The position numbers and the translations under genes were made by a program. A stretch of 63,477 nucleotides of DNA, filler included. It is 5 parts of 5 records of this genome, joined end to end, with 100 filler letters (N's around TTAATTAATTAA, not from the genome) between each part and the next. Parts side by side here need not be neighbours in the genome. Positions count along the whole stretch, not along the records: positions 36,040 to 42,543 come from DRR723986_5220; 4 more parts are not named here. One strand, 5' to 3'. The notes under the pieces were generated by a model, which was not told the DNA's origin, made no database searches, and was given only the letters and a program-made list of their open reading frames with translations. This document shows positions 1 through 63,477 of the stretch, in pieces; positions within the stretch are counted from its first letter, which is position 1, and each line of letters starts with the position of its first letter.

Positions 1-246
1 CAGGTGTTCAAAGAAGTGAGCAAAACCTGTGCGATTTTCTTCTTCGTCACGCGAACCAACACGATAGTGTAGGAGCGTTGAGACGACCGGTGCTGATTTG
101 TCGTGATGCAGGATCACATGCAAACCGTTATCGAGCTTGTACTCGGTATACTCGATCTTATTCATCTGAGCTTGAACTGCGGATGCGGCCAAAAGCACGA
201 GTCCGCCGATAAGCCCTGTCAGGCGAACGTTTAAACCGAACTTCAT
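1..246 (-). CDS. M16 (pitrilysin/M16B) zinc peptidase, catalytic subunit, 5' part only (runs off window edge)
   Basis: Not in the ORF track. Manual translation gives MKFGLNVRLTGLIGGLVLLAASAVQAQMNKIEYTEYKLDNGLHVILHHDKSAPVVSTLLHYRVGSRDEEENRTGFAHFFEHL: signal peptide, L-x-N-G-L and the inverted zinc motif HxxEH (HFFEH). AAGGA RBS upstream. Confidence 0.92.
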   Translation of the reverse strand, partial: MKFGLNVRLTGLIGGLVLLAASAVQAQMNKIEYTEYKLDNGLHVILHHDKSAPVVSTLLHYRVGSRDEEENRTGFAHFFEHL

Positions 247-810
247 AGGAAATGGTCCTTCAATATTGAATCGACGTATTAATAAGGTGTAATTACAGTT
301 GAGCATTTTTCTGCAGGCGGCAGTCACCTGTGGCTCTGCCGCTTGAAGTTGGATTGTGAGCAAACCGCGCCTTTTTGGGGTTTGTCCATCCGTTGAATTT
401 TTCATGGCCTGTGCTACGCTGAGCTGAGCCGCACTGCCGAGTTAATGAGCCATTCCCAGCTGAGCTTTCCGGATTAGCTTCTTGTGAGCGTGATAATTTC
501 AAATCGTTCCCCTACCACGGGCATTTGGCAGGCCGTAAACGCTGCACCCCGACGGTAGTAATAGCTGATTGACCGCCTAATTAAACTTGTAGTGTATTGA
601 TGTGTTGCGCGTACGGAAGCCAATCAGTTGCCCAGCTTATACTACTCATACAAAACGAAGTTACAATTTTTTCGGCGGTCAAACGGTGTCTTTGCTTTTC
701 CGTCCACGGTCACAAATAAGATTTAGCGTCGGCGCAAAAGCGTATTCGCTGATCCAGACTATCCGACCTGAACGCTCTGCAAGTCTGCTCCTATTACGGG
801 ATTACCATCA

Positions 811-2187
811 ATGAGCACATCTACGTCCGGTGCGGCCATGCCGAAGACTATTCCGCCAATTGCCGCGCCGCCGCAACAGCTGATTTTTCCAGCGTATGAA
901 TCAGCCACGCTGGCCAACGCCTGCAAGCTCATCATGGTTGAGGATTCCACACAGTCGCTCGTTTCAATCAGCGTCGTTATAAAAAATGGTGCCCTCAATG
1001 AGCCAATCGCCGGCCTGGCTTCGCTCACGGCCAAAATGCTCAAGAAAGGCACGCAGAAGCGGGATGCACAAACGATTGCTGCCGAAATTGATTTCCTGGG
1101 TGGCAACCTGCGCGTCGGAGTCGATTGGGACTCCGCGTCAATCTCGCTTAGCGTTCTGAGCGAGTACCTGGAAGATGCCCTGGACCTGCTCGCCGATGTC
1201 ATCCTCAACCCCACATTTAACGCCGAAGAACTGGCACGCCTGCAACAAGTCTCGATCGCCGGCCTGCAGCAGAATGAAGTTGATCCCAACTACCTGGTCT
1301 CCCGGGCCATGGCCCACGGCTTGTTTGCCGGGCATCCCTATGGTCACCCGGCGCGCGGAACGCAGGCTACGATCAGTGCCATTACTGCGGAAGACTGCCG
1401 CAGCTGGTATAAGCGCGCCTTCGCCGCCGATCAGGCCTTTTTTGTTGCTGCCGGGGATGTAAGCAAAACAAAAATTATTGAGCTGCTCAATGCCAAATTT
1501 GGGCAGTGGCAGACGCAGTCAGAACAGTTTGAGACTCCGGCCGCCCCGGCACAACTGCAGGGCCGTCAAATATTGATTGCCCCCAAGGAAGATGGTGTCC
1601 AGGCCGCCGTACGGATTGCCATGCGCGCTCCACAGCAAAACGATCCAGACTACGTTCCCATGCAGTTCTGTAATGCGCTGTTTGGGTCCATGTTTGTCTC
1701 GCGGCTCAGCAGCTCCATCCGCGAAGAAAAAGGGTATACCTACGGCATCGATTCTTACCTGGACGCACGCCGGCATGCCTCGGCCCTGGTGATTGGCTCC
1801 AGCTTTGGGAATGACGTCACAACTGACGCCGTGCAGGAAGTCATGCACGAACTCAAGCGCATTCGCACCGAAGCAATCAGTGCTGATGAACTGCGCCTGA
1901 CGCGCAACCACTTGCTGGGATCCTTTGCCCTGCGCTTTGAAACGCCGCAGCAGATCGTTGGCCTGGTGAGCATTCTGGAACTCTATGGCCTGCCTTCGGA
2001 TTACTACCAGTCATTCTATCAGCGCATCGTTGCGCTGAAAATCGAAGAATTACTGGCCGTACAAGGGCGTTGGTTCGATGAGGCCAACCTTGTTATCGCG
2101 GCCAGCGGAGACGAAAAACACTTGCAGGCGGCGCTGGCACAGTTTGGCACTACGCGTACAATCGATATCAATCAGGTGTCGGTTTAA
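811..2187 (+). CDS. M16B peptidase-like protein, non-catalytic subunit
   Basis: M16 motifs (GLASLTAKMLKKGT, HPYG, SRLSSSIREEKGYTYG with R/Y pair). HxxEH is absent. Confidence 0.88.
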   Translation: MSTSTSGAAMPKTIPPIAAPPQQLIFPAYESATLANACKLIMVEDSTQSLVSISVVIKNGALNEPIAGLASLTAKMLKKGTQKRDAQTIAAEIDFLGGNLRVGVDWDSASISLSVLSEYLEDALDLLADVILNPTFNAEELARLQQVSIAGLQQNEVDPNYLVSRAMAHGLFAGHPYGHPARGTQATISAITAEDCRSWYKRAFAADQAFFVAAGDVSKTKIIELLNAKFGQWQTQSEQFETPAAPAQLQGRQILIAPKEDGVQAAVRIAMRAPQQNDPDYVPMQFCNALFGSMFVSRLSSSIREEKGYTYGIDSYLDARRHASALVIGSSFGNDVTTDAVQEVMHELKRIRTEAISADELRLTRNHLLGSFALRFETPQQIVGLVSILELYGLPSDYYQSFYQRIVALKIEELLAVQGRWFDEANLVIAASGDEKHLQAALAQFGTTRTIDINQVSV

Positions 2188-2361
2188 GTCCAGGGTCAGG
2201 CTGCTATTCTGAAATGACGTTCAAAATCACGTAATTTTGAACTTTTTGGCCGAAAGATCGTCTCTATCCGGCCTGCGCTGCACGAATGTGTTCCAAGCCA
2301 ATCTCCGCAGCGCTCGTAATCACATAAAACTGTCATCAATTCTACACGGAAGATATATATC

Positions 2362-3339
2362 ATGAGTGACGTGAAGGCGATCGAAAATCTGGCGGAATCC
2401 GTCAAGATGATCCGCAAGGAAATGGGCAAAGTCATCGTTGGGCAGGATGAAATCGTAGAGCAACTTCTGATTTCTCTGTTCGCGCGCGGCCATTGCCTCC
2501 TGGTCGGTGTTCCCGGTCTGGCTAAAACCCTGATCATCCGCACATTGGCAGATGTCCTGGACCTCTCATTCTCGCGGATTCAATTTACGCCCGACCTGAT
2601 GCCCTCGGACATCACCGGAACGGAAATCATCGAAGACAACCGCAGCACCGGTAAAAAGGATTTTCGATTCGTAAAAGGACCGATCTTCGCCAATATCGTC
2701 CTGGCCGATGAGATTAACCGTACTCCGCCCAAAACCCAGGCGGCACTCCTCGAAGCCATGCAGGAATACAGCGTCACGGCCGCCGGCACAACCTACAAAC
2801 TCAACCAGCCATTTTTTGTACTGGCTACGCAGAATCCAATTGAGCAGGAAGGAACCTACCCGCTGCCGGAGGCTCAGGAAGACCGCTTCATGTTTAACCT
2901 GTGGCTCGACTATCCCTCGTTCAAAGACGAAGTTGATATCGTGCGCACAACAACCACCAACTACAAAGCCGATCTGAAAACTGTGCTCTCAGGCGATCGT
3001 ATCGTCGAATTTCAGCAATTGGTGCGCCGCGTTCCCGTTGCCGACAACGTCATCGAATACGCCGTTAAACTCGTGCACGCCACACGCCCGAATGGCAATG
3101 ATTCCGCGCAGGTCGTCAAAGACTTCCTGAGTTATGGTGCCGGGCCGCGTGCCTCACAGTTCCTGACGCTCGGTGCTAAAACACGCGCTGCGCTCATGGG
3201 CAAAACCGCACCGGATATCGAAGACGTGCGCGCCGTAGCAACGCCTGTGCTGCGCCATCGCATCGTTACAAACTTTAATGCTGAAGCTGACAACGTCTCC
3301 AAAGTCGACATCATTCGTCGCCTCATGGACCAGATTTAA
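2362..3339 (+). CDS. moxR: MoxR-family AAA+ ATPase
   Basis: Walker A GVPGLAKT, RIQFTPDLMPSDITG, Walker B LADEINR, ATQNPIEQEGTYPLPEAQ, GAGPRA. Confidence 0.95.
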   Translation: MSDVKAIENLAESVKMIRKEMGKVIVGQDEIVEQLLISLFARGHCLLVGVPGLAKTLIIRTLADVLDLSFSRIQFTPDLMPSDITGTEIIEDNRSTGKKDFRFVKGPIFANIVLADEINRTPPKTQAALLEAMQEYSVTAAGTTYKLNQPFFVLATQNPIEQEGTYPLPEAQEDRFMFNLWLDYPSFKDEVDIVRTTTTNYKADLKTVLSGDRIVEFQQLVRRVPVADNVIEYAVKLVHATRPNGNDSAQVVKDFLSYGAGPRASQFLTLGAKTRAALMGKTAPDIEDVRAVATPVLRHRIVTNFNAEADNVSKVDIIRRLMDQI

Positions 3340-3390
3340 TACACGATTCCGATGCTGATCATCGGATGATTGCGGAGGCCATCGCGGCTC

Positions 3391-4710
3391 ATGAATATTA
3401 TAGCAATTGTCGGCCGTCCTAACGTCGGCAAATCGACACTGTTTAACCGAATCATTGGCCGCCGGCATGCGATCATTGAAGAAGAACCCGGCGTAACACG
3501 CGACCGTTTATACGCTGAAGCCGAATGGGCAGGTGTTCACTTTACTCTGATTGATACTGGTGGAATCCTGCCGCCCAGTGACGACGTGATCGACACGGCG
3601 ATTCGCGAACAAGCCTTTATCGCAATGGAAGAGGCCGACTCCATCGTATTTGTCGTCGACAGCCATTCCGGCCTGACGTCAATGGATGAAGAGCTGGCCA
3701 AACAAATGCGACGCTCCGGCAAACACCTGGTTCTGGCAGTCAACAAAGTCGATAACGAACGCCGTGAAAACGAGATTTACGAGTTTTCCAGCCTCGGCCT
3801 CGGGGATCCCTACGGCTTCTCCGCGCTCAGTGGTCGCAGCCTGGGAGACCTGCTAGACGCTGCTGTTGAGCCCTTGCGCGACAAGCCCGAGCCTCCCGAA
3901 GATGAGCGCCTCAAAATTGCAGTTGTCGGTCGTCCGAATGCCGGCAAATCCAGCCTCGTCAATGCCCTGCTCGGTGAAGAACGCAATATCGTTACACCCA
4001 TCGCCGGAACCACGCGCGACGCAATTGACAGCGTCCTTAAGTTCCACGGCGAAGAGATTGTTCTGATCGATACCGCCGGCCTGCGCCGTCGTAGCAAAGT
4101 CAAAGAAAATATTGAGATGTACAGCGTTATCCGCACCGGCCGCGCCATCGACCGTTGTGACGTCGCCGTTGTCATGCTCGATGCCGAGTTTGGCCTGGAA
4201 GCCCAGGACAAACGCATCCTCAACGAAGTTGCCGATGCCCGCCGTGGGATAATCCTGGCAGTCAACAAATGGGATTTGATTGACAAAGACGGCCGCACGG
4301 CCGACGAACGTCGCAAAGAAATGCTCGAAGATGTGCCGACGCTCGACTACGTGGAAACGACATTCATTTCCGCGCTCACACATCAGCGTATTCACAAAAT
4401 TGTTGAGCTGGCGCGTGAAGTCCAGGAACGCCGCATCAAGCGCATTCCTACACATGAGCTCAATACTAATCTGCTGGCGGAAATTGCCAAGAACCCGCCG
4501 CCATCCGTGCGTGCGCGTGACTTGCGCATCAACTACATAACACAGGTTAGTACCGCTCCGCCCATGTTCGCCTTTTTCCTCAATCACCCCGAGCTGCTGC
4601 CGGACGCGTACAAACGTTTTCTGGAACGCCGCCTGCGTGAAATGTACGACCTCAAAGGTGTGCCAATCTCATTTGTCTTCAGACGCAAAAGCCCCAAAAG
4701 AGAGGACTAA
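3391..4710 (+). CDS. der: Ribosome biogenesis GTPase Der (EngA)
   Basis: Two G-domains (GRPNVGKS/DTGG/NKVD and GRPNAGKS/DTAG/NKWD) plus C-terminal KH-like domain. ATG at 3391 follows GGAGG. Confidence 0.97.
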   Translation: MNIIAIVGRPNVGKSTLFNRIIGRRHAIIEEEPGVTRDRLYAEAEWAGVHFTLIDTGGILPPSDDVIDTAIREQAFIAMEEADSIVFVVDSHSGLTSMDEELAKQMRRSGKHLVLAVNKVDNERRENEIYEFSSLGLGDPYGFSALSGRSLGDLLDAAVEPLRDKPEPPEDERLKIAVVGRPNAGKSSLVNALLGEERNIVTPIAGTTRDAIDSVLKFHGEEIVLIDTAGLRRRSKVKENIEMYSVIRTGRAIDRCDVAVVMLDAEFGLEAQDKRILNEVADARRGIILAVNKWDLIDKDGRTADERRKEMLEDVPTLDYVETTFISALTHQRIHKIVELAREVQERRIKRIPTHELNTNLLAEIAKNPPPSVRARDLRINYITQVSTAPPMFAFFLNHPELLPDAYKRFLERRLREMYDLKGVPISFVFRRKSPKRED

Positions 4711-4712
4711 CC

Positions 4713-5492
4713 GTGGCAACCCGCAAGCTCATCAGCTGGAACGTGAACGGCATTCGCGCCTGGAAGAAAAAAGGCAAGCTGGACTGGCTGGCAGATGCCG
4801 ATCCCGACGTTTTCTGCGTGCAGGAAACCAAGGCACATCCCGAGCAGCTGGACGATGACCTCCTGCTGCCGCCCGGTTATGTTTCCGGCGAATTCCACTC
4901 CTGCTCCATCAAGCGCGGCTACAGCGGCGTGGCAACATTTGCCAAACAGGCACCCGTTGAAACCGTGCGTGAATTCGGCATTCAGAAGTTCGACCAGGAA
5001 GGCCGCGTTCTCTGTTCCGACTTCGGCGATTTTATCCTCGTTAATGTCTATTTCCCCAAAGGTGAAGTCGATTCGCCACGCCTGCAGTACAAGTATGAAT
5101 TCTATGAGGCGCTCTTTGAGTATCTGGACGAGCTGCGCGCTGACGGCCACTCCCTGATCATTTGTGGCGACTACAACATCGCACACAAAGAGATCGACCT
5201 GGCACGCCCCAAACAAAACGTTAAAACCTCCGGTTTCCTGCCCGAAGAACGCGCCATCATGGACGGTCTCGTGGCCAAGGGTTACCTGGATAGTTTCCGC
5301 TTTTTTCAACCCGAAGGTGAACACTACAGCTGGTGGAGTTTCCGCTCCGGAGCGCGTCAACGCAACGTCGGCTGGCGTCTGGACTACTTCTTTGTCACCG
5401 AAGAACTGAAGCCACGGGTTGTCTCCGCCGGAATTCTCGCCGATGTCACCGGCTCAGATCATTGTCCCGTAACCTTGGAACTGGAAGTCTGA
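4713..5492 (+). CDS. xth: Exodeoxyribonuclease III / AP endonuclease
   Basis: SWNVNGIRA, QETK, GYSGVA, GDYNIAH, GWRLDYF, SDHCPV. Confidence 0.96.
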   Translation: MATRKLISWNVNGIRAWKKKGKLDWLADADPDVFCVQETKAHPEQLDDDLLLPPGYVSGEFHSCSIKRGYSGVATFAKQAPVETVREFGIQKFDQEGRVLCSDFGDFILVNVYFPKGEVDSPRLQYKYEFYEALFEYLDELRADGHSLIICGDYNIAHKEIDLARPKQNVKTSGFLPEERAIMDGLVAKGYLDSFRFFQPEGEHYSWWSFRSGARQRNVGWRLDYFFVTEELKPRVVSAGILADVTGSDHCPVTLELEV

Positions 5493-5536
5493 CCTGCTAT
5501 ATTCGGCCTCGTAATCGTGAATATGGAGGGGCTAAA

Positions 5537-6292
5537 ATGGCTGTTCGTACGAAGTTCAATCTTTGGGTTTCACTCTGTCTGTGCTTGAGCTGTGCACAGA
5601 TGCTGCAGGCTCAGGAACTAAAACACTGGGATACCTCTATTTCGGCCAACTTATCGCTAATGCGCGGTAACGTTGATGCGCTGCAGGCTTCCAGCGATCA
5701 ATCCGTCACTCATCGCGACAGCCTGCTCGAACTCACTTTCAGCAGTGGAATCGAATACGGTGAGCAGGATGGTATTAAACTGGAGCAGGAGCTCAGCGCA
5801 AGTCTGAACGCCGATTTGTGGTATGACGCCGTCTGGTCCCCCTTTGCACTGGCATCCATCGGCCGCAATTTCCAGAAACGCGTGGACCAACGCTGGCAGC
5901 TGGGCGCCGGCGCCAAATACACCTTCTGGCGCGACTCAAGCAGTACCGTTTCCTTTAGTGTAGCCATTATTCGCGACGAAACCGATTACAATGAAGGCTC
6001 GGGAATTGAGGACATCGAGGGTGATGCGCGTGCCTCCATCCGCCTCAAAGGCAAACATCAGCTCACCAGCTCCGGCGTCACCTTTCAACATCAAACGTTT
6101 TACCTACCCTCCCTTGATCTTGTTAAAAATAACGAGAGTGACGTGCGCTGGAATACCGACCTGCAGCTGTCAGTGCCCATAATAAAAGTACTGGCGCTCA
6201 CGATTTCCTATTCCTATGACTTTGAAAACATCTCCGGTGAAGCCGAACCCGCCGACAGTGAGCTGGAAGTTGGTTTAAGCTTAAACCTTTAA
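5537..6292 (+). CDS. Outer-membrane beta-barrel protein, DUF481-like
   Basis: ATG at 5537 after GGAGG, signal peptide, alternating amphipathic strands, RGN motif near the N-terminus, C-terminal beta-signal-like end (VGLSLNL). Confidence 0.7.
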   Translation: MAVRTKFNLWVSLCLCLSCAQMLQAQELKHWDTSISANLSLMRGNVDALQASSDQSVTHRDSLLELTFSSGIEYGEQDGIKLEQELSASLNADLWYDAVWSPFALASIGRNFQKRVDQRWQLGAGAKYTFWRDSSSTVSFSVAIIRDETDYNEGSGIEDIEGDARASIRLKGKHQLTSSGVTFQHQTFYLPSLDLVKNNESDVRWNTDLQLSVPIIKVLALTISYSYDFENISGEAEPADSELEVGLSLNL

Positions 6293-6294
6293 AT

Positions 6295-6346
6295 TCATTT
6301 GCCAGAATCATTTGCCAGAATCATTTGCCAGAATCACTTGCCGGAA
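6295..6346. repeat. Tandem 13-bp repeat TCATTTGCCAGAA x4 (3 perfect, 1 with two substitutions)
   Basis: Copies at 6295, 6308, 6321 and 6334 (TCACTTGCCGGAA), with no spacers. Confidence 0.95.
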
Positions 6347-6491
6347 TCGCAGTGCAAATTCTTGTCGGTACACAATGTACGGCAGCATTAATCGGACTAT
6401 ACACAAACGCTGACCGCAACATTCAGCTGCAAACGACGTTTCGGTGTTTTATCGGTCGCAGATTTTAACTTTTTGGCACGGGAGCTTTAAC

Positions 6492-6743
6492 ATGGCCCTT
6501 TTTGATGAACCACCAGTCACCCTTAAGCGTTTTCTAAAAATGCTGCTGCTTTATCTGGTCGTTTCCGTTCCAATGTTTATTCTCTTCCGTCCGGAAAACC
6601 CCGGCGAACATTATGAGTATTTGTTTTTCCTGGGCGGTTTGCTGTTTTTTGCGCTACCATATGGTATAAAGGCACTCTACGAACGCCAGGTAAAACGCGA
6701 AAAGTTGGAGCGTGCCCAGCGGCAGCAAGCTCTCGACAGTTGA
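6492..6743 (+). CDS. Small two-TM membrane protein
   Basis: GGAG RBS before ATG 6492, two hydrophobic segments, charged C-terminal tail, followed by a hairpin and T-run near 6770-6810. Confidence 0.6.
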   Translation: MALFDEPPVTLKRFLKMLLLYLVVSVPMFILFRPENPGEHYEYLFFLGGLLFFALPYGIKALYERQVKREKLERAQRQQALDS

Positions 6744-7003
6744 TCTGTTTTTTTTGAGGCTTGAGCGCTTCGCCTTTCCCTGCGGAAAGCGGCTTGCTGT
6801 TTTCTTTTTGTTAGTTGATGTACCGGAAGTTGTTAACATTTGTGGCTGTTGGAATCCACCAAGTACCACAACCCAAGGTCAAGAGCCTGAATTGATTGTG
6901 TCTTGAATCTGAGAGATTAACAAAAAAATCAAAGAGCCTGAGGGCGCAGCGAAAGCCAGCACTCAAAGCGATCATATTCAAACCTAACGCACACATTTCA
7001 ACC

Positions 7004-9883
7004 CTAACGGACATACACAAAACTGCCGGCCTGGATGTTGCCCGGCCAAGTCAAAGCAAACAAGTACTGGCCATTACTCAAACTGCGAATGTTAACTTCA
7101 AAGACGCGTGGATCAGTTGAGAGGAGCTCAACGTCAATATTGTGTAGCAGCGCACCACGGATATCGTAAATTGCAATGGTAATATCTGCGGCAGGCGCAT
7201 CTATCCACTCAAAACGCAGTATGCCGTCAGTCGGGTTAACAATTACATTTGGGTTGTTTAAGCCGGGCGTTATCAGCGTGTCGGTCGTGTCGGGATCCAT
7301 TGTATCAACAGGCAAATATATCGTACCGCCGGAAGGTGACCCGCCGGTGGCAACTGTTGTGTCCAGTTTACTGCCGGTGTCGGTCGTGTCGGGAAGTTCA
7401 GCGCCTACAGCCAAAAGTGGTACGCGCAGATTGTCCTGATTTTCAGTGTCGCCGTTCAGCTGCAGAAAACGTTGAAATGTACCCGTGTCGGCCGGTGTAA
7501 AACAAATTGGCCCCAAAACAATTGACGCTCCGGGATCAAGCGTCGCAGGTAAACCGGTAAGGTTTTTATCCAGGCTGAATGGCTCGGCCAGCTCATTAAC
7601 GCCATTGATTTCGAGCGGGAAAGTGCCGCTGCTGGTAATTGTGACGGCATCGGTTACGCAAGTTTGGGCACCAACCGCCGTTGAATCAAAGGGCTCAACA
7701 CGGGTCGTAATACGCGGGATGCCGCCGCGCCCAAGCATGTTAACATTTACCGTTCCAAGCGGCATGAACTCGATAGTTAACACCGCCTCGTCGTCGGGGA
7801 TTGACTCCAGTGCCGTCTCCGTTAGAGGTGTATACTGTACGCGCATGTTAAGCGCTGAATCGGGAGCAATAATCGCGGGAAGAAGATCGCCGCCCGCCCA
7901 GCTAAACCTGTCGGACCCTCCAAAGTTAAGTGTCGAAGCAGTCAGCTCCTGCGCGTTTGTATTTGTGATCGTCACATCGCGAACTACAGTGTTGTTAACC
8001 CGTACAAGGCCAAAGTCCAGCTCCGTTGGTGTTGCCCTAAGTGAATCGGGATTGAGATAGTAGGTTCTTACATTAACATTCCCGGCGCGGTCACGCGCAA
8101 GCACCAATGCAGCCGAAGAGCGATTCGTGTTAACGGCGCGCAAACGCAGGCTGGCAGTTCTGATATTGCGGGCAAAAAAGAATTCGTCTGCGAAATCGAC
8201 TTCGATGTTGCGGCTGTACTCGGGAATCAGCTTAAGCGCGGTGATACCGCTGTCATCCGGGCGCGGTTCTGTAGCCGTCAGGTGCAACTCGCCTGCATTT
8301 TCCTGGTCCAGGTCGCGTTGCAATTCGGGCGCCAGCACATCTCCGGTGTGCAGGAAGTTTGCCCCTTGCAAATCGGCCCAGCCAAAACTTTCCAGTGCCG
8401 TATATCCATACAATTGCACAGCTGAGTTAAACGGGCTGCTGACAATATACTTTTTGTCGGGCCTTGCAGTACTTAACATAAAGGCATAAACATTTGACTC
8501 TGGAATGCGCATTGAGGCCGCTTGAGGGAGCAGGTCGGTCAGGGCTTCACCGTTAACAAGTATTTTAGCCAAAGAGTCGGCCGGGGATTCGGCATCGGCA
8601 TCCAGTTCAACAAAAAGGTTGAGGCGCGTCGTTGCCAGCAGGTTCGGTGGTTCAATCGTAGACCCGGCTTGCAGTGGTATGAATTGTTCCAGCGGCGGAA
8701 CACGCATCATGAAGGGGTCGTAATTGGCCGAATTATCCCAGAAGTTGGAATAGGAGTACTGCATCAGGACTGTTGGTTTATCGCTGGTCCACACGGATAC
8801 ACCGCCAATAGACTCGCTGCCGCTTTGCGGGTCAATTTCTTCAAACTCGTTCCAGGAGCCGGCCTGGAGAATTGTAGAGTTGCGCACGGCAAGCAGTTTA
8901 TGCGGCGGCTCGATCGCATAAGAACGGATTTCTATTTCAGTGTCATCCTCCAGCGCCATGATGCGGAAGTAGTCGCCTCGGCCATTGCGGTCCAGTTCGC
9001 GTGTGTAGTGGGTCAGTCCTGTGGTCTGCGCGGGCGCCAGCATTTCCATCAGTGCGTCACGTGAATTCTGCCCGGCGGCCACTGGGATGACGGTGCGTTG
9101 ATGAAAAGCGATTACACCAATTGGTTTGCTTGCGCTGATTGTTGTGCCGGTCAGGTCAAAAGTCTCATCCGTGGCATTGCCGCGCAGCATATATAGCTGG
9201 TTGGCTTGCAGTTGTATTGGAATCTGGTCTCCAATAGCGCGGCCACCTTCGCTTGTGCCGGTCAATGTTTGGCCCTTTAACCGTATCGAAACGTCGGTCT
9301 CGTTTTCCTGAGCTATGATTATGAATCCACCGGCGCGGTTAACATTTGTTGAGCTTTCAGGATAATCATAGTAGCTGATGTGTGTGTATTCGCGGCCCCA
9401 GGTAGCCGTCGGCCGGACCAGGAAGCCATCGGAGCTGAAGCGTTTGGCCGAATAGGCGCGCACGGTGACGGGGTGGTCGGATTCTATCAGGATAACCTTC
9501 AAACCCGTCACTTCACTCTCGCGCACTTCCAGGGCCCAGGTAAAATCGTTTTGAAACACACTGAATTCTGCGGTTTCGCCGGCGCGCACGTTTTTAATAA
9601 TGTGGCCGATTCCCAGTTGTGGAACGGTAAATTTGACCGGCGTGTCAAATCGTGAGGTGACCAGGATACTGAGTTCCTGGTTGATGATACTGATATCATC
9701 AGCTTCATTTGGTGGAAATGCCAAGAGGAAGTGGCGGCCTTCCATGCCATTGTTAAGATCGGCGGCAATATCAGGGAACTGCTGTAGCAGGCTGCTTTTG
9801 TCTTCGGCAGCTTCGGCTTGCACACCCCAGGTTAAGCAGAGGATGCAGGCGCAGATGATTATGATATATGAGCCGGTCTTCAT
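7004..9883 (-). CDS. T9SS-type secreted protein, paralogue 5 of array: IgGFc-binding-like N-terminal domain, 2 ASH/choice-of-anchor-D Ig domains, Asp/Thr-rich linker, CTD
   Basis: Signal peptide; EGRHFLLAFPPNE, FDLTGTTISASKPIGV, DPFMMRVPPLEQF, DRAGN, LDFGLVRV..ITNT; C-terminal NP...IYDIRG...LSNGQYL. Confidence 0.8.
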   Translation of the reverse strand: MKTGSYIIIICACILCLTWGVQAEAAEDKSSLLQQFPDIAADLNNGMEGRHFLLAFPPNEADDISIINQELSILVTSRFDTPVKFTVPQLGIGHIIKNVRAGETAEFSVFQNDFTWALEVRESEVTGLKVILIESDHPVTVRAYSAKRFSSDGFLVRPTATWGREYTHISYYDYPESSTNVNRAGGFIIIAQENETDVSIRLKGQTLTGTSEGGRAIGDQIPIQLQANQLYMLRGNATDETFDLTGTTISASKPIGVIAFHQRTVIPVAAGQNSRDALMEMLAPAQTTGLTHYTRELDRNGRGDYFRIMALEDDTEIEIRSYAIEPPHKLLAVRNSTILQAGSWNEFEEIDPQSGSESIGGVSVWTSDKPTVLMQYSYSNFWDNSANYDPFMMRVPPLEQFIPLQAGSTIEPPNLLATTRLNLFVELDADAESPADSLAKILVNGEALTDLLPQAASMRIPESNVYAFMLSTARPDKKYIVSSPFNSAVQLYGYTALESFGWADLQGANFLHTGDVLAPELQRDLDQENAGELHLTATEPRPDDSGITALKLIPEYSRNIEVDFADEFFFARNIRTASLRLRAVNTNRSSAALVLARDRAGNVNVRTYYLNPDSLRATPTELDFGLVRVNNTVVRDVTITNTNAQELTASTLNFGGSDRFSWAGGDLLPAIIAPDSALNMRVQYTPLTETALESIPDDEAVLTIEFMPLGTVNVNMLGRGGIPRITTRVEPFDSTAVGAQTCVTDAVTITSSGTFPLEINGVNELAEPFSLDKNLTGLPATLDPGASIVLGPICFTPADTGTFQRFLQLNGDTENQDNLRVPLLAVGAELPDTTDTGSKLDTTVATGGSPSGGTIYLPVDTMDPDTTDTLITPGLNNPNVIVNPTDGILRFEWIDAPAADITIAIYDIRGALLHNIDVELLSTDPRVFEVNIRSLSNGQYLFALTWPGNIQAGSFVYVR

Positions 9884-10044
9884 CGGACGTTTCCATTAAG
9901 CCAAGGCCACCGCGATATTGCGTTGAGAACACAACACATACAGGAAAGGAACACTGTGCGTGCACTTTGTCTCAGGCCGAATATAAGTGTTTTCATGTTG
10001 CCTCAAAGCGCGGCCCTTTTGAGCGGATTTGGCGCCGGCACATG

Positions 10045-10088
10045 AAAAAAAATCCCAGGCTAATGCGTGCACGCATTGACCTGGGATT
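10045..10088 (-). terminator. Intrinsic terminator between paralogues
   Basis: Stem AATCCCAGG/CCTGGGATT with inner AATGCGT/ACGCATT. The A8 run on the + strand is a U-tract on the - strand. Confidence 0.75.
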
Positions 10089-10123
10089 CTAGCAGACACT
10101 GCTACCGAAACACTTATATGCCC

Positions 10124-12559
10124 TTAGCGCATAACCTGTAGGGGCTGGCTGAGCGTGTACTGGCCACTGCGCAATATCAGGAAGTAGCTGCCTGCAGGCA
10201 GGCTGCGCACATCCAGCTCGGCATTTTGTGTACCGGGGCCACTGACATGCAGGCTGCGGCTGAGCTGTTCAATGCCGCGCGCATCAAAAACTTGTAGTTG
10301 GAGCTGACCGGCTGCCAGACCATCAAGCTGAAAATTGGACCACTGCAGATGGACTGATTTACTTGCCGGATTGGGGCTCAGGCTCAGTGCGCCGAACGGT
10401 GCCGGCAGCGCGGAGACGGAAGTCGTCAGGTCCGTTGATCCGCGCAGAATTACGCTGCTATTGGCAGATTCTGCATCGTTGGATGAAATCGTGACGGTCT
10501 GTTCAAACACACCTTCTTCAACCGGTTTAAAACAGATTGGACCATAATAGACGGTTGCGCTCGGCCCAATCACGAACGGCAGATTTAGCTGTGTGCCGAC
10601 GTGCTCAAACAGCCCGCTAATGTCCTGGATGCTGGAAATTAAGAGTTCTTGAGTTCCACTGTTGGTAAGTCTGATGCCTCTTGCATTGCAGCCCTGTCCA
10701 CCGACTGCGGCAAAAAACGGCTCAGCCGACACTTGCAGTTGTGGTCCTGTTCCATCCATCGTGAATTCACGAATGCTGACATTGCCGGCGCGGTCGCGTG
10801 CCAGCAGCAGGGCAAATGCCGGCGCGTCGGGATCTGTTTTGGTCAGGCGCACTTGTGCCTGTGCGACTTCACCGCCTTGTGTCAGGTCCGTGAGATAGGT
10901 AAGGCTAACGTTTTGGCTTTCGGCTCCAATCAATTCCACGGCGCTGATGCCGACTGCTGGAGTTCCCAGGTCCTGAACGCGGACTTCGTACTCCGTTCCA
11001 TCGGTGCTGGTCAGCACAATCGATGGCGCCAGCTGATCTCCAGTTCTTAACTGATCACAGTTAAAACCGCCTGTCCAGGCGTAGTTCTCAAACTGCGAGA
11101 GGCCGTGCAGGCTGGTGGCCACAGGAAGTGGGCTTTCCAGATTGTGGTAGCCCGGCTGTATATTTATCCGCGCCCAGTGCAGGTCTGTTTCCGGAATGCG
11201 ATTAATCAGAAATTTCGGCTCCAGCGCGGCGACGCGCAGACCGTCAATCGTGATCGTCTGCAGTAAGTCGCGGCCTTCCTCGGGAGACGTGTCGGGCGGT
11301 AATTGCGCAACAATCGTCAACAGATTGTTATTATATTCGGCGCGCAAAGGCGTCAAAACAGTGACCCCACCAATCGCGAACTGCTCCACTGGTGGAACGA
11401 GTTGCATCATCGGGTCGTAGTCGGCGTTGCCGTCCCATTCTGAAGAATAGGCGTACTGCATAACCATCGTTGGATTGTCACTGGTCCACTTCGCTGTACC
11501 ACGGATTGATTCTGCGCCGCCTTGCGGGTTGACTTCTTCGAACTCGGCCCAGTCGCCCCCGTTTGACAGGAAACCGTTGCGAACACCAATCAGCGCACGT
11601 TCATTGGAGGTATCGTAGTAGCGCACCTCGTAGCGTGTCTCGGGTTCCAGGGCCAGTACCCTAAAGTAATCGCCTTTGTTTTCACGCGGGAAATCAATGG
11701 AATGGTGCTCGGTGCCGCAGGCAATTGTTGGTGGCAGCATTTCCATCAGATTGTCGCGCGAAGAGGTCCCCATCGCTGTAGGAATAATGGTGCGTTCATG
11801 GAAAGCGATGACACCAATCGGTTTGTTGGCCGTGATAGCTGAGCCGGACAGGTCAAACACGCGGTCCAGACCGGAGCCACGCAGCATATAGACCTGGCCG
11901 CGATTGAGTGTGATGTTAAAGCGCTGTCCAATCCTTTTGCCACCGGCAGTTGTGCCGCCGCTGCTGGTTCCATCCACAGATATGATGACGCTGGTGGCAT
12001 CTTCCTGCGCCACAACTACAAATCCGCCGCCACGGTCGCTCTGCAGTTCGGGATAGTCATAATAACCTAAGTGGGAATAGCGTGTGCTCCAGCTCATCAA
12101 CGGGCGTGCGGCATACCCTTCTGAACTAAACCCTTTTCCAGACAGCACCCGCACACTAATCGGATGGTGTGCCGACACGATTATGCCTTTGTCGGAAACC
12201 AAGTCACTTTCGCGGACTTCGTAGGCCCAGCTGATTTCGTCAGTCATAGTGCTGAAGGTGACAGCCTCACCGGCTTTGACCTGTTTGCTGATTGGTGCAA
12301 CACCCAGTCCGGGAACCGAGACTGTGACTTCGGTATCAAAGCGTGAGCTCACGTAAATTTCAAGCGCACGTTGCAGAATTTCAATGTTGTTTGCCTCATT
12401 CGGCGGAATGGCCAGAATGAACTCACGGCCTTCCAGCGAATTATTGATATCGGCGCCGATTCCAGGGAAACGTTCCAGAAGTTCAGACTTGTTTTGGCCC
12501 AGTATGCCCGCCGGGGTGGCACAGGCCACCACAAAGAGAATCAGTAGTAGTTTTCGCAT
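10124..12559 (-). CDS. T9SS-type secreted protein, paralogue 4 (only one ASH-like domain)
   Basis: Same N-terminal domain motifs; CTD LSPNPAS...LPAGSYFL. ATG at 12559 preferred over TTG 12577. Confidence 0.82.
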   Translation of the reverse strand: MRKLLLILFVVACATPAGILGQNKSELLERFPGIGADINNSLEGREFILAIPPNEANNIEILQRALEIYVSSRFDTEVTVSVPGLGVAPISKQVKAGEAVTFSTMTDEISWAYEVRESDLVSDKGIIVSAHHPISVRVLSGKGFSSEGYAARPLMSWSTRYSHLGYYDYPELQSDRGGGFVVVAQEDATSVIISVDGTSSGGTTAGGKRIGQRFNITLNRGQVYMLRGSGLDRVFDLSGSAITANKPIGVIAFHERTIIPTAMGTSSRDNLMEMLPPTIACGTEHHSIDFPRENKGDYFRVLALEPETRYEVRYYDTSNERALIGVRNGFLSNGGDWAEFEEVNPQGGAESIRGTAKWTSDNPTMVMQYAYSSEWDGNADYDPMMQLVPPVEQFAIGGVTVLTPLRAEYNNNLLTIVAQLPPDTSPEEGRDLLQTITIDGLRVAALEPKFLINRIPETDLHWARINIQPGYHNLESPLPVATSLHGLSQFENYAWTGGFNCDQLRTGDQLAPSIVLTSTDGTEYEVRVQDLGTPAVGISAVELIGAESQNVSLTYLTDLTQGGEVAQAQVRLTKTDPDAPAFALLLARDRAGNVSIREFTMDGTGPQLQVSAEPFFAAVGGQGCNARGIRLTNSGTQELLISSIQDISGLFEHVGTQLNLPFVIGPSATVYYGPICFKPVEEGVFEQTVTISSNDAESANSSVILRGSTDLTTSVSALPAPFGALSLSPNPASKSVHLQWSNFQLDGLAAGQLQLQVFDARGIEQLSRSLHVSGPGTQNAELDVRSLPAGSYFLILRSGQYTLSQPLQVMR

Positions 12560-12747
12560 GATTTTCTCGTCTTTCAAAAAAGAAGTTCACACCGGAATAT
12601 TCATCCCAGCATTAGGCGCTCCGGCACGGGGCAAGCATGCAGTGCGCCTGGAATAGTGGCGTCGATGAATGGATTCTACCTACGGTAGATTCATCAATGG
12701 AGCGGAACTTCAGGAGGCCCGTCCGTAGACGGGCCGCGTTCAGACGA

Positions 12748-15441
12748 TCAGCGTGAAATCACGAGGTTTTGCGTGTGTGAGCCATGTGCACCATACAACT
12801 CAACAAAGTAGCTGCCAAGGGGCAGAGCACTCAGCGTCAGGTCCATGGATTGTGTTCCGGCGCCCGTCAGGCCCAGGGCACGTTCCAGAACGACTTGGCC
12901 ACGGATGTCTACAACTCGCAAATTCAGTTCTGCTGCCGATCTGGTTGACCAGGTGATGCGGGTCATGTTACTCGCCGGATTAGGGCTGAGCTTTACTGAG
13001 TTCTCATAGACCAGAGGCTCGTGCACCGGTGAGGTGAATTCGGCAGTTGCACTTAACAGCGCTACTTGCAGCTCCAATTCTGCATCGTCTGAAGTAATAA
13101 GAACTTCCTGCTCAAATACTCCAACAGTTGAAGGCGCAAAACATATCGGTCCCAGCTCTAGAATTTCACCGGGCGCAAGTACCAGTGGCAAAGTCGGAAT
13201 GTCATCGCGCAGCTCAAATGGTGCTTCAATCGCTGCAATTTCAGAGATTGTCAGGTTCCAGGTTCCAACATTTGTTAATGTTAGTCCGGGGTCTTGGCAG
13301 CTGGACGTCTCGATCTCGGTGTCCGGAAACTTCGCTTCTATGATTTCCAGATGCGGCAGTCCCCCCTGTCCGCGCAGCTCAAATTGATAATCAAAATCGC
13401 TTGAGAAACGTGCAAGCGCTACCGTCTCATCGTCGTCGATATCGGTACGTGCCGTTTCTTCCGTCGGCGCATAACGAACGGGAATTTCAACTGATTCACC
13501 AATCGCCAGGTCCAATGGCAGTTGCAGATCTGGTGCGGAGAAGTGCGAATTTGCTTCAATGCCGAGTTCGTTGAGGGTCAGATCCAGGCTGCCGGTATTG
13601 CTGATACGCAAAGCTTGGTCGGCAAACTCACCCACACGCACGCGGCCAAAGTCCAGCACACGCGGCTCAAACTCCACCGCTGCCGTTTCTAGTTCAAAGG
13701 TCCACGAGTCCAGGTTACCGGCACGGTCCCAGGCTATGATTAAAGCATTGGCGTCCTTGTCGGGTTCAATTTTGTCGAGTCGGATGCGTGCCTTCGCGTG
13801 TTCGCCGCCCAGCGTGATGTCGTCCCGATACTCTATCTCCATATTTGTGCTACTGTACACCGCCATTTCAACAGCTGCCAGGCCAATGTCGGTCGGCCTG
13901 TTGTCCGTGATTTCCAGGTCGATAGAGAACCTGTCGGAATCCAGAACATTGAGGTCGGGAGCATCAACATCACCCGATTCCAGGAAATTCGTAGCAATCC
14001 CATCGGTCCAGGCATACGATTCAAAACGCGAAAAACCGTAAATGCTGGTTGCCACCGGCAGCGTGCTCGTAATCTGATGTGCACCCGGTGCAACGTTTAT
14101 GCGTGCCCAGTGGATATTTGTTCCCGGAATTCGGTTTTCCAGGAATTCTGGAAATCGTTCAAAAACAGGCGTGCCGTCCATCACTACCTTACGCAATTCT
14201 GTCGGCGAACCTTGTGGTACCAGGCCTGCCACAAAAATGTTAACCCAGTTGGTATTAAAATCTGCATTTGAAGGTGCGCTGAACAGGTGACCACCGCGCG
14301 TGAACTGTTCCACCGCCGGCACCAGCATCATATTCGGGTCAAAGTCCTGATTGCCGTCCCAGCCGGAGGAATAGGAATATTGCATGACGACTGTGGGCTT
14401 GTCACTCTCCCAAACCGTTGTTCCACGGATAGATTCGCTCTCGTCCTGTGGATTAACTTCTTCAAACTCGGCCCAATCACCGGCCTTGGTGAGTAGACCG
14501 TTGCGCACGGAAATCAACTCTTTGTCTGCATCGGCCGCGTAGGACCTGATTTCGTAGTTTGTATTGTTTTCTGTTGCCAGGATGCGAAAGTAGTCACCCC
14601 TGTTTTCACGGTCAAATTCGAGTGACACGTGTTGTTTGCCCGCCGCTTCAACAGGTGGCAACATTTCAATCAGATTGTCGCGTGAAGATTGCCCCATTGC
14701 CGTTGGAATAATCGTGCGTTCATGGAAGGCAATCACACCGATCGGTTTTTCGGCTGTGATTCTTGTGCCGGTCAGGTCAAATGCACGATCCATTCCATTG
14801 CCGCGTATCATGTAGCTCTGGCCGCGGTTTAATGTGATGGAAATGCGGTCGCCAGGTTTTTTTCCACCGACGGTTGAGCCACCGGCGTCCGAACCCTGCA
14901 GGAAGAGTGTAATATCCGTTTGGTCTTCCTGTGCTACAACAACAAAACCGCCGCCACGCAAAGTCTGTACTTCCGGATAATCGTAATAGCCCAGATGTCT
15001 GTAGTCCGTTCCCCAGGTAGACAGCGGGCGGGCGGCATAACCTTCGGAGCAGAATCGTTTGGCACTCAGCACCCAAACGCTGACCGGATCTTTGGCGGTA
15101 ATTATCAGGGCCTTTTCAGTAACAACTTCACTTTCACGAACTTCCATTGCCCAGCTGAGTTCGTTGGCTTCACCAGAGAAGGTCGTGACTTCAAGCGCCT
15201 TGACTTTTTTCGTGAGCGGGCCAAAACCAAGTCCGGGCATCTCGATTGTCACCTCCGTATCTACGCGCGACGTAACGTAGATTTCAAGTGCGCGCTGGAT
15301 AATGTTAACACCGGTTGCCTCATTCGGCGGAATGGCTATTATGAATTGCCGGCCTTCCATAGTGTTGTTAGATAGAGACTGCGAAGGTGTAAGCGGACAC
15401 AAGAGTGCCGCGAGCGCGAGAATAAATATGAGTTTTTGCAT
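12748..15441 (-). CDS. T9SS-type secreted protein, paralogue 3
   Basis: Signal peptide; EGRQFIIAIPPNE, DRAGN, LDFGRVRVGE; CTD LSPNPAS...LPLGSYFV. Confidence 0.82.
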   Translation of the reverse strand: MQKLIFILALAALLCPLTPSQSLSNNTMEGRQFIIAIPPNEATGVNIIQRALEIYVTSRVDTEVTIEMPGLGFGPLTKKVKALEVTTFSGEANELSWAMEVRESEVVTEKALIITAKDPVSVWVLSAKRFCSEGYAARPLSTWGTDYRHLGYYDYPEVQTLRGGGFVVVAQEDQTDITLFLQGSDAGGSTVGGKKPGDRISITLNRGQSYMIRGNGMDRAFDLTGTRITAEKPIGVIAFHERTIIPTAMGQSSRDNLIEMLPPVEAAGKQHVSLEFDRENRGDYFRILATENNTNYEIRSYAADADKELISVRNGLLTKAGDWAEFEEVNPQDESESIRGTTVWESDKPTVVMQYSYSSGWDGNQDFDPNMMLVPAVEQFTRGGHLFSAPSNADFNTNWVNIFVAGLVPQGSPTELRKVVMDGTPVFERFPEFLENRIPGTNIHWARINVAPGAHQITSTLPVATSIYGFSRFESYAWTDGIATNFLESGDVDAPDLNVLDSDRFSIDLEITDNRPTDIGLAAVEMAVYSSTNMEIEYRDDITLGGEHAKARIRLDKIEPDKDANALIIAWDRAGNLDSWTFELETAAVEFEPRVLDFGRVRVGEFADQALRISNTGSLDLTLNELGIEANSHFSAPDLQLPLDLAIGESVEIPVRYAPTEETARTDIDDDETVALARFSSDFDYQFELRGQGGLPHLEIIEAKFPDTEIETSSCQDPGLTLTNVGTWNLTISEIAAIEAPFELRDDIPTLPLVLAPGEILELGPICFAPSTVGVFEQEVLITSDDAELELQVALLSATAEFTSPVHEPLVYENSVKLSPNPASNMTRITWSTRSAAELNLRVVDIRGQVVLERALGLTGAGTQSMDLTLSALPLGSYFVELYGAHGSHTQNLVISR

Positions 15442-15501
15442 TGTATTTCTACCGATGTATGGATTAAATATTCTGTCCGTTAGATCTCCTGAGGCCGCCG
15501 C

Positions 15502-18258
15502 TTAGCGATTAATCATTAAAGTCTGTGTAAAGCTGACGCCTTCAGTTTGCAGGACTACAAAGTAGCTGCCCACCGCAAGTTCATGCACATCCAGACTGAT
15601 GTGATTTTTGCCGGGCGCCTGCATTCCCAGGTTGCGTGTGTAGACTGATACACCGCGAACATCATAGATGTGTAAAGCCAGGTCTGCGCTTGTGCGCGCG
15701 GACCAATCAATTGTGACTGAACTGCTCGCCGGATTGGGGCTGAGCGTCAGCTTTTTATCAAAAATGCTCTTGTTTGCCACTGAGGATGGCTGATCTGCAC
15801 GCGCAGACAGCCGCGCCACAAGTGGCTGAATCGTCGGGTCATCAAACGTGAAAGTAATATCCTGTTGGAAGATACCAGGTGCAATCGGCGCAAAACAGAG
15901 TGGCTCCAGCACCAGGCTTGCACCTGGAGCCAGGCTGATGGGGAGTTCCGGCAGAGCGCCCTGCAAATCAAAGGGTGCCATGATTTCATCAATCGCGGAG
16001 ATATCTGCGCTTAACTGACCATAATTGTGAACTTCAATTCCGGGCGATTGGCAGTTTGATGCACCAACTTCAGTTGTTGGGAAGCTCGCCGTGATTACCC
16101 TTAAACGCGGAACGTCTCCGCGCCCCAGAACATCGAATGTTGTCGTAAAGCCGCCATCAAATTGCAGCTCTGCTTTGGCACTGACCGCGTCGAGATCAAA
16201 TGTGTCACTGACTGTCTCCGGCGCATAACGAATAGTCAGGCTAAGTGACTCCCCTGGTGCGATCGAAGCCGGAAGACTCGGAGTGAGCAATTCATAATCC
16301 TTCGACGGGCCAACCTTAAGCGCAGAAAGTGTCAGGGCGAAGTTCCCCAGGTTAGTCACATCCGTCGCGCGTGCCGCCGAGTTGCCGACGCGCACAATTC
16401 CAAAGTCGAGTGGGTCTGGGCTGACAGCGACATTTCCGGCTTCAAACGCAAACTCGTGGACACTGACATTTCCCGCACGATCGCGAAGCAGAACCACGGC
16501 GTGCGCACTTGTGCCCAGATCGTTTTGCAGCAGCAGCGCGCCTGCGCTGGTATGTTTACCGCCCAGCTGTAAGTCATCAAGGACATTAATGCTCACATTT
16601 TCACTTTCGGCGCGGATCAGCTCAATGGCGGCGATGCCGCTGTCTTCCGCGCGCAGCTCGGTGACTTCCAGATCAATCACCCAGGGACTGGTCCTGGTCT
16701 CGCTGACCTCTGGTGCCAAAACATCAGTGGTGTTGAGAAAGCTCGTGCTGACACTGCTTGTCCAGGCATAAGACTCAAAGCGCGAAAAGCCATAGACATA
16801 TGTTCCAAATGGGGTAGCGCCTGTAATCTGATGTGCACCGGGCGGGACGTTGACGCGCGCCCAATAATAGTCCGTTTCAGGAATCTGGTTTACAACAAAA
16901 AGCGGATCGCGATCTGCGACGGGAGTGCCGTCCAGGATAATTTCGCGTAGTAGTTTTTGGGTTGGATCCTCTGTTCCCTTCGCCAGTATCTGTAGCCAGT
17001 TCGTATTAAACTCGGCGTTGGAAGGTGTTGTCAGTAGACTTGCACCCAGATTGTATTGATCCGTCGGTGGCACAAGCGTCATCATCGGATCAAAGTCCTG
17101 ATTACCAACCCAGCCGGAAGAGTAGGCATATTGCATGAGCATCGTCGGCTTGTCGCTGGTCCAGACGCCAGTGCCACGAATTGCCGTGGCACCACCGTTC
17201 GGATTGACTTCGTCAAATTCGGCCCAGTCACCTGCTTTTTCGAGTAGACCTTCACGTATGCCGATCAGTTCACGATTACCATCTTTTTCGTAATAGCGCA
17301 CAACAAAACTGGTGTTGTTTTCCTGTGCCAGAATGCGGAAGTAGTCCCCGGTATTTTCGCTGAAGAATTCGAGCGTAATGTGCTCCCTGCCCCAGGCATC
17401 GACCGGCGGCAGCATTTCACTGATGTGATCGCGTGAAGACGTACCCATCGCCACGGGAATAACGCAGCGCTCATGGAAAGAAACCACTCCGATGGGTTTG
17501 CTGCCGACGATCCTGGTTCCGCTCAGATCAAAAGTCCTGTCCTGACCGTTGCCCTTTACCATATAAGTCTGGCCGCGATTCAGTGTAAATTCAAGTACGT
17601 CACCGGCCGAGCGTCCACCAACAGTTGTGCCGCTGCTGCTGCTTCCGCCAATCTCTAAACTGACTTTTGTGTCATCTTCCTGGGCCACAACCAGAAAACC
17701 ACCGGCGCGGTTTATTTCTTCTTCCGGATAGTCATAGTAGCCCAAATGACGATACTCCTCACCCCACAGGTTAGTTGGCCGCAGCCCAAAACCCTCAGTC
17801 GAAAAGCGCTTAGCGTTCATCATCCAGACAGTAATTGGGTCCGGCGAAGTAATGATCATAGCCTTGTCAACGATCTCTTCACTCTTGCGGACCTCCATCG
17901 CCCAGCTTAGCTCATTGGCTTCGCCGCTGAAGGTTGTGATTTCAAGTGCTTTGATTCGTTTCGTAAGTGGGCCAAAGCCAAGCCCCGGCATTTCAATCGT
18001 GACTTCCGTGTCAAAGCGTGAAGTCACGTAGATCTCAATTGCTCGCTGAATAATCTCGACGCCTTCGGCCTCGTTCGGCGGTATCGCTACCACAAATTGT
18101 CGGCCTTCCAATGTGTTGTTTATGTCCAGCGCGATGCCGGGATACAGCCCCAGCAACTCAGATCTGCTTTGCGCCGGCAGGTTAAAAGGCAGCACGAATA
18201 TCAGCAGTGCAAAAGTTCTGATCCAATTCTTATTCATCAGTCGTCTATAGTTGCGCAT
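15502..18258 (-). CDS. T9SS-type secreted protein, paralogue 2
   Basis: Same architecture. Start probably ATG 18258 (GAGAGGG upstream) or 18237, not the ORF-track 18429. Confidence 0.82.
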   Translation of the reverse strand: MRNYRRLMNKNWIRTFALLIFVLPFNLPAQSRSELLGLYPGIALDINNTLEGRQFVVAIPPNEAEGVEIIQRAIEIYVTSRFDTEVTIEMPGLGFGPLTKRIKALEITTFSGEANELSWAMEVRKSEEIVDKAMIITSPDPITVWMMNAKRFSTEGFGLRPTNLWGEEYRHLGYYDYPEEEINRAGGFLVVAQEDDTKVSLEIGGSSSSGTTVGGRSAGDVLEFTLNRGQTYMVKGNGQDRTFDLSGTRIVGSKPIGVVSFHERCVIPVAMGTSSRDHISEMLPPVDAWGREHITLEFFSENTGDYFRILAQENNTSFVVRYYEKDGNRELIGIREGLLEKAGDWAEFDEVNPNGGATAIRGTGVWTSDKPTMLMQYAYSSGWVGNQDFDPMMTLVPPTDQYNLGASLLTTPSNAEFNTNWLQILAKGTEDPTQKLLREIILDGTPVADRDPLFVVNQIPETDYYWARVNVPPGAHQITGATPFGTYVYGFSRFESYAWTSSVSTSFLNTTDVLAPEVSETRTSPWVIDLEVTELRAEDSGIAAIELIRAESENVSINVLDDLQLGGKHTSAGALLLQNDLGTSAHAVVLLRDRAGNVSVHEFAFEAGNVAVSPDPLDFGIVRVGNSAARATDVTNLGNFALTLSALKVGPSKDYELLTPSLPASIAPGESLSLTIRYAPETVSDTFDLDAVSAKAELQFDGGFTTTFDVLGRGDVPRLRVITASFPTTEVGASNCQSPGIEVHNYGQLSADISAIDEIMAPFDLQGALPELPISLAPGASLVLEPLCFAPIAPGIFQQDITFTFDDPTIQPLVARLSARADQPSSVANKSIFDKKLTLSPNPASSSVTIDWSARTSADLALHIYDVRGVSVYTRNLGMQAPGKNHISLDVHELAVGSYFVVLQTEGVSFTQTLMINR

Positions 18259-18722
18259 AGCAGGTTTTTCCCTCTCGCTTAAACATGCAGTCGAAAATTG
18301 AAACTGGGCATGTATTGTGTGACTTCGCATTCTAACGGGACAGGCATGTTCGCAGACCGAATTGCTGCGTGGACTTTCAGGCGCACCGGAAAGTGCGCGA
18401 AACATCACAGCGTTCCAGCCAACATTCAAGTGCGTTGGGGAGGAGGGACTACAAAAAATCCCGCACTTGAACCTGCAGTCCGTGGAAGACTTGAGTCGGC
18501 AGAACTCGAATTCACTCAGCTGCTGATCTTTGCAGCCAAAGGAATGAGTATACCAAAATGGGGGGACGGGGTATGGTAATGCTTTTGAACTGCGGCCTGC
18601 AAAGTCTGAATCTGCACGACAGGGACTTTGTCCGCTTCAATACTTGAGGCACATAACACCTGGACGGGGTGTTGAACTAACGAGGGAACACAAAAACTTA
18701 CAACAAGATACACAAACAGACA

Positions 18723-18760
18723 AACACGCGCAGCGCCGCGAAAGCGGCACTGCGCGTGTT
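18723..18760 (-). terminator. Strong hairpin right after the paralogue 1 stop (terminator or stabiliser)
   Basis: AACACGCGCAGCGCCGC-GAAA-GCGGCACTGCGCGTGTT, followed on the - strand by a U/G-rich tract. Confidence 0.6.
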
Positions 18761-18762
18761 GT

Positions 18763-21519
18763 TTAACGAATAATATGTAGTGAATGTGAAATGTTGACAC
18801 CTTCACCCTGCAGCAGAACATAGTATCTGCCGGTGGAGAGTGCGCGCACATCCAATTCTACTTCGTCCGGTCCCGCATCGCGCAATCCGAGCATGCGTGA
18901 ATAGACCTTTACGCCTCGCACGTCAATGATAGACAGCTCAAGCTCACTACGCGTCGCTGCCGACCAGGTCAGGCGTAACTCGCTCTTTGCCGGATTAGGG
19001 CTGAGGCTGATGAAATCGCCGAATTCAGGTATTCCAAACTCTTTGACCGGCGAAATCTTGTCGGACGTGCCGAGCAGCAGCGCACGTGGCGCCGGCGGTT
19101 CGGCAGCATCAGACGTAAAGCGGACACTCTGTGAATAGTCGCCAATTGCCGGTGGTACAAAACAAACCGGGCCAAGTTCCACCCGCTCGCCCGGAGCCAG
19201 TGTCAGCGGAAGCTCAGGAGGATTGCCCTGCCAGTTGAACGGTGCTTCCAATGCGTCCATTCCAGTAACTGTCAGCTCAAACGTACCATCGTTATGTAAG
19301 ATGATTGCCGGGTTCTGGCAGTCTGCCGTTCCAGCCTGGGTGAGGTTAAATTTGGCCGTGTTGACGTCCAGGCGTGAGATTCCTCCGTTGCCCCGCAGCC
19401 TGAATTCGGCTCTGATGCCATCCTCGGTAGAGAGAATGCCCATCGCTTCATCATCTTGCCCACTGCCGCCTGCCGTTTCCTCGGTAGCCGTGTACCGCAC
19501 GGTGAAGGCCGCTTTTTTGCCGGCTTCCAGCACAAGTGGCAAACTAGGCTCAAGGAATTCAAAGTTGCCGTTCGGTGTGATTTCTTGCGTTACCAGGCCT
19601 ACACCCCGGTCACTGTTATTTGTCAGCGTTACAGTTTGTACGGCAGACTCACCCACGCGCAGCAACCCAAAGTCCAGAATCTCTGGTTCAATGATGATTT
19701 CCGGGACCTCAATTTCATACTCTTGCACACTTATGTTGCCGGCACGGTCACGCGCAAAAATCACGGCTTTAGCAGAAAGACCTGGGTCTACTTTTCTGAA
19801 CTGTACAGATGATTCCTTCAGGATGACGCCCGTGTGCAGCTCATCGGCATACTCCAACATTGCATTTAGGCTTTCACCTTCTATCAGGCCAATCGCAGCC
19901 AGCCCTACGTCCTCATCGGCATCGTCGAACACTTGAATGTCAATGACTTGTGAACCAATGCCTTCGGCCGCAAATCTTGGAGCCACATTGTCGGCACTAT
20001 TCAGAACGTTGCTGGCCATTCCGTCCGTCCAGCCATAGGACTCAAAGCGTGAAAAGCCATAAATGAACGATGCCATTGGCAAGGGGCTGGAAACGTTATG
20101 TGTGCCCGGCGCTACATTGATGCGTGCCCAGTGAATTCTGGTGCCTGGAACCTGATTTACCAGGAACAATGGGTCGCGATCAGCCACCGGAACTCCGTCA
20201 AGCATTACCTGCCGCAGGAACGGAAGCTCCGGTTCAGGATCTTCCGGTATTTCCACCAGGATATTGAGCCAGTTGGTGTTAAACTCCGCGTTGGCAGGTG
20301 TACCGACCACATTGACGCCAGTTTTGTACTGTTCCACCGGTGGTACCAACAACATAAAAGGATCAAACTCCTGGTTGCCGTCCCAGCCTGAGGAGTAGGA
20401 GTACTGCATTAGCATGGTTGGTTTGTTGCTTTTCCATATCGCCGTTCCACGGATTGACTCTGCGCCTCCCTGTGGGTTGACTTCTTCAAATTCTGACCAG
20501 TCACCGGCATTGCTAAGTACTCCGTTCCGCACTCCGATTAATTCCCTTTCGTCGCCTTTATCATAGTAGCGCACTTCGTACTCAGTATCGTTTTCCAGCG
20601 CCATTATGCGGAAATAGTCACCCGTATTTTCGCGGAAAAATTCGAGCGAAATGTGTTCGGTGCCACAGTGCATGATTGGTGGTAACATCTCCAAAAGATT
20701 ATCGCGCGAACTGCTTCCCATCGCCGTTGGAATGATGGTGCGTTCGTGGAAGGACATTACGGCAATCGGCTTGGTGGAAGAGATTCTGGAGCCGGTCAGG
20801 TCAAAGGTACGATCAATCCCGCTGCCTTTAACCATATAAGTTTGTCCGCGGCTCAGGGTCACGATAAAACTTTGACCAATAGAGCGACCACCTACGGTAG
20901 TGCCGCCTGAGCTGGTTCCGTCAAGATTAAAGACAACTTGAGTTTCATCTTCCTGTGCGACAACCACAAAACCGCCACCGCGAACTGTTTGTGCTTCCGG
21001 GTAGTCGTAGTATCCCAAATGCTGATAATCATTGCCCAACGCGGTAACGGGCCGAATTCCACTGCCTTCCGAACTAAAACGCTTGGCACTCAGCACCCAA
21101 ACTTTGATCGGTGCATCGGATGTTATGAAGACCCCTTTGTCTGTTACCCCGTCACTTTCGCGAACCTCCATGGCCCATGAAAGCTCATTGGCTTCGCCAC
21201 TGAAAGTCGTGATCTCATTGGCTTTTACTTGTTTGGCCACGGGCCCAAAACCTAAGCCCGGTACACTCAGTCTTACTTCCGTATCAAAGCGCGAGGTCAC
21301 GTAGACCTCAAGCGCTCGCTGAATAATATTTACCCCCGTTGCCTCATTCGGCGGAAAAGCAAAAACAAAGCTGCGCCCCTCAAGGGAATTGTCAAGATCG
21401 GCAGCTAAGCCCGGATGCTGCTGGAGCAGCTCCTGTTTCGTTTGTGCACTGGCGCTCCCGTCAGGAAACCACAACAAGGCCATTGCCGCGCAAAGCACGT
21501 ACAAGTACATCTTGTGCAT
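18763..21519 (-). CDS. T9SS-type secreted protein, paralogue 1
   Basis: Signal peptide, AGAGG RBS, same domains, CTD LSPNPAK...LSTGRYYV. Confidence 0.82.
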   Translation of the reverse strand: MHKMYLYVLCAAMALLWFPDGSASAQTKQELLQQHPGLAADLDNSLEGRSFVFAFPPNEATGVNIIQRALEVYVTSRFDTEVRLSVPGLGFGPVAKQVKANEITTFSGEANELSWAMEVRESDGVTDKGVFITSDAPIKVWVLSAKRFSSEGSGIRPVTALGNDYQHLGYYDYPEAQTVRGGGFVVVAQEDETQVVFNLDGTSSGGTTVGGRSIGQSFIVTLSRGQTYMVKGSGIDRTFDLTGSRISSTKPIAVMSFHERTIIPTAMGSSSRDNLLEMLPPIMHCGTEHISLEFFRENTGDYFRIMALENDTEYEVRYYDKGDERELIGVRNGVLSNAGDWSEFEEVNPQGGAESIRGTAIWKSNKPTMLMQYSYSSGWDGNQEFDPFMLLVPPVEQYKTGVNVVGTPANAEFNTNWLNILVEIPEDPEPELPFLRQVMLDGVPVADRDPLFLVNQVPGTRIHWARINVAPGTHNVSSPLPMASFIYGFSRFESYGWTDGMASNVLNSADNVAPRFAAEGIGSQVIDIQVFDDADEDVGLAAIGLIEGESLNAMLEYADELHTGVILKESSVQFRKVDPGLSAKAVIFARDRAGNISVQEYEIEVPEIIIEPEILDFGLLRVGESAVQTVTLTNNSDRGVGLVTQEITPNGNFEFLEPSLPLVLEAGKKAAFTVRYTATEETAGGSGQDDEAMGILSTEDGIRAEFRLRGNGGISRLDVNTAKFNLTQAGTADCQNPAIILHNDGTFELTVTGMDALEAPFNWQGNPPELPLTLAPGERVELGPVCFVPPAIGDYSQSVRFTSDAAEPPAPRALLLGTSDKISPVKEFGIPEFGDFISLSPNPAKSELRLTWSAATRSELELSIIDVRGVKVYSRMLGLRDAGPDEVELDVRALSTGRYYVLLQGEGVNISHSLHIIR

Positions 21520-21977
21520 AATAAACCTCTAAATACAGAATAGGATGTACGACTCTTTTTTGTCGAAGAATATCGAGATTAAGGTGGGGCAAACCTTCAA
21601 TCTATCAGCCGATTGGGGGTATCGACTCGCCTGGCCGGACCTGCCAAACAATGCATAGAAAGCTGATATCCAGGGGAATTGGACGTGCTTGTATACTAAT
21701 CATTGACGCTTTAGTCTCTACATCGTCTCTCTCGTACCCAAAAAAATCTGGCGGTCTGAATCCAGTTATACCGTCGCATTCGCAGGTGCTTGTGGGAGAC
21801 GTTCTCTACGGTTTTTTGCACAGGCATACATGCAAAGTTGCAGGAGCGTTATTTGTGGCAGCAGTTAAATGGCACAGGCACGGTCTATAACACGCACGTC
21901 ATCTCTCCAGGCCCGCTCAGTCTTTTTGCCTTGGAACTGATAGCTCCGTGCATCTCCGGCTCACAGCCCTTAGGGCT

Positions 21978-22077
21978 NNNNNNNNNNNNNNNNNNNNNNN
22001 NNNNNNNNNNNNNNNNNNNNNTTAATTAATTAANNNNNNNNNNNNNNNNNNNNNNNNNNNNNNNNNNNNNNNNNNNN
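21978..22077. other. Artificial contig linker (N44-TTAATTAATTAA-N44)
   Basis: N runs around a 12-mer with stops in all six frames. An identical linker occurs four times. Confidence 0.99.
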
Positions 22078-22094
22078 GAGGCGGCTGCGCCGGG

Positions 22095-22117
22095 TGCAGG
22101 CAGGCTGCCCGCACTAC
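22095..22117 (-). repeat. GTAG-type REP-like palindrome, copy 1
   Basis: The - strand reads GTAG-TGCGGGCAG-C-CTGCCTGCA. It differs by 1 nt from the copy at 23411-23433. Confidence 0.65.
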
Positions 22118-22805
22118 TGTTTAAACATTGATACAATGCGGTGGCAGTTGTTGGGCCAATCGGTTCGTTAGGGATTCAGCATCAGTGTCTGGCAGTATGA
22201 GCAGCCCAGGAGAATGCTTCTCAGGAAAACGGGTTCGCGGAACGAAGTGGACTCGCGTCGGCGTCGCAATTACGCTTCCAACCGAAGAAATCGTGACAGG
22301 GGATGCCGTTCATGCATCGGGGATCGGACAGTTACGCGCAAAAGACTACTGCTTGCATTTTGGCCTGTCCACCGTTCGGGATAGTGGTAAAGACGTCGTC
22401 GGACTCTCCATTGATCACGGTATGTTTCGCCTTCCGAATTGCGTAGTTGATGACCTTCTCAATGATCAGCGATACGTCTTGGCACAACAACGGCCCTTCT
22501 CTGCGTCATGCAGTTTGGTGCTTGGTAGTGAAAAGGTTGCAAACTTCAAGGCCCATTGGCTATCTTCGCAGTATTCAACAGATATTGTCGCTAGTGTGCC
22601 TGAAGCGATTATCGTTGTAGCGCTTGGGTGTCTACTGGTTCGTCAGCCGTTTGCTGCCTAGACGTTGGCACTCGCCCGCGTGCTCTTTGTAGGGGCATTG
22701 GGACAGGCGCACCTCGGGGAGGCCGTGCTAGGCTATGATGCTGGTGCTGCACAGCAGAATGCGTGCGGATTCGGGATGGATGCGTAATCGTCGGGGTAAA
22801 ATGTC

Positions 22806-23294
22806 GTGCTCGCTCAACAGACAACAAAGCCGCGGCGAATGCAGATCAGTATCGCAACGACCCTGATTCTAGTGGCTGTCGCTGCAATAGTTTGCAAATT
22901 CACGTTTGACCGTGAGCCAGTTGACCTGACGCTTGAGGACCTAAGACTGGGAACTGGGGCGTCTTCGCGTCAGACGGTGCCGACGATCCCGGCGAAGATT
23001 CAAAGGCTCGATGGTAAAGATGTTCGTCTGCGTGGTTACATCTACGCAGGTACCATATTGAAGGCCTCGGGGATCAAGACATTCTTCCTGTGCCGAGACA
23101 ACAACGAACCACCAGAAGCGGTGCACGATAGCGAATTCGTTGCTGTTCGGCTGCTGGGCGACGCCACAATTGATTTCACGTCGCGCCCCGTAATGGTCGA
23201 GGGAACGCTCAAGATCTTGCCTACACCGGCAACAAACGGCAAACGGCGGTTGTTCTATACGATGGATGCAGTCGAGGCCGGACCGCTCCAGTAG
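22806..23294 (+). CDS. DUF3299-like exported protein
   Basis: N-terminal hydrophobic segment, LDGKDVRLRGYI, FFLCRDN, PVMVEGTL. Start may be ATG 22839. Confidence 0.65.
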   Translation: MLAQQTTKPRRMQISIATTLILVAVAAIVCKFTFDREPVDLTLEDLRLGTGASSRQTVPTIPAKIQRLDGKDVRLRGYIYAGTILKASGIKTFFLCRDNNEPPEAVHDSEFVAVRLLGDATIDFTSRPVMVEGTLKILPTPATNGKRRLFYTMDAVEAGPLQ

Positions 23295-23410
23295 CCCGGG
23301 TCAGGGGCGAAAACTGCTGGTGTAGCGTGTGGTCCTCCACCGTTACTACAGGACTGGCGGGGCCAGCCCTTTGGTGCAACTTTCTATTGTCTGCGTCGTA
23401 CAGGGGCGAT

Positions 23411-23433
23411 TGCAGGCAGGCTGCCTGCACTAC
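23411..23433 (-). repeat. GTAG-type REP-like palindrome, copy 2
   Basis: The - strand reads GTAG-TGCAGGCAG-C-CTGCCTGCA (perfect 9-bp arms). Extragenic. Confidence 0.7.
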
Positions 23434-23666
23434 GACGGGCTGGAGATGAAGGCCCAGAGTTACTGGAAAAATCGGCACTGCTGCTAGAATTGCCGCTTGT
23501 TCAGCGCGTGGGCCGATGATTTTCTGACCGGCAGTCTGTCGTCACGCTTGGGAGTAATTTCAATAGAGTCAAACGCCTCGACTCAGTATTTTCACCCATC
23601 AGCGTCCTTACCCAATCACGAACGACGGGCATCGAGTCGTCTTCGGTCTTTCTTTATAGCGTGCCC

Positions 23667-24824
23667 ATGCGGTCAATCTACCTCGACTACAGTACCAGCA
23701 CTCCAGTGGCGGCGAGCGTGCGTGACAAGATGCTGCCGTTTCTGTCTGAGTTTTATGGGCATCCGTCAAGCTGCCATTGGTACGGTCGCGCGGCGCAGGA
23801 AGCCGTCGAGGACGCTCGTAGCAGCTTGGGGACTCTGCTGGGTTGCCATCCCACCGAAATGGTCTTTACAAGCGGTGGTACCGAAAGCGTCAACCTGGGA
23901 CTGCTCGGTGCCGCCCGAGCAATCCAGCGTGATCACGAAGGCGAGAAGCCGCACCTGATCACTTCGACACTCGACCACGCCGCTGTAACCGCTTGTGCAA
24001 GGCAGCTTGAGCGGGAAGGGTGGAGCGTTAGCTTGATTGGCTGTGATCGCAGTGGTGTGATCTCGATGGACGAATTCCAAGCAGCCCTGCGCAAGTCAAC
24101 TCGGTTGGTTAGCATCATTCACGCTAGCCACCGCGTGGGAACGATTCAACCAATCGAAGAACTCTCAGGCATCTGCAAAGAGCGTAACATCATACTGCAC
24201 ACCGATGCGGCTCAGTCTGTTGGCAAGATCGCGTGTAATGTCGAAGAGCTCGGCGTTGATCTGCTGAGTTTCAGTGGTCACAAGATGTATGGACCGAAGG
24301 GCGTCGGCGGCCTGTACGTTCGCACCGGTGTAGCCGTCGAGCCGATTCTATACGGTGAGAGTCATGAGTCGGGATTGCGTGCTGGGACGAGCAATGTTGC
24401 CGCAATAGCAGGGTTGGGACAAGCGGCTCGCTTGGCCGAACTGGGCTTGGCCAGTGCAATTGACCGAGTTAGTTCCATGCGGGATCGCTTCTATCGTCAG
24501 CTAGAAACTGCCATTGGAAAGCCAATTCGAGTGCTTGGGCAAGGTGCCAAGAGAGTGCCAGGAATCCTGAGCGTAGAAATGCCTGGGGTCACCGCTGAGG
24601 CGATTCAACAAAAAGCACCGGAGCTGTGTTTGGGGCCTGCCTACCGCAGTGGAGATGGCAAGCCGGATACGGAAGAGCATCGAAAGACGCCCCAACAATT
24701 TGGTCCAACTGAATTCCAGTCGCCAGAGACGCTTAGGATTTCTTTCGGCTGGACGACATCAGAGGACGAACTTCAGCAGGCGGTGCATCTGCTAGCCGCT
24801 GCCTATGAGAGTCTGACGACCTAG
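23667..24824 (+). CDS. Class V PLP enzyme, IscS/NifS-like cysteine desulfurase homologue with atypical Cys loop
   Basis: IYLDYSTSTP, FTSGGTES, HTDAAQSVGK, SGHKMYGPKG (PLP Lys), LRAGT, LRISFG. SGSAC is replaced by LGPAY. Confidence 0.85.
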   Translation: MRSIYLDYSTSTPVAASVRDKMLPFLSEFYGHPSSCHWYGRAAQEAVEDARSSLGTLLGCHPTEMVFTSGGTESVNLGLLGAARAIQRDHEGEKPHLITSTLDHAAVTACARQLEREGWSVSLIGCDRSGVISMDEFQAALRKSTRLVSIIHASHRVGTIQPIEELSGICKERNIILHTDAAQSVGKIACNVEELGVDLLSFSGHKMYGPKGVGGLYVRTGVAVEPILYGESHESGLRAGTSNVAAIAGLGQAARLAELGLASAIDRVSSMRDRFYRQLETAIGKPIRVLGQGAKRVPGILSVEMPGVTAEAIQQKAPELCLGPAYRSGDGKPDTEEHRKTPQQFGPTEFQSPETLRISFGWTTSEDELQQAVHLLAAAYESLTT

Positions 24825-24887
24825 CGGCTTGGAAGCCAAACCTTGCGTCTATGACTCGCGCCCGCGGGGTCAGCGGCCCGGTAACCG

Positions 24888-25928
24888 TTAAGCCAGTCGA
24901 ACGTTCTGAGATTCTCGGCCGCGGAGTACTTCTGAGCACGCGTGCAGCACATCGTCGACTTCGATGGCTTTCATAGCGGTATTCTCGCCGCTGCGGAGCA
25001 TCTTGCCCCTTGGTGGCAAAACGGGCGATTGGACACTGTGATGCCCGGCACCATACGGGCCCGACTCATCAGCCCAGGTAACACCGTGCAGGCTGACACA
25101 AGGCGTACCCACTGCACTTGCCAGGTGTAGTGGTCCTGTGTCGCCCGTGACAAGTGTCGTCGCTAGTCGGATGCACTCGGTTAGTTCTTGAAGACTCGTG
25201 GAAGGAGCGGCAATGGCAGCCCCGCGACTATTCTCCTCGATGACTTTGGCCATCAAGCGTTCTGAGTCGCCTGCCCAGAAAACAATGCTTTGCATGCCGA
25301 ATTCCGTTGACAGCTCTCTTGCCACTTGGGCAAATCTGCCGGTGGGCCATTGCCGCGTGGACCAGCCTGCTCCAGGATTCATGGCCACAAAACCGCCTGG
25401 ACGCAATCCGGTCGACGCAATGATTTGTTGTGCCCTGCCAGCGGCTGCATTGTACCGCGGCATTCGAAACTCGCCCTCGCCCGCTTCAATTTCGGTCCAC
25501 GGCGAAAGCAACTGACGATAGACGTCCACCATGTGACGATGCGTCTTTTTTACGCGGCGAGTCGACAGCATGGGGGCCAGCTCGCGAGCGTGTGAAAAAT
25601 CGTGACTCACTCGTGTCGTCGCACCAGTCATCCAGCTCAATCCGGCGCTCTTGGTAAGACCTTGGGGATCGAGGACGAGATCGAAATCCCGCTTGCGAAG
25701 CTCGTCGCGCAGCGGCTTCCACTCCGATGGACGCTTGAGCCAGCGTTTTTCAATCACGATCAGTTCGTCGATGGCGGAGTGGTCCTTGAGCAGTTGCCCA
25801 GCCGCACAATCGACGACCCAGGAAAGCTTGCATTGCGGCCACAGCTTCTTGACCTCGACGGCCAGCGGTAACGTTAAAATGCAATCGCCAATTGCACTGA
25901 GGCGTGTGATGAGAACTCGTTGAGGCAT
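24888..25928 (-). CDS. Glycosyltransferase family 9 (ADP-heptose:LPS heptosyltransferase-like)
   Basis: RLSAIGD, DPQGLTKS, NPGAGWSTRQWP, GDTGPLHLA. Start could be 25961. Confidence 0.9.
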   Translation of the reverse strand: MPQRVLITRLSAIGDCILTLPLAVEVKKLWPQCKLSWVVDCAAGQLLKDHSAIDELIVIEKRWLKRPSEWKPLRDELRKRDFDLVLDPQGLTKSAGLSWMTGATTRVSHDFSHARELAPMLSTRRVKKTHRHMVDVYRQLLSPWTEIEAGEGEFRMPRYNAAAGRAQQIIASTGLRPGGFVAMNPGAGWSTRQWPTGRFAQVARELSTEFGMQSIVFWAGDSERLMAKVIEENSRGAAIAAPSTSLQELTECIRLATTLVTGDTGPLHLASAVGTPCVSLHGVTWADESGPYGAGHHSVQSPVLPPRGKMLRSGENTAMKAIEVDDVLHACSEVLRGRESQNVRLA

Positions 25929-26193
25929 GAACGAATCCCCTGTGAAAACTCTCAGTGCCATTGCTATCAACCTAAGCTGGTGGAAAAGACTCTCGAAGAG
26001 TGGCACATCAGGCTTCAAGCTCGTAAGGCGGGCATGCCTCGGAAACCAAAACCAAATGCTGAACATCAGCGGCCCACGTGGGCGCAACGCTCAATGCCCA
26101 ATTCCTAGCAAAATGACATATCGGGTGCAACGCGGTTTGCACGGTCAGAATCGGCGAACTGCTTAAGCAGAGAGAGTCATCAGCGGACAGTCA

Positions 26194-26874
26194 TCAAGCA
26201 ACTGCGGAAAGCTGCGTCGCGCCGAAGTGGCCGTGCTGGAAGAATTGAACCGCCAGCTCGAGAGCTTCCATGCAACTGGGCAGTTCAAAATGCGACGAGG
26301 TGACAACTGCGTGGTCACGTTGTTCGCGTAGCCGAGTGCTTTCCAGGTGAACAACAAAATCTTTGCTGGCCGCGATCACGCCCACTTCAACACCCTCGAT
26401 CGGCGGCAACTGATTGGGCACGCTGTCTGGCTTTTCGGATATTTGCACAATCGACGGAAGCACCGACCGAAACGGACCGAGCGACATTCGCGTCAGGTGC
26501 GATCCGGCGTTTGGCGGGGCCAACATGACGATGCGGCACAGTTTGGGGATGAGCTGATCGGCGAGTAGCTTCCGAACAAGAATGCCACCAAGGCTGTGCG
26601 TAAGGAAGTAGACCTGTTGAACGCGTTGGTCTTCAACGATCGAACTGGTAAATTCGGCCAATCGATCCGCGTGTTGTTCGATGCTACGAAACAAAGTTGG
26701 GTAGCCCCACCGGTGCGTTTCGAAGCCAAACGCCTGCAGGTAGTTCTCCGCCTTCCGCATGCTTCGTTTACTGGCAAACAAGCCATGCACCAGAACAACT
26801 GCACTGGTCGATTCAGCATCCAAGCGAGGGCTGAATGGTAGGATCGCGTTTTCCGCCAAGAAACGTTTCTTCAT
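26194..26874 (-). CDS. Alpha/beta hydrolase (lipase/esterase-like)
   Basis: VLVHGL, nucleophile elbow THSLGG, LAPPNAGS, D-x-x-V and a C-terminal His. Start uncertain. Confidence 0.85.
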   Translation of the reverse strand: MKKRFLAENAILPFSPRLDAESTSAVVLVHGLFASKRSMRKAENYLQAFGFETHRWGYPTLFRSIEQHADRLAEFTSSIVEDQRVQQVYFLTHSLGGILVRKLLADQLIPKLCRIVMLAPPNAGSHLTRMSLGPFRSVLPSIVQISEKPDSVPNQLPPIEGVEVGVIAASKDFVVHLESTRLREQRDHAVVTSSHFELPSCMEALELAVQFFQHGHFGATQLSAVA

Positions 26875-26935
26875 ATCAAAGTTGTGTACCGGCTGAGGCG
26901 ATGCCCTCGGTCGGCAGTATTCCCCTTCGATTGCC

Positions 26936-28270
26936 TTATCGCAGTTGGATTTGCTGAACGGACCCGGCAGGCATTTTGCTAGCAGCTTCTGCAAACTTCG
27001 GCGGTCCACGTCGGCCACGGGCTCCTCCCGAAAAACCGTACGGTTCGGTTGGGACGCCAAAGCGACTGCGGTTCAGTTTTCCATCACGATTCATGTCTTG
27101 ATAGACAGCAACTGCCGCCAGATTCGGACTGACCGGCAGAGTTGTCTCGATTGTAGTATTTGTCGGTTGCAGGGCCTTTTTCGCCGCAGCCAAATCCTGC
27201 TGAGGGAAAGTTTGCGGTGATTCGAAGAGTGCAATACGGACGGGGCCCTTACCAGGACTTACACCGGTTACCTGGATTCTCACGTGAGCCGGCAAAGTAG
27301 GCTGGCTGGGCGGCGCTGGTGGCATGGGTTGTTGTGTGGCATACCGAGGTGGTGAGCTGGGCGCAACGGCGCCAAGCGCTGGGGTGCTGAGTGCCGCGGT
27401 GCTGAGTGCTGTTGAGGATGGTTGCCCCGGTGCAGACTGGCGGTATCGATTGTTGCTTGAGCCAGCGTAATTCTGAGGGCTAGTGCCGGTTCCGGAATAG
27501 CTTGCATTTGCGGAGGTGTTGCCAGCTCGACCGCCAGCAGGCGGACGCGGACCGCGATTTGATGACGGTTGCCAGCCGCTTGGATATCGTGGCACGGCGG
27601 GTAACGTTCCAGTGCGAGGTTGAGCTTGAGGTTGGTTGTCAAACACGTCCGTGAAGGATCCGTCGAAGCTCCGAGCGGGTGGTTGTTGTGCGGCTCCCTG
27701 CTGCGGGAATGGTTGCTGAGCATTTGGTTGTTGGGTTGGCGACAAGCTGGCCGCCAACTTGCGAGCTTGACCATAGGTTAGGCCATCGGCGCGTCCCGTG
27801 TAGCTTTCCTGCTGGTACGACTGAGCTGGGTTGGCCGCCGACTGACCGAAGGCTGAGTTTGAGAGACTGTTTGACGGGTTGTAGGGCGAACCATTCGCGC
27901 TTGCCGCTGGAGTTGCCTGTTGCGTTGAATTCGCAGGAGGTATTGAATTTGTGGGTGGCGTTGGGATAGCGGTCGGTCCACCTGTCAATGAAATCTGCGG
28001 CGGGCTAAGTTCGTTGGCAGCCGAGACATCGGACACGGTCAAGTTTGCCGCCGAGGAAGCCGCGCTGCCGCCGCTTGCGATTGAGAATTCCCCACCATCA
28101 TCCGTTTCGTCCATCACGAAAGCGGGATCAACGGGTTGCGGCGGAGACTGGCGAAAGAACTGCTTGCTCCACGAGCATCCTCCATTGATGCATGTCATGA
28201 AAATGACAAGGCCGGCGAGCGGAATTCGTCTTGTGCGGCTATTGTGATCGTGACTCATACTGGCTCCCAC
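26936..28270 (-). CDS. Probable lipoprotein with long P/Q/S/A-rich linker and C-terminal DUF2141 domain
   Basis: Lipobox-like INGGC, about 280 aa of low complexity, C-terminal AVAVYQDMNRDGKLNRSRFGVPTEPYGFS...GPPKFAEA. Confidence 0.75.
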   Translation of the reverse strand: MGASMSHDHNSRTRRIPLAGLVIFMTCINGGCSWSKQFFRQSPPQPVDPAFVMDETDDGGEFSIASGGSAASSAANLTVSDVSAANELSPPQISLTGGPTAIPTPPTNSIPPANSTQQATPAASANGSPYNPSNSLSNSAFGQSAANPAQSYQQESYTGRADGLTYGQARKLAASLSPTQQPNAQQPFPQQGAAQQPPARSFDGSFTDVFDNQPQAQPRTGTLPAVPRYPSGWQPSSNRGPRPPAGGRAGNTSANASYSGTGTSPQNYAGSSNNRYRQSAPGQPSSTALSTAALSTPALGAVAPSSPPRYATQQPMPPAPPSQPTLPAHVRIQVTGVSPGKGPVRIALFESPQTFPQQDLAAAKKALQPTNTTIETTLPVSPNLAAVAVYQDMNRDGKLNRSRFGVPTEPYGFSGGARGRRGPPKFAEAASKMPAGSVQQIQLR

Positions 28271-28273
28271 GAA

Positions 28274-29539
28274 CTAAGTGGCATCCCATCGCAGCGCCAG
28301 TGTGCGTGCTACCACGCCAAGGACAACGGCGATGGTGCACAACACGATGATTTCTGTCGTGAGCATGTTGACTGGCAAATCGTACCAGAACACTTTCTTG
28401 AATCCGTCGAGTGCCCAGCCGTTGAAAGTGTACTTGCCAAGGCTCTGCATCGATTCGCTCATGATGTACCGAGGAATCATGCTGCCCCCAAGTGCGGACA
28501 TGCTAAGGACGACGATTACCGATACACCGTTTAGTTGTGCTCGGCTTCTACATACGGCCGCGAGCAATAGTGCGAAGCTTGCCGCGGCGGCAGCGGTGGG
28601 AACGGCGAGGGCGAAGAAAGCGGGTAGGTGGCCGGAAAAATCAACTCCGAATGCGAACTGCCCCCAAGCAAACATGACGGTGAGCTGAACGAGCCCGACC
28701 ATGGTGATGTAGAGCCATTTGCCAGCCAAGAGCTGCGTGATGGTGAGTCGCGTGCACAGCAGCCGATCAAGGGTTCCTGCCTCGCGTTCCTCAAGCAAAC
28801 TGCCTCCCGCACCAGACGCGCTGAACAGCAAGAACATCACGGCGATGCCAGCGGCGTACATGGCAATTTTGGGCTGGTGCTTGTTGTATGAGAACACATT
28901 CTCGCTAGCGATGCTTGCCTCGAACTCAAACGGATCGTCCTCGGCAGCAGGTGCTTCGGCGGAATACGACGCAGCGATCACAGGTGAATCCGTTGTCGGA
29001 TTCGAATCTTCGTCGGCCATGCCCGCTTTGGCAGCGCTTGTCGCAACGGCCTGGGTTAGCACGGCCGTTAATAGTTGCTTCCCGACAGGATTGGTTCCCT
29101 CTTCCATCAGAGTAATTCCGGCCGGAGCCTCGCTGTCCCCAAGTTCTTGGGGCAGATCCTGTATTCCCATGGCTGCATCGGTAAACGACTGCACCTGATC
29201 GGCGTAGCCAGTTGGAATGTGAACCACGATATCCGTCTGTGTCCTGCTCAGCAGCGCTCGAGCAAGGGCTTGAGGCGTACGACCGCCGCTGGTCGATCGT
29301 CCACCGATGACCTTGCGAATTGAATCTTGAGCTGCAATCTGTTTGATCAAATCTTGGCTAAGTGACGATTGGTCGTCATCGATGACCGCAACCGTAAGTG
29401 GTTTGCCGCCCGAGCCAACTCCGCGACTAAAGATCAACGCAAAGATGCTGAAGAACATGATTGGCAGGGCCAGAATCAAGATCAGCTCTTGCCGACTGTT
29501 TAGGGTTCGGCAGATCGATATTTGCAATACAGTGAACAC
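28274..29539 (-). CDS. ABC-2 type exporter permease
   Basis: One N-terminal TM, large extracytoplasmic loop, EEREAGTLDRL, five C-terminal TMs. GTG 29539 overlaps the upstream TAG. Confidence 0.9.
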   Translation of the reverse strand: MFTVLQISICRTLNSRQELILILALPIMFFSIFALIFSRGVGSGGKPLTVAVIDDDQSSLSQDLIKQIAAQDSIRKVIGGRSTSGGRTPQALARALLSRTQTDIVVHIPTGYADQVQSFTDAAMGIQDLPQELGDSEAPAGITLMEEGTNPVGKQLLTAVLTQAVATSAAKAGMADEDSNPTTDSPVIAASYSAEAPAAEDDPFEFEASIASENVFSYNKHQPKIAMYAAGIAVMFLLFSASGAGGSLLEEREAGTLDRLLCTRLTITQLLAGKWLYITMVGLVQLTVMFAWGQFAFGVDFSGHLPAFFALAVPTAAAAASFALLLAAVCRSRAQLNGVSVIVVLSMSALGGSMIPRYIMSESMQSLGKYTFNGWALDGFKKVFWYDLPVNMLTTEIIVLCTIAVVLGVVARTLALRWDAT

Positions 29540-30447
29540 TACTCGCGAAGCTCCCTTCCGGTCAGGTGAAGAAAGACGCCTTGTAGCGTTGGTTGTTCCA
29601 AGATGACAGCTTCTACTTCGCCACCAGCCTTGTTCACTTCTGCAAGGACGACTGGCAAACTGGCTGCATCGTCGATTTGGCCCCACACTTCTGTTGGATC
29701 TTCAGTAGCGATCAAGCCTGCAGGTAAACGGTCAAGCGGATTCGTCAGGCGAAGGGCCAGCGTTTGACTGTGGCCAATCGTTCGCTGAATCAATTCGTCC
29801 AGGGTGCCGCTTTCAACAATCTTTCCTCGATCGATGATGGCAATTCTATCGCACCGATGCTGAGCTTCGTCTAAGTGGTGGGTCGTCAATAGGACGCTGG
29901 TACCGCACTCGAGCAGTTGATAAATCATGTCGTAGATCCGCTCTCGACTCTGCGGATCGACGCCCACGGTTGGTTCGTCTAGCAACAGGACAGCCGGGCG
30001 ATGCAGAACACTGCACGCAATGTTCAATCGCCGCTGCATCCCACCAGATAGTGTCCGGACAAGATGCCGTTTGCGATCGGCCAGGCCGGACCATTCGAGT
30101 GCCGCATCGCAACGCGACTTGACTTCGCCACGTGGTACACCGTGCAGGCGAGCGAAGGCGGTTAGGTTTTGTCCGACCGACATGTCTTGGTAGACGGCAA
30201 TTTCTTGAGGGACTGTTCCCACGTCGGCGTCGGAAATACCGTTAGCAAACTGGATGGTCCCTGACCCGAGCGATTTGCGCCCCGAGATACACTTCAAGAG
30301 GCTGCTTTTTCCTGCGCCGTTGGGTCCCAGCAGGCCAAGCAACTCACCTTCGCGCAGTTCGAGCGAAAGGCCTTGTAGCGCCGGGGACTGCCCATAATTC
30401 AGCGTGGCATCCGTTACGCTAATCACACTTGGAAGTTGGGCAATCAT
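29539..30447 (-). CDS. ABC-2 exporter ATP-binding protein
   Basis: GPNGAGKS, LSGGMQRR, LLLDEPTVGVDP, TTH. Confidence 0.95.
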   Translation of the reverse strand: MIAQLPSVISVTDATLNYGQSPALQGLSLELREGELLGLLGPNGAGKSSLLKCISGRKSLGSGTIQFANGISDADVGTVPQEIAVYQDMSVGQNLTAFARLHGVPRGEVKSRCDAALEWSGLADRKRHLVRTLSGGMQRRLNIACSVLHRPAVLLLDEPTVGVDPQSRERIYDMIYQLLECGTSVLLTTHHLDEAQHRCDRIAIIDRGKIVESGTLDELIQRTIGHSQTLALRLTNPLDRLPAGLIATEDPTEVWGQIDDAASLPVVLAEVNKAGGEVEAVILEQPTLQGVFLHLTGRELRE

Positions 30448-30795
30448 GTTACGGAGAGCTCGGTCCTGTTCGGCAAAAATTGCATTTTGCAGTGGCTATT
30501 GGCAAGGCACAGGTTGCTGGAATGGCAAAGGTTATTTGGTCGGCACGCGCGCAGTGCTACCGCTGCTGAGGACACTAACCGAATCGGGCGGCCTGGATCA
30601 AGTCGACTCTATACGGTCCAGAAGCGATACAGCCGCGATTGGCTATTGCGTTGGTGATGCTATTGCGTTGGTGATTCTGCACGGCGGCCAACAATCCCGA
30701 ATGCTTGGCGTCTATAATGCCCTTGCTGAGATGCTGAAGATAAATCTGTTGAGATGCTGACGATAAATCGCTGAAGGCGGGAGAATTTGGGCCCT

Positions 30796-31737
30796 ATGAA
30801 TCTACTACGTTTCCTTTCCATATCCGCAGCTTTGCTTGCATTGGCGTTTGCGTCCACTGCAAGTGCTGATGAAGCTGCTAGCAAAACATCGAAGAAGAAG
30901 ATCGTCTTAGTTGCTGGCAAGCCATCGCACCCACCGCGCATGCACGAGTTCAATGCGGGGGTCCAGCTATTGCACCGAAGTTTGCAAGGTGTCGAAAACG
31001 TCGAGTGCGATTTTGTGCTCAACGGTTGGCCGAAAGACGAGTCCGTGTTCGACGATGCTAACGCAATCGTTTTCTACATGGATGGTGGCGGACGTCACGA
31101 AATCGTCCAAGGCGACGGCAAGCGACTGGAATTATTAGAAGAGTTGTCGGCCAAAGGCGTTGGGCTGGGCTTCATGCACTATGGCGTCGAAGTGATCGCC
31201 GATCAAGCGGGCGAGCAGATGAGGAGATGGATCGGCGGGCACTATGAGAATCAGTTCTCGTGCAATCCGATTTGGTCCCCCGTGTTCGAATCACTCCCCG
31301 ATCATCCGGTTGCTCAAGGTGTGAAGCCCTTCGCGATCAAGGACGAATGGTATTTCAACATGCGGTTCGAGGGAGACATCGCTGGGAACGAAGCCTCAAA
31401 GATGGGCGAGATGGAATTCGTGCCCATCTTGGTTGCCAAGCCGAGCGACGATGTTCGCGACGGTCCTTACGTTTATCCGAAGGGCCCGTACAAACACATC
31501 GAAGCCAATGCTGGACGCCCGGAAGCGATGATGTGGGTAACGGACAGCAAACAACGTGGTCGCGGGATGGGATTTACCGGAGGTCACTTTCATGACAACT
31601 GGGCCAACGACGACTATCGGAAGGTCGTGCTAAACTCCTTCCTTTGGCTTGCGGGTGCCGAGGTGCCGGAGTCTGGCGTTGAATCCAAGTTGTCGCCCGG
31701 TGACATCGACCGCAACTTGGATCCAAAGAAACGCTAA
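30796..31737 (+). CDS. Exported ThuA-like (class I GATase-like fold) protein
   Basis: Signal peptide, PSHPPRMHE, DGGGRH, HPVAQGV, DEWYF, FTGGHFH. Confidence 0.75.
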   Translation: MNLLRFLSISAALLALAFASTASADEAASKTSKKKIVLVAGKPSHPPRMHEFNAGVQLLHRSLQGVENVECDFVLNGWPKDESVFDDANAIVFYMDGGGRHEIVQGDGKRLELLEELSAKGVGLGFMHYGVEVIADQAGEQMRRWIGGHYENQFSCNPIWSPVFESLPDHPVAQGVKPFAIKDEWYFNMRFEGDIAGNEASKMGEMEFVPILVAKPSDDVRDGPYVYPKGPYKHIEANAGRPEAMMWVTDSKQRGRGMGFTGGHFHDNWANDDYRKVVLNSFLWLAGAEVPESGVESKLSPGDIDRNLDPKKR

Positions 31738-31811
31738 GCTTCACTAGTAGCGGGGTCAGTCGAGCGCCTTCACTTCAGCGCCGCTGGAGAATAGAGCTGC
31801 CGTCGGGCGTT

Positions 31812-32291
31812 TTACTCCGATTCAAGATCCAGTAAAGCCTGGACGACTTGCGTGTCGTGTCCGTCAACCTTAACGCGTTTCCAAACCTTGGCGACGCGTC
31901 CCGCGGAATCGATTAAGAAGGTACTGCGCTGAATCCCCATCGATTTCTTGCCGTACATATTCTTCTCACGCCATGCGCCGTACTTCTCGGCGATCTTGTG
32001 ATCCTTGTCGGCCAACAGCGGGAAGTTTAGCTCATACTTCTCGCGGAACTTTGCATGCGATTCGACATCGTCCGGGCTAACTCCCAGCACGACCGCTCCC
32101 AGCTTCTTCAGCTCTTCTTTTCGGTCGCGGAATGCACAAGCCTCCTTGGTACAACCCGGCGTGTCATCCTTTGGGTAGAAGTACAAAACGACGGGACTGC
32201 CAGCCAATTCGCTAAGCTTGACTTTCTCGCCTTCGTCGCTGGCCAGCGTAAACGCGGGAGCTTTCTTGCCTTCTTCAATCCAATCAGCCAT
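31812..32291 (-). CDS. bcp: Peroxiredoxin Bcp/PrxQ
   Basis: YFYPKDDTPGCTKEAC, FPLLAD, RSTFLID. Confidence 0.95.
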   Translation of the reverse strand: MADWIEEGKKAPAFTLASDEGEKVKLSELAGSPVVLYFYPKDDTPGCTKEACAFRDRKEELKKLGAVVLGVSPDDVESHAKFREKYELNFPLLADKDHKIAEKYGAWREKNMYGKKSMGIQRSTFLIDSAGRVAKVWKRVKVDGHDTQVVQALLDLESE

Positions 32292-32418
32292 CTCTTGACT
32301 CTCTTATGTTCGGTGCTGCGCGGCGTTCTCAAGTTTCGATACGGTCAGGGCACTGGGCCCTACACTGAATATCTGAGAAGATTTTCCCGCAGCGTCAAGG
32401 TCTGGCTGGTTGGCATTG

Positions 32419-33948
32419 TTACGGAGAATTGTACCGATTGGCGGCTGGCGGTGGCAACAATGAAGTGGGGCCCGTCATCGGAGCCGAACCGCTTGGTCGC
32501 ATCGTCGGCATGCTACTGGTCGGCATGCTAGTTGGCGACTGCTGTGTTGCGGGAAGGTACTGGTTTTGAATGACTGTACTACCGCCAGCCGGTTTCTTTG
32601 TTGAGACCTGCATGGCAGGCACGCCCGGCTGTCCGGCCGATTGCGACGGCACGTTGGTCAGGAATGGACCTGCAGGCGGCACTGAATTTGTCTGCGACGG
32701 GAAACTCGGTGGCGCTGCAACGCCAGGTGCCGAGTACTGAGGTGTTGCTTGTTGAGGACCGGGTTGCTGAGGACCGGCTTGTTGCGGTGCCAAGTATTGC
32801 ATCCCTGGTTGGCCCGGTGCACCGGCGCTTGGATAATTGCCCGATTGAGGAGCGAACTGATTCGCCGAACCGGCTGGTGCCATAGCAGGCTGCCCGCCGG
32901 CGGGACCGGCGCTCTGTTGATAGCCGCCAGCGCCACCTTGTGTGGGAGTCGTAATGGCCTGAGCAGTTCGATAAACCTGTTTCGCTGTGTTGAAGCCAGC
33001 CATCGCATTCTGCGCGGTACCGCTTTCGCCAATTCGTTGCAGCAGAGTTCGCGCTCGGGAGAGGTTGGGATCGGTGCGAAGGGCAATTTCCAAGTGCTGC
33101 TGAGCGCTGGCCATGTTGTTGTTCATGAAGTGCAGGTAGGCAACGTTATAGTTGGCCTCTGCTGGCGTCAGAATCTGCTGCAGTTGGTTGACGGCTTCGT
33201 CACTACGTCCGACGGACACCTGCATCCCAGCCAGGTTGTTGCGGAAGCGCGGATTGCGAGGATCGAGTGAAATGGCCTTCGCGACAGCAGCCTGTGCATC
33301 GGCATTCTTCCCCTGTTCCTGCAGGAGGACAGCGAGCTCGTTGTGCGTCGACGCGTTCTCTGGATTAACGGTGATGGCCTTCTGGAAGAACTGCACCGCT
33401 GAATCATTCTGATCTTGTCGCGCATACAGCCTCGCCGTGCTCAGCAAGGCAGCCTCGTTGTCAGGTTGCTTCTCCAACGCTTGGGAGTAATTGTCGAGCG
33501 CCTTTGCATAGTTGCCTTGGGCCTCGAAGAACTGACCGTTGGCAACCCAGACTTCTGGCTCTAGCTTCGATGGCATGTTGGCCAAACTCGTTGCATCGTC
33601 GGGATTGTCGCTGCTGACGAACGTTGCCGTAACAGCATTCTTCGCCTTGCCCATCGCGCTGGAAACGGCTGTCCCCATCGACTTAAACTGGCCAGCGATA
33701 CCCTTGCCGGTGTCAGAGATTGACGAGGATACCGACTCCTGCTCGGCTGCAGCAACCTTGTCACTGTCCTTCGAGAACCACTCGGTTGGGGATTTCATCG
33801 TCGAGCAGCCGGTTGTGCCCGCGATAGCCACACTCGCAAGTAGGGCGGCTCGGAACTTATTTCGCAGTTGCAAGTATCTGTCCTGGTCGGCGAGTTTATT
33901 TGCTGATTGTTTGTTCACTGAACTACTCTTCACTGTCCGGCTCCTCAA
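32419..33948 (-). CDS. TPR-repeat lipoprotein with Pro/Gln-rich C-terminal tail
   Basis: Lipobox-like AGTTGC, about 5-6 TPR motifs (e.g. KAITVNPENASTHNELA), disordered tail. Start uncertain. Confidence 0.8.
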   Translation of the reverse strand: MRSRTVKSSSVNKQSANKLADQDRYLQLRNKFRAALLASVAIAGTTGCSTMKSPTEWFSKDSDKVAAAEQESVSSSISDTGKGIAGQFKSMGTAVSSAMGKAKNAVTATFVSSDNPDDATSLANMPSKLEPEVWVANGQFFEAQGNYAKALDNYSQALEKQPDNEAALLSTARLYARQDQNDSAVQFFQKAITVNPENASTHNELAVLLQEQGKNADAQAAVAKAISLDPRNPRFRNNLAGMQVSVGRSDEAVNQLQQILTPAEANYNVAYLHFMNNNMASAQQHLEIALRTDPNLSRARTLLQRIGESGTAQNAMAGFNTAKQVYRTAQAITTPTQGGAGGYQQSAGPAGGQPAMAPAGSANQFAPQSGNYPSAGAPGQPGMQYLAPQQAGPQQPGPQQATPQYSAPGVAAPPSFPSQTNSVPPAGPFLTNVPSQSAGQPGVPAMQVSTKKPAGGSTVIQNQYLPATQQSPTSMPTSSMPTMRPSGSAPMTGPTSLLPPPAANRYNSP

Positions 33949-34419
33949 ATCTGATTTGGGCGTGGCAACGGGTCGCCCTGGTTGGGACGCCGTGAATGGG
34001 TCGGGCTATTGAAGTCGAGACAGCCGTGTTTCTCGGTGTCAACATTTCGATCCGGCGTGCCACATAAGCTGTGGCGGCGAATCGAATGCATCTCGAAGAG
34101 GCCTGGGGCAGTAGACGTTCAAGAGGAAAAAACGGAACAATCGTCCGGATTGCACTTATCGGTATATTCGGAACTGCCGATCGTCTTGCTTTAGGAAACT
34201 ATCCACAACGAGGGCGATCCACTCATTTGGTTCCACACTTGTGACTCTCGGCGGCGTGCCGTCTGTCGAGTTCCAGTGGTAACGAATGTGCTGGTTTGTC
34301 GGATTTAGTAAAGTTTGCGGGATAGCCTGACGATTCAAACCTTGTGCCGATAGTCTGCCCTTCGCAGATCAGGCGGACGAGAGTGGAGGCAAACAGCAGA
34401 ATTGCTGCCCGCCGAGACC

Positions 34420-34448
34420 TTGACGCTTGCATGTATGGAAGCTAGACT
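34420..34448 (+). promoter_or_regulatory. Sigma70-like promoter of the HU/IHF gene
   Basis: TTGACG-N17-TAGACT, followed by AAGGAG RBS before GTG 34517. Confidence 0.65.
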
Positions 34449-34516
34449 TCGCTCATTAACCTGTTGTGGGCAAATGACTTACGACATTTGCTTTAGCGGC
34501 TAAGGAGCAGCGGCAC

Positions 34517-34930
34517 GTGACCAAGAAAGAGATCGTTAAGTCGATTTCAGATAAGACTGGGCTTACTCAACTCCAAATCAAGGAGATTGTGCAGCTCACC
34601 TTTGATGGCATTGTTGATACGTTGTTGGATGACGGTCGAGTTGAACTGCGTAATTTTGGCGTCTTTCAAGTGAAGACGCGAAAAGCTCGGAAGGCTCGCA
34701 ATCCTCGTACAGGTCTGCAGGTCCAAGTTCCTGAAAAGTTTGTCGTCACATTCAAACCTGGCAAAGAGATGGAAGCTCGTGTCCAGGAACTTGAAGCGGC
34801 AGCAGCTCAGAAGGCATTGGATGAGCAAGAGCGTAGCGAAAGCGAAGCTCAGCCAGGTGCGTCGACGTCAGACCAGCAGAGACTGGATATACAGGATAAC
34901 AGTCAACCTTGGGGTCAGACTGACACCTAA
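34517..34930 (+). CDS. HU/IHF family DNA-binding protein with C-terminal extension
   Basis: [32 protein letters not shown]. Confidence 0.93.
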
Positions 34931-35006
34931 GTCGTTCATTGAGCGGCGCGGTGGGAGCAACGGAATTTGCTCTGCCCCGGAGAAAAGTTTCACGGAGGAA
35001 CGTTCC

Positions 35007-35225
35007 ATGCGACGCTGGATTTGTGCTGCTCTTTTGCTTGGCTGCTGTGTTTCTGCCAGCGGTTGTGCGTTGCCAATTTACTCGGCGATTCCCGAGCGGC
35101 GGGCTGAGCAATTGGTTTATACCTCGGAAAACCTGCGTCTATTGATTCAGGAATGGGAGCGTTTCTGGATGGTCGACCAGCCTGACCACATGACTCCTTA
35201 TCGAGTGCACGGCGGCGTTATCTAG
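35007..35225 (+). CDS. Small planctomycete-type lipoprotein (72 aa)
   Basis: GGAGG RBS, lipobox ASGC, C-terminal EWERFWMVDQPDHMTPYRVHGGVI resembling a small planctomycete protein family (from memory). Confidence 0.8.
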   Translation: MRRWICAALLLGCCVSASGCALPIYSAIPERRAEQLVYTSENLRLLIQEWERFWMVDQPDHMTPYRVHGGVI

Positions 35226-35649
35226 ACGCTGTTCCTGCCCAAAATCTACCGCCACATCCTGCGACCCTACCCAAGATAGGTCCGCAGTTTCTGGCTCTCT
35301 GCAGCCCGTAGAATTCAATTTCTCACGGGCCGCATCCGCGCGCACTTGCTGATTGATTTTTCGCGGGCTGAAACCGGTGAAATCCACAAATCAAGCCTAA
35401 CAACCTTACGCGTAATCTGCTTAGTGCATCGTGCACTGTCTGTATAAGCGGGCCTTCTTCGTCTGGAACCGGCGACTGCTCTGGATCCGTGCAGAACCAC
35501 TCAAATTGCACTGGATTGTTTACGTCTGCTACTTCAACGCATCCACCGGTTCGACAACCCGCTTTCTTCGCACAATAAAATTTCTCTGCCGGAGTGACCC
35601 TAGTTGAAGTCTCTCCATCAACCTGGCCTGGTGCGTCTTCAACAGCATA

Positions 35650-35939
35650 TTACCCGGATTCCTGCTCGTAGTAACCGATACGCCCAATCCAAATATCACC
35701 ATCGGCCTTCGGTTTCTTCACTTTGCATTTAAAGACTGGTTCAATATCAGAGGTCACGACATCCCAGTCGCCGTCTTCATTCCATCCGTAGACTGGGGGT
35801 TCGCGGACGCCGACTTGGTTGCAATTGAGGTCCTTACAACTTGGTGCGTCGGACACGGTTTTTCAATGTCACGGAAGCATAATTGCGCAGAGCACTGGGA
35901 TACATTGAGAGCATATCGATATGCTAGCACAGAAAATCA
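35650..35939 (-). pseudogene. Cys-rich exported-type protein fragment with apparent frameshift near 35853 (5' end off contig)
   Basis: The upstream frame reads ...SQCSAQLCFRDIEKPCP and an adjacent frame continues DAPSCKDLNCNQ.... One extra base would join them. Confidence 0.35.
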
Positions 35940-36039
35940 NNNNNNNNNNNNNNNNNNNNNNNNNNNNNNNNNNNNNNNNNNNNTTAATTAATTAANNNNN
36001 NNNNNNNNNNNNNNNNNNNNNNNNNNNNNNNNNNNNNNN
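35940..36039. other. Artificial contig linker
   Basis: N44-TTAATTAATTAA-N44. Confidence 0.99.
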
Positions 36040-37136
36040 AGATCGCCGCCGATCGTCGGAGCATCGTTGCTACCGGTAACCGTGACCTTGAATTCGGCCT
36101 TGTCGCCACCGACAACCTGATAAACGAAGGTATCGACACCCTCCTGGCCATCGGCGAGGCGGTTCGCTTCTTCGGAATAGACGTAGCTGGCTTCGCCCGT
36201 TTCGACGTTCAGCAACAAGGTGCCGTATTTGCCCTCGACCTCCAGCATGCCATCTGAATCAGCGACGGCATCAACGTTGACAATCGAGCCGCCAGCCGTT
36301 TTGAAAGCCAGCTGGGTGATGACCTGGCCGCCGGTTTCGCCGATTTCGTCGTCGTTGCCGAGAACGTTGAATGTCGCTGCAACTTCCGCTTCGTCGTCGC
36401 CGGTGGTTTCGGTGACGTCGATCGCATCGTTATGAGCGACGAGTGCGCCATCCGTGACACTGAAGAGATGGATGTCACCGACTTCACTGCCTTCGCCGAA
36501 CTGAACCAGTTCGATGTTGTAAAGGGTGGTCGTGCCGGTGCCGTTGGTGATGCTGACGGAACCGTCTTCGTTGGTCTTGATGTCGTAATCTTCAGCCTTG
36601 CCTGCAAACTGGGCAACGTCCTTGGAGCCGCCACGGCCGTCAATGATATCGCTGCCGCCGTTGCCGAAGAAGATGTTGTTCAGGCCGTTGCCGAGCATGA
36701 CATCGTCATTGACCGTGCCGATGGCATTTTCGATGGACGACAGCAGATCGATATCGCCGCCCTTGCTCACGGCGATACCGCTGCGAAGGTCGATGAAGAT
36801 GCCGTTTTCTGTGCTGTTCAGGTAAGAATAATCAATTGTATCAACGTCGTCGCTGCCGAGCAGGATGTCGATGCTGCCGTAACCGACAAGCATGTCGTTT
36901 CCGCTTCTGGCAAGCACGAGATCAAGACCAGATGTTCCTTCGAGCGGTACATCGGCACCGGTCGTCCCATTCACGAAATTGATGCTGGAGACGTCCGGGG
37001 TCGGATCGCTGCCGTCTTCTTCGATGTAAGTACCGACAACGTCAACGTCGCTGATCGTGGAAGTGCTGTTCTTGATGTCCGCCAGAGTGGCGCGGATGGA
37101 GTCGAAAAATTCCGACAGATTGATGTTATTAGGCAT
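36040..37136 (-). CDS. RTX Ca-binding / VCBS-like repeat surface protein, 5' part (T1SS substrate-like)
   Basis: GGxGxD-like nonapeptides (SGNDMLVG, GNGGSDIIDGRGG), IENAIGT, DTFVYQV...VTVTGSNDAP. ATG 37136 follows AGGA. Truncated by the contig end. Confidence 0.85.
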
Positions 37137-37263
37137 TAATCCATTCCTGACTAGCTCCACCGGTTGCCCGAGAGGGACAACTGGTGATTAAAGAATGGGT
37201 GTAAAAATCACCCTTGCTGAAATGCACGAGCAGACTTGGCAGACTGTTTCAATTTGAGCCATT

Positions 37264-37275
37264 CCCCAAATGGGG
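37264..37275. promoter_or_regulatory. Palindrome CCCCA-AA-TGGGG, candidate operator
   Basis: Perfect 5-bp arms between the divergent RTX and LuxR-type genes. Confidence 0.4.
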
Positions 37276-37421
37276 GCTGCGTTAACCAAGAAGTTTGTTA
37301 ACCTTGCCTTCAGACGAAGCCGCAGAAAATACGCAGCGTAAACAACACTTCGGAGAAAGCTTTAGAGTTTCAATGCGTTGAGGGGTGTTAAAATGACGTA
37401 TGGTCAACATTTGCACCCTAA

Positions 37422-37436
37422 TTAACCATTTGTTAA
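37422..37436. promoter_or_regulatory. CtrA-box consensus TTAA-N7-TTAA
   Basis: TTAACCATTTGTTAA, which also contains TTAACCAT. Intergenic in an alphaproteobacterial-type contig. Confidence 0.55.
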
Positions 37437-37571
37437 TTTTTTTGGCACGCGAGAAAAATAATTCCTCACGGAATACGTTATTGCCTCCCCTTAGAGTTGT
37501 GTATACGATTGCATAGTTTTTGTCGTGCCATTCTTCATATTTTTTTACTGTCAGAATGTTGTGTTTTAGCA

Positions 37572-38675
37572 ATGTCCGAGCAACTCGAGAAGCTTATCGC
37601 AGAGTTATATGAGAGCGTAGAAACGGAGAGGTTGTTTTCAGAAACTCTTTCAAAAATAGTTACTTACCTTGGTGCGGCTCAATCTCATTTATGTCTTCTT
37701 GGGAAGGATAACTCTTCGATTGGACTTAATTTCACCGCCAATATGGATCCGAGTTTTCTCGATGAATACCACCAGCACTATGTCAACATCGATTACCGCT
37801 TAAAACTCATAACGAAATCACCTGTGGGGGCTGTCATGACGGACGATCAGTTCAATACACAAGAAGGTTTACGCTCCAGTCCGATCCATCACGATCTGTT
37901 TCCGCGATACGATGTGAATAGGATCATGGGCAGTAACATCACCGTTGACGGTCGCCTTGGCTGGTTCGGTGTTACAAGCATGCGCAAAGACGGGACCTTC
38001 TCCAAAGAGGTAATGGAGGATTTTTCGAGGCTCGTTGTCCATGCCAGGAAGGCGCTTCAACTTCGGCAGCTGCGCATGGAAACCGGTGAACGGGAACTCG
38101 TTCACAGGTCGTCCAACGATGCGCAAACCCATGGCGTCATCATGCTTGCCAATGGCGAGACCGAATACGTCAACCAAATCGCGCAGGATATCCTCGACCT
38201 GGGTTTCGTGAGAATACAAAATGGCAGGCTGGTCTGCCGCAATCCAAGAGAACAAAAGAAGCTGGACGCGGTTCACCGGCGCGTTCGAAACGGGGAAGCG
38301 CCACTGGTGCGTCTTCTCGATAGCAAAACCAACACGACCTACGCCGTACAGGTGTTCAACCCGCTCCCCCGGTTCGTTGACGGACGACTGGAACCGGCAC
38401 GCTGGGTGACCTACAAGATCGTGGTGCTCAATCCGCAGGACATTCTCTCTCCGCGTACGCTCGACCGTATCAGCCAGTTTTTTGGACTGAGTGGAAGCGA
38501 GAGCGCCGCCATTGCCGCTGTCATAGCGCTGCAGCCGCTGTCAGAATACTCCCGAGTCAAGGGTGTCCAGCAGGATACAGTTCGAAAACAGCTGAAGTCT
38601 GCGATGACAAAGATGGCCGTCAACTCACAAAAACAGCTGTTCCAGGTCTACGAGAGGTTCAAGGTCTTCGAGTGA
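37572..38675 (+). CDS. LuxR-type HTH transcriptional regulator with GAF/PAS-like sensor region
   Basis: C-terminal FGLSGSE...DTVRKQLKSAMTKMAVNSQKQL, central PAS-like YVNQIA, N-terminal LIAELYE...YHQHY. Confidence 0.8.
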   Translation: MSEQLEKLIAELYESVETERLFSETLSKIVTYLGAAQSHLCLLGKDNSSIGLNFTANMDPSFLDEYHQHYVNIDYRLKLITKSPVGAVMTDDQFNTQEGLRSSPIHHDLFPRYDVNRIMGSNITVDGRLGWFGVTSMRKDGTFSKEVMEDFSRLVVHARKALQLRQLRMETGERELVHRSSNDAQTHGVIMLANGETEYVNQIAQDILDLGFVRIQNGRLVCRNPREQKKLDAVHRRVRNGEAPLVRLLDSKTNTTYAVQVFNPLPRFVDGRLEPARWVTYKIVVLNPQDILSPRTLDRISQFFGLSGSESAAIAAVIALQPLSEYSRVKGVQQDTVRKQLKSAMTKMAVNSQKQLFQVYERFKVFE

Positions 38676-38705
38676 CAGCCCGGGCTTCCAGGGCACAGGT
38701 GAAGA

Positions 38706-39329
38706 TCAAACCTCCACCTGCTCCCTGGCAGTGCACTCTCGTACAAGCAAAAGAGCATGGCCGTCAGAGTAGTGCAGGCTTGGATGCGGTACGATGGCTC
38801 GACGATCCATCTCGCGAAAGCCCAGTGACGCATAGAGACGAAGTGCCGGCACATTCCTGTCGAAGCATATGAGTGAAACTCGCGTGAGACCTTGCGCGGC
38901 TGCAAGACGGTCGGCAAGGATCATCAGCTTTCGCGCGTACCCGCGACGGCGAAATTCCTGACGGACAGCCACGCCGGAAACATACAACGAGCCTGGATCT
39001 TCCAGCTCGAAGTAGGGCCTGAGGACTGGATCGGCCTCGGGTGTCTCGTCACTCTCCATCTTGAAGGCATGCAGCATGGCCACCACCTGGCCACCAATCT
39101 CAACCATGTGGCAATTCTGATAGGAAAACGCCGTGTTTTCCCGCGAATACCGCGATGCCCCAACCTCCAGGAGGTCCGCGCCGGGAACCCCGACGCGAGA
39201 CCAGATGTAAGAAGCAAGTCCATCTGAGGACATCAGGAAAAGCGAGGCGATTTCACGTGCGTCTGCCTTCGTGGCCGGACGGATCTGTTCGCTCCGTGTT
39301 TCGCCTTTCGATTGGACCGACATTTTCAC
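38706..39329 (-). CDS. GNAT family N-acetyltransferase
   Basis: IRPAT, LYVSGVAVRQEFRRRGYA, NVPALRLYASLGF. GTG overlaps the upstream TGA; ATG 39323 is an alternative start. Confidence 0.9.
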   Translation of the reverse strand: MKMSVQSKGETRSEQIRPATKADAREIASLFLMSSDGLASYIWSRVGVPGADLLEVGASRYSRENTAFSYQNCHMVEIGGQVVAMLHAFKMESDETPEADPVLRPYFELEDPGSLYVSGVAVRQEFRRRGYARKLMILADRLAAAQGLTRVSLICFDRNVPALRLYASLGFREMDRRAIVPHPSLHYSDGHALLLVRECTAREQVEV

Positions 39330-39613
39330 TTCACTTCTCCCGCGCTGACCTCATTGCACATGCCATCCCCCTTCGCCGCATCCAGCATGACAGCTGGAGC
39401 GGGTCTCAGGTGATGCAGCGCCCGGGTGTCACCGTTACGGATCACATGGCGCACGCTGTCGCGGTTCAATCCGATGTCGCGCAGTTCATGGTCCGACATT
39501 CTCTCCAGTGTCTGGATCAGGATGCGGTTCTTCCTGGCCCTGCGCCAACGTTCCAGAATACCGATCGCGTTCCTGCGACAGGCAATCCTGCCAACCATGG
39601 TCGAAACGGTCAT
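39326..39613 (-). CDS. DUF1127 family small protein
   Basis: WRRARKNR...LERMSDHELRDIGLNR; GGGAG RBS. Confidence 0.85.
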   Translation of the reverse strand: MTVSTMVGRIACRRNAIGILERWRRARKNRILIQTLERMSDHELRDIGLNRDSVRHVIRNGDTRALHHLRPAPAVMLDAAKGDGMCNEVSAGEVK

Positions 39614-39631
39614 TGTGATACTCCCCGTTCC

Positions 39632-40585
39632 TTACGCCCTGAGGGGCTGGTGGAGGCAGGTCTGCCCGATTGCGTCGACATGTCGGTGGTCGGTACCACA
39701 GCAGCCACCGAAGACCCGCAGGTTCGGCAGGACCGCCAGGAGGTTGGCATAGTCCCTGCCAAGTTCCTGCGGATTGCCGTCATCCAGCTCTTCAGCTTCA
39801 TCCAGCTCGGCGTGGCTCAACCGCGAAGCATTCGCGCGCAGACCCCGAATTCGCCGGGTCCAGTCCGCTCCTTCTTCCAGGACGTGCCGGAAGTGATCCG
39901 GGTGGGCGCAATTGATCATGTAGTAGGCGGGCGGGCAGTCGGCATCGAGCTCGGCGATCGCGTCCTTGAGCGATTGGCCTGTCGGCAGGTGCCCATCGGT
40001 CTCAACGGTGAAGGCAAGAGCCAACGGCACGTCCCGTTTCGCACAGGCCCGCGCTATGCCCATGGCTTCGCCGGCATGGGTCATGGTGATCGCGCTGATC
40101 ATATCGACCCCTGCCGCATCCAGCGTGGCGACCTGAACAGCGTGATAGTCCTCGGACTCGGCAGAGGACATCATGGTTTCGGGTGCGTAGCCATCTCCCC
40201 GGGGACCCATATTGCCGCTGATGACAAAGGGATGTTCGCCTTCGAACTCGGCACGCAGTTCGAAAAGCATTGCAACTGCGTCCTGGTTTGCATGCTTCAA
40301 TTCTTCGGCCGAATAGCCAAGACGGTCACCCCAGTCACGGCTGGCGCGCCAGGTCGCGCTGTCGAGAATGAAGCCCGTGCCCTGCGCATTCGCGATACGG
40401 GCGTAGCGTTCGTAGTAGCGGCGAAGGGCAGCGCGGCCTTCTGTTTCTTTCAAGGCATGAAAGGAAGCAAACAGTGGCAGGTCGATGCCATCATGAAAAA
40501 TCAGAGTTGTTTCGAGGCCACCATCGGTGAGCAGGCAGGCGTCACCGATCTGCGGCAGTTTATTGCGGTACTTGAAAAATTCCAT
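39632..40585 (-). CDS. Homocysteine S-methyltransferase family protein
   Basis: LTDGGLET, GNMGPRGDGY, Zn ligands NCAHP and GGCCGT. Confidence 0.92.
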   Translation of the reverse strand: MEFFKYRNKLPQIGDACLLTDGGLETTLIFHDGIDLPLFASFHALKETEGRAALRRYYERYARIANAQGTGFILDSATWRASRDWGDRLGYSAEELKHANQDAVAMLFELRAEFEGEHPFVISGNMGPRGDGYAPETMMSSAESEDYHAVQVATLDAAGVDMISAITMTHAGEAMGIARACAKRDVPLALAFTVETDGHLPTGQSLKDAIAELDADCPPAYYMINCAHPDHFRHVLEEGADWTRRIRGLRANASRLSHAELDEAEELDDGNPQELGRDYANLLAVLPNLRVFGGCCGTDHRHVDAIGQTCLHQPLRA

Positions 40586-41068
40586 CTTCGGTATTCTCTT
40601 GGCTCAAATGATTTGCGTACTGCGTTGCGTTTTTCCTTCCGCCGCAGAGCAACATTTATTTTGTTGATTTCAGTAATTTTGCCGCGCGAAGCTTGGCTAC
40701 CCAATCAAACGACGACCTGACCTTAGATAGCGGAGCAGGGAACTTTCACGTATGACGGCCGTCACACCGAATGAGGTGGACGTTCATCTTCGAGAAACTG
40801 ACCTTTTGCGAAGGAGAATTGCCACGAGGAGACAATGGCCAGGAGAAGGCATTGAACCGATCAACGCATCTAATGCGTGACTTTCGGGGTATCGGCCAAA
40901 GACACAAGCAACCGGCAAGGGGTGCTGGCCGGAACTTGCGGAGGCTGAATAACGAGCCGGCGCTATTTCCAAGAGGCTCAGCCGGCTTGGTCTTGTCCGC
41001 AGTCAGGCGGGTTTGACTGACTGCGGCGTTGATTATCGAACCGAACGGAGCCCGTTAGAGGGCCCGGT

Positions 41069-41842
41069 TCATGACAGGGCAGCCCGGCCGGGCAAATGCG
41101 GCGTCGTGCGCAGTTCGATATCAAGCTCCGAGGCAAGGTCGAAGAAACGCCGGCGCACGCCCGAAGCGTAGGGGTTCAGCCCCTCGATCGCATCGAAAAG
41201 CTCCGGCGGATCGTGGCGAACCATTTCGATAGCCTCGTTGAGAAGGTCGAAGCTTCGGGTGGTGGTCATCCGGGGAAGCGGCCCCATCTTCACCAGCACC
41301 TTGGCAATCAAGTGGGTAAGGCCCTGGGACAGCGCGGCATCGCGATCATGCGCATCCGGTGTTGTTTCGAACACATCCAACCCAAGAGCCACCTTGAGAA
41401 AGGCGGCAACACGTTTGTAGCTTCGGCCTTTCAAAGGGCACAGTGCGATTTTCAGTCCCTGCAATCCGTTGCGAGCGCTTTGCGGTCCGAAAAGCGGATG
41501 GGTCGCAAGGATTTCGACATGTGGTGGCAGCAACTCCAGCATCAGACGAGCGGGCTCGACCTTTACCGAACCGACATCCAGCACCAGCGTATTCGGCCTC
41601 AGATGCGGCGCTATTGCACGCAGTGTTTCTTCCATGCAAGCCACCGGAACAGCGACCACCACGATCCGGCAGGCGGCGACCTCGGCAAGGTCCGCACTGC
41701 CATCATAACGCGGATCATGGATCAGCAGTTCGACATGAGAAGAAAGATGCTCGGCGATCAATCGCCCGAACGCCCCGTAACCGATAAGGCCCAGGGTGAG
41801 AGAGCGATGTGGTTTACATATTGCAGCTTGGAAAACAGTCAT
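41069..41842 (-). CDS. tyrA: Prephenate/arogenate dehydrogenase (TyrA family, short stand-alone)
   Basis: GYGAFG Rossmann motif, DVGSVK, THPLFGP, HDRDAALSQGLTH. Confidence 0.9.
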   Translation of the reverse strand: MTVFQAAICKPHRSLTLGLIGYGAFGRLIAEHLSSHVELLIHDPRYDGSADLAEVAACRIVVVAVPVACMEETLRAIAPHLRPNTLVLDVGSVKVEPARLMLELLPPHVEILATHPLFGPQSARNGLQGLKIALCPLKGRSYKRVAAFLKVALGLDVFETTPDAHDRDAALSQGLTHLIAKVLVKMGPLPRMTTTRSFDLLNEAIEMVRHDPPELFDAIEGLNPYASGVRRRFFDLASELDIELRTTPHLPGRAALS

Positions 41843-41950
41843 GACTTAACTCGGTGAATTGGCTGCAAGGCCGAGAGCTGTATACCGAGTCACAACCGCT
41901 GGCGATGCAGCGGTAAACAGACAGCAAAGTCCCTCCGCTAACTTGGCGGA
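41843..41950 (-). promoter_or_regulatory. Attenuator-like RNA leader with alternative hairpins
   Basis: mRNA segments UCCGC(1), UAGCGGA(2), ACCGCUG(3), CAGCGGU(4) allow 1:2+3:4 or 2:3 pairing. GACUCGGU/ACCGAGUU and UGUGACU/AGUCAUG can occlude the tyrA initiation region. Confidence 0.7.
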
Positions 41951-41988
41951 TAATAATAGTTTGCAGTGTTGTGCAGGACGTTGCTCAT
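41938..41988 (-). CDS. Tyr-rich leader peptide MSNVLHNTANYYYPPS (16 aa)
   Basis: ATG AGC AAC GTC CTG CAC AAC ACT GCA AAC TAT TAT TAT CCG CCA AGT TAG, ending 95 nt upstream of tyrA. Confidence 0.8.
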   Translation of the reverse strand: MSNVLHNTANYYYPPS

Positions 41989-41994
41989 GCTCTT

Positions 41995-42023
41995 GAGCTA
42001 GCAAGCCCGGTGGGACAAGTCAA
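41995..42023 (-). promoter_or_regulatory. Sigma70-like promoter implying a leaderless uORF transcript
   Basis: TTGACT-N17-TAGCTC, then 6 nt (AAGAGC), then the uORF ATG. Confidence 0.6.
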
Positions 42024-42157
42024 TGCGGCGCGATCATCTCAAAATGGCAACTTGTGTTGACCGTACAGGTAAGTGGCCGATAACATGGCAATTCAAACAA
42101 CCGTTTCCAGCGCGCCACCCAACGCAGCCGGCCCAGCGAAGATGAATTCAGCGTCCC

Positions 42158-42543
42158 TTAGTCGAAGTAGTTTACCCAACCGATAACTTTGCCGCTGCCG
42201 TCTTTGATTTCATCATTGAAACATATGCCATGAAGGGATCCAACGTTTGGCGACACGGATCGAGGAAACCTGTTCTCAACGACATTTTTCACCTGGGCGC
42301 CAAACGAGTGCCAGGCCAAGTCACCAAAATTTTTCGGTTTTGCCATCTTGGCACCACTCGCCCCACCTACGACCGATTGCATAAGCTCGTACGTTTGTTT
42401 GGCTTCTTCAGCCAGAGCCCTTTTCGCAGCACTGCGCGCCAGCGAGAGGCACACGCCGTTCTTTAATGTTTTATCGAAAATGATGACGTTCAGGCCGAAA
42501 TTCATCAACGCAATACCTTTAACGCCGGCGTCGTTCCCCAGGT
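42158..42543 (-). CDS. Hypothetical protein, 3' part (frame open to the contig end)
   Basis: ORF 42158..42508 extends to the contig edge. No recognisable motif. Confidence 0.5.
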
Positions 42544-42643
42544 NNNNNNNNNNNNNNNNNNNNNNNNNNNNNNNNNNNNNNNNNNNNTTAATTAATTAAN
42601 NNNNNNNNNNNNNNNNNNNNNNNNNNNNNNNNNNNNNNNNNNN
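42544..42643. other. Artificial contig linker
   Basis: N44-TTAATTAATTAA-N44. Confidence 0.99.
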
Positions 42644-42788
42644 CACAGGCTAACAGCTGGTGGGGAAAACTTTCAGACTCAAAATTTTGCCGTTCAAACG
42701 CGAATACTTCCCGCTCGATAGCTTCCTGAAAGACTTTAACAAAAATGCCTTGAATCTTTTAACCCACCGTTTTGAGGTGATTCGCAAC

Positions 42789-43295
42789 TCATTTTTCCGG
42801 TGCATCCGCCGCCGGGTTCTCAACCTTGCCGGCGCGCGGATGACGGTACCAGGGCCAATCCTGCCAGACGCCGCGATACGGTCCCAACTGCGTCAATGCC
42901 TCACGTTCCGCGGCGGTGACCGGCGCCAGATAAAAGCCGGGTTGCTTGCGCGGTACCGGCGGACGCCGGCTGCCATATCCAATCGCAAACAGAATCCGGG
43001 CCACATTGTCGGCAAAGCCGCGCTCATGGCGGTACTTAACATGCCGCTCGCGGTATAAAATTTTGGTAATGTCCGCGCCGCTCTTCTCGCGCGGCAAGCG
43101 TTTTTCGTCATGTGACTGCGGGTTTTTGATGTACAAACGCACCACCTGCTCATTTTCTGAGACCCAAGGATATGCCACGATGCCTGGAATCTCACGCTCC
43201 AGTGCCGCGGCGTCAAATTCGGCCAGGGCCAGCAGATCCGCAGCCGTATGTTGTTCAAAACTGTTGAAGTCGATCAGATCGGCGCGGGTAGTCAT
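42789..43295 (-). CDS. Hypothetical protein (168 aa)
   Basis: ATG start, globular-looking composition, divergent from the peptidase. No recognised family. Confidence 0.6.
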   Translation of the reverse strand: MTTRADLIDFNSFEQHTAADLLALAEFDAAALEREIPGIVAYPWVSENEQVVRLYIKNPQSHDEKRLPREKSGADITKILYRERHVKYRHERGFADNVARILFAIGYGSRRPPVPRKQPGFYLAPVTAAEREALTQLGPYRGVWQDWPWYRHPRAGKVENPAADAPEK

Positions 43296-43474
43296 GTTGT
43301 AAACACTTCTGTCGGAGAGTCAGCAAATCTGGCGCGCTGCTCCAGCGCGCCTGTAGATTCACAAATTAGTCAAATCCTGCTTTTGACCGTCCGTTTAATC
43401 TTTATAACTTCAGTAAACAGCCGATTTAAACATGCATTCTGACTGATTTGTCAGCCGCTGACCTCCGCCCGTTC

Positions 43475-44635
43475 ATGCAAACCCTTGACCCCATCGGCGA
43501 CTACCAGCGCCACTTCAACGAACTCACGACGCTCTCGGGCCAACTCCTGAGCCGACTGGACTACGTGCGGCCGCTGGAGCCGCTGACTTGCTCGCTGGTT
43601 GATGAGTTGCGACTATTTGCCGGGTCAGTCACGCCGCGCGATGACAAAAAACTGCTTATTAATATGTTTGCTGAAACAATGCGGCAGATAGAAGCGGCCC
43701 TGCTGCAAAATCACGAGACCGTCTTACTCAGTGTATTGGCCCCCTTTCGCGAAGGTGACAATTCACTACAAATTCCGGCAGACAAGCTGCACCGACTGAT
43801 GTTCCGCGTGTGCTGCAAGTTCATTATCGACCACGAGTTTTCACATATTCTGTGCGGACATCTGCGCAAAAATGCCGATAAACCGGGCGGCGCGCAGCAC
43901 TGCGAAATGAACTTGCTCGGCAGGACCGAACCAGGAGAGCAACAGCAGCAGGAAGCGCCGGACGAGCAAACGCTCGAAGCCTATATCGATGAGTTTGAAG
44001 CCGATAATACGGCAGTTGAATGGTTCTTTGAAGAAGTGCTCATGCCCGAGTTTCTGGAAACACTCGACTCATGTGAAGAACTGCCCAGGCACGCTCCGGT
44101 GCGCTCACTCATGCAGCTGGAAGACGGGCACCGCATCCTTGCATTCAGAATTGTGTTAAGTGCCGTCTGGCTCGTCATCGGTATCATTGAGCAGCGGCGC
44201 GCGCCGAAGCAGAGTGCAACACATCCGCTGCCGGCTGCCAGGCTCTACGGCAGCATTGATATGTTAATGCATACCTTCAGCTGGGTTGGTGAAAGCTACA
44301 CTGATGCCGCAGGTATCCTGCGCGGTAAACTGGGTGATACCCAGCGCGCCAATATCATGACCTTCCTGCGGACGGTTTTGCTCCCCGTGGCGAAGTCGAT
44401 GAAAATGCTGCGGGATCCGCTCAGCGGCAAACTGCTGCAGATTATTCTGCCGGACACCAGCGGCGAAGATGAAATCCTGGAACAGATTATGCTTCTGGAC
44501 CTCTATGGGCTGATGTTCGGCGCAGAACTACAGAGCGAGGGCGCCAGACAGCTGGAAGAATTACAGGCCCTGCGTGTAGCATATACACACAAGTGCCGGC
44601 CACACCGATACCTAAGGAGAATGTACGATGACTGA
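43475..44635 (+). CDS. Soluble zinc metallopeptidase, Lit (U49)/M48-like
   Basis: FIIDHEFSHILCGH (HExxH), EFEADNTA, THPLPAARL: the three-motif layout of M48/U49. No signal peptide. Confidence 0.75.
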   Translation: MQTLDPIGDYQRHFNELTTLSGQLLSRLDYVRPLEPLTCSLVDELRLFAGSVTPRDDKKLLINMFAETMRQIEAALLQNHETVLLSVLAPFREGDNSLQIPADKLHRLMFRVCCKFIIDHEFSHILCGHLRKNADKPGGAQHCEMNLLGRTEPGEQQQQEAPDEQTLEAYIDEFEADNTAVEWFFEEVLMPEFLETLDSCEELPRHAPVRSLMQLEDGHRILAFRIVLSAVWLVIGIIEQRRAPKQSATHPLPAARLYGSIDMLMHTFSWVGESYTDAAGILRGKLGDTQRANIMTFLRTVLLPVAKSMKMLRDPLSGKLLQIILPDTSGEDEILEQIMLLDLYGLMFGAELQSEGARQLEELQALRVAYTHKCRPHRYLRRMYDD

Positions 44636-44996
44636 AATGCAAATCTATCTCGTGTTACACGACCGGTCAGAAGCCGATGAAATCAAAGCAACAATTGTTC
44701 AAGCGCTCGAAAATGCGGCAGAAATCGGCCAGATAAAAAGCAAAAGCAGTCAGGTTCAAAACTTAACAGAAAGTGAGATTGCCCTCTCCATCGTGATCGG
44801 AGTTGTTAGTAATCTGACGACAGATGCTATTAAAACCATTATCAACACCACAATTACAGAATACCGCAATCGCCAAATGATTAAAGACATGACCGTAGCC
44901 GAAATCCACCAGCTGGACATCGGCGCGAGTTTTGGCCATGACACAAACGACAATACTGACTCCGAACCCGACAGCAAAAAAGTCGGCGCAGACTAA
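44628..44996 (+). CDS. Small protein with central hydrophobic helix (EACC1/Trypco-like by pattern), coupled to the peptidase
   Basis: 8-nt ATGACTGA overlap, AAGGAG inside the upstream gene, EIALSIVIGVVSNLTTDAIKTII, acidic tail. Confidence 0.65.
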   Translation: MTEMQIYLVLHDRSEADEIKATIVQALENAAEIGQIKSKSSQVQNLTESEIALSIVIGVVSNLTTDAIKTIINTTITEYRNRQMIKDMTVAEIHQLDIGASFGHDTNDNTDSEPDSKKVGAD

Positions 44997-45293
44997 GAGA
45001 ATCCACATTTTAACATTTAAATGTATAAATTTACAAACACTCAACAGCGCGTGGATACTGGCTGCGTGACTAACAAGAAACTCAAAAAGCCTGCCGGGAA
45101 CCATTTTTCACAAAATGGGGTAACGGCAAAGCGCTCATGCCCAAACTGAAATTCCCACAAGCGTACGGACCGCAAATCAACTGCCCCGGTGTGGACGGAA
45201 AACCGCCTAAAAACACAAACACCGATCGGCTAAAAAGAGCGACCGGTGCTTGAGAATTGCAAGAATATCGATGTGCTTCAGAACTAATCAGCC

Positions 45294-47066
45294 TTAACGC
45301 GTAACGACAATTTTTGCGCGGTAGAGTTGCGAAATTGTGTTGGAAGCTTCGCCGGAAATACGCGATTGCGCCCCGGAAACTTGTACCCCGGCAACGTGTA
45401 CCATGTAAACACCCGCCGGCCAGCTGTGCGTTAAGAGTTTAACTTCGACCATGCCCGCCGGAACGAGCTCCTGCCAAATCAAACGACCGCGACTGTTAAA
45501 CACCTGCAATTGTGCCGCGCGCTGCAGTGACGGAAGTGAAATTCGCGTAAAGTCGGCGGCTGGTGACGGCGCAAGCGTTAACATTTTTGCGCTTGCCACA
45601 TCGTTAACACTAGTGATTGTGCCAATTTGGCCATCCTTGCCGAAACCCTGCGCGTAGAGATTCCACTCAGTGGACGAAGAGCCGAAACCACGACTGTCAA
45701 CCCAGGCGACGACACATTTGTCATCGGCGTCAATTGCAATCGTAGGGCGGACCTGGTCCCCCATCAGCGATGAAATGCGGAGCGTATTCTGCTCCCAGAC
45801 GAACTGGCCGTCGGTGTCGATGCGCGAGGTGTAAATGTGCGGTGCGGCGTCGATCGACCAGCTGTAGGCCACAATTACGTCGCCACAGGAGGTCATGACC
45901 AGCGGCGGTACAATGCCGGCGGTTTGATTGCGAAACTCAATTCCATCGTTCCAGAGCGCCGTGCCGTCGGGACCGACTTTCTGGATAAAATATGCATCAT
46001 CATCGTGGAAGGTAAAGAACAGATTGTCCTGGTCATCGATGACGGCTTCCACCGGTGGAGAAGTTTCATCCTTTGTGTTTAACATTTTGCCGCCGTCTCC
46101 CCACTGCAAATCGCCGGAGGAGTTGATGCGCTGGCCGCGCGTATGTTGTTCGGTGTCTGGATCAGACAGGCCGGGATTATCGAGCCAAATGGCGATTACA
46201 CCACCGGAAGCGTCGCTAATCAGGCGCGCGTTGTTTAAGCTGTGCGGAGAGGCATGTACGCGCATTCCAACTTTAACAATCACCGTCGGCACATATTCAA
46301 CTTCTTCTTCCGGCCACAGACGCTGTCCTGTAGCGTCCAGATGCGCGCCGCGCAGCTCGTTCTCCTGGGCGGTGATATTCGCAAATTCAAAGATTACGTA
46401 GATCCCACCTGCGCCGTCGGAACTGATATCGTAATCCGCGTCGGTGCAGGACGCAGGGTTTGAGAGCCAGCCGACATATTGCAACGAACCAAGCGAGCCG
46501 TCGGCATTCAAATATTGCGCGTAAATCCCCTGTTCCAGGCCCAAGACACGGTCGTCAACAAATGTGACGATAGCGCCGCCGTTGTTTCCGGCAACAATCT
46601 TGGGGCAGACAGACTCTTCACCGGGTTCTTCATCGCCTGACACCGGGGAGACGGTAACGCCGCCTGCCGCCCATTGCAGCCGGCCGTCGGCATCAACGCG
46701 CTGCGCGTAGGTTTCGGTGCTGTTGCCGACGCGATTATCGATCCAGATGATGATGACACCGCCGGCGCCATCGCCGACCATTGCTGAATTGCGTTCGTGA
46801 GCCTCGTCACTGGCGGCAACTGCAGTAGTCCACAGAATATTGCCGTCGGCATCCAGGCGCATGACGTAGACGTCGGAATCATTGTCAATTGAGTGATCGT
46901 AAAGCGCAAACCAGCCCCCGTCACCGTCGCTAAGCAGGCCGCGATGCCGCTCCTGGCCTTCGATTTCAGTTAACTGACTGTTGTCTTCGGGGCTGCTTGT
47001 CCACTGAGCCGTTAAAGGAGCGGACACAAGCAGGAATGCAAAAACGAGAGGTATGCAGGTTTTCAT
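45294..47066 (-). CDS. T9SS-type secreted repeat (beta-propeller-like) protein
   Basis: Signal peptide, repeated DGAGG-hhh-W-x-D-x-R...YAQR-h-DADG...W units, CTD LAPSPAA...WPAGVYMV. Confidence 0.8.
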   Translation of the reverse strand: MKTCIPLVFAFLLVSAPLTAQWTSSPEDNSQLTEIEGQERHRGLLSDGDGGWFALYDHSIDNDSDVYVMRLDADGNILWTTAVAASDEAHERNSAMVGDGAGGVIIIWIDNRVGNSTETYAQRVDADGRLQWAAGGVTVSPVSGDEEPGEESVCPKIVAGNNGGAIVTFVDDRVLGLEQGIYAQYLNADGSLGSLQYVGWLSNPASCTDADYDISSDGAGGIYVIFEFANITAQENELRGAHLDATGQRLWPEEEVEYVPTVIVKVGMRVHASPHSLNNARLISDASGGVIAIWLDNPGLSDPDTEQHTRGQRINSSGDLQWGDGGKMLNTKDETSPPVEAVIDDQDNLFFTFHDDDAYFIQKVGPDGTALWNDGIEFRNQTAGIVPPLVMTSCGDVIVAYSWSIDAAPHIYTSRIDTDGQFVWEQNTLRISSLMGDQVRPTIAIDADDKCVVAWVDSRGFGSSSTEWNLYAQGFGKDGQIGTITSVNDVASAKMLTLAPSPAADFTRISLPSLQRAAQLQVFNSRGRLIWQELVPAGMVEVKLLTHSWPAGVYMVHVAGVQVSGAQSRISGEASNTISQLYRAKIVVTR

Positions 47067-47184
47067 AACGCCAACAATTTAGTTTGGAAATACTCCCGCA
47101 AATTATCCAGTGGCGGCGCACAGCTCAATAGCCCATTTGGGTAGTTTTTGGGGCGCGGTGGTGGATGCCGGCCAAAAATGGGAC

Positions 47185-47228
47185 AAAAAAATACCCGCTC
47201 GCCGGCGTAAAAGCCTGACGAGCGGGTA
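47185..47228 (-). terminator. Intrinsic terminator in the 5' region of the 45294-47066 gene
   Basis: 10-bp stem TACCCGCTCG/CGAGCGGGTA plus U7 on the - strand, about 120 nt upstream of the ATG. Confidence 0.7.
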
Positions 47229-47554
47229 CAGCGTGACCGCTCTCTCTCTATTTTCTGCAGGTCTGTGACCCGCGACTGAAAACAAACTACATTTGACCAC
47301 CGTGACACACAGACCATTTTGGCCGTATTCTTAGAATCCCGAGGGACGGAAATCCACACCACCGTCCTGGTCGGGACCGGCTGAGGCCGCATGCAGCCAC
47401 ACATAAGCGCACCATTCCTCCTATTCCATTGCAGTGGTACGGCAGAAATTTCAGCAGTGCGAAATTATTTTTGGGGTACATGTCCAATTCCGGCGGCGGC
47501 GGCTGTCATCTGTGCAAAATGCTTATCCTACGTACTCATGCCAAGGGAATTTCT

Positions 47555-47986
47555 ATGACTATTGAACAGACAATCGAACTTGAAGCACCAACATCTAAAG
47601 TGTACGCCGCCTGGACTGTTGAGGAAGAGATGCAGGGCTGGTGGTGTAAAAATCCAAGCCTGGGACAGTCGGTTGGTGATCTGAACGATTTGAACTTTGT
47701 CAAGGAAGGTCAGCCGGTTAACATGAAGTTCCGCATTGAGGCGCTCGAACCAAAAGAGCATATCAGATGGACCTGCACCGAAAACAGTATGGCTCCCTGG
47801 GTCGGCACAACGATTGACATCAGCCTCACAGCCAAGGGCGAATCATCAACGCTCACACTTAAACACAGCGGTTGGGACACGGAAACATATGGGCCGGAAC
47901 TGGTCGACAATGTGCGCGGTGGCTGGGGGCATTTCCTGCAGAGCCTGAGCGACTTCTGCAAAAGTGGCGTCGGCGCGGCGATTTAA
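47555..47986 (+). CDS. SRPBCC/AHSA1 (START-like) domain protein
   Basis: IELEAPTSKVYAAWT, WVGT, LTLKHSGW, GWGHFLQSL. Confidence 0.88.
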   Translation: MTIEQTIELEAPTSKVYAAWTVEEEMQGWWCKNPSLGQSVGDLNDLNFVKEGQPVNMKFRIEALEPKEHIRWTCTENSMAPWVGTTIDISLTAKGESSTLTLKHSGWDTETYGPELVDNVRGGWGHFLQSLSDFCKSGVGAAI

Positions 47987-48011
47987 ATCGGTAGGTGGCG
48001 CGCCGGCGGGC

Positions 48012-49355
48012 TCATCGCCCGGGAAGCGACGACTCGTCGTGCGCCGCCTTCTTTTGTTCCACCTGCTTCAGGCGTTTGTCGATAAACCGCCGCTCCTGTG
48101 CTGAGAGCGTCAGGCGCCGCGCACGCCGCAGGTAAAATTCGGCGCGTTCAAACTCAGAGACTTTGAGATTAAAAATACCCTGCGTCACCGCCAGCAGATA
48201 ATAGTCGTCGAGGCGGCCGGCCGCTTCAATTTTGTCCAGTTGTTTAAGTGCCGCGGCATAACTCTGCGTGCGGCTGCTGACGATTGCGCGGTTTAAGTCG
48301 ATAATCGGATTGGGTTTGATTTTGGCGAGCAGCGCGTATTGCCGCTCGATACTGCTCCAGTTGGTTTCTGCAAAACTGGGCGCCAGGCAGTGTTCAGCCG
48401 CAATTCCCGCCTCCAGATGCCAGGCGCTCAGCGTCGAGCCCGCGCGCGACCTGCTCAGATGCAGCATGCCGGCGGCAATTAATTCCATATTCCAGAGCGA
48501 GCGGTCCTGCTCCTCAAAAATCACAATCGCACCTTCATTGTCCAGGCGTGCATCAAAGCGCGCAGCGTGCAGACACATCAGAGCCAGGAGCGCATGCAGC
48601 GCGGCAACATCGGCAAACTGGTCCAGGAGCAGACGGCACAGGCGCATTGCCTCGGCGCACATGTCACGCCGGATAATGCTGTCGGCATGGCCCGAAGAGT
48701 ATCCTTCGTTAAACATCAGATACAGAGTTAAACACACGGCGGCAAGCCGGTCGTCCAGCTCCGCGCCAGACGGTATCTCAAACTCAGGCGCATGTTCACG
48801 TAGGGTTTTGCGCGCGCGGTACAGGCGTTTGTTAATTAAACTCTGATTGCTCAACAGCGCCGAAGCAACTTCGCGCACACCAAAACCGCAGAGTGTCTTA
48901 AGTGTCAGCGCAATTTGTGATGTTAAACTCAGCGACGGGTGGCAGCAGGTAAAAATCATGCGCAATTGGCTGTCGCGAATCTCATCTTCCAGGAACACGG
49001 CTTCAATCTCTGCGCCGAGCGGCTGCGTGTGAGCCAGCGCGTGGGCCAGCCCGTCATTGTGGCGCTGCGCCGTCCGCCGCCGGTTAATCTCATTTATCGC
49101 CTTGTTTTTGGCAACCTGCATCAGCCAGGCGGCGGGTTTCTCGGGAATCTCTCCCACACTCCACGCGTCGAGTGCAGCGATCAGGGTATCCTGCACGATA
49201 TCCTCGGCCAGCTCAATCTGCGCCGGACCAAAATAGCGCGTCAGCGCAGCGGTAAGGCGTCCGGCTTCATGCCGGAAGCAGTGTGCCACAAGGTCACCGA
49301 CATTCGAGCTTTTGGCAGGCTCCGTCGATTTATTGTTAACAAACTCCTGACTCAA
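48012..49355 (-). CDS. ECF sigma factor with C-terminal TPR-like extension (ECF42-like)
   Basis: AEDIVQD, WLMQVAKN, LRMIFTCCHP, LYLMFNEGY, EEQDRSLW, LNRA. Downstream of a DGPF protein. Confidence 0.9.
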   Translation of the reverse strand: MSQEFVNNKSTEPAKSSNVGDLVAHCFRHEAGRLTAALTRYFGPAQIELAEDIVQDTLIAALDAWSVGEIPEKPAAWLMQVAKNKAINEINRRRTAQRHNDGLAHALAHTQPLGAEIEAVFLEDEIRDSQLRMIFTCCHPSLSLTSQIALTLKTLCGFGVREVASALLSNQSLINKRLYRARKTLREHAPEFEIPSGAELDDRLAAVCLTLYLMFNEGYSSGHADSIIRRDMCAEAMRLCRLLLDQFADVAALHALLALMCLHAARFDARLDNEGAIVIFEEQDRSLWNMELIAAGMLHLSRSRAGSTLSAWHLEAGIAAEHCLAPSFAETNWSSIERQYALLAKIKPNPIIDLNRAIVSSRTQSYAAALKQLDKIEAAGRLDDYYLLAVTQGIFNLKVSEFERAEFYLRRARRLTLSAQERRFIDKRLKQVEQKKAAHDESSLPGR

Positions 49356-49366
49356 TGTCTTGGTCC

Positions 49367-49711
49367 TTAATTCAGGGGATGCATCAGCGGTTGCACAAGC
49401 GGCCGCACTTCAATTCTGTACCACGGCAGTTGTGGCGCGCGTTTAGCCAGCTCCGTCGCGTGCTCCATATCGCGCGCACGTATTAACATAAATCCCGCCA
49501 CCAGCTCTTTCGGCTCCAGGAACGGCCCGTCGGTCACCACCGCATAATTTTCGTCTACCATCTGCCCCTCATTCTCCAGCTTTTGCCCGGTCAGATACTG
49601 CTCACCCAGGTCATCCACCCAGTTGCGGTATTTCTCCAGCATCAACTGCATGTCGTCCGGTGACATATTTTCCATGCCATTTCCGCGAATAATCAACAAA
49701 AACTCTCGCAT
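49367..49711 (-). CDS. YciI/DGPF family protein
   Basis: VTDGPFLEPKELVAGF, IEVRP. Confidence 0.9.
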   Translation of the reverse strand: MREFLLIIRGNGMENMSPDDMQLMLEKYRNWVDDLGEQYLTGQKLENEGQMVDENYAVVTDGPFLEPKELVAGFMLIRARDMEHATELAKRAPQLPWYRIEVRPLVQPLMHPLN

Positions 49712-50213
49712 CAAATTCCCCTGCCGTTTAATAATCGCAAATCAATATGTTAATTCTCTTTCGCAGCCTGACCGCCGTTGCGTTCGTCGCTCAATGTTCC
49801 ACATTGGCTTGTCCGCCGGCTTTCTGACAATATTGTTAGTTGGTGGGAGCAAAACCACCATCCACCGCGCCTGGCACGCTGCGCTGCAGCCGGCAATTGT
49901 CGCATCAAAAGTAACGACAGCCGGGCAGCCGCAAATTGGACATGCTGATCCAAGCGCGCCAGTAAAATATCCTTCCAATTTCAAACTACAGCAGGTAAAG
50001 TGTAAATTGCAACGCCCCTTGTGTTGCTTCAGCGCTTAGCCCCCAAAGTCGGCACACACCAAGGTATAGAATAAACGTCGAGCGCCGTTGACGGCCGCAA
50101 CACTTCATTCAGCAATATTCTATTCCCATTTCAGCAGCCAGTTCCTGGACCAAGGCCACATTCACTAAACCGCGATTTTTGCACGACTCAAGCGATGGGA
50201 TCAAACAAAATCT

Positions 50214-51074
50214 ATGTGGTACAAATTTTTTGGCGCGCTGCTTCTACTTGGAGCCGCGGCGTGTAACGGCCGGACCGAAGTACTTGATAACGGGCAGAAT
50301 GACGACATCCGCACCGCCCAAGCGATCCACTTTCAGGTCATGATGCAGCATATGCAGGCCTTCCATGAACACTTTGGGCGCGGCGTAGAAAACCAGGAGA
50401 CTTACGGCCACAGTGTTGTATTGCAGGTCGAAATGGCCAAAGCCAAGTCCGGCACTTGGCATACCGACTATTCAGCCGAAGCCAAAACCGACTTCAAACG
50501 CACAGTCGTTGAATGTGATCAATACATCATTGCCGACTTTGATATAACCGATCCGGCCAATGCAGCCGTTAACACCGGTGGTGAATTACGCACCGCTGTA
50601 TCAGGCGAACAAATAATCCCGCAGGATACGGGTTTACAACGTTGGTTTTGTTCAGGCAATGCAAACATTGGCATTGAAGCATTCGACACTCTGGTACCCG
50701 CTTTACTCCACATGAACTACTCCGTGCATGCCGCCCCAGCGCCGGAAGATGCAAATTATAGTAAAGTGATTGACATCGATGCCAACACAAAAATCACCTG
50801 GGATGTCAGCGGCCACGATTCAGGTGAAATCGCAATCATACTCTACGATGTCAGTCAGTCTGGATTCCCAGAAACTGAGATGCCCAATACGTTCATAATG
50901 ACAGCAGACGATGGTGAATACATTCTGACACCCCAAAGTTTGCGGCAATTCAGAGCCGGCCAGACAGTTTCAATCACGCTACATCGCAGCCGAATGTCCT
51001 GGAGCGCCAAAGCACAGTGCTTCTATATTTTATCGGACGGCATTTCGGAGTTTGGTGACTATCTTTTGCAGTAA
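50214..51074 (+). CDS. Hypothetical lipoprotein, paralogue A
   Basis: Lipobox LGAAAC; shares blocks with 51160-52023. Confidence 0.75.
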   Translation: MWYKFFGALLLLGAAACNGRTEVLDNGQNDDIRTAQAIHFQVMMQHMQAFHEHFGRGVENQETYGHSVVLQVEMAKAKSGTWHTDYSAEAKTDFKRTVVECDQYIIADFDITDPANAAVNTGGELRTAVSGEQIIPQDTGLQRWFCSGNANIGIEAFDTLVPALLHMNYSVHAAPAPEDANYSKVIDIDANTKITWDVSGHDSGEIAIILYDVSQSGFPETEMPNTFIMTADDGEYILTPQSLRQFRAGQTVSITLHRSRMSWSAKAQCFYILSDGISEFGDYLLQ

Positions 51075-51159
51075 AGCGTCACATCACAGGAGCTACAAGC
51101 CTACGGTCTCCTGCCACAACTCACTACCCTAACCCCATAACCATCTGAGTCAACTACAC

Positions 51160-52023
51160 ATGGCAAAAATTACACTAAGTCTGATCAGTGCACTTTTGCT
51201 TCTGAATTCATGTACAGACAAATCTTCCAATGCAGAAATTGAACAGGTCGATGGTTTTGGCACCATACATGCGGCATCCGTGGAGGCCTTATCACACCTT
51301 ACTGCGGCGACCCAAGAACAGGCCAAGTCAGAGATCGCTTTCTTTGACAGCCCCAAAAACATCGTCAGAATGAAAGCCGACAGGTTGCAAATACGACAAA
51401 ATACCTACTACGAGTCAATCGAAGCTCAAGCCACTAGTGGATTCGGCAGACGTCCTGTTGAGTGCGAGGAGTATGTCGTGGCCGGCTATGACCTGACCGA
51501 CACAGCCAATCAGGCAAGAGTTAACCAGGGAATCTACACCAAACACTTGACCGACGAAGACGTACAACGCAGCCACATAGGCATGCAAAACTGGAAATGC
51601 TCAGGTTACGCCGAATTTGGAATTCCGCCGCTGGATACAAACATGGCAGCTCTGCCAAATCTCAACGTGGTCTGGGCCACCGGGTCAAAAGATTCCGAAG
51701 GAAAAGCGGAGTATATCTTAAAGCCGGACGATACATATACCTTTAGCTGGGACACTTCAAACGGAGTCACTGAGCGCGTCGCCATCATTTTGTTTGACAT
51801 GGAGCAGAGCATGATAGGCGAACAGGAAAAACCCTACAGTTACATTTTAACGCCGGACGACGGAGAAATCAGCCTGACTTCTGAAAACCTGCAGCAGTTT
51901 GAATCGGGACAAAAAATAGCGATTGCTTTTATCCGAACAAGAATGATCTGGACGGTCCGTGCAGAAAACATCTATCACTTGGCCGGCAGTGTTCTGGAAG
52001 AAGCGAACTATCTGGTTCAGTAA
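51160..52023 (+). CDS. Hypothetical lipoprotein, paralogue B
   Basis: Lipobox LLNSC; shares blocks with 50214-51074. Confidence 0.75.
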   Translation: MAKITLSLISALLLLNSCTDKSSNAEIEQVDGFGTIHAASVEALSHLTAATQEQAKSEIAFFDSPKNIVRMKADRLQIRQNTYYESIEAQATSGFGRRPVECEEYVVAGYDLTDTANQARVNQGIYTKHLTDEDVQRSHIGMQNWKCSGYAEFGIPPLDTNMAALPNLNVVWATGSKDSEGKAEYILKPDDTYTFSWDTSNGVTERVAIILFDMEQSMIGEQEKPYSYILTPDDGEISLTSENLQQFESGQKIAIAFIRTRMIWTVRAENIYHLAGSVLEEANYLVQ

Positions 52024-52091
52024 GCTGGATTAATCGCGGGCCAGGCAATCGCTTTACCCTTCTCCGGAAGAAATTTTTAGCCAAAAAATGG

Positions 52092-52137
52092 AAAAGCCGC
52101 ACCGGTTTGAAGTACAAACCTGGTGCGGCAATTTTTT
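52092..52137 (+). terminator. Intrinsic (possibly bidirectional) terminator
   Basis: GCCGCACCGGTTTG-AAGTA-CAAACCTGGTGCGGC flanked by A- and T-runs. Confidence 0.75.
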
Positions 52138-52532
52138 GGACCCACGATAATGGTGGATTCAATTTTCCGTATTTAGTGTTAATCGGTAAAATTGATCACG
52201 GTAACCCATGATCGATATGTTTGAACCATGGAATCACCTCCTCTGAACTTGTTAAACAAAACCTGATTGGCTGGTTAACACTCTAAAGTGTTCCATTCCC
52301 GTTTGTGTTAGATACCATAAACACACCACCTCCTTCAAGTTTTGTGAAAGAAAACGCCGATATGATCAACCGGCGACTCCAGAATACCTCTACCGTGATA
52401 GAAGCGCTGACCCAAAATGAACATTTACTTGGTAAATGTCAAATAGAATTTTGCACAAACGAACTTTTGCATAATTCAACCCCAAAAATTCGTCCCTCTA
52501 AGCAGTGAATTATCTGACTGCTTAATAGGGCA

Positions 52533-53201
52533 TCATCCCCTCAACGCCGCCAGTAAAAAGTCGCGAACCGGCGCTGAGTCTCGGTAGTACGCCATAAGGT
52601 CCTCAGCAAGATCATCAGATGTTATCATCGCCGGATCCGGATTAACAGAATAATAAAATGCTTTGTTAAACAACAGCGGCTGCCCGGCGGCCGCTTCGCG
52701 AAACTCTTTCGGCAAGATTTTATTGCGGTCACCGCGAATCTCACCCCAGCGTTTAACAAATGCAGCTTCATTGACAGCCGTATCAAACTCTTCGGCATGT
52801 TCAACTATGTAGCGGCGCACCTTAAGCAAATTGTCCTTGTCCAGCTGATATGCGCCGCCGGCAAGCATCACCTGGTCCCCGCCAAACTGAAAATACAATC
52901 CCGGATGTGCGTGGTCGCGCCGTCCCTTTGGTGATATCACGGCCGCCATATGCAGCTTGTACGGCGATTTGTCGGCCGAAAAACGTATGTCACGGTTAAT
53001 TCTGAAAATCGCATCTTTAGGCGCTATGTTAATCAACTCATCTTCTATGCGCATGCGCATAATCATTTCATCAACAAAAGCGTTAAACGGTTTTTTGACA
53101 GCTTTTTCATAACGCGATTTGTTTGCATGAAACCAGTCGCGTTCATTATTGGCTTCCAGCTCGCGGAAAAACTGCTGGAAGTCTGCGCTGAAATAGGACA
53201 T
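52533..53201 (-). CDS. DUF2461 family protein
   Basis: FFRELEANNERDWFHANKSRYE, IFRINRDIRFSADKSPYK. Confidence 0.9.
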   Translation of the reverse strand: MSYFSADFQQFFRELEANNERDWFHANKSRYEKAVKKPFNAFVDEMIMRMRIEDELINIAPKDAIFRINRDIRFSADKSPYKLHMAAVISPKGRRDHAHPGLYFQFGGDQVMLAGGAYQLDKDNLLKVRRYIVEHAEEFDTAVNEAAFVKRWGEIRGDRNKILPKEFREAAAGQPLLFNKAFYYSVNPDPAMITSDDLAEDLMAYYRDSAPVRDFLLAALRG

Positions 53202-53297
53202 GTATCGTTCTCCAGAAAACTTGATCGCTCACAACCAACCACACATGCAGTGTTTGGCAAAATTGGCGCTACAGTACCAACAGTCGTTTGGCAACGG

Positions 53298-53612
53298 TCA
53301 AAGTGGATGAATAACGTGAATGGCGACGCCCTGCACCTGAAAGTCGTCCTGCTCGGTGATTTCAATCAGATCGTAACGGGCGTTCTCAGGCTTGAGCCAG
53401 GCGCGGCCGCCACGTTCAATCAGGCGCTTCACGGTAAGCTCACCATTGAGGAGGGCAATTACTACATCGTTGTGCCGCGCCTGCAAGGCACGGTCAACTA
53501 TCAGGATATCACCTTCCAGGATACCTGCATCACACATTGAATCCCCCACCACGCGCACAAAAAACGTCGCATCGGGATGGAGAATCAGATCTTTATTTAG
53601 ATCAAGGGCCAC
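53298..53612 (-). CDS. umuD: UmuD/S24 peptidase domain lacking the N-terminal arm (UmuD'-like or pseudogene)
   Basis: LDLN, TFFVRVVGDSM (Ser), GDILIVDR, TVKRL (Lys), LKPEN. In-frame TAA just upstream, no AGFPSP. GTG 53612 or TTG 53624. Confidence 0.75.
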   Translation of the reverse strand: MALDLNKDLILHPDATFFVRVVGDSMCDAGILEGDILIVDRALQARHNDVVIALLNGELTVKRLIERGGRAWLKPENARYDLIEITEQDDFQVQGVAIHVIHPL

Positions 53613-53990
53613 CGCTACACTCAATTATACTGCATGAAACCGCGCCGCTTCAACCTCCCGAAGCACTACGCGGTGCGCCAAATATATGAATGCTTTGCCG
53701 GAAGTCACGCTTTCGGCTCAGAGCATTTCCACTACCAGTCAATAATATTCCAGTGATCCAGGCATTTTGCGCTTGTCAAATATCTCAAAAGAGATTATAT
53801 TGCAGCTGTATTTTCCCCCGTTATCCCGGCTTTCCCAGCCGAACCGATTTGGGATTCTACAGTCCGAGCTATCTAAAACAGCCTGCGAATAGAAGCCTTA
53901 AGCCTGGTTGAGCCCTACCTTGACCACGCTTGCCGGCTCCTCAGCGCATGCGCAAAACCACAATTATCTCTATAGAAATAAGCCAAAGCT

Positions 53991-54623
53991 ATGCCACGCG
54001 CCATCGTTGTTGATCCTGATCCAATTTTGCGAAATGGACTGAAGTATTTTCTAACTATTGCTCTAAACTTTGAAGTCATTGAGGCCGATGCATTCCCGCG
54101 CCTGCTGGATTTGCTGCGCCGCGAAAAATTTGACCTGGTTGTAGTTGACCACAGCGCCATTGAGCAACAGCTCTTTCAAGAAATCGCGGCGCTGCGCCGT
54201 GAGTTCCCAGACATACCCCTAGTTTTTCTTGGCCCCAAAACTGAATACCATCAGTCGGTGCGTGCATTCAAATCCGGTGTTAATGCCTACCTGAGTGCCG
54301 GCGCCGATCCGGAAGACCTGGCCGACGCAATAGCCAAAGTCCTGCGCGGTCAGACCTACCTGGACCGCCGCCTGACCAATGCTTTTGTTGATACCCTGCG
54401 CGATGGCGGCGACAAACTGCCACATGAACGCCTGACGCCGCGCGAGTATGATATATTCATTCAGGTCGCGCTTGGCTACGGCCTGCGTGAAATCGCCACA
54501 AAATTGAATGTAAGTGTTAAAACCATCAGCACTCACAAGCGCAACATCGGCCGCAAAACAGGGCTGAGCACGGCCGCCTCAATCGTCCTGTATGCCGTGC
54601 AGCACAAACTCATAGACCCCTGA
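53991..54623 (+). CDS. NarL/FixJ-family response regulator with degenerate receiver
   Basis: LuxR HTH LTPREYDI...IATKLNVSVKTISTHKRNI. The receiver keeps VVVD but lacks the usual Thr/Ser and Lys. Confidence 0.85.
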   Translation: MPRAIVVDPDPILRNGLKYFLTIALNFEVIEADAFPRLLDLLRREKFDLVVVDHSAIEQQLFQEIAALRREFPDIPLVFLGPKTEYHQSVRAFKSGVNAYLSAGADPEDLADAIAKVLRGQTYLDRRLTNAFVDTLRDGGDKLPHERLTPREYDIFIQVALGYGLREIATKLNVSVKTISTHKRNIGRKTGLSTAASIVLYAVQHKLIDP

Positions 54624-54830
54624 ACACGTCACCTGACTTTGGAAGACATGCAGTCTTCAGTCCCTGCCGATCCAACAGTGGAACTTTGCAGACTGCATTC
54701 CGGTTTGTTCGTCGAGCCTCATGTAACGCTGGCGGTTCCCGCCACGCTTTCGGCGCATTGAACGCAGTGTTTCGGAAATTCGTAGATTGAGCGTTTTTTA
54801 GACTGTTGTACGCCATACATTACAGGAATT

Positions 54831-55163
54831 ATGAAGACATACTACAACCCCGAAGACCTTGCCAAATTCGGACAGATTGGTGAATTCCAGGAACCTCTGG
54901 CTAAGAAGTTCTTCAGTTATTATGGTGAAGTATTTGCCGAGGGCGCACTCTCCCAGCGCGAAAAGTCTCTGATTGCACTCGCGGTTGCACATGCAATCCA
55001 ATGTCCGTACTGCATCGACGCCTATACTACCGACTCTCTCGAAAAAGGCTCCAACGAAGAACAAATGATGGAAGCAGTCCATGTAGCTGCAGCCATCCGT
55101 GGCGGTGCCTCGCTGGTCCATGCAGTCCAGATGATTAATAAAAGCAATGACCTCAGCATGTAA
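54831..55163 (+). CDS. AhpD/CMD-like protein of the type associated with ArsS radical SAM
   Basis: GALSQREKSLIALAVAHAIQCPYCIDAY, AIRGGASLVH. Directly upstream of arsS. Confidence 0.88.
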   Translation: MKTYYNPEDLAKFGQIGEFQEPLAKKFFSYYGEVFAEGALSQREKSLIALAVAHAIQCPYCIDAYTTDSLEKGSNEEQMMEAVHVAAAIRGGASLVHAVQMINKSNDLSM

Positions 55164-55299
55164 ACAGCCGGATTATGCCCCGGTCTGATTTGTGTTGCGC
55201 CTGAATCTGTTGTTGTTTCCGGGATAAATGTCTGCAGGCATGCACATCTCCTCTAAAAGATAATCTGCTGTACAAGGCCTGATCTGAACAAAGGTTGAA

Positions 55300-56379
55300 A
55301 TGAGCGAACGAACAAAAAAATCGGCACCTATAAAATCTATGGAAAGCCGCGGCAGCGAGTTTGCCGATACTGCGGCCCAGCTTGCCGTGCTTAATAATCA
55401 CCGTGATCGGATTACAGCCTTACCCAAATTTGGCTCCAAACTGAAAGATGCAGGCCTCTGGCCGCTGCGCCCTACTGAAATCGACATTCTGCAAATGAAC
55501 GTCGGCTACATGTGCAATCAAACGTGTAAACACTGTCATGTGGATGCAGGACCGGACCGCACAGAGATCATGACAGTCGAAACCATGGAGCACTGCCTCA
55601 ATGCCATTCGTGGCGGCGGCATCAAAACCATCGATTTAACCGGTGGCGCGCCGGAAATGAACCCCAATTTTCGCTGGTTAGTAGAACAGGCGGCGCCCCA
55701 CGTCGAAAATATTATCGTGCGCTGTAATCTGACGATTATCAACGCCAACCCGAAGTATTACGATCTGCCGCAGTTTTTTGCAGAACACCGGATAAATGTC
55801 GTTTCTTCGCTGCCCTACTACAACAAACGCAATACCGACCGCCAGCGCGGTGACGGTGTCTTTGACAGTTCTATTAAGGCGCTGCTGGCGCTCAACGCCG
55901 CCGGATATGCCAAGGAAGGTAGCGGTCTGAAGCTGGACCTGGTCTACAACCCTGTCGGTGCTTTTCTACCCGCGCCGCAAAAGGCTCTCGAAGCCGACTA
56001 CAAACGCGAGTTAAAAAAGCTGTTTAACGTGGAATTTAACTCGCTCTTCACAATCACTAACTTGCCCATCGCGCGTTACCTCGAATATTTGATAGCCAGC
56101 GGCAATTACGAAGCCTATATGGAAAAGCTGGTTAACGCATTTAATCCCGTTGCTGCAGGCGCAGTCATGTGCCGCAACACCATTTCGGTTGGCTGGGATG
56201 GACGCATGTTTGACTGTGACTTTAACCAAATGCTGGAACTCGAAGTTGGTGGCGGCGCACCGACGCATATCCGCGACTTTGACCGCCAGGCGCTTAGCGA
56301 CCGGGCGATTATTGTTAATCAGCATTGTTATGGCTGCACGGCCGGTGCCGGTTCCAGTTGCGGCGGTGAAATCGCCTAA
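55300..56379 (+). CDS. arsS: Radical SAM protein ArsS family (arsenosugar biosynthesis; DUF3641 C-terminus)
   Basis: CNQTCKHCHVDAGP, DLTGGAPE, DCDFNQM, HCYGCTAGAGSSCGG. Confidence 0.9.
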   Translation: MSERTKKSAPIKSMESRGSEFADTAAQLAVLNNHRDRITALPKFGSKLKDAGLWPLRPTEIDILQMNVGYMCNQTCKHCHVDAGPDRTEIMTVETMEHCLNAIRGGGIKTIDLTGGAPEMNPNFRWLVEQAAPHVENIIVRCNLTIINANPKYYDLPQFFAEHRINVVSSLPYYNKRNTDRQRGDGVFDSSIKALLALNAAGYAKEGSGLKLDLVYNPVGAFLPAPQKALEADYKRELKKLFNVEFNSLFTITNLPIARYLEYLIASGNYEAYMEKLVNAFNPVAAGAVMCRNTISVGWDGRMFDCDFNQMLELEVGGGAPTHIRDFDRQALSDRAIIVNQHCYGCTAGAGSSCGGEIA

Positions 56380-56409
56380 ATTCGCTTTGGTCTTCGAGCT
56401 CTAAAAGTC

Positions 56410-56454
56410 AAACCGTCAGTACAGTGAAAAATCAACTGCACTGACGGTTTTTTT
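56410..56454 (+). terminator. Intrinsic terminator after arsS
   Basis: AAACCGTCAGT...ACTGACGGTTT followed by a T-run. Confidence 0.85.
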
Positions 56455-56994
56455 GTGGATCTAAGTCCGTTCCCAGAGCGCTTTGAGCCCCTTCATTACA
56501 TTCGGTTCTCAGGCTTGTTGAGTTTTTTGTTTTGCACCGATTCGCCGGCCGCCAGACTTCGCACCTGTCACTCACCCGGAAGTAGTTAAGTCTTCCAGTC
56601 ACCATCTCAAACAGCTGAACCGACAGGTAGTGTCTTACTGAGTCACTTCAGAATGTTGCCCCGCTGTCTGACGCATCTGCTCTCCACGTTTGCCTGCCAG
56701 TTTTTTGCGACAGTTAAACAGCTTTAGTGGCCGTTCAACAACGAATCCGGTCACTTCAACACGGTGGCTCTGGTTTGCCGATCAATAGTCTTTTATGTTG
56801 CATCTGTTAATTCTCCGGAGGATTAACCGCGAACTCAGAACCGGGCAAAAGCTAACGACCTGGTATTTTTTTGGCGTTTACTCTGCTGCGGGCAGCAGGC
56901 TCCCGCGCCGCAAAATTTTAACCCGAACATGCGGGCAAGGAGAGGTGTGTAGTTTTCTGAAAAAGTATGGTCATGGCCTTCTGGTGGCGGTGGC

Positions 56995-57094
56995 NNNNNN
57001 NNNNNNNNNNNNNNNNNNNNNNNNNNNNNNNNNNNNNNTTAATTAATTAANNNNNNNNNNNNNNNNNNNNNNNNNNNNNNNNNNNNNNNNNNNN
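56995..57094. other. Artificial contig linker
   Basis: N44-TTAATTAATTAA-N44. Confidence 0.99.
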
Positions 57095-57163
57095 CATGGC
57101 GGTGCCCTCTGCCTCGGGCATGGCAGTGCCGTCTGCCTCGGGCATGGCGGTGCCATCGGCCAG
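57095..57163 (+). repeat. 24-bp coding tandem repeat (MAVPSASG x3) at the contig edge
   Basis: CATGGCGGTGCCCTCTGCCTCGGG / CATGGCAGTGCCGTCTGCCTCGGG / CATGGCGGTGCCATCGGCCAG. Confidence 0.85.
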
Positions 57164-58247
57164 CCGGCCACAGGCCGGGGCGGTGCGGCCCTATATTTTG
57201 CAATGCGATCGCGCCAACACCCACCGCGCGCTGGTGCGCGATCGCGATGCGCCGCCGGCCTGGCTGGATATTGCCTATGGCTTGCCCGCTTTGGCGGTTG
57301 ATCCGGCCGCGCCCATAGCCCAACAAATGGCCACTGCCCGCGATATTGCCACCCGTGCGCGCGCCTTGTTTGATGATCTCAAACAGCGCGAGGCCAGTGC
57401 CAGCCCCTATACGCTGGATAACTTTGCCTGGCTCGCGGCGGCACGGATGATCCCGCTGTCGGACACGCGAAAACAGATCGAAGATGCCAAACTGACCAAT
57501 CGCGTTTTGGGCGTTTTGGGGCTGCGATTTGAACATGATGGGATGGTATACGAGCTTATCGGCCTGATCACGCTGGTGCGCACCCTTAGCTTTGCGGTGG
57601 CTGCAACGGCGCTGGCCTTGGTGCTGTGCTACCCCATCGCCTATAAGGTGGCGCTGGCCAGCACGCCTGAACGGGCGATGTGGCTGTTTTTGGGCCTGGT
57701 TATTCCCTACGCAATCGTCGAATTGATGCGCGTTTACGCCTGGAGCGTGATCATCGACAACAACGGGCTGATCAACAGCGCGCTGCACTGGCTGCAGCTG
57801 ATCGATGCGCCCATTCAGTTCAAACGCTTTCCCGCCACCGTCTTTGTGGTGATTGTCTATACCTATGTGCTGTTCATGGTGTTTCCCATGTACAATGTCA
57901 TGGCCACGCTGGACCGCAACCAGATAGAGGCGGCAAAGGATCTGGGCGCATCTACCTGGCGGTTGCATTGGCGGGTGATCATTCCGCACGCAAAACCCGG
58001 CATTGCGGTGGGGGCGATTGCCACATTCATGCTGGCGGCGGGGGCGTTTTCGGTGCCGCGCATCATCAGCCGCGGGCTGCAGGCCGAATGGTTTAGCCAA
58101 TCGATCTACAACAAGTTTTTCGAATCGGAAAACTCGAACGTGGGGGCGGCCTATAGTTTGGCCTACACGCTGGTGTGTTTCGTGCTGGTGGGGCTGTTTA
58201 TGTGGGCGATGCGCACCCGCCTGAAAGATTTTGCGAGGGTCCAATGA
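57096..58247 (+). CDS. ABC transporter permease, PotB-like, probably 5'-truncated, with large soluble insert
   Basis: CYPIAY, RVYAW...NGLIN, EAA loop IEAAKDLGAS...VIIPHAKPG. Confidence 0.88.
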   Translation: MAVPSASGMAVPSASGMAVPSASRPQAGAVRPYILQCDRANTHRALVRDRDAPPAWLDIAYGLPALAVDPAAPIAQQMATARDIATRARALFDDLKQREASASPYTLDNFAWLAAARMIPLSDTRKQIEDAKLTNRVLGVLGLRFEHDGMVYELIGLITLVRTLSFAVAATALALVLCYPIAYKVALASTPERAMWLFLGLVIPYAIVELMRVYAWSVIIDNNGLINSALHWLQLIDAPIQFKRFPATVFVVIVYTYVLFMVFPMYNVMATLDRNQIEAAKDLGASTWRLHWRVIIPHAKPGIAVGAIATFMLAAGAFSVPRIISRGLQAEWFSQSIYNKFFESENSNVGAAYSLAYTLVCFVLVGLFMWAMRTRLKDFARVQ

Positions 58248-59137
58248 GCAGCTTTGCCCCCCTATCTACCCCCCCATCACCCCCCCATACCGCGCGCCGC
58301 TTTCTCAGCGCGGATGGGGTGCTAACCGCCTACACATGGGCGTTTTTGTGCTTTATGTTCGCGCCCTTGCTGCTGATGGTTCTCTCCAGCGTCAATGATA
58401 CCTCGCCCCCCTCTGTCACCGATTGGCAGGGGCTGACGGGCAAATGGTATGCGTTTTTCTGGATGCCCGAGGCCGAGCTGCGTGCCGACCCGGTGCTGCG
58501 GGCCCTCGACCGGGGGCGGTTTGTGGGCTGTTTTGGCAATTCGCTGCTGATTGCGGCGGCGGTTGTGCCTTTGTCGCTGCTGTTGGGGCTGGCGGGGGCG
58601 GTGTTGCTGACGCGCTGGCGGGCGCGGGCCAATGGCGTGCTGTGGTGGGTGCTTTTGTCGCCGATGCTGGCGCCGGGCATTGTGCTGGGGCTTAGCGCCC
58701 TGGTTTTTTGGGGGCGGCTTGGGGTGAATGCGGGGCTGTTTACCATTATCATGGCGCAAACCACCTTTGTGGCGGGCTATCCGATGCTGATATTGATGGC
58801 GCGGCTGCAACGCCAACCCATCGAGTTGGAAGAGGCCGCGCTAGATTTAGGGGCCACGCCCTTTCGAGTGTTTTGGCGCCTCACGCTGCCCTTTTTGATG
58901 CCGGCCCTGGTGTCTGCCGGGGTGATCGCCTTTATGGCCTCGATCGAGAATTACAACACCACGATGTTTGCCAAGGGCGGGGCCTGCACCTTTGCCACCG
59001 AAATTGGCGCGATGGCGCGCAACCCAAATGGCCATCCGCCGGTGATTAACGCGGTGGGCACCATCATCATTGTGCTGACAATCGCGGGGGCGTTGGTGCA
59101 CACATGGTTGGCCCGGCGCGATGGGGGGCGGGCATGA
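58244..59137 (+). CDS. ABC transporter permease, PotC-like
   Basis: ATGA overlap with the upstream gene, LEEAALDLGA...LPFLMPAL, PVINAVGT. Confidence 0.9.
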   Translation: MSSFAPLSTPPSPPHTARRFLSADGVLTAYTWAFLCFMFAPLLLMVLSSVNDTSPPSVTDWQGLTGKWYAFFWMPEAELRADPVLRALDRGRFVGCFGNSLLIAAAVVPLSLLLGLAGAVLLTRWRARANGVLWWVLLSPMLAPGIVLGLSALVFWGRLGVNAGLFTIIMAQTTFVAGYPMLILMARLQRQPIELEEAALDLGATPFRVFWRLTLPFLMPALVSAGVIAFMASIENYNTTMFAKGGACTFATEIGAMARNPNGHPPVINAVGTIIIVLTIAGALVHTWLARRDGGRA

Positions 59138-59862
59138 TACGCGCCCGCTGCCACCCGGCCCTGCGCGGGCTTGTGCCGCCGCCTGTGCCGGCAGGCCAGG
59201 CGCTGCCCGATTGGCTGCGCCAGATGCCATCCGAGGTTGCAGCGCATAGTTTGGGCGGGCAACCCGTGCGCACGCTGAAACATTGCCCGCCGATTTTGGA
59301 TGCCTTTGCCAGCGGTATCCTTATTCCATTGGCCACCGACCTGCAGGTGGCCGATGGCCAGCTGTCGTGGGATTGGCAGATGCCGCATTTGCCCGATACG
59401 CTGATCTCGCGCGCGCCGGTGGGGGTGCATGTGCCCGAACAGGCCCAAGGCGCGCCCTTTCATGTGGGCTCGAATACGATTCTCAAGCTGATGAATTTCT
59501 GGACATTGCAGGTGCCCGAAGGGTTTTCGCTGCTCTTTACCCATCCGTTAAACCGCACAGATCTGCCCTTTGAGGTGCTTTCAGGCGTAGTGGATTGCGA
59601 CAGGTTTTGCGATGGCTACGTGCATTTTCCGGCAATTTGGCGCGACGCAGGGTTTCAGGGCACCGTGCCGCGCGGCACGCCGATTGCGCAAGTGTTTGCC
59701 ATTCCACGCGCGGCCCAGGCGCTAGAGCTGGCCGATATGGACGAAGAGGCCATCGCGCGCAATCGCGCGGTGCAGCAGGCCCTGGGCCAAGAGCGCGGGC
59801 ACTATCGCAAGGTGTTTCGCGCCCGCAGCCGCGGCATTGATGTTACAGGCGCAGCGGAATAG
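59134..59862 (+). CDS. DUF6065-like protein
   Basis: ATGA overlap; TLKHCPPILDAFASG, KLMNFW, SLLFTHPLNR, SGVVDCD, GTPIAQ. Confidence 0.7.
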   Translation: MIRARCHPALRGLVPPPVPAGQALPDWLRQMPSEVAAHSLGGQPVRTLKHCPPILDAFASGILIPLATDLQVADGQLSWDWQMPHLPDTLISRAPVGVHVPEQAQGAPFHVGSNTILKLMNFWTLQVPEGFSLLFTHPLNRTDLPFEVLSGVVDCDRFCDGYVHFPAIWRDAGFQGTVPRGTPIAQVFAIPRAAQALELADMDEEAIARNRAVQQALGQERGHYRKVFRARSRGIDVTGAAE

Positions 59863-60391
59863 CCCCCTGCGACACCCGCACCAAGGCGCGCAGCACCGCC
59901 GCAGGCTGGGGATGGCTGTGCAGCAGGGCCTGGCGCAGGGCTGGGGCATTGGGGCTGCGCGTTTCCGCGGCGATGCGATAAAGCGCCAGATCAGCCTCGG
60001 GGGTGCCGGCCAGCGGCTGCCACGCCTCTTGGGCCAGCGCATAGCGCCCCAAACGCAGCGCGATGCGGCCCCAATTCAGCCGCGCATCGCCATCGTTGGG
60101 CGCCAGCGCCAGCGCCTGGCCAAAGGCTGTGCAGGCCTCGGGCAGGGCGCCCGCGGCCAGCGCTGCGCGCCCCAGCTCGAACCAGGCGGGTTGATGCTGT
60201 GGCGCGCTTTGCACCGCGCGGCGCAACAGGGCCTGTGCCTGCGCCATATGGCCCAACTCCAGCGCCACCTTACCGTGATTGAACAGCAAAGACGGATGCG
60301 CGCCGGGCGCTTGGGTGACTGGCGCAAGCAGCGCTGCCGCGCGGGGCCAATCGCGCAGCTGCAGGGCGGTGTTTAATGCGTTTATATCCAT
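59843..60391 (-). CDS. TPR-repeat protein
   Basis: TPR-like units (LLFNHGKVAL, AWFELGRAAL, ARLNWGRIAL). ATG 60391. Confidence 0.7.
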   Translation of the reverse strand: MDINALNTALQLRDWPRAAALLAPVTQAPGAHPSLLFNHGKVALELGHMAQAQALLRRAVQSAPQHQPAWFELGRAALAAGALPEACTAFGQALALAPNDGDARLNWGRIALRLGRYALAQEAWQPLAGTPEADLALYRIAAETRSPNAPALRQALLHSHPQPAAVLRALVRVSQGAIPLRL

Positions 60392-60480
60392 GCCCCGCAG
60401 ATACCCGCGAAAAACGACAGTTTTGTCACAATAGCGTTGTGCGCGCAGCCTAAGAGGGCAGAAAATGAAAGGATCCCCTG

Positions 60481-61413
60481 ATGTCGCTTCTTGCTTTTTC
60501 TGCTGCTGGCACCTTTTGGCGCGGCAATCTGCACACGCATTCAAACCTGTCTGATGGCGCGCTGGATCCTGCCGAGCTGTGCCGGCGCTACAAGGCAGAG
60601 GGCTATGATTTCATGGCATTGACCGATCATTTTATCGGCATCTATGGCTACCCGATCGCCAATACGCTGGCGTTTCGCGATGACAGATTCACCACGCTTC
60701 TGGGCGCCGAGCTGCATTCAGGCGCCATGGAAAATGGCGAATTGTGGCACATCTTGGCCGTGGGTTTGCCGGCCGGTTTTGCCCCCTCGCACAGCCCGGG
60801 GTTTAAGCCTGTTGCGGGCCAAGAAACCGGGCCCGCGCTGGCCCAGCGGGCGCGCGATGCGGGCGCTTTTGTGGCCATCGCCCACCCCCATTGGTCTGGT
60901 TTGACGCTGGCCGATGCGCGCAGCATCAAAGCCGCCCATGCGGTGGAAATTTACAACCATGGCTGTGCCACTGGCTGCGACCGCGAGGGCGGCGGCCATG
61001 TGCTGGATCTGCTCTTGTCCGAAGGCCAGCGCCTGGATCTGATTGCCACTGACGACGCCCATTTCACCGAGCCCGATCATTTTGGCGGCTGGGTGATGGT
61101 GAAGGCACAGCAAAACACCCCCGAGGCGCTGCTGGCGGCGCTAAAGGCCGGGGCCTATTACAGCAGCCAAGGCCCGGAACTGCGCGATGTTGTGGTTATG
61201 GATGACCATGTAGAGGTGCGCTGCACCGCGGTGCGCAGCATTATCGTGCAAGGGCATGGGCAGGCGGCGGTGGCGGTGCATGGGCAGTCGCTGACCCAGG
61301 GGCGCATTCCCTTGGCGCGGTTTGCCGCCTCGCCCTGGCTGCGTGTGACGGTGGTGGATGCCGCGGGCAAGCGCGCATGGAGCAACCCGTTCTGGCGCGC
61401 AGACCGCGCGTAA
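60481..61413 (+). CDS. PHP-domain metallohydrolase (CehA/McbA-like family)
   Basis: GNLHTHSNLSDG, LTDH, AHPHWS, VEIYN, ATDDAH. Confidence 0.88.
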   Translation: MSLLAFSAAGTFWRGNLHTHSNLSDGALDPAELCRRYKAEGYDFMALTDHFIGIYGYPIANTLAFRDDRFTTLLGAELHSGAMENGELWHILAVGLPAGFAPSHSPGFKPVAGQETGPALAQRARDAGAFVAIAHPHWSGLTLADARSIKAAHAVEIYNHGCATGCDREGGGHVLDLLLSEGQRLDLIATDDAHFTEPDHFGGWVMVKAQQNTPEALLAALKAGAYYSSQGPELRDVVVMDDHVEVRCTAVRSIIVQGHGQAAVAVHGQSLTQGRIPLARFAASPWLRVTVVDAAGKRAWSNPFWRADRA

Positions 61414-61484
61414 ACCTTTTGCCAGGCGCGCCGTTTCCCTGATTGGGCCTGCACAAAGGCCGGGGCAGTTAGGACGCGCCAAGA

Positions 61485-62777
61485 ATGGGCATAGAGGCAG
61501 CAGAAAACCCTTGGTGGGTATTGGCCACCGCGGGGGCCGAGGCGCAGGGCCGCATACCGCGCGCCGCGCAAGCGGCGTTAAGCCGGCGCTATTGGAATGC
61601 GGTGGTTTGTGCGCCCATGGCCCCCGCAGAGCGGGCCGAGGTTGCGCAGCTGTTGGGCGTGCCGGAAAAAGAGCTGCGCCCCCTGACCGAGCAGGAAGAT
61701 TGCGCGCTAGAGGCGGTGTTTCAGGCCCGCTTGGGCACAAGCCACGCCATATTGGGGGGCGCGGGCCTGCCCGATTTCAGCGCGGCCAACCTGCCCGCCG
61801 CAATCAGCTTTGCAGGCTTTGTGTTTCCCGCCTTTAGCCATTTTGGCGGGGCTGAATTTAGCGCGCATGCCAGCTTTTCGGGCGCTGTGTTTTTGGGGCT
61901 TGCGCAGTTTTCCGGCGCGATATTCCGCGATGGCGCCAATTTCACCGGCGCGCAGTTTCTGGGCGCGGCAAATTTCCAGGATGCAGGGTTTCACAGCCGC
62001 AGCGCCTTGGGGCGGGTGGGGTTTCGCCGGGCGGTGTTTTCGGGGCCCGTGCGGTTTTCCAACGCGATCTTTGACGCGCCCGCGCAGTTTATGGGCGCGC
62101 GGTTCCACGATGAGGCACAGTTTTGGGGCGCCCGTTTCAACGCGCCGGTGCAGTTTGCAGCCCAAGTAGATGGCGACGCTGATTTTTCGCATGCTGCGTT
62201 CTCAGCCCAGGCTGATTTTGCGCAAGCGCAGTTTTCCAGCCTGCCGCCCGCGTTTCATCATACGCGGCTGCATTTGGGCTGCCAGCTGCCTGGGGCAGAG
62301 GGCCATTGGCCCACCCGCGCCAGCCCCGAGATGGTCGCCCGCTACGCCAGTTTGCGCCGGGCCATGCGGGGCTTGGGCCGGGCCGAGGCTGAGGCGCTGT
62401 TTTTGATGCATGAAATGCGCGGGCGCAAACAGCTGGCGCCTGCCCATATTGCGCTGCTTTATTGGGCGTTTGATGTGTTGTCGCGCTATGGCCATTCGGT
62501 GGGGCGGCCGCTGCTGGCCCTGGCGCTGCTGTGGGGGCTGGGGGTGGGGGTGCATATGGCCATATTGGGCGATGTGGCCCGCTGGGCCGAGGTGGCAGGC
62601 GCCAATGCCAGCCATGTCTGGCCGCAAATGGGGTGGGGGCGGCAGTTTCTGCCTGATGGCTATGCACAGCGCCTGCCGGCGGCATTGCAGGTGATGGCGG
62701 CGGTGCAAGGCATGGTGGGGCTGGCGCTGCAGGGCTTGTTGGCGCTGGGGCTGTGGCGGCGCTTTCGTCTGAAATAG
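61485..62777 (+). CDS. Pentapeptide-repeat protein with C-terminal membrane segments
   Basis: Runs of A-x-F-x-x-A-x-F units, SRYGHS, then hydrophobic helices ending RRFRLK. Confidence 0.8.
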
Positions 62778-62886
62778 CGCGGCCAAGGCAGATTCAGGGT
62801 TGATCCCCTGCTGCGGGCAAATTAGTAAGACGCAAATTTATCCAGGCCGCCGTTCGGGCGGCCTGTCAGCTTATGCGAGGACAAAA

Positions 62887-63477
62887 ATGCAAGTCACCGA
62901 AACCCTGAATGATGGCCTGAAGCGCGGCTACGAAATCGTCGTGACCGCGTCCGAGCTGGACGCCAAGGTGAATGAAAAACTGGTCGAGGCGCAGCCGGAA
63001 ATCGAAATGAAAGGCTTTCGCAAGGGCAAGGTGCCAATGGCGATGCTGAAAAAGCAGTTTGGCCAGCGTTTGTTGGGCGAAGCCATGCAGGAAGCCATCG
63101 ACGGTGCGATGGGCGAGCATTTCGAAAAAAGCGGTGATCGCCCGGCGATGCAGCCCAAGGTCGAAATGATCGATGGTGAAAACTGGAAAGAGGGCGACGA
63201 CGTTAAGATCGCCATGTCTTACGAAGCGCTGCCCGAGATCCCCGAGGCGGATATGTCGGGTATCGAGCTAGAGCGTATGGTGGTTAAGGCCGATGATGCG
63301 GCCATCGACGAGGCCCTGAACAGCCTGGCCGAAACGGCCCAAGATTTCGCCAGCCGCCGCAAAGGCTCGAAGGCGAAAGAGGGCGATCAGGTTGTGCTGG
63401 ATTTTGTTGGCAAGGTTGATGGCGAGGCCTTTGATGGTGGCTCGGCCGAAGATTACCCGCTGGTGCTGGGCTCGAAC
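62887..63477 (+). CDS. tig: Trigger factor, 5' part
   Basis: Not in the ORF track. [13 protein letters not shown]..., ribosome-binding GFRKGKVP, start of FKBP domain [28 protein letters not shown]. Confidence 0.97.

Follow-up and report, generated by a model that had tools for sequence, protein, structure and literature searches.

A candidate tyrosine-sensing translational attenuator upstream of a second, plant-type tyrA gene in alphaproteobacteria

The leader of a short tyrA gene on a Roseibium aggregatum-type megaplasmid (the window, i.e., the whole 63,477-nucleotide stretch of DNA analysed here) is, in our estimate, probably a ribosome-mediated, tRNA-Tyr-sensing attenuator that controls the translation of a second TyrA paralog. 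Its promoter spacing, a small upstream ORF (uORF), the tyrosine codons of this uORF and all of its RNA helices, including an alternative helix between segments 4 and 5, are conserved in silico across related loci.

In the window, the leader ORF occupies 41938..41988 of the minus strand, with its ATG at 41988-41986 and a TAG stop at 41940-41938, and its 16 codons specify the peptide MSNVLHNTANYYYPPS. Codons 11-13 are three TAT codons in a row (41950..41958, minus strand), the proposed stalling site, which are followed by CCG CCA AGT and then the stop; another 95 nt (41937-41843) lie between this stop and the ATG of tyrA (41842). Reading of the sequence thus confirms the 16-codon ORF with three TAT codons, 95 nt ahead of a TyrA-family gene, that a preliminary description of this DNA had reported. 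The pattern formed by ATG, 8-10 codons, Tyr-Tyr, 3-4 codons and a stop occurs once on the two strands of the 63-kb window. At 80 homologous loci it has 55 matches, a count of start positions rather than of loci; every match falls at the leader position, and none lies away from that position in the 578,532 nt scanned. As the pattern is confined to the leader position across homologous loci, we rejected the possibility of a chance ORF. Separately, 14 RNA runs include the stretch, and the contigs of the four runs examined span the whole region; in one run, from a single study, a contig break and a change in depth fall inside the uORF, contigs of this kind giving no start, strand or level.

The homologous loci were chosen by the TyrA protein alone, as the 80 closest homologues. 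The preliminary description had made its proposal depend on a Tyr-rich uORF being conserved in orthologues, and the uORF is indeed conserved: the leader was found at 59 of the 80 loci, in Hyphomicrobiales, Rhodobacterales, Acetobacteraceae and others, with Tyr-Tyr in 50, one Tyr in eight and none in one. In a wider set of 65 leaders, Tyr-Tyr is present in 55, one Tyr in nine and none in one; the start, frame, length and stop of the predicted uORF are kept in 63, and an in-frame AUG or GUG is absent from two (L084 and L096). Among 62 leaders, the uORF has 16 codons in 43, 15 in 14 and 17 in five, and starts with AUG in 60 and with GUG in two. Tyr-Tyr sits 3-4 codons before the stop in the homologous uORFs, its first codon being UAU in 51 of 52 leaders and its second UAC in 28 and UAU in 24, amid neighbouring residues that vary. 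Tyr-Tyr is thus the conserved part of the YYY run in the original proposal, the third Tyr being confined to the lineage of the window. The tails after Tyr-Tyr (e.g., APLT, PQLR, TLTT, APSS, PPFT and RPLT) differ while the pairing of helix P1 (see below) is kept, and the N-terminal 10 residues of the uORF show no conservation between clades. The suggestion that Pro-Pro after the tyrosines might add EF-P-dependent pausing did not survive this comparison: Pro-Pro is found in a few lineages only, and we rejected EF-P/polyproline as a general feature.

Conservation is also seen at close range. Among nine near-identical Roseibium/Labrenzia plasmids, 10 of the 186 columns from the promoter to the tyrA ATG are variable, compared with 27 of the 129 columns that make up the 5' part of this intergenic region. 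In all four whole genomes that were searched by CM with laxer filters, the leader is present a single time and precedes the short tyrA paralog, and its known site is the sole CM match in the 63-kb window. A class-wide CM search, which scored 19 candidates per genome under strict filters and is thus a sample and no measure of absence, matched two of 151 sampled genomes, namely the centre genome and one with a 28-bit hit. One genome (G063) has two 28-bit CM matches, one of them under a 589-aa ORF.

The region upstream of the uORF carries the promoter elements as previously described, viz., a -35 box, TTGACT (42018..42023, minus strand), and, after a 17-nt spacer, a -10-like hexamer, TAGCTC (41995..42000, minus strand), both read from the sequence. 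Because the hexamer ends 6 nt before the ATG, the predicted transcription start is A41988 or an adjacent base. In 61 of 63 leaders the distance from the first base of TTGAC to the uORF start is 35-39 nt, and none of the 63 shows an SD-like tetramer before that start; where the window has the -10-like hexamer, related leaders carry CTAnnn-like elements. Lacking a Shine-Dalgarno sequence (SD), the uORF is therefore read as leaderless. The TTGAC spacing and the missing tetramer lend in silico support to the leaderless start proposed earlier, and the promoter spacing predicts a tyrA leader transcript that begins at the uORF start codon. A scan with an E. coli-type consensus did not call the proposed promoter. 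In R. algicola, an 18-nt stretch that includes TTGACT is duplicated.

The helices of the leader RNA, all on the minus strand, were written by hand and then tested on alignments of related leaders, and their native pairing energies were compared with those of swapped pairs (the swap test); the permutation p-values given here are inexact, the leader sequences being related. P1 (41934..41950; segments 1:2) pairs UCCGC (41950-41946) with GCGGA (41938-41934), such that segment 2 begins with the G of the TAG stop (41938) and the Tyr codons lie directly 5' of the 5' arm. It is 76-77% paired on the alignments, with double changes at six of eight pairs, and the swap test gives -12.1 kcal/mol for native against -10.4 for swapped pairs. 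P2 (41895..41914; segments 3:4) pairs ACCGCUG (41914-41908) with CAGCGGU (41901-41895); it is 84.5-85.1% paired, with double changes at eight of 11 pairs and a swap-test result of -15.2 native against -12.7 swapped, and its core, CCGCUG/CAGCGG, hardly varies from order to order (at several pairs, at least 60 of 66 rows agree). P1 and P2 are joined by a conserved, pyrimidine-rich linker, which contains the 3' strand of a further helix, P0 (41923..41932), whose 5' strand (41976..41985) lies at the start of the uORF. The P0 duplex has -13.0 kcal/mol in the window, and in 46 representatives its native pairing reaches -10.8 against -8.7 kcal/mol for swapped pairs, with none of 2000 permutations as low; P0 thereby has covariation support as well.

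Next to tyrA itself, P3 (41848..41891; segments 5:6) pairs GACUCGGU (41891-41884) with ACCGAGUU (41855-41848), encloses an apical GGC..GCC hairpin (41872-41861) and buries the weak tyrA SD (GAG, 41852-41850). Its swap test gives -13.3 native against -11.3 swapped (0/2000), whereas the alignments show it only 50-55% paired, because its register differs between lineages; as the CM alignment has no single P3 register, P3, helix 4:5 and P0 rest mainly on the swap test. Taken together, P1, P2 and P3 are 70.3% paired on a plain MAFFT alignment, compared with 37-43% when slid, and show a covariation of 0.227 against 0.151 in shuffles (0/500), the CM alignment giving the same picture; RNAalifold on the plain MAFFT alignment predicted just four P2 pairs. 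The single-sequence MFE fold of the window contains the four segments, and the pairing over the tyrA initiation region (GACUCGGU/ACCGAGUU), that the preliminary description had drawn; this fold is unremarkable in stability (z = -1.0; 32 of 200 shuffles as stable).

The element that links these helices is the alternative helix 4:5 (41870..41903, minus strand), in which 41903-41891 pairs with 41882-41870 (-12.4 kcal/mol as a duplex in the window). Its formation is incompatible with P2 and leaves the anti-SD strand held within a loop of 8 nt. In related leaders it is as strong as P2 (-15.3 versus -15.2 kcal/mol); its native pairing beats the swapped one (-12.5) by 2.8 kcal/mol (0/2000), and double changes are seen at all 10 pairs. 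Column 129 covaries both with column 111 (P2) and with column 171 (4:5), and three leaders with different P2 sequences (L088, L012 and L069) have matching changes in segment 5. The predicted mutual exclusion of 3:4 and 4:5, and of 4:5 and 5:6, is supported by this covariation. The 2:3 pairing is kept, with pairing in 89% of cells, but is too nearly invariant for covariation to confirm it. In the swap test it gains 0.5 kcal/mol, which does not exceed the gain of one control pair (s0:s4, 0.9), this pair being among the exceptions to the lack of any gain in most control segment pairs. Neither the 4:5 relay helix nor P0 had been listed in the preliminary description.

Building on these conserved elements, we infer where transcription starts, that the uORF is translated, that ribosomes stall on it, in which direction regulation goes and that the switch is kinetic. 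Transcription would start at or next to the A of the uORF AUG to yield a leaderless mRNA, the 16-codon leader of which would be translated by a ribosome. When charged tRNA-Tyr is plentiful, this ribosome would proceed to the stop codon, whose G belongs to the 3' arm of P1, and cover segment 2; P2 and P3 would then form and bury the SD and start of tyrA (the OFF state), and after ribosome release P0 and P1 would close too. When tRNA-Tyr is short, the ribosome would stall on the Tyr codons and, as these sit just 5' of segment 1, cover that segment and leave segment 2 free to pair with segment 3. Segment 4 would thereby be freed to pair with segment 5, the anti-SD strand, and the resulting helix 4:5 would release the tyrA SD and AUG (the ON state). 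A more specific version of this proposal, which we offer tentatively and regard as rather doubtful in its entirety, is a one-shot, co-transcriptional Tyr sensor. In this seven-part relay, the leaderless AUG would stay open until transcription has passed the linker, some 55-65 nt downstream; P0 would then close the AUG, so that essentially one pioneer ribosome per transcript would sample tRNA-Tyr, and its position, at Tyr-Tyr when stalled or else at the stop, would be passed through 2:3 and 4:5 to the SD of a plant-type arogenate dehydrogenase. Such sensors would constitute a terminator-free, purely translational class that extends over at least four alphaproteobacterial orders and has spread on megaplasmids.

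Modelling of the switch offers a qualified view of the attenuator reading. P2 (-15.2 kcal/mol) outcompetes 2:3 (-10.2), which suggests that the choice between them would probably be kinetic and made during transcription. Equilibrium folding with ribosome footprints alone gave the same SD accessibility for the stalled and the terminating ribosome (Wilcoxon p 0.4-0.5). When segment 3 is sequestered, the mean energy for opening SD..AUG falls from 8.5 to 6.9 kcal/mol (7.8 in a null with shuffled segment 4), and the cost of opening drops by more than 1 kcal in 31 of the 65 leaders and rises in six. In the window's own sequence, the modelled relay fails to open the SD (0.39 to 0.38; opening energy 3.4 to 4.8 kcal/mol). 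Equilibrium folding, as modelled here, backs the relay only modestly across leaders, with the window's own sequence excepted.

These results have to be weighed against other outputs and other sensors. Of 65 leaders, 60 have at most three T in the nine nt that follow P2 and one has five or more, and a terminator scan of the window found no intrinsic terminator at P2. The dearth of T after hairpin 3:4 and the conserved, covarying helix that buries the tyrA SD support the earlier view that control is translational and not by intrinsic termination. An untranslated mRNA is, in turn, a target of Rho, and polarity could add to translational control. It is conceivable, though in our judgement unlikely, that the same leaderless Tyr sensor instead acts on the leader or early tyrA through mRNA decay or Rho-dependent termination, with SD unmasking secondary or absent. 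A P2 without an intrinsic terminator after it, the conserved pyrimidine-rich linker between P1 and P2, and a modelled SD opening that is modest overall and nil for the window itself would all suit this alternative; against it speak the conservation and covariation of the SD-burying helix and the covariation of segment 4 with the anti-SD strand, which is hard to explain unless access to the SD is controlled.

The nature of the sensed signal can be weighed in the same manner. TnaC senses tryptophan at the ribosome, and on this model an arrest peptide ending in Tyr-Tyr-x-x-x(-x) might sense free tyrosine or arogenate there, rather than the supply of tRNA-Tyr. The fixed position of Tyr-Tyr relative to the stop (3-4 codons), the near-constant length of the uORF, the frequency of Pro in the two residues after Tyr-Tyr and the nine leaders with a single Tyr, which would make for weak codon-supply sensing, are compatible with such a peptide. 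However, we consider it quite improbable, given that the N-terminal 10 residues differ between clades and that segment 1 follows directly on the Tyr codons, in the classical geometry of codon-supply sensing. Moreover, the codons after Tyr-Tyr freely change residue and yet keep P1, which favours codon sensing over peptide sensing. Least credible of all, to our mind, is a small ORF with no sensing role beside a P2 DNA palindrome, or a folded leader RNA, that binds a protein or ligand. The near-invariance of the P2 core, beyond what a helix alone requires, would be expected of a binding site, but can be attributed to constraint from several pairing partners; and a binding site would not explain why start codon, frame, stop and Tyr codons are all conserved. 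Further, the P2 sequence differs in L012 and L088, where both arms and segment 5 have changed in a compensating manner, and the leader matches no Rfam family.

The gene downstream (41069..41842, minus strand) encodes a plant-type (clade I-like) TyrA-family dehydrogenase of 257 aa, recognized by Pfam PDH_N (71.7 bits, E 6e-20). It falls below all NCBIfam equivalog cut-offs, and its best PDB match is soybean PDH1 (5T9F, E 4e-19). Clade I plant-like arogenate TyrA enzymes have an acidic residue at the equivalent of soybean PDH1 position 222 (Schenck et al., 2017; PMC5681985). Asp211 of the 257-aa protein, which is invariant in seven homologues, aligns with position 222 of the 5T9F chain, the numbering of which may differ from that of PMC5681985. 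In all five genomes tested, the short tyrA is a second copy beside a canonical TyrA of 311-336 aa. From its sequence, the regulated gene is probably a second, plant-type arogenate dehydrogenase. The 90% cluster of the protein next to one of the leaders (L040) includes a Brucella intermedia protein; the accession of the characterised Ochrobactrum intermedium enzyme of PMC5681985 is absent among the 15 listed members of this cluster.

Rfam gave no match in the window at gathering thresholds and, at E up to 10, just two irrelevant 13-bit matches in 41700-42200; hence, the leader falls outside all curated leader families. A literature search found no report of this tyrA leader, and to our knowledge the characterised bacterial leader-peptide attenuators (Trp, Phe, His, Leu, Thr and Ile/Val) include no tyrosine member. 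The likeness to the well-known trpL, pheL and hisL of E. coli and to trpL/rnTrpL of S. meliloti lies in a short ORF whose cognate codons directly precede segment 1; as in the classical attenuators, there are overlapping 1:2, 2:3 and 3:4 helices with the stop near segment 2, and the gene proposed to be controlled serves amino-acid biosynthesis. The tyrA leader departs from them in the amino acid proposed to be sensed, tyrosine, in the extra segments 5 and 6 that would relay the decision to the SD, in P0 at its 5' end, and in having no U-tract after 3:4, so that it would work as an attenuator, yet not as one of the transcription-termination type. In systems of the ermC/cat type, a ribosome stalled in the leader ORF refolds hairpins and frees a sequestered SD, as we propose for the tyrA leader; there, the stall is caused by a drug and the nascent peptide rather than by codon supply and the controlled genes confer resistance, whereas here codon supply would cause the stall and the controlled gene is biosynthetic.

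Leaderless sensors have precedents. The rnTrpL transcript of Sinorhizobium meliloti is called leaderless in its description (PMC6614838). The mycobacterial polycysteine attenuators, according to their published account (Canestrari et al., bioRxiv 10.1101/834739), sense through a leaderless short ORF that contains consecutive cognate codons, and exert translational control in response to amino-acid supply. The tyrA leader would share with them the predicted leaderless sensory ORF, the cognate-codon run and the proposed translational control, but it differs in phylum, amino acid and sequences, with no homology, and in the fixed length of its uORF and position of its Tyr codons. By the same account, the stalled mycobacterial ribosome acts directly on the SD-sequestering duplex; in the tyrA leader it would act through 2:3 and then 4:5.

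If our reading is true, the tyrA leader would fill the tyrosine gap among leader-peptide attenuators and would be a clear case in Proteobacteria of amino-acid attenuation that acts on translation and not on termination. It would couple a leaderless sensor ORF to a chain of exclusive helices, the alternative state of which is visible in covariation. The family is open to testing, with 65 examples, among them leaders in cultured Roseibium, Methylobacterium, Bosea, Ruegeria, Shimia and Paracoccus, and the leader is also a compact candidate tyrosine biosensor for alphaproteobacterial hosts. More specifically, many alphaproteobacteria would then have, as a second copy, a plant-type TyrA whose expression is turned on solely when tyrosine is short, which bears on the coexistence of the arogenate and prephenate routes.

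The putative leader in the window opens with a 16-codon minus-strand ORF (the uORF; ATG at 41988, TAG at 41940-41938), which reads MSNVLHNTANYYYPPS, has three TAT codons at 41958-41950 and is separated by 95 nt from the start (ATG, 41842) of a 257-aa minus-strand ORF with a Pfam PDH_N match of 71.7 bits, the short tyrA. On the same strand, TTGACT-17 nt-TAGCTC ends 6 nt 5' of the uORF ATG; a scan with an E. coli-type consensus did not call it as a promoter on account of the poor -10 element. The window contains a single instance of ATG-(8-10 codons)-Tyr-Tyr-(3-4 codons)-stop, and a covariance model of the leader likewise has a single match. The four complementary segments of the preliminary description, together with its GACUCGGU/ACCGAGUU pairing, are all present in the minimum free-energy fold, and that single-sequence fold is unexceptional (z = -1.0; 32 of 200 shuffles fold equally well). 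A masked N run at about 42540-42590 interrupts the co-directional gene upstream, showing as X in its translated ORF; the last 116 aa of this gene product have no Pfam family match.

By megablast, the stretch is matched on 10 Roseibium/Labrenzia megaplasmids (407-540 kb, 94.9-99.2% identity), where tyrA is annotated as prephenate dehydrogenase. In these relatives a co-directional gene for a 310-aa hypothetical protein lies upstream across a 315-nt spacer, and homocysteine S-methyltransferase, DUF1127 protein and GNAT genes follow about 480 nt downstream; in the window, ORF and Pfam searches combined with the relatives' annotation place the homocysteine S-methyltransferase family, DUF1127 and GNAT acetyltransferase genes at 39326-40585 on the minus strand. 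An alignment of nine such megaplasmid regions has 27 variable columns out of 129 in the 5' part of the intergenic region, and 1 of 40 from the -35 box to the uORF ATG; within the uORF 2 of 51 columns vary (one synonymous change, GCA/GCG, and one Ala to Thr), and over the remainder of the leader 7 of 95. Just 5' of the leader, the R. algicola plasmid (locus L002, 3150-3190; window 42010-42027) carries an 18-nt tandem duplication, found in that species only, that holds the TTGACT -35 box and yields two candidate -35 boxes.

A tblastn search of plasmids gave 24 records, 14 of them at 34-65% identity, and we compared six distant loci with an annotated tyrA start. On three Paracoccus plasmids a uORF of 15-16 codons, with Tyr-Tyr-Pro-Leu-Pro before its stop, lies some 100 nt 5' of tyrA; a Haematobacter locus is laid out likewise but has a single Tyr, and Thioclava (tyrA within an operon) and Phaeobacter (34% identity) are without the leader uORF. 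Genomic relatives were collected by searching a protein alignment against one genome per species, a selection blind to the leader; of the 486 relatives confirmed, the 80 best, all of them alphaproteobacterial, were sampled. At 50 of these 80 loci the 330 nt upstream contain Tyr-Tyr with a stop a few codons later; of the other 30, eight carry the leader with one Tyr instead of two and one carries it with no Tyr, and 21 of the 80 lack it. The conserved Tyr-rich uORF that had been named beforehand as the check on the proposal is hence present, as part of the leader, at 59 of the 80 protein-selected loci. The closest homologues in Brevundimonas (L057-L068, L073) lack the leader, with tyrA starting a few bases past the upstream gene's stop; these copies appear to be operonic, and the same paralog would therefore be under different control in Caulobacterales.

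The covariance model, seeded with 62 leaders, finds 65 true leaders in 89 sources (the 59 loci, the window and five plasmid loci), three of them outside the seed; one antisense match of 20.6 bits was set aside and not counted as a leader. Counted by start position rather than by locus, the uORF pattern matches 55 times at the leader position and nowhere else in 578,532 nt of homologous loci on both strands. Two model-found leaders have no in-frame AUG or GUG: Novosphingobium L084 (1300-1461), with ACG in place of AUG and three Tyr codons, and Falsirhodobacter L096 (1341-1485), with no in-frame start. They may be decaying copies or users of a non-canonical start.

Across the 62 seed leaders the uORF has 16 (43), 15 (14) or 17 (5) codons, starts with AUG (60) or GUG (2), stops with UAG (48), UAA (11) or UGA (3), and ends 87-112 nt before the tyrA start. 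Tyr-Tyr is preceded by 9-11 codons and followed by four (47) or three (5) before the stop. As their first Tyr codon, 51 of the 52 Tyr-Tyr leaders use UAU, and the second is UAC in 28 and UAU in 24. That the first remains UAU also in GC-rich genera, Methylobacterium among them (window 41950-41958; columns 42-47 of leader alignment A3), suggests that selection acts not only on the amino acid but also on the nucleotide or the speed of decoding. In 61 of 63 leaders TTGAC begins 35-39 nt 5' of the uORF start, and none of the 63 has an SD-like tetramer 4-16 nt before that start. This spacing, with a 17-nt spacer and a -10 element of 6 nt, places the expected transcription start at or within a few nucleotides of the AUG; the uORF is accordingly predicted, from sequence, to be leaderless across the whole family.

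The helices were evaluated as hand-written pairings (P1, segments 1:2; P2, 3:4; P3, 5:6; and a P3-apex hairpin) on a plain MAFFT alignment fitted to no structure. Paired cells amount to 70.3%, against 65.0 +/- 0.6 in shuffles (0/500), and drop to 37-43% when the helices are slid by 1-3 columns; the covariation score is 0.227, against 0.151 for shuffles (0/500). P1 is 76% paired with double changes at 6 of 8 pairs, and P2 84.5% paired with double changes at 8 of 11, a picture with which the covariance-model (CM) alignment agrees. P3 is only 50-55% paired in alignment columns because its register varies among lineages, and we therefore used a swap test, in which two segments are paired either within one sequence or across different sequences and the duplex energies are compared (46 representatives below 80% identity; 2000 permutations). 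Native and swapped energies are -12.1 and -10.4 kcal/mol for P1, -15.2 and -12.7 for P2, and -13.3 and -11.3 for P3, each with 0/2000 permutations as low; nine control segment pairs with no proposed pairing gave p of 0.06 to 1.0, and among further control pairs s0:s4 gave 0.0065. The tyrA SD lies inside the P3 3' strand in every lineage, and the strand often reaches the start codon. An additional helix, P0, pairs the P1-P2 linker with the 5' end, in most cases AUG and all (-10.8 native, -8.7 swapped, 0/2000; many compensated examples); on the minus strand of the window it joins 41985-41976 to 41932-41923. The P3 apex bears a small conserved hairpin and loop (window 41861-41872; columns 172-196 of leader alignment A4), of the type GGC-UCGC-GCC, or GCC-GGGC-GGC in Rhodobacterales, 65-70% paired, for whose conservation the proposed relay gives no explanation.

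These segments could also adopt an alternative state. Segment 4 (P2 loop and 3' arm) is complementary to segment 5 (the P3 5' strand, anti-SD), and the 4:5 helix equals P2 in strength (-15.3 native, -12.5 swapped, 0/2000), has double-sided changes at 10 of 10 pairs in the CM alignment, which was unfitted to it, and is the most stable local hairpin in several loci (L017, L056, L010, L028, L088). In that alignment, column 129 (A/G) covaries both with P2 column 111 (UA 33, CG 12, UG 12) and with 4:5 column 171 (GC 23, AU 19), the mark of a strand that can pair in two ways. Where the P2 sequence departs from the usual one, in L012, L088 and L069, segment 5 has changed to match. The window's 4:5 helix joins 41903-41891 to 41882-41870 (-12.4 kcal/mol). 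The 2:3 helix is 89% paired and nearly invariant, and its native segments gain 0.5 kcal/mol over swapped ones (p 0.0065), no more than in the s0:s4 control, so that its complementarity is conserved and covariation speaks neither for nor against it.

The leader is laid out as a classical attenuator with one extra stage. In the OFF state P0, 1:2, 3:4 and 5:6 would form and bury the tyrA SD; in the ON state a ribosome stalled on Tyr-Tyr would cover segment 1, allowing 2:3 and 4:5 to form and free the SD. The Tyr codons sit immediately 5' of segment 1, and the uORF stop codon overlaps the P1 3' arm, its G being the first base of segment 2, so that a terminating ribosome would cover segment 2. The sensor could instead be a specific arrest peptide, which we favour less: in the four codons past Tyr-Tyr the amino acids differ between clades while P1 pairing is retained, which argues for sensing of codon supply. 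Given ribosome footprints only, the stalled (0.41-0.43) and terminating (0.41) states show no difference in SD accessibility at equilibrium (p 0.4-0.5), because 3:4 is stronger than 2:3. Removing segment 3, which mimics 2:3, raises accessibility from 0.415 to 0.475 (null with segment 4 shuffled, 0.42) and lowers the SD-to-AUG opening energy from 8.5 to 6.9 kcal/mol (null 7.8), opening being more than 1 kcal easier in 31 of 65 leaders and harder in 6. The window sequence does not improve on this removal (accessibility 0.39 to 0.38, opening 3.4 to 4.8 kcal/mol); its 4:5 helix would confine the anti-SD strand to a loop of 8 nt, a trapping that pseudoknot-free folding scores poorly. We infer that the switch, if real, would be decided kinetically during transcription.

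On comparative evidence, the leader is a real, widely conserved cis-regulatory element, and it is very probably a functional one with a translated uORF. Its full mechanism as a tRNA-Tyr-sensing translational attenuator is the most likely reading, which we hold with fair confidence. It would work in a like manner to trpL/pheL-type attenuators and to the mycobacterial leaderless Cys sORFs (bioRxiv 10.1101/834739), but differs from the classical type in the terminator: the absence of a U-tract after hairpin 3:4, remarked in the preliminary description, holds across the family (at most 3 T in the 9 nt past P2 in 60 of 65 leaders), and P2 is therefore no intrinsic terminator. PMC6614838 calls rnTrpL leaderless. 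The Tyr leader is outside every curated family: Rfam 15 gave no match at gathering thresholds across the window, and at E up to 10 over 41700-42200 only two irrelevant 13-bit ones. A full-text literature search turned up neither a tyrosine leader peptide nor a tyrA attenuator from Alphaproteobacteria; the survey of Vitreschak et al. 2004 may list one.

The element marks one of two paralogs. All five element-bearing genomes tested have two PDH_N genes, a canonical copy scoring 139-146 bits in an open frame of 311-336 aa and a short, leader-preceded copy (61-78 bits), and the model finds exactly one leader, ahead of the short copy, in four of four of these genomes. On the Paracoccus sp. SMMA_5 plasmid (L014:3745-6690), the leader-controlled tyrA adjoins a MarR regulator together with hmgA and fahA, two genes of tyrosine catabolism, so that spare Tyr-synthesis and Tyr-degradation genes are neighbours on one plasmid. 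The window protein is under every NCBIfam equivalog cut-off, and among solved structures it is closest to soybean PDH1 (5T9F, E 4e-19), with the S. meliloti-type enzyme 4WJI behind (E 2.4e-10). Its Asp211, invariant in seven homologues, aligns to 5T9F chain position 222. Schenck et al. 2017 (PMC5681985) describe an acidic residue at position 222 as the mark of arogenate-specific clade I TyrA; the same paper reports arogenate, not prephenate, dehydrogenase activity with NAD+ for an Ochrobactrum intermedium clade I enzyme. The Brucella pseudintermedia orthologue (L040) begins at the start codon chosen in our analysis, and its 90%-identity cluster includes a Brucella intermedia protein that is a candidate match to that enzyme. 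From these sequence likenesses, the regulated enzyme is probably an arogenate dehydrogenase, which would be made only under tyrosine shortage.
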